Shown here: one piece after another, positions 1-14,449 of the stretch
How the letters are laid out: each line of letters opens with the position of its first letter
Numbering within the stretch: position 1 is the first letter of the stretch
Source: Eledone cirrhosa
Taxonomy: Eukaryota
Assembly: GCA_964016885.1 (NCBI GenBank)
Contig: CAXHJY010001694.1
Coordinates: 1 to 14,449, forward strand
Direction: 5' to 3'
DNA length: 14,449 bases
The notes under the pieces: generated by a model
The model's database searches: none
Told to the model about the DNA's origin: nothing
Seen by the model: the letters and a program-made list of their open reading frames with translations, nothing else
Made by a program: the position numbers and the translations under genes

Positions 1-535
1 CACACACTCACTCCCCCACCACACACACACACCCCCCACACACACACTACACCCCACACACACACACACCCCCTCACACACACACACCCCCACACACTCA
101 CACTCCCCACTCACTCCAACACACCCCCACACACACACACACCCCCACACACACACACTCACCCCCACACTCACACACACCCACACACACACACACACCC
201 CCACACACACCACACCCCCCACACCACACAGCACACCCCCCCCCCACACTCCACACACCCCACCACACACACACCCCCCACACACACTCCCCCCCTCACT
301 ACACACCCCCCCCCACTACACAACCCCCCCCACACACTCACACCCCCCCCCCACAAACACATCCCCCCCCACACAAACACCCCCCACCCCACAAACACAC
401 CCCCACCCCCACACACACACCCCCCCCCACACTCCACCCCACCCCACACTCACACTCACACCACTCACACACACCCCCACTCACACACTCACCCCACCCC
501 CACACTAACTCACCCCCTCCCCCACACTCACACAT
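1..535. repeat. C/A-rich low-complexity tract (degenerate (CA)n with C-runs)
   Basis: Almost entirely C and A with scattered T; only one G seen (231). The minus-strand G/V/C/W-rich ORFs are artefacts of this composition. Confidence 0.9.
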
Positions 536-968
536 ATTCTTTTCCATTTATCGTTTTCGGTACGACCGTGGACTAACTCACTCGATATGCAAATTAGGCT
601 AGCCAGCCTTAATATACATAAGGAAAGTATATACTTTCAGACGTTCAACCATGTGACAGAAAGGTATACGATGCTGACGATAGCTAATAAGCTTGAAACT
701 AGTACATCGTTCCTGTGTCCCTGTTGAACAAAAAGATGATGTTTGCCTGAACACTGTACGGCGTAATTCGGGCTCTTTGTTTGTTTACAAACAAACCGAG
801 CTTTATAATAGATGCTCGGTAAACCCATACGTACATATATATATGTGTGCGTTATGTATATATATACATACTACTGTACGTATGTACACATATATGTATG
901 TACATACTTACATTTAAGTACCAGCCGTACTAAGAGTGAGAAATGAAATTCCGTTTCATTCTTTTCCA

Positions 969-970
<2 letters not shown>
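536..970 (+). mobile_element. Module A: non-coding hammerhead-bearing element (retrozyme / Penelope-like pLTR-derived), bounded by a 13-bp direct repeat
   Basis: ATTCTTTTCCATT at 536-548 and 958-970; HHR at 668-710 within an extended stem (TTCAAC 644-649 / GTTGAA 723-728); several side hairpins; flanked by the CA tract and (TA)n. Confidence 0.6.
668..710 (+). ncRNA. Type I hammerhead ribozyme, minimal (palindromic stem III)
   Basis: Stem I ACGATG(668-673)/CATCGT(705-710); core CTGACGA 674-680; stem II AGCT-AATA-AGCT (682-693) with a U.U closing pair; GAAA 695-698; stem III A-CTAG-T (palindrome ACTAGT); predicted cleavage after GUA (A704). Confidence 0.85.

Positions 971-971
<1 letters not shown>

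Positions 972-1046
<75 letters not shown>
972..1046. repeat. (TA)n microsatellite
   Basis: Perfect TA dinucleotide run. Confidence 0.98.
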
Positions 1047-1047
<1 letters not shown>

Positions 1048-1261
1048 CAGAGATGTCAACATGAATGGTTATTTTTATCTAGAGACATGTTTTCCAATTC
1101 CAACCCGACCGTCCCCTCAATCTATTTTATTTCTCTTTTTTTCTGATAAAAGACTTGCGTCCGAAACGTTAAGAATCTCTTTCTGCTATATCAGGCGTTA
1201 ACCTAATATATACCTTCCACATACTGTACCGATTGTGTTATTTCTGTTTTCCTTTTACATA

Positions 1262-1263
<2 letters not shown>
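1047..1263 (+). mobile_element. Module H1: dispersed repeat with minimal HHR (Penelope-like pLTR-type fragment)
   Basis: 1084-1233 aligns by eye to the reverse complement of 3556-3708; contains CTGATAA...CCGAAACGTTAAGA; flanked by (TA)n on both sides. Confidence 0.75.
1139..1174 (+). ncRNA. Minimal type I hammerhead ribozyme, core variant (G8->A), probably inactive
   Basis: TTTT CTGATAA(1143-1149) A AGAC-TTGC-GTCC GAAA(1163-1166) CGTT AAGA; stem III is the loopless palindrome ACGT. Confidence 0.65.

Positions 1264-1295
<32 letters not shown>
1264..1295. repeat. (TA)n microsatellite
   Basis: Perfect TA run. Confidence 0.98.
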
Positions 1296-1301
<6 letters not shown>

Positions 1302-1327
1302 TGTAATAAACAACATAAGATCATTAT

Positions 1328-1385
1328 TTCTTTTACCAGTGGTTTCTTGAAGACAGATGTGTTTGTCTTCAGTCGTCAGAATGAA
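1328..1385 (-). ncRNA. Type I hammerhead ribozyme (left arm of module B)
   Basis: Minus strand reads TTCATT CTGACGA(1379-1373) C TGAAGACA-AACACATC-TGTCTTCA A GAAA(1346-1343) CCACTGG TA AAAGAA; 8-bp stem II, stem III ACC-ACT-GGT, predicted GUA cleavage, stem I with one mismatch. Confidence 0.75.
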
Positions 1386-1435
1386 TAAATAACATGGTGT
1401 ATTTATTAAATATGGTAAAAACCCCATGCTATTTA

Positions 1436-1496
1436 TTCACTGTGACGACTGAAGACAGACATAACAGCTGCATTCAAGAAACCACTGGTAAATGAA
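1436..1496 (+). ncRNA. Hammerhead ribozyme, degenerate mirror copy (C3->G) in right arm of module B
   Basis: TTCACT GTGACGA(1442-1448) C TGAAGACAG-ACATAACAG-CTGCATTCA A GAAA(1478-1481) CCACTGG TA AATGAA. Confidence 0.6.
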
Positions 1497-1590
1497 ATAA
1501 TTATATTATGTTGTTTATTAAATAACTAATAAACTCTGTAGCCTACATAGAGCACTCTTTTTTCCTGTACCTTTCCGACGGAAATACTAC

Positions 1591-1593
<3 letters not shown>

Positions 1594-1636
<43 letters not shown>
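1594..1636. repeat. (TA)n microsatellite
   Basis: Perfect TA run. Confidence 0.98.
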
Positions 1637-1639
<3 letters not shown>

Positions 1640-1958
1640 TGTAATATAGTGTATTTGGTAATATACTGTATGCTTAATTAAAATCAGTTCCTGATTATTA
1701 CTGGAATTCTATAAGAATCGAACATGTATAATGTTCAACAAACAAAGGGAGTGCTAAGCTCTGAGGAATACCAACAGTATGAAACAGATCTGTCAGCTTA
1801 TCTGCCTTTGTTTGTTGAAAAAATAAGTAAGTGACATCGTCACTACTTTAAAACAATAGCATATGGTCTTCAATATGCTTTTAATTAAGCATACAGTGTA
1901 TTACCAAATGCACTATATATACATTCATATATACATCGCTATTTCAGAGCACCAATTC

Positions 1959-1964
<6 letters not shown>
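1637..1964 (+). mobile_element. Module C: branched rod-like non-coding element with central HHR, 47-bp terminal stem and short 3' tail
   Basis: Outer arms 1637-1683 / 1879-1926; inner stem TTCAACAAACAAAGG / CCTTTGTTTGTTGAA; side hairpins GAACAT/ATGTTC, AGTGAC/GTCACT, AGCATAT/ATATGCT; tail with AGAGCAC 1946-1952; (TA)n both sides. Confidence 0.8.
1755..1800 (+). ncRNA. Type I hammerhead ribozyme, intact consensus
   Basis: Stem I TAAGCT(1755-1760)/AGCTTA(1795-1800); core CTGAGGA 1761-1767; stem II ATAC-CAACA-GTAT; GAAA 1781-1784; stem III palindrome ACAGATCTGT; canonical GUC cleavage predicted after C1794. Confidence 0.92.

Positions 1965-2010
<46 letters not shown>
1965..2010. repeat. (TA)n microsatellite
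   Basis: Perfect TA run. Confidence 0.98.
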
Positions 2011-2015
<5 letters not shown>

Positions 2016-2154
2016 CGTAAAAATAAGAAAATCATAAAAATTAACTTACTTGAAATTTTAGTAAGTTAATTTTTATATTTCGCTTATTTTGCGTCTTTCA
2101 TATAATTGTTCTGCATCCCCTTGCATTGAACCACAACGTTACTAAGACAAAACC
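2011..2154 (+). mobile_element. Module D: short fold-back (2011-2098) plus 3' tail, no HHR core
   Basis: Perfect 17-bp inner arms ATAAAAATTAACTTACT (2034-2050)/AGTAAGTTAATTTTTAT (2060-2076); outer arms AAAGACGTAAAAATAAG / CTTATTTTGCGTCTTT; same hairpin+tail+TA layout as modules B and C. Confidence 0.55.
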
Positions 2155-2244
2155 TATATATTTGCTTGCATAGGTATACTTCTGTATATATATGTTGGTA
2201 GATATACTAATTCTTTATATATATATGTATATTTATTTACTTAT

Positions 2245-2519
2245 CAACAACAACCATTTGTTAGTCATACCCCATGTTAAATATAAGGCGCAGATGTATT
2301 CACATGCAACAATATATTTCTTATAAACACATGTAAGATGTTGTTCCTGGTGTTAATGTGTAACTCGTTAAAGAGCATATCATCATGTGTTGATTATATA
2401 TCTTCAGTTGAGTTAAACAATGACTCATGGAGGTGGATATTACATATTTATAAGAGCGTTGACGCTAGTTCGTAGCCTTACTTAACCCTAACTGTATCAA
2501 ATGTGTATAGAGCTGTTGT
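2245..2519 (-). mobile_element. Module E: decayed long fold-back with a central broken HHR-like core
   Basis: Nested inverted matches CATTTG/CAAATG, GTTAA..TAAGG/CCTTA.TTAAC, TCTTATAAA(2319-2327)/TTTATAAGA(2447-2455), TAACTC(2361-2366)/GAGTTA(2410-2415); minus-strand CTGAAGA (2407-2401) followed by a hairpin, but GAAA is missing. Confidence 0.4.
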
Positions 2520-2542
2520 CTTTCTCTATAACAGGGGTGTGG

Positions 2543-3103
2543 AACATATTCCATTGGCGGGCCACTTTTGAACATTGGAACAAATTTTAGAGCCATTAAT
2601 ATTTATTAAGCACTATTCCAAAGATTCACCACAACTTCTTACCGTAACCTGGAGCTGGGAAATTATAACACATATAACCTTATCAGTGGTTGCGGACTGG
2701 CCAGGTTGCCCAATCGCTAGTGCGCCCCTGGGGGCCAACGGTAGCATTGCAGGGGCCTGCAGTAGCATTGCAGTGCCAGATGTAGTATTTTAGGGGCTAA
2801 TGCTTAGCTTTAAACATATTCCATTGGCGGGCCACTTTTGAACATTGGAACAAATTTTAGAGCCATTAATATTTATTAAGCACTATTCCAAAGATTCACC
2901 CCAACTTCTTACCGTAACCTGGAGCTGGGAAATTATAACACATATAACCTTAACAGTGGTGGCGGACTAGCCAGGTTGCCCAATCGCTAGTGGACCCCCA
3001 GAGCCCCACGGTGGCATTGCAGGGGCCTGCAGTGGCATTGCAGGGGCCTGCAGTAGCATTGCAGTGTCCAATGTAGTATTTTAGGGACCAATGCTTAGCT
3101 TTA
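2543..3103. repeat. Tandem duplication of a 270-bp unit inside the hAT left end, with an internal 21-bp minisatellite
   Basis: CCATTGGCGGGCCAC at 2551 and 2821 (offset 270); the second copy has one extra GTGGCATTGCAGGGGCCTGCA unit (offset becomes 291). Confidence 0.92.
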
Positions 3104-3444
3104 AAAAAATACATGATGTCTAAGAGGAAGAATAAGTTTAAAAGAAAATAAATAAGACAATTAAGCAAAGCTTTTGGTTAACCAATTCCCCAGGGAGTTA
3201 CTAGAAACCAAAATATACGATAGTGCAAATAGCTGGAATCACTGGTTGTACATTCTAATAAATCTAAAGCTTAGTGTATTCATTCATGCATACAAACATG
3301 TATAGACACAAACGCAAGCATATTTTTATATATATATATTTATTTAAATACTTACATATACAGACGAACTGTTTGGTATCAATGGGTTAAAGATATCTGC
3401 CAAATGAATTAGTGGAGAAGGTGGTGTATATATATAAATATATA

Positions 3445-3446
<2 letters not shown>

Positions 3447-3480
<34 letters not shown>

Positions 3481-3547
3481 GCGTGTGCGTGTGCGTGTGC
3501 GTGCGTGTGCGTGTGCGTGTGCGTGTGCGTGTGCGTGTGTGTGTGTG
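3447..3547. repeat. Compound (TG)n/(TGCGTG)n microsatellite
   Basis: Direct reading; alternating purine-pyrimidine. Confidence 0.95.
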
Positions 3548-3759
3548 AAAAAGGTATCGGTACAGTATATGGAAGGGATATATTATGTTAACGCTTTATA
3601 TGACAGAAAGAGCGTCTTAACGTTTCGGGCGCTAGTCCTTCACCAGAAGAAAGAATCAGAAATAAGATAGATTGAGGGGACGGGTGGGGTGGAATTGGAA
3701 AAAATGTCATATATATTGAGTGAGTGTAAAAGACCAAATGTCATCATTGAAAGTTTCTG
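3548..3759 (-). mobile_element. Module H2: second copy of the H1 HHR family, nested in the hAT element
   Basis: Reverse complement of 3556-3708 matches 1084-1233; weaker similarity out to ~3759; the 3' end abuts the (CA)n/(CACGCA)n tract on its own strand. Confidence 0.75.
3615..3650 (-). ncRNA. Minimal type I hammerhead ribozyme, core variant (A6->G)
   Basis: Minus strand TCTT CTGGTGA(3646-3640) A GGAC-TAGC-GCCC GAAAC GTT AAGA; stem I TCTT/AAGA perfect. Confidence 0.7.
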
Positions 3760-4314
3760 GATTTCGCAAAATACCTTCTCCAATAAAAAATATTATGTAA
3801 GATATTTTTCTGCAAAAACTTGATTGCACTGTTTTGTTACCACTTATAGAATGCTATCATTTAAATTTTATAATGAATAAATAACATTTTAAAAAATACA
3901 TATGTAGATGGGCCGCCTTCATCTCCTGGCAACCAATATCTTTAGACCCAGCCCGCCACTGCCTTTTAGTGAAACCCTTTAGCATAGTTCAACTAAACGA
4001 AAAGTGTATCACGGTTACGAAAAAAATTCTAAATAAGCTTACAAGGTATGAAGTAAAAATGGTCATTGCAGTTACTCTGACGGGCCTGGTTGGCCGTATC
4101 GTGGCCCGCAGGCTTCCTGTTGCACACCCCTGCTCTATAACCTATGCCCCTGGCTAAGAGTAAGGAAAGAAACGATCAGCATACCAGAACTCATTTGCTT
4201 ACTGATTTGGGTAGAACTCGTGAAATCAGAACAAAGAAACAATGTTTGCAGTGGTCTTTCAATTGTTGATAGTATCTACCTGTTGCAATATCTGGCAGAT
4301 AGCACCAAGTAAGC

Positions 4315-4405
4315 AAAATTGTTATGCTCAAGAACACAACACATCTTCCGGGTCGGAAATCGAACTCGCTATCTTACGATTGTGAATGCAATTCTCTAAC
4401 CACTA
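4315..4405 (-). mobile_element. tRNA-derived SINE (family 2), degenerate 5' part
   Basis: Minus strand has B-box-like GAGTTCGATTTCC followed by TGTGTTCTTGAGCA; homologous to 4740-4845. Confidence 0.65.
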
Positions 4406-4509
4406 ATACACAGTTATAAAGAATAAAGAGCTGAAACATATTTAAACAAATGAATCTTCTGTAGAAATGCCACAAGCCTGAATGTATTGGTAATTATAAA
4501 TTTACGTGA

Positions 4510-4720
4510 GGGCGGTGGATTGCCAGTATCGTTAGACAGTTGCACTCTGTGCTTTGCAGCATAGAGTTACGCCTCTTTATGGTCCGAGTTCAAATCCCAC
4601 CGAGGTTAACTTTGCCTTTTATTCTTACGGGGTCGATAAAATAAAGCGCCATAATGTACTGGGGTCGATTTAATCGACTCACCCCTAAAAAAATTACTGG
4701 CCTTGTGCCTATACTAGAAA
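4510..4720 (+). mobile_element. tRNA-derived SINE (family 1), near full length
   Basis: GGCGGTGGATTG head, B-box GAGTTCAAATCCC (4586-4598), body GAGGTTAACTTTGCCTTT..TCTTACGGGGTCGATAAAATAAA, tail GGCCTTGTGCC; several copies in the window. Confidence 0.85.
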
Positions 4721-4739
4721 TCGATACTATAAACTTACG

Positions 4740-4845
4740 TGAAATAAAATGTCTTGCTGAAGGACACAGCGCATCACCCGGTCCCTGAATCGAACTCGCA
4801 ACCTCACGATTGCGAATCCAATTCTCTATCCACCAAGCCACGCCT
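4740..4845 (-). mobile_element. tRNA-derived SINE (family 2), 5' part
   Basis: Minus strand A-box TGGCTTGGTGG, B-box GAGTTCGATTC, then TGTGTCCTTCAGCAAGACATTTTATTTCA (CORE/V-like central motif). Confidence 0.75.
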
Positions 4846-4955
4846 ATAAAGCGCTCACACGTACAGGGAACATATTTAGACATCTAAATATATCTGTAAA
4901 ACTACCACAAGCATGAATGCATTCGTGATGATAAACAAAGTTAATTATATATGTA

Positions 4956-5140
4956 GGGCGGTGGATTGGCAGTATCGGTATAGGGTCGGACGCCATGCTT
5001 TGATGCATAGTTATGGTCCTTGCCATCCCTTGTTCAAATCCCGCCGAGGTTAACTTTGCCTTTCATCCTTACGGTGTCGATAAAATAAAATACCAGTAAT
5101 ACACTGGTGATTGCTTGCCTTGTGCCAAAATTAGGAACAA
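4956..5140 (+). mobile_element. tRNA-derived SINE (family 1)
   Basis: Homologous to 4510-4720: GTTCAAATCCCGCCGAGGTTAACTTTGCCTTTCATCCTTACGGTGTCGATAAAATAAAATACCAG...GCCTTGTGCC. Confidence 0.85.
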
Positions 5141-5721
5141 TTATTTATTCAAAGTAATCCAACTTATTTTACTAACGGGATAAAAAAAACAAAAAAACCG
5201 TACACCGTCCCGTACTCCTTCCTTTATTATAGTTTAGATTTTTAAAATATGGCTTTTATATCATCATCATTTCTAGTGGTTATTGATATGTTCTTAAATT
5301 TATCTCTGAATTATCTACGAAATCTTAATACACTTTTTCTGATAACTTCACCAGGATAGTTACTACTTCATCATTATTTAGTGTCTATATATACAGAATC
5401 TAAATATATTCTCTTTATGTAGTCTTACAAACATATATTTATCGATAACGGAATCTTGCCTTTAATCTCATTCGTAAACCTAACACATAATATATATTTT
5501 CAAATCCGAAAATCATGCATATGTAAAGTAGATTCTTTAAGTATTAAACATATATAAATACATCTTTGAATAGAGATTGTAAGCGTCTTAAGTCTATATA
5601 TAATAAATAAGCCTGTTCTATTTTAACAAACATAATACTGTTATACGTATATTTATCTAAAGAGGGATATTGTGGTCGATATTTTGTGTGTGTGTTTATA
5701 TATGTATGGGTGTAGGCATAT

Positions 5722-5768
5722 GGGTTCAAGTCTCGCCGAGGGTAGCTTTGCATTTTATCCTTACTGTA
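5722..5768 (+). mobile_element. SINE family 1 fragment (B-box and start of body)
   Basis: GGTTCAAGTCTCGCCGAGGGTAGCTTTGCATTTTATCCTTAC resembles the B-box/body of the other copies. Confidence 0.55.
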
Positions 5769-5870
5769 GACCTGACAACCTTTAAAAACCCAACAGGTGA
5801 GTACAACGAAGAGAGTGCAACAACACTTAGAAAAATCAGGCAAAATAAAGGGATTTTAATACCTGTTTCT

Positions 5871-6045
5871 CCTTTTGGCACAAGGCCAGCAATTACTCAC
5901 TGCATTACTGGTACTTTATTTTATCGACCCCATAAGGATGAAAGGGAAAGTTAACCTCGGCGGGATTCGAATTCAGAATGGCAAGGGCCGTAACTCTATA
6001 CGTCATAGCATAGCGTCCGACCCTCTACCGATACTGCCAATCCAC
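5871..6045 (-). mobile_element. tRNA-derived SINE (family 1), reverse orientation
   Basis: Reverse complement GTGGATTGGCAGTATCGGTAGAGGGTCGGACGCTATGC...TTCGAATCCCGCCGAGGTTAACTTTCCCTTTCATCCTTATGGGGTCGATAAAATAAAGTACCAG...GGCCTTGTGCC. Confidence 0.85.

Positions 6046-14449: not shown

Follow-up and report, generated by a model that had tools for sequence, protein, structure and literature searches.

A nest of hammerhead-bearing insertions among TA microsatellites in the genome of Eledone cirrhosa

Features of the nest

The window considered here, meaning the whole stretch of DNA analysed, is one entire contig of 14,449 nucleotides (14.4 kb) from the genome assembly of Eledone cirrhosa, which amounts to 3.0 Gb in 1796 contigs. 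An earlier note on this DNA had described four short modules with (TA)n spacers near its beginning, and these are present at the positions given there (M1 to M4 in Table 1). They are followed by a fifth element, X5, whose copy is without a hammerhead because it is truncated just 3' of the cut site. Positions 2225-2520 gave no match among the loci collected in this analysis. No open reading frame (ORF) of a Penelope-like element (PLE) was found within the window, and a TA-rich satellite fills its second half. SINE-like repeats, which we take to resemble octopod SINEs, lie at about 4540-5140 and 5860-6050.

Table 1. Features of the nest and related repeats, with their predicted identities (window coordinates; clade calls are based on motifs)
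Feature	Position	Strand	Remarks
M1, non-coding retrozyme-type unit	536..971	+	slightly more than one monomer; family monomer ~440-445 nt
M1 terminal direct repeat, 13 nt	536-548 / 958-970		
M1 type I hammerhead, intact	668..710	+	core 674-680, GAAA 695-698, predicted cut after 704
(TA)n tract, M1 3' end	972..1046	.	
M2, 5'-truncated 3' pseudo-LTR of coding Neptune-type PLE	1049..1262	+	motif-based clade call
M2 hammerhead, mutated	1143-1170	+	G8->A (CUGAUAA at 1143)
(TA)n tract, M2 3' end	1264..1297	.	
M3, 3' pseudo-LTR of coding Hydra-clade PLE with 5' fold-back inversion	1298..1593	+	motif-based clade call
M3 inverted arm with intact hammerhead core	1328..1385	−	core 1379-1373; one stem I mismatch
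M3 forward arm	about 1416-1593	+	core at 1442 has C3->G
(TA)n tract, M3 3' end	1594..1636	.	
M4 5' inverted piece	1637..1689	−	copy of M4's own 3' part
M4, non-coding retrozyme-type unit	1679..1964	+	family monomer ~320 nt
M4 hammerhead, intact	core 1761-1767, GAAA 1781-1784	+	predicted cut after 1794; long stem I extension, fold z -5.2
(TA)n tract, M4 3' end	1965..2010	.	
X5, 3' part of fifth tandem hammerhead family (~530-535 nt)	2011..2217	+	without hammerhead
X5 short 5' inversion	2011-2051		
Second M2-family copy (Neptune-type pseudo-LTR)	3556..3706	−	core mutated, 3646-3640

Hammerhead motifs in the window and their families

A strict type I descriptor recovers M4 alone in the window (core 1761), and 200 shuffles yielded no match. 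When a bulge or mismatch is tolerated at the base of stem II, three motifs are detected, at 674 (+), 1761 (+) and 1379 (−); M1 and M3 are missed by the strict version because of a mismatch at this very place, which in the M1 hammerhead is a U·U. The intact plus-strand hammerheads of the window are those of M1 and M4 only. The earlier note had described in each of the four modules a hammerhead core or a one-base variant of it; the core is mutated in the window copy of M2 and in the forward arm of M3 and canonical at the family level. When the 29 best genomic copies of each module are aligned, the majority letters give canonical cores in M1, M2, M3 and M4 alike, and most copies of all four families possess a canonical type I hammerhead. 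As a further candidate for the M3 core, CUGAAGA was rejected, since it sits within stem II, just 3' of the true core position 1442.

The Rfam hammerhead model, which had been suggested as a check alongside a descriptor, gave no hammerhead in 530-2560 at E<=10 (all 58 matches there inspected), and the best 150 of the 346 Rfam matches over the whole window are mostly miRNA models over simple repeats. In all modules stem III is a short palindrome or near-palindrome, as had been noted from the letters alone. The perfect palindrome of M4 is atypical: most M4 copies have 2 extra nt in stem III, so that the window copy is a deletion variant. The four families share no similarity beyond simple repeats, in agreement with the earlier impression that they have no obvious primary sequence in common.

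Within families, the 11 core positions vary less than the remaining positions, with 18 substitutions in 1276 (1.4%) against 1451 in 34181 (4.2%), a comparison that is independent of the stem I pairing required by the descriptor. Furthermore, 13 compact families, selected for alignable size from 42 clusters, were compared with one another: 92.3% of the cells compared are paired, seven of eight pairs exhibit double changes, and none of 500 shuffles scored as high. C3-G8 is replaced by U3-A8 in two of the 13, and stem I covaries fully across these families; the comparison is in part circular, as the descriptor admitted only motifs with a paired stem I. Natural monomers folded as circles are more stable than 30 doublet shuffles for M4 (z -9.1), X5 (z -3.1) and a 310-nt sister family of M4 (z -5.0). 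The modules are assigned to type I hammerhead families, for which self-cleavage is predicted.

Abundance in the genome

The modules are not single-copy. Genome-wide, M1, M2, M3 and M4 yielded 3222, 2940, 3001 and 3816 first-look candidates, respectively, and the best copies, among the 40 scored of the roughly 3000 per module, have identities of 84-94%. Density was estimated from 80 evenly spaced 10-kb stretches (799,400 bases), which contain 13 insertions of M1, six of M2, eight of M3, five of M4 and five of X5; extrapolation gives roughly 19,000-49,000 copies for each of these families. The same sample holds 81 intact hammerheads, found in 31 of the 80 stretches and falling into 24 sequence clusters, although some families are split among clusters and 11 of the 81 motifs come from a single array. 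Reversed sequence gave none and five shuffles gave 0-2. Moreover, 46 of the 81 motifs carry a perfect palindrome between GAAA and UH, a property that was not demanded by the descriptor. The number of intact hammerheads genome-wide is estimated at about 300,000 (bootstrap 190,000-440,000), a figure that may be biased, since the four largest contigs (54% of the genome) supplied 58 of the 80 stretches.

Tracts of (TA)6 or longer make up 4.4% of the sampled bases. Hydra-like ORFs occur in 17 of the 80 stretches (3.3% of bases) and Neptune-like ORFs in 12. The nest can be regarded as a local pile-up of common elements, given the estimate of some 300,000 hammerheads, and the suggestion of a radiation in this genome is borne out by the number and the clustering of the sampled motifs. 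The density of hammerheads in Eledone cirrhosa is estimated to be unusually high. Schistosoma may approach it.

M1, M4 and X5: retrozyme-type families

For M1, M4 and X5, 29 loci each were collected with short internal queries. The copies are circularly permuted head-to-tail monomers with periods of about 440-445, 320 and about 530-535 nt, respectively; 44 of the 87 are longer than one unit, and a 5' inverted piece is found in 53. Two complete tandem units, the criterion for an 'active' retrozyme used by Li et al. (Li, Clavereau & Pollet 2026, 10.64898/2026.07.22.740005), are approached or exceeded, as judged by length, in only four of the 87, the window copies being single units. They are also present in the 310-nt sister of M4, found as an array of 11.3 units that are 99% identical and contain 11 hammerheads. 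This sister is about 80% alike in the 3'-end region of M4 and carries a different hammerhead; it scored weakly with Rfam Hammerhead_HH9, at 23 bits (E 0.0035), the gathering score being 52. M1, too, has a distant sister, in a family of 467 nt. The 5' ends of 18 of the 87 copies lie within 21 nt of the hammerhead cut (about nine expected) and only five within 6 nt, counts that may be influenced by the queries, which were placed just downstream of the site.

No contiguous upstream ORF was found at any of the 87 loci. An eight-piece panel of PLE proteins matched none of the M4 loci, four M1 loci and two X5 loci, in no case as a contiguous upstream ORF; at one top-match M1 locus (L059) the 5' end of an M1 copy adjoins a broken Hydra endonuclease (EN), a junction that is read as a nested insertion. 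Likewise, a comparison with 121 EN C-termini and with 25 ORF starts brought up nested insertions and simple-repeat matches but no coding parent or partner of the three families. These observations support the assignment of M1, M4 and X5 to the non-LTR retrozymes, that is, ORF-less head-to-tail monomers with one hammerhead per unit, which are likely copied in trans by PLE enzymes.

The same three families might be read as the pseudo-LTRs (pLTRs) of coding PLEs, the bodies of which would be rare, with tandems arising by partial-tandem insertion or later unequal crossover and with no circular RNA. The small number of two-unit copies suits such a view, as does the fact that the collected loci represent less than 0.1% of the genome, and Li et al. 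(10.64898/2026.07.22.740005) propose that retrozymes originate from PLE pLTRs and that they may then undergo local expansion. It is nevertheless considered unlikely, as copies extending 5' beyond one unit enter their own 3' end and not an ORF, and as none of the 87 loci is linked to an ORF, whereas such links surfaced immediately for M2 and M3.

M2 and M3: tails of coding Penelope-like elements

Longer copies of M2 continue 5' through an untranslated region (UTR) into an ORF with a reverse transcriptase (RT), a CX4CxxC linker and a GIY-YIG domain with CCHH. In Pfam this ORF matches RVT_1 at E 5.5e-4 and GIY-YIG at E 0.0017-0.012, both under the curated cut-offs. A genome search with the linked EN piece gave 27,785 first-look candidates, probably including related families, and M2 was located downstream of the EN ORF at 25 of 30 EN loci, one of them the query's own. 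The order pLTR-ORF-pLTR was observed in three of ten long stretches, with the pLTRs 3.45 kb apart at locus L211. No intact ORF of the M2 type was found in the frames of the 150 scored EN matches listed, the longest having 688 aa with one stop. Judged by sequence, M2 is a 5'-truncated 3' pLTR of a coding Neptune-type PLE; the motifs would fit Neptune, or Nematis, the linker motifs being common to both, with the clade assigned by motifs rather than by a tree.

In M3, a tail-only query revealed that the centre of the palindrome differs among copies and that many extend 5' without inversion. Walking upstream leads to an ORF that lies 1.5-1.9 kb on the 5' side of the hammerhead. An M3 copy precedes the start of this ORF by about 120 nt in locus L368, and in L366 and L367 M3 is found downstream of it. 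The encoded protein has RWK, DKT, a CxCX5C linker, CxxC and CxH and is devoid of CCHH, a combination reported for the Hydra clade (Craig et al. 2021, PMC8557442). The element further exhibits the Hydra traits of pLTRs with a canonical hammerhead and of 3' ends at (TA)3, seen in 24 of 29 copies. Pfam returned no relevant family on the Hydra ORF pieces, a protein search with the Hydra EN gave four unnamed matches, and Rfam gave no match on a hammerhead-less Hydra pLTR. In the supplement of Craig et al. (PMC8557442), Hydra-1_Obim of Octopus bimaculoides is listed with a (TA)n preference. As read from these loci, M3 is the 3' pLTR of a coding Hydra-clade PLE, again by motifs and not by a tree.

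The earlier note had taken all modules for non-autonomous, non-coding retrozymes mobilised in trans, and had proposed a search for Penelope-like ORFs with matching pLTRs. The window itself, with no PLE ORF in it, accords with this account, and M1, M4 and X5 behave in the manner that it supposes, as ORF-less tandem monomers with which no ORF was paired among the EN C-termini and ORF starts mentioned above. For M2 and M3 the account is refuted, as these run on upstream into ORFs for RT and GIY-YIG, on both sides of which they occur as pLTRs; extended to every module, it is very improbable.

Target preference and 3' ends

The preference for (TA)n that had been suggested for these elements is confirmed by their flanks. 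(TA)3 lies within 20 nt of the 3' end in 113 of 141 copies, compared with 9.3% of random positions, and any dinucleotide repeat is found there in 128 of 141 (background 11%). By family, the (TA)3 counts are 20/29 for M4, 23/29 for M1, 29/29 for X5, 24/29 for M3 and 17/25 for M2, the last omitting four loci without a match. The exact 3' ends of M2 and X5 are blurred because their references ended in TA. M1, M4 and X5 have two main 3' ends each, mostly bordering TA-like stretches within the element, and pairing of the element RNA with the nicked TA target may be inferred from this arrangement. In general, 3' ends are fixed, and 5' ends vary and bear inversions.

That the modules are MITE-like DNA transposons at TA with incidental hammerheads is scarcely credible: M3, M4 and X5 do resemble inverted-repeat elements in the window, but their inverted pieces differ in length and centre by copy and the 3' end alone is fixed, with no fixed terminal inverted repeats at both ends, so that a MITE/TIR identity was rejected because of the variable 5' ends, and the reversed and shuffled controls, at 0 and 0-2, stand against 81 real hammerheads.

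Proposed origin of the nest

The nest is best explained, with a probability of about 0.85, as five independent insertions among TA microsatellites, of which M2 and M3 would be 5'-truncated tails of PLEs, and M1, M4 and X5 non-coding hammerhead repeats. In the proposed mechanism, a PLE endonuclease would nick (TA)n, and target-primed reverse transcription would follow. On the element RNA, RT would begin at one or two fixed internal positions, approximately 90-270 nt downstream of the cut site. These positions adjoin short TA-like stretches, and pairing of such stretches with the nicked target is conceivable. RT would then proceed toward the 5' end, often stopping or folding back, which would leave truncated copies and inverted pieces. 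The template of M1, M4 and X5 may be a ligated circle made by the hammerhead, or an uncleaved multimer; the many copies that continue across the cut site make a circular or multimeric template likely. The TA tracts left flanking each insertion would be targets for the next one.

A precedent exists in the Poseidon element PAc of the anole (Frangieh et al. 2024, PMC11167929), for which internal initiation downstream of the hammerhead was demonstrated in vitro. In that study, insertion occurred without need for hammerhead cleavage, and the start site had no homology to the target. The precedent thus calls neither for circles nor for pairing with the target. Moreover, eight of nine Xenopus retrozyme dimers gave no cleavage in vitro (Li et al. 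2026, 10.64898/2026.07.22.740005).

A wider proposal is offered tentatively and with considerable doubt: that this is one of the densest hammerhead radiations known, with about 300,000 motifs in dozens of families and driven by a massive expansion of Hydra and Neptune PLEs, in which retrozymes would move through circular RNA, UA-rich RNA would pair with nicked (TA)n, unlike PAc, and the cycle would feed TA microsatellites. Short hammerhead repeats are a large repeat class in this genome. It combines coding elements of the Hydra clade and of Neptune type, retrozymes without an ORF and a young array of 11 units with one simple-repeat target, and its sister families have a common priming region and different hammerheads. 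Since coding PLEs, retrozymes, sister families and the array all target TA, templating by circles or multimers and target pairing become directly testable. The microsatellite bias of PLEs and their tandem or inverted insertion are named as open mechanistic questions by Craig et al. (PMC8557442), and the study of retrozyme origins by Li et al. (10.64898/2026.07.22.740005) dealt mostly with vertebrates.

Comparison with known systems

The system is of a known kind, a mixture of coding-PLE tails and retrozymes, and what is notable is the scale and diversity of its radiation. Minimal hammerheads in PLE pLTRs (Cervera & de la Peña 2014, PMC4209133), animal retrozymes (Cervera & de la Peña 2020, PMC7229834), retrozymes as PLE derivatives (10.64898/2026.07.22.740005) and the preference of Hydra, Neptune and Naiad PLEs for TA (Craig et al. 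2021, PMC8557442) have all been published; the review PMC6765202 also belongs to the literature compared. The radiation had been suspected to be undescribed. This cannot be said of the kind of system, but no published report of cephalopod retrozymes or of such hammerhead density was found, with the proviso that the supplements of Li et al. and Repbase/Dfam may list these families. The only cephalopod-relevant literature found was Craig et al. 2021, and the searched portion of a 2026 repeat annotation of Octopus vulgaris (PMC13282606) nowhere mentions ribozymes or retrozymes. Published counts of hammerheads are 4,000-9,000 minimal ones in coelacanth and Xenopus, about 5,000 in the mussel and 126,247 in the axolotl. 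The estimate for the present genome exceeds all of these in number and, by a wide margin, per Mb: with descriptors that differ, the density here is estimated at about 100 per Mb against about 4.5 per Mb in the axolotl (126,247 motifs in 28 Gb).

Neptune-type PLEs (PMC4209133, PMC8557442) share with the M2 element the order pLTR-ORF-pLTR, a CX2-5CxxC linker and CCHH, and their minimal hammerheads share with M2 a minimal palindromic stem III, an extra nucleotide before stem II and a microsatellite bias. Unlike them, the M2 element is without an intact ORF among the scored EN matches listed. Hydra-clade PLEs (PMC8557442) resemble the M3 element in a C-terminal GIY-YIG without CCHH, RWK, DKT, CxCX5C, a canonical hammerhead and TA targeting. 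They are described there as short (<3 kb) and as having few families outside cnidarians, whereas the M3 element has a low-complexity 3' UTR of 1.5-1.9 kb and Hydra-like ORFs are found here in 17 of 80 stretches.

M1, M4 and X5 agree with the animal non-LTR retrozymes (PMC7229834, 10.64898/2026.07.22.740005) in their ORF-less head-to-tail monomers, type I hammerhead, GC content of 33-36%, self-pairing as circles and co-occurrence with PLEs, and the U·U at the base of helix II recalls HHR_Amex2 of the axolotl. They differ from the animal retrozymes that form long arrays in being mostly dispersed copies of 0.4-2 units with 5' inversions at (TA)n, in monomers that reach about 535 nt, and in that no sequence link to a coding PLE was found. 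With PAc (PMC11167929) the elements have in common internal RT initiation, two nearby sites downstream of the hammerhead and AT-rich targets. The PAc start is not homologous to its target, whereas most start sites here border TA-like RNA, which suggests pairing with the target.

Hammerhead elements

In a tandem array near 190.0 Mb of G000:C3 (L386:112-3603), a hammerhead unit of 310 nt is repeated 11.3 times with 99% identity; the array is young and represents good material for cleavage tests. The unit has its priming region, the 3'-end region where reverse transcription is inferred to start, in common with the non-coding retrozyme-type family M4, whereas its hammerhead is different. A sister of M4 is also found among the families carrying the U3-A8 core variant, which accounts for 10 of the 81 intact hammerhead motifs in 80 evenly spaced 10-kb genome stretches. 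All five elements at window 536-2217 share the forward orientation, an arrangement expected once in 16 cases by chance if orientation is random. At other loci (L014, L021), elements occur in tail-to-tail neighbour pairs.

Penelope-like elements

M2 is the 3' pseudo-LTR (pLTR) of a coding Neptune-type Penelope-like element (PLE). At L085 and L211, a (TA)n tract lies between the upstream pLTR of this element and the shared 5' UTR downstream of it, and the full-length transcript therefore seems to include the microsatellite. Copies of an abundant Hydra-like PLE family are present at L141:1370-1900, L129, L044, and L356. Its 3' pLTR at these loci lacks the CUGANGA core and gave no match in an Rfam search, and may carry another RNA motif or no motif at all. 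The longest open PLE frame among the fetched loci is a Hydra-like ORF of 668 aa without stops (L373:7708-9711).

Other repeats

Repeats of the window and hammerheads with the U3-A8 core
Feature	Position	Strand
Tandem repeat, 270-nt unit, 1.9 copies	window 2543-3066	
SINE-like repeats, very high-copy	window about 4500-5150 and 5820-6050	
Element of ~400 nt, inverted ends, between TA tracts	window 6260-6660	
Degraded piece of the abundant Hydra-like PLE family	window about 6700-6790	−
TA/CA satellite, strand-asymmetric, 7.2 kb, reaching contig end	window 7240-14449	
Hammerheads with U3-A8 core	L007:1249-1292, L262:2550-2603, others	

The element with inverted ends, possibly a TIR element, is almost missing from the fetched loci, and the 270-nt repeat contains GC-rich 21-nt subrepeats. 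The SINE-like repeats, with more than 70 matches in the 80-stretch sample, presumably resemble octopod SINEs.

Follow-up and report, generated by a model that had tools for sequence, protein, structure and literature searches.

A hammerhead-bearing insertion on a contig of Eledone cirrhosa is very probably the work of a non-LTR retrozyme: a 5'-truncated hammerhead repeat, together with an inverted piece, placed in a (TA)n tract by way of a Penelope-like retrotransposon (PLE). The window analysed is the entire 14.4-kb contig (14,449 nucleotides), from a genome of 3.0 Gb. Our verdict on the repeat family is that it is a new member of the animal non-LTR retrozymes, a non-autonomous rider on PLEs, and neither a viroid nor a MITE. 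Literature on hammerhead retrozymes (octopus, cephalopod) and on MITEs with hammerheads, in the portions available, describes neither this family nor a hammerhead MITE; species tables, such as those belonging to PMC7229834, could list it.

The locus consists of (TA)n, an inverted 3' fragment, a 5'-truncated forward unit, a 30-nt tail, and (TA)n again:

1594..1636, no strand: left (TA)n microsatellite, which probably served as target and primer, judged from the sequence and from the outer-end statistics of the family
1637..1683, minus strand: inverted, 5'-truncated second copy of the 3' part of the unit (matches reference unit 225-288), forming the left arm of the 47-bp stem
1682..1964, plus strand: forward copy of the 314-319-nt unit without its ~30-nt 5' linker (reference 31-314, 91% identity)
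1934..1965, plus strand: PLE-type tail of ~30 nt, bounded by the two preferred 3' ends and present only at this end
1965..2010, no strand: right (TA)n microsatellite, from the sequence

This is the common type of locus in the family, with the short end at the left and the tail at the right. No frame of at least 80 aa spans it in the list of open reading frames, and a reverse transcriptase (RT) plus GIY-YIG frame is absent both from the unit and from the window. All of the long frames within 1-530 and 7217-14449 are repeat artefacts. The first of these stretches is a C/A-rich simple repeat; the second is a 7-kb degenerate TA/CA microsatellite, and microsatellite dominates the output of a repeat finder run on the window. 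With one ribozyme and no linker, the window copy could not release a unit-length RNA alone, and probably was dead on arrival.

The initial annotation took a 47-bp terminal stem to close the element, and the resulting ~330-nt rod to be the element itself. The components that it listed are all present in the sequence: the arms (1637-1683/1879-1926, 47 and 48 nt); the 15-bp stem; and the small hairpins. The closing role of the stem fails. The best other copies align to the finding only from position 1679 on, and the 24-nt junction between the left arm and the forward copy has a single match in the 3.0-Gb genome, namely itself, with up to two mismatches allowed. Therefore the closing stem is tied to this single insertion event. 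The inverted piece stops at the tail-less end, and is specific to this locus. The actual unit is a tandem monomer of 314-319 nt, of which this copy lacks the first ~30 nt.

The two arms differ by two transitions (T1652.G1910 and T1664.G1898) and a 1-nt indel. The transitions had been read as U.G wobbles on the ribozyme strand, and thus as evidence of constraint on the RNA. They are uninformative: once a transition has occurred in an inverted repeat of DNA, one of the two strands will show it as U.G. The chance that both fall on the same strand is 0.5, and 51 other near-full copies all lack G1910.

The locus, with its inverted arms and its TA flanks, could also be taken for a DNA MITE of the ordinary sort that has 47-bp terminal inverted repeats and a TA target duplication and that captured a hammerhead by chance. 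This identity was considered and is vanishingly improbable, refuted by the unique junction and by inverted termini that are not common to the copies. The left arm is found in no other copy; inverted pieces at other loci vary in length and in junction; tandems, 5' truncation, and a tail are features of retrotransposition; and the ribozyme covaries. The initial annotation had itself pointed to copies sharing only their inverted termini as the mark of a MITE. The termini are unshared, and the hammerhead is conserved instead. Its view of the element as RNA-based, and not a DNA MITE, holds up.

Ribozyme-to-ribozyme spacing is 317, 319, and 314 nt at three loci, giving the monomer length. A natural tandem unit (L002) serves as the reference on which loci were mapped, and this mapping places the linker at the 5' end of the unit. 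The unit is non-coding, with a GC content of 0.32-0.33. An exact 25-mer anchor has at least 2,230 matches in the genome, one ribozyme variant at least 202, and the short palindromic stem III at least 120; all three are lower bounds, with arms and tandem units counted separately. As predicted circles, natural monomers reach energies between -62.6 and -73.5 kcal/mol, with z between -3.2 and -5.7 and ~60% paired, and their minus strands fold to still lower energy.

Two supposed peculiarities of the window copy were tried and set aside. The short palindromic stem III is not private to it, as the 120 genome matches attest. Private changes that perfect hairpins yield six gained pairs, a number reached in 5 of 4,000 null runs; two of these changes are alleles of other subfamilies (29 other matches), and one is common in two outside sequencing runs. 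This reading is not used because the alleles are shared and because the window copy (-54.8 kcal/mol) folds no better than 51 others (mean -55.5). Rare changes at G1733 and T1874 (in 1720-1736 and 1858-1879) complete two small hairpins that are not conserved in the family, and probably reflect chance.

The ribozyme lies within the forward copy:

1755..1800, plus strand: type I hammerhead by descriptor match, predicted to cut after C1794
1755-1760/1795-1800, plus strand: stem I, TAAGCT/AGCTTA, from the hammerhead descriptor
1761-1767 and 1781-1784, plus strand: hammerhead core, CUGAGGA and GAAA, from the hammerhead descriptor
1768-1780, plus strand: stem II, ATAC/GTAT, from the hammerhead descriptor
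1784-1793, plus strand: palindromic stem III, ACAGATCTGT, with the GUC site ending at C1794

The initial annotation had recognized a hammerhead of full consensus here, correctly: this is the sole type I descriptor match when both strands of the window are scanned, with none on the minus strand, and 0 of 300 shuffles of 531-7200 give any hammerhead descriptor match. An Rfam search of 1640-1965 returned no hammerhead family at E<=10; for the whole window, its matches are dominated by microsatellite miRNA.

Folding of both strands, suggested earlier as a check, does give a stable structure, with an MFE of -115.4 kcal/mol and a z of -14.8; but z is -11.4 for the minus strand too, as any long inverted repeat would fold so. 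Stem III is not formed in the MFE fold of the locus, and the constrained active monomer fold accounts for ~6e-4 of the predicted ensemble (four contexts). With a second copy, the stem III palindrome makes a computed self-duplex of 10 bp at -13.6 kcal/mol. Across the family, most of the common stem III forms stay self-complementary although their length and sequence vary. Stem III is predicted to pair two ribozymes, resulting in dimeric activation. Such a dimer-type design is described as a feature of animal type I hammerheads in the accessible text of PMC4209133.

Covariation across genomic copies provides the evidence for constraint on the RNA. Copies were sampled through an anchor outside the ribozyme, giving 91 stretches plus the window; 22 of these 92 rows were truncated, deleted, or rearranged and were dropped, which favours intact folds, and 70 were aligned. 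The structures examined are:

1734..1819, plus strand: long stem carrying the ribozyme, which covaries across subfamilies (helices 1-3, 84-95% paired)
1830..1844, plus strand: AGTGAC/GTCACT hairpin, 93% paired (367/394 cells), with no clear compensatory change
1875-1892 and 1896-1913, plus strand: two local hairpins, each 93% paired and each with one compensatory pair

Over 32 pairs, 88.2% of cells are paired, versus 81.4% after shuffling; slid controls give 42-60%. Cells with double changes number 222, versus 89.7 in shuffles, and 0 of 500 shuffles are as high. On two weaker measures of covariation, about 50 of 500 shuffles do as well as the real alignment. Compensatory pairs are found in the long stem and in stems I and II; single pairs in the long stem covary as GC34/AU24, AU34/GC28, and GC44/AU20. 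Nothing could be learned from the RNAalifold consensus, computed on the gappy full alignment. A figure of 99% paired for ATTCT/AGAAT was discarded, being biased by the sampling anchor.

The hammerhead core itself contains a covarying pair, C3-G8 in 51 of the 70 rows, U3-A8 in 13, and other combinations in 6. The accessible text of PMC4209133 gives U3-A8 as a known natural variant in PLE hammerheads. Rows with U3-A8 form two separate groups on the tree. A single origin is rejected with the longer alignment from which the core columns were removed (p-AU 0.0004); the two-origin test on the 100-nt alignment is not significant (p-AU 0.069). Each pair shows one to three changes on the tree, hence few events, among related subfamilies. 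From these comparisons of sequence, the hammerhead fold of the family has been kept by paired changes, so that the predicted self-cutting is likely to matter to the element. The repeated rescue of the core pair argues that active masters were selected for catalysis.

The compensatory pairs of the two 3' hairpins are TA41/CG12 and AT43/GC12. Both hairpins lie within the supposed right terminal arm, whose sequence appears to be selected for local folding, not for pairing with the left arm. The rod would break up these two conserved hairpins, and this speaks against the rod as the element. The small hairpins that had been claimed fare unequally: AGTGAC/GTCACT is conserved, AGCATAT/ATATGCT partly so (72% paired), and GAACAT/ATGTTC is not (53%), the latter two figures coming from 69 other copies. 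RNA-level constraint, as judged by covariation, is real in the hammerhead, the long stem, and the two 3' hairpins, but does not extend to the terminal stem.

How the family inserts can be read from 103 independent loci, chosen for their similarity or by a pattern rather than drawn at random. Partial tandems occur in 67 of these; both orientations are present in 65, and 62 have the head-to-head layout, joined 5'-5'. On the maps, only tandem or inverted units are seen, and no body framed by an LTR pair; tail-to-next-unit joints number 65 in 160 loci. The 5' starts are scattered along the unit. Read depth climbs strongly toward the 3' end in two outside runs (contigs, unknown library, one sample). 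Outer 3' ends concentrate at two spots about 30 nt apart, at reference 265-300 (69 ends) and >=305 (77 ends), with 19 elsewhere; lenient alignment over-extends some minus-strand pieces inward, and outer ends alone were counted. Of the 146 outer ends that fall at these two spots, 123 adjoin TA or another microsatellite.

Among the 62 head-to-head loci, 47 can be classified: 38 with one long and one short end; 6 with both long; and 3 with both short. The 15 further loci have an end elsewhere and were left out of the tail count. A tail at exactly one end in 38 of 47 loci is unexpected under independence (binomial p 1e-5). The unit, its tandem and inverted layout, the asymmetry of the tail, the TA flanks, and the covariation are all seen directly.

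These features resemble those of PLEs. The accessible text of PMC8557442 describes PLE insertions with 5' truncation, partial tandems, and an inverted 5'-truncated copy, all three of which are found in the present family. It further describes a 30-40-bp tail at one end and a bias toward (TA)n targets. According to PMC11167929, in the part available, a PLE protein nicks and extends both strands of AT-rich DNA, and priming takes place from two RNA start sites, which delimit the tail. As read from the insertions, a tail on one side, copies in inverted orientation, and TA targets amount to direct footprint evidence that PLEs move retrozymes.

Long RT plus GIY-YIG frames exist in the genome. From 150 scored of 10,597 GIY-YIG candidates, 56 loci were drawn; terminal repeats with homology to the unit are present in 0 of 56, and a separate inserted pair sits in one. 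These data bear on the notion that the unit is the terminal pseudo-LTR of an autonomous PLE, and its copies heavily truncated PLE insertions. Such insertions would leave the same footprint. PLE terminal repeats bear type I hammerheads, including U3-A8 variants (PMC4209133, accessible text), and retrozymes are derived from PLE terminal repeats according to the available part of a preprint (bioRxiv 10.64898/2026.07.22.740005). Nevertheless, what lies upstream of the unit in tandem loci is the end of another unit (the 65 joints noted above); PLE protein matches occur in only three family loci (L062, L065, and L125), none of them shown joined to the unit; and the ends of the 56 GIY-YIG loci have no homology to it. 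We consider the pseudo-LTR very improbable.

One near-complete PLE (L127, G000:C1:145869500-145876500) contains a 938-aa frame matching RT plus GIY-YIG, with identical U3-A8 hammerhead-like motifs about 5 kb apart, one on each side of the frame. It offers a candidate enzyme. In a single case (L022, 960-1130), a family copy abuts a short inverted pair of PLE 3'-end pieces of the L130 type, through either co-insertion or later insertion.

For a retrozyme mobilized by a PLE, we infer cleavage, circles, and the nature of the enzyme as follows. Tandem master copies would be transcribed. By analogy with homologous systems, a pair of ribozymes would come together by way of their palindromic stems III and cleave behind GUC to yield unit-length RNA, which may be circularised, a host ligase possibly closing it (as in PMC7229834, accessible text). 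The PLE enzyme, a reverse transcriptase with a GIY-YIG endonuclease, would break a TA tract on both strands, and each end of the break would prime cDNA, the two start sites being ~30 nt apart. A short microhomology would next let the two cDNAs fuse 5'-to-5'; in the window, AA is found at 1682-1683, at the 5'-5' join of the two pieces. The presumed outcome is that the inverted arm has no tail while the forward arm carries it.

The unit might in addition replicate from RNA to RNA by a viroid-like rolling circle, so that genomic copies are snapshots captured by PLEs. Many subfamilies conserve the structure and diverge in sequence, circular monomers are predicted to fold well, and RNA-RNA steps are raised as possible in the available parts of PMC4209133 and PMC7229834. 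Yet the hammerhead exists in one polarity only, the closing stem of the proposed rod is a one-off, and successive masters, arising through error-prone reverse transcription, account for the subfamilies equally well. We regard RNA-to-RNA replication as very improbable. The same degree of doubt attaches to a broader reading: an animal ribozyme circle evolving as a viroid-like RNA, its hammerhead kept via compensatory changes, with a Penelope enzyme leaving fossils at TA breaks. Two independent switches of the core from C3-G8 to U3-A8 form part of that reading. The independent viroid-like replicon of the initial annotation finds no support, given a hammerhead on one strand only and copies that carry the footprints of retrotransposition.

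Other repeats populate the window. A second head-to-head pair, of an unrelated repeat, lies just after (TA)n at 1297-1530, with 14 alignments in other loci; each arm has a hammerhead-like core (CTGACGA ... GAAAC CACT GGTA), for which the strict descriptor makes no call. Two opposite copies of another abundant repeat (1050-1260 and 3590-3730; 11 and 9 alignments elsewhere) contain CTGA-like and GAAACGTTAAG motifs along with a short GC hairpin. A repeat with internal inverted segments occupies 540-830 (21 alignments in other loci), and a tandem duplication of ~270 bases, with internal short repeats, covers 2530-3100. By eye, 4300-5110 and 5700-6010 hold several SINE-like repeats with a common segment, GGTTAACTTTGCCTTT...CGATAAAATAAA. 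Between TA tracts at 6265-6665 are two adjoining short elements with inverted ends (CCCAAAA.TAAGGTCTCC / GGAGACCTTA.TTTTGGG), which by eye look like a true DNA MITE.

These results bear on whether the hammerhead makes a difference to mobility of the PLE type. One PLE could still insert in vitro after mutations had killed its ribozyme (PMC11167929, available part); in the present family, the core pair has been rescued twice by compensatory change. Against the retrozyme reading stands the accessible text of the 2026 preprint (bioRxiv 10.64898/2026.07.22.740005), which reports 8 of 9 Xenopus retrozyme dimers uncut in vitro. The results also bear on which enzyme moves animal retrozymes, for which the footprint points to PLEs. 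The rule of one long and one short end (38 of 47 loci) leads to a testable model of two-ended priming. The class is already known; the useful extras are the repeated covariation in the core and a PLE footprint on a retrozyme.

Likeness to MITEs consists of a short, non-coding sequence with inverted ends and TA flanks at one locus. The family differs in that inverted ends are unshared between copies, and in being directional, truncated, and tandem. With hammerhead viroids (Avsunviroidae) and with viroid-like circular RNAs, the family has in common its size, a branched fold, the hammerhead, and predicted dimeric activation. Hammerhead viroids are recognized by hammerheads in both polarities, whereas the family has the motif on the plus strand only. 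It also exists as thousands of chromosomal copies with retrotransposition footprints, and gives no sign of RNA replication or infectivity.

EN+ PLEs (Neptune, Nematis, Poseidon, and Naiad), as described in the accessible parts of PMC8557442, PMC11167929, and PMC4209133, are closer. Shared features include partial tandems, an inverted 5'-truncated copy, a one-sided tail of ~30 bp, (TA)n targets, a palindromic stem III, and the U3-A8 core variant. Unlike these elements, the family has no RT/GIY-YIG frame and no homologous autonomous element in the 56 loci, and its hammerhead departs from the minimal PLE form in having canonical stems I (6 bp) and II (4 bp).

Finally, the animal non-LTR retrozymes, as presented in the available portions of PMC7229834 and bioRxiv 10.64898/2026.07.22.740005, have a unit range of 170-400 nt, into which the present unit falls, and the same low GC (32-33%). 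Both carry a single type I hammerhead in each unit, occur as monomers and as short tandems, have a self-paired predicted circle, and co-occur with PLEs. The family departs from them in its mostly dispersed, truncated, head-to-head copies in (TA)n, with no long arrays, and in its tail at one end; the accessible text of PMC7229834 never uses the word "inverted". The preprint, in its available part, argues that animal non-LTR retrozymes represent non-autonomous PLE derivatives. A hammerhead in each unit, a non-coding monomer within ~150-450 nt, GC below 50%, a head-to-tail arrangement, and the lack of an LTR layout all characterize the present family, which, known here from DNA, fits the sequence-level definition of an animal non-LTR retrozyme.
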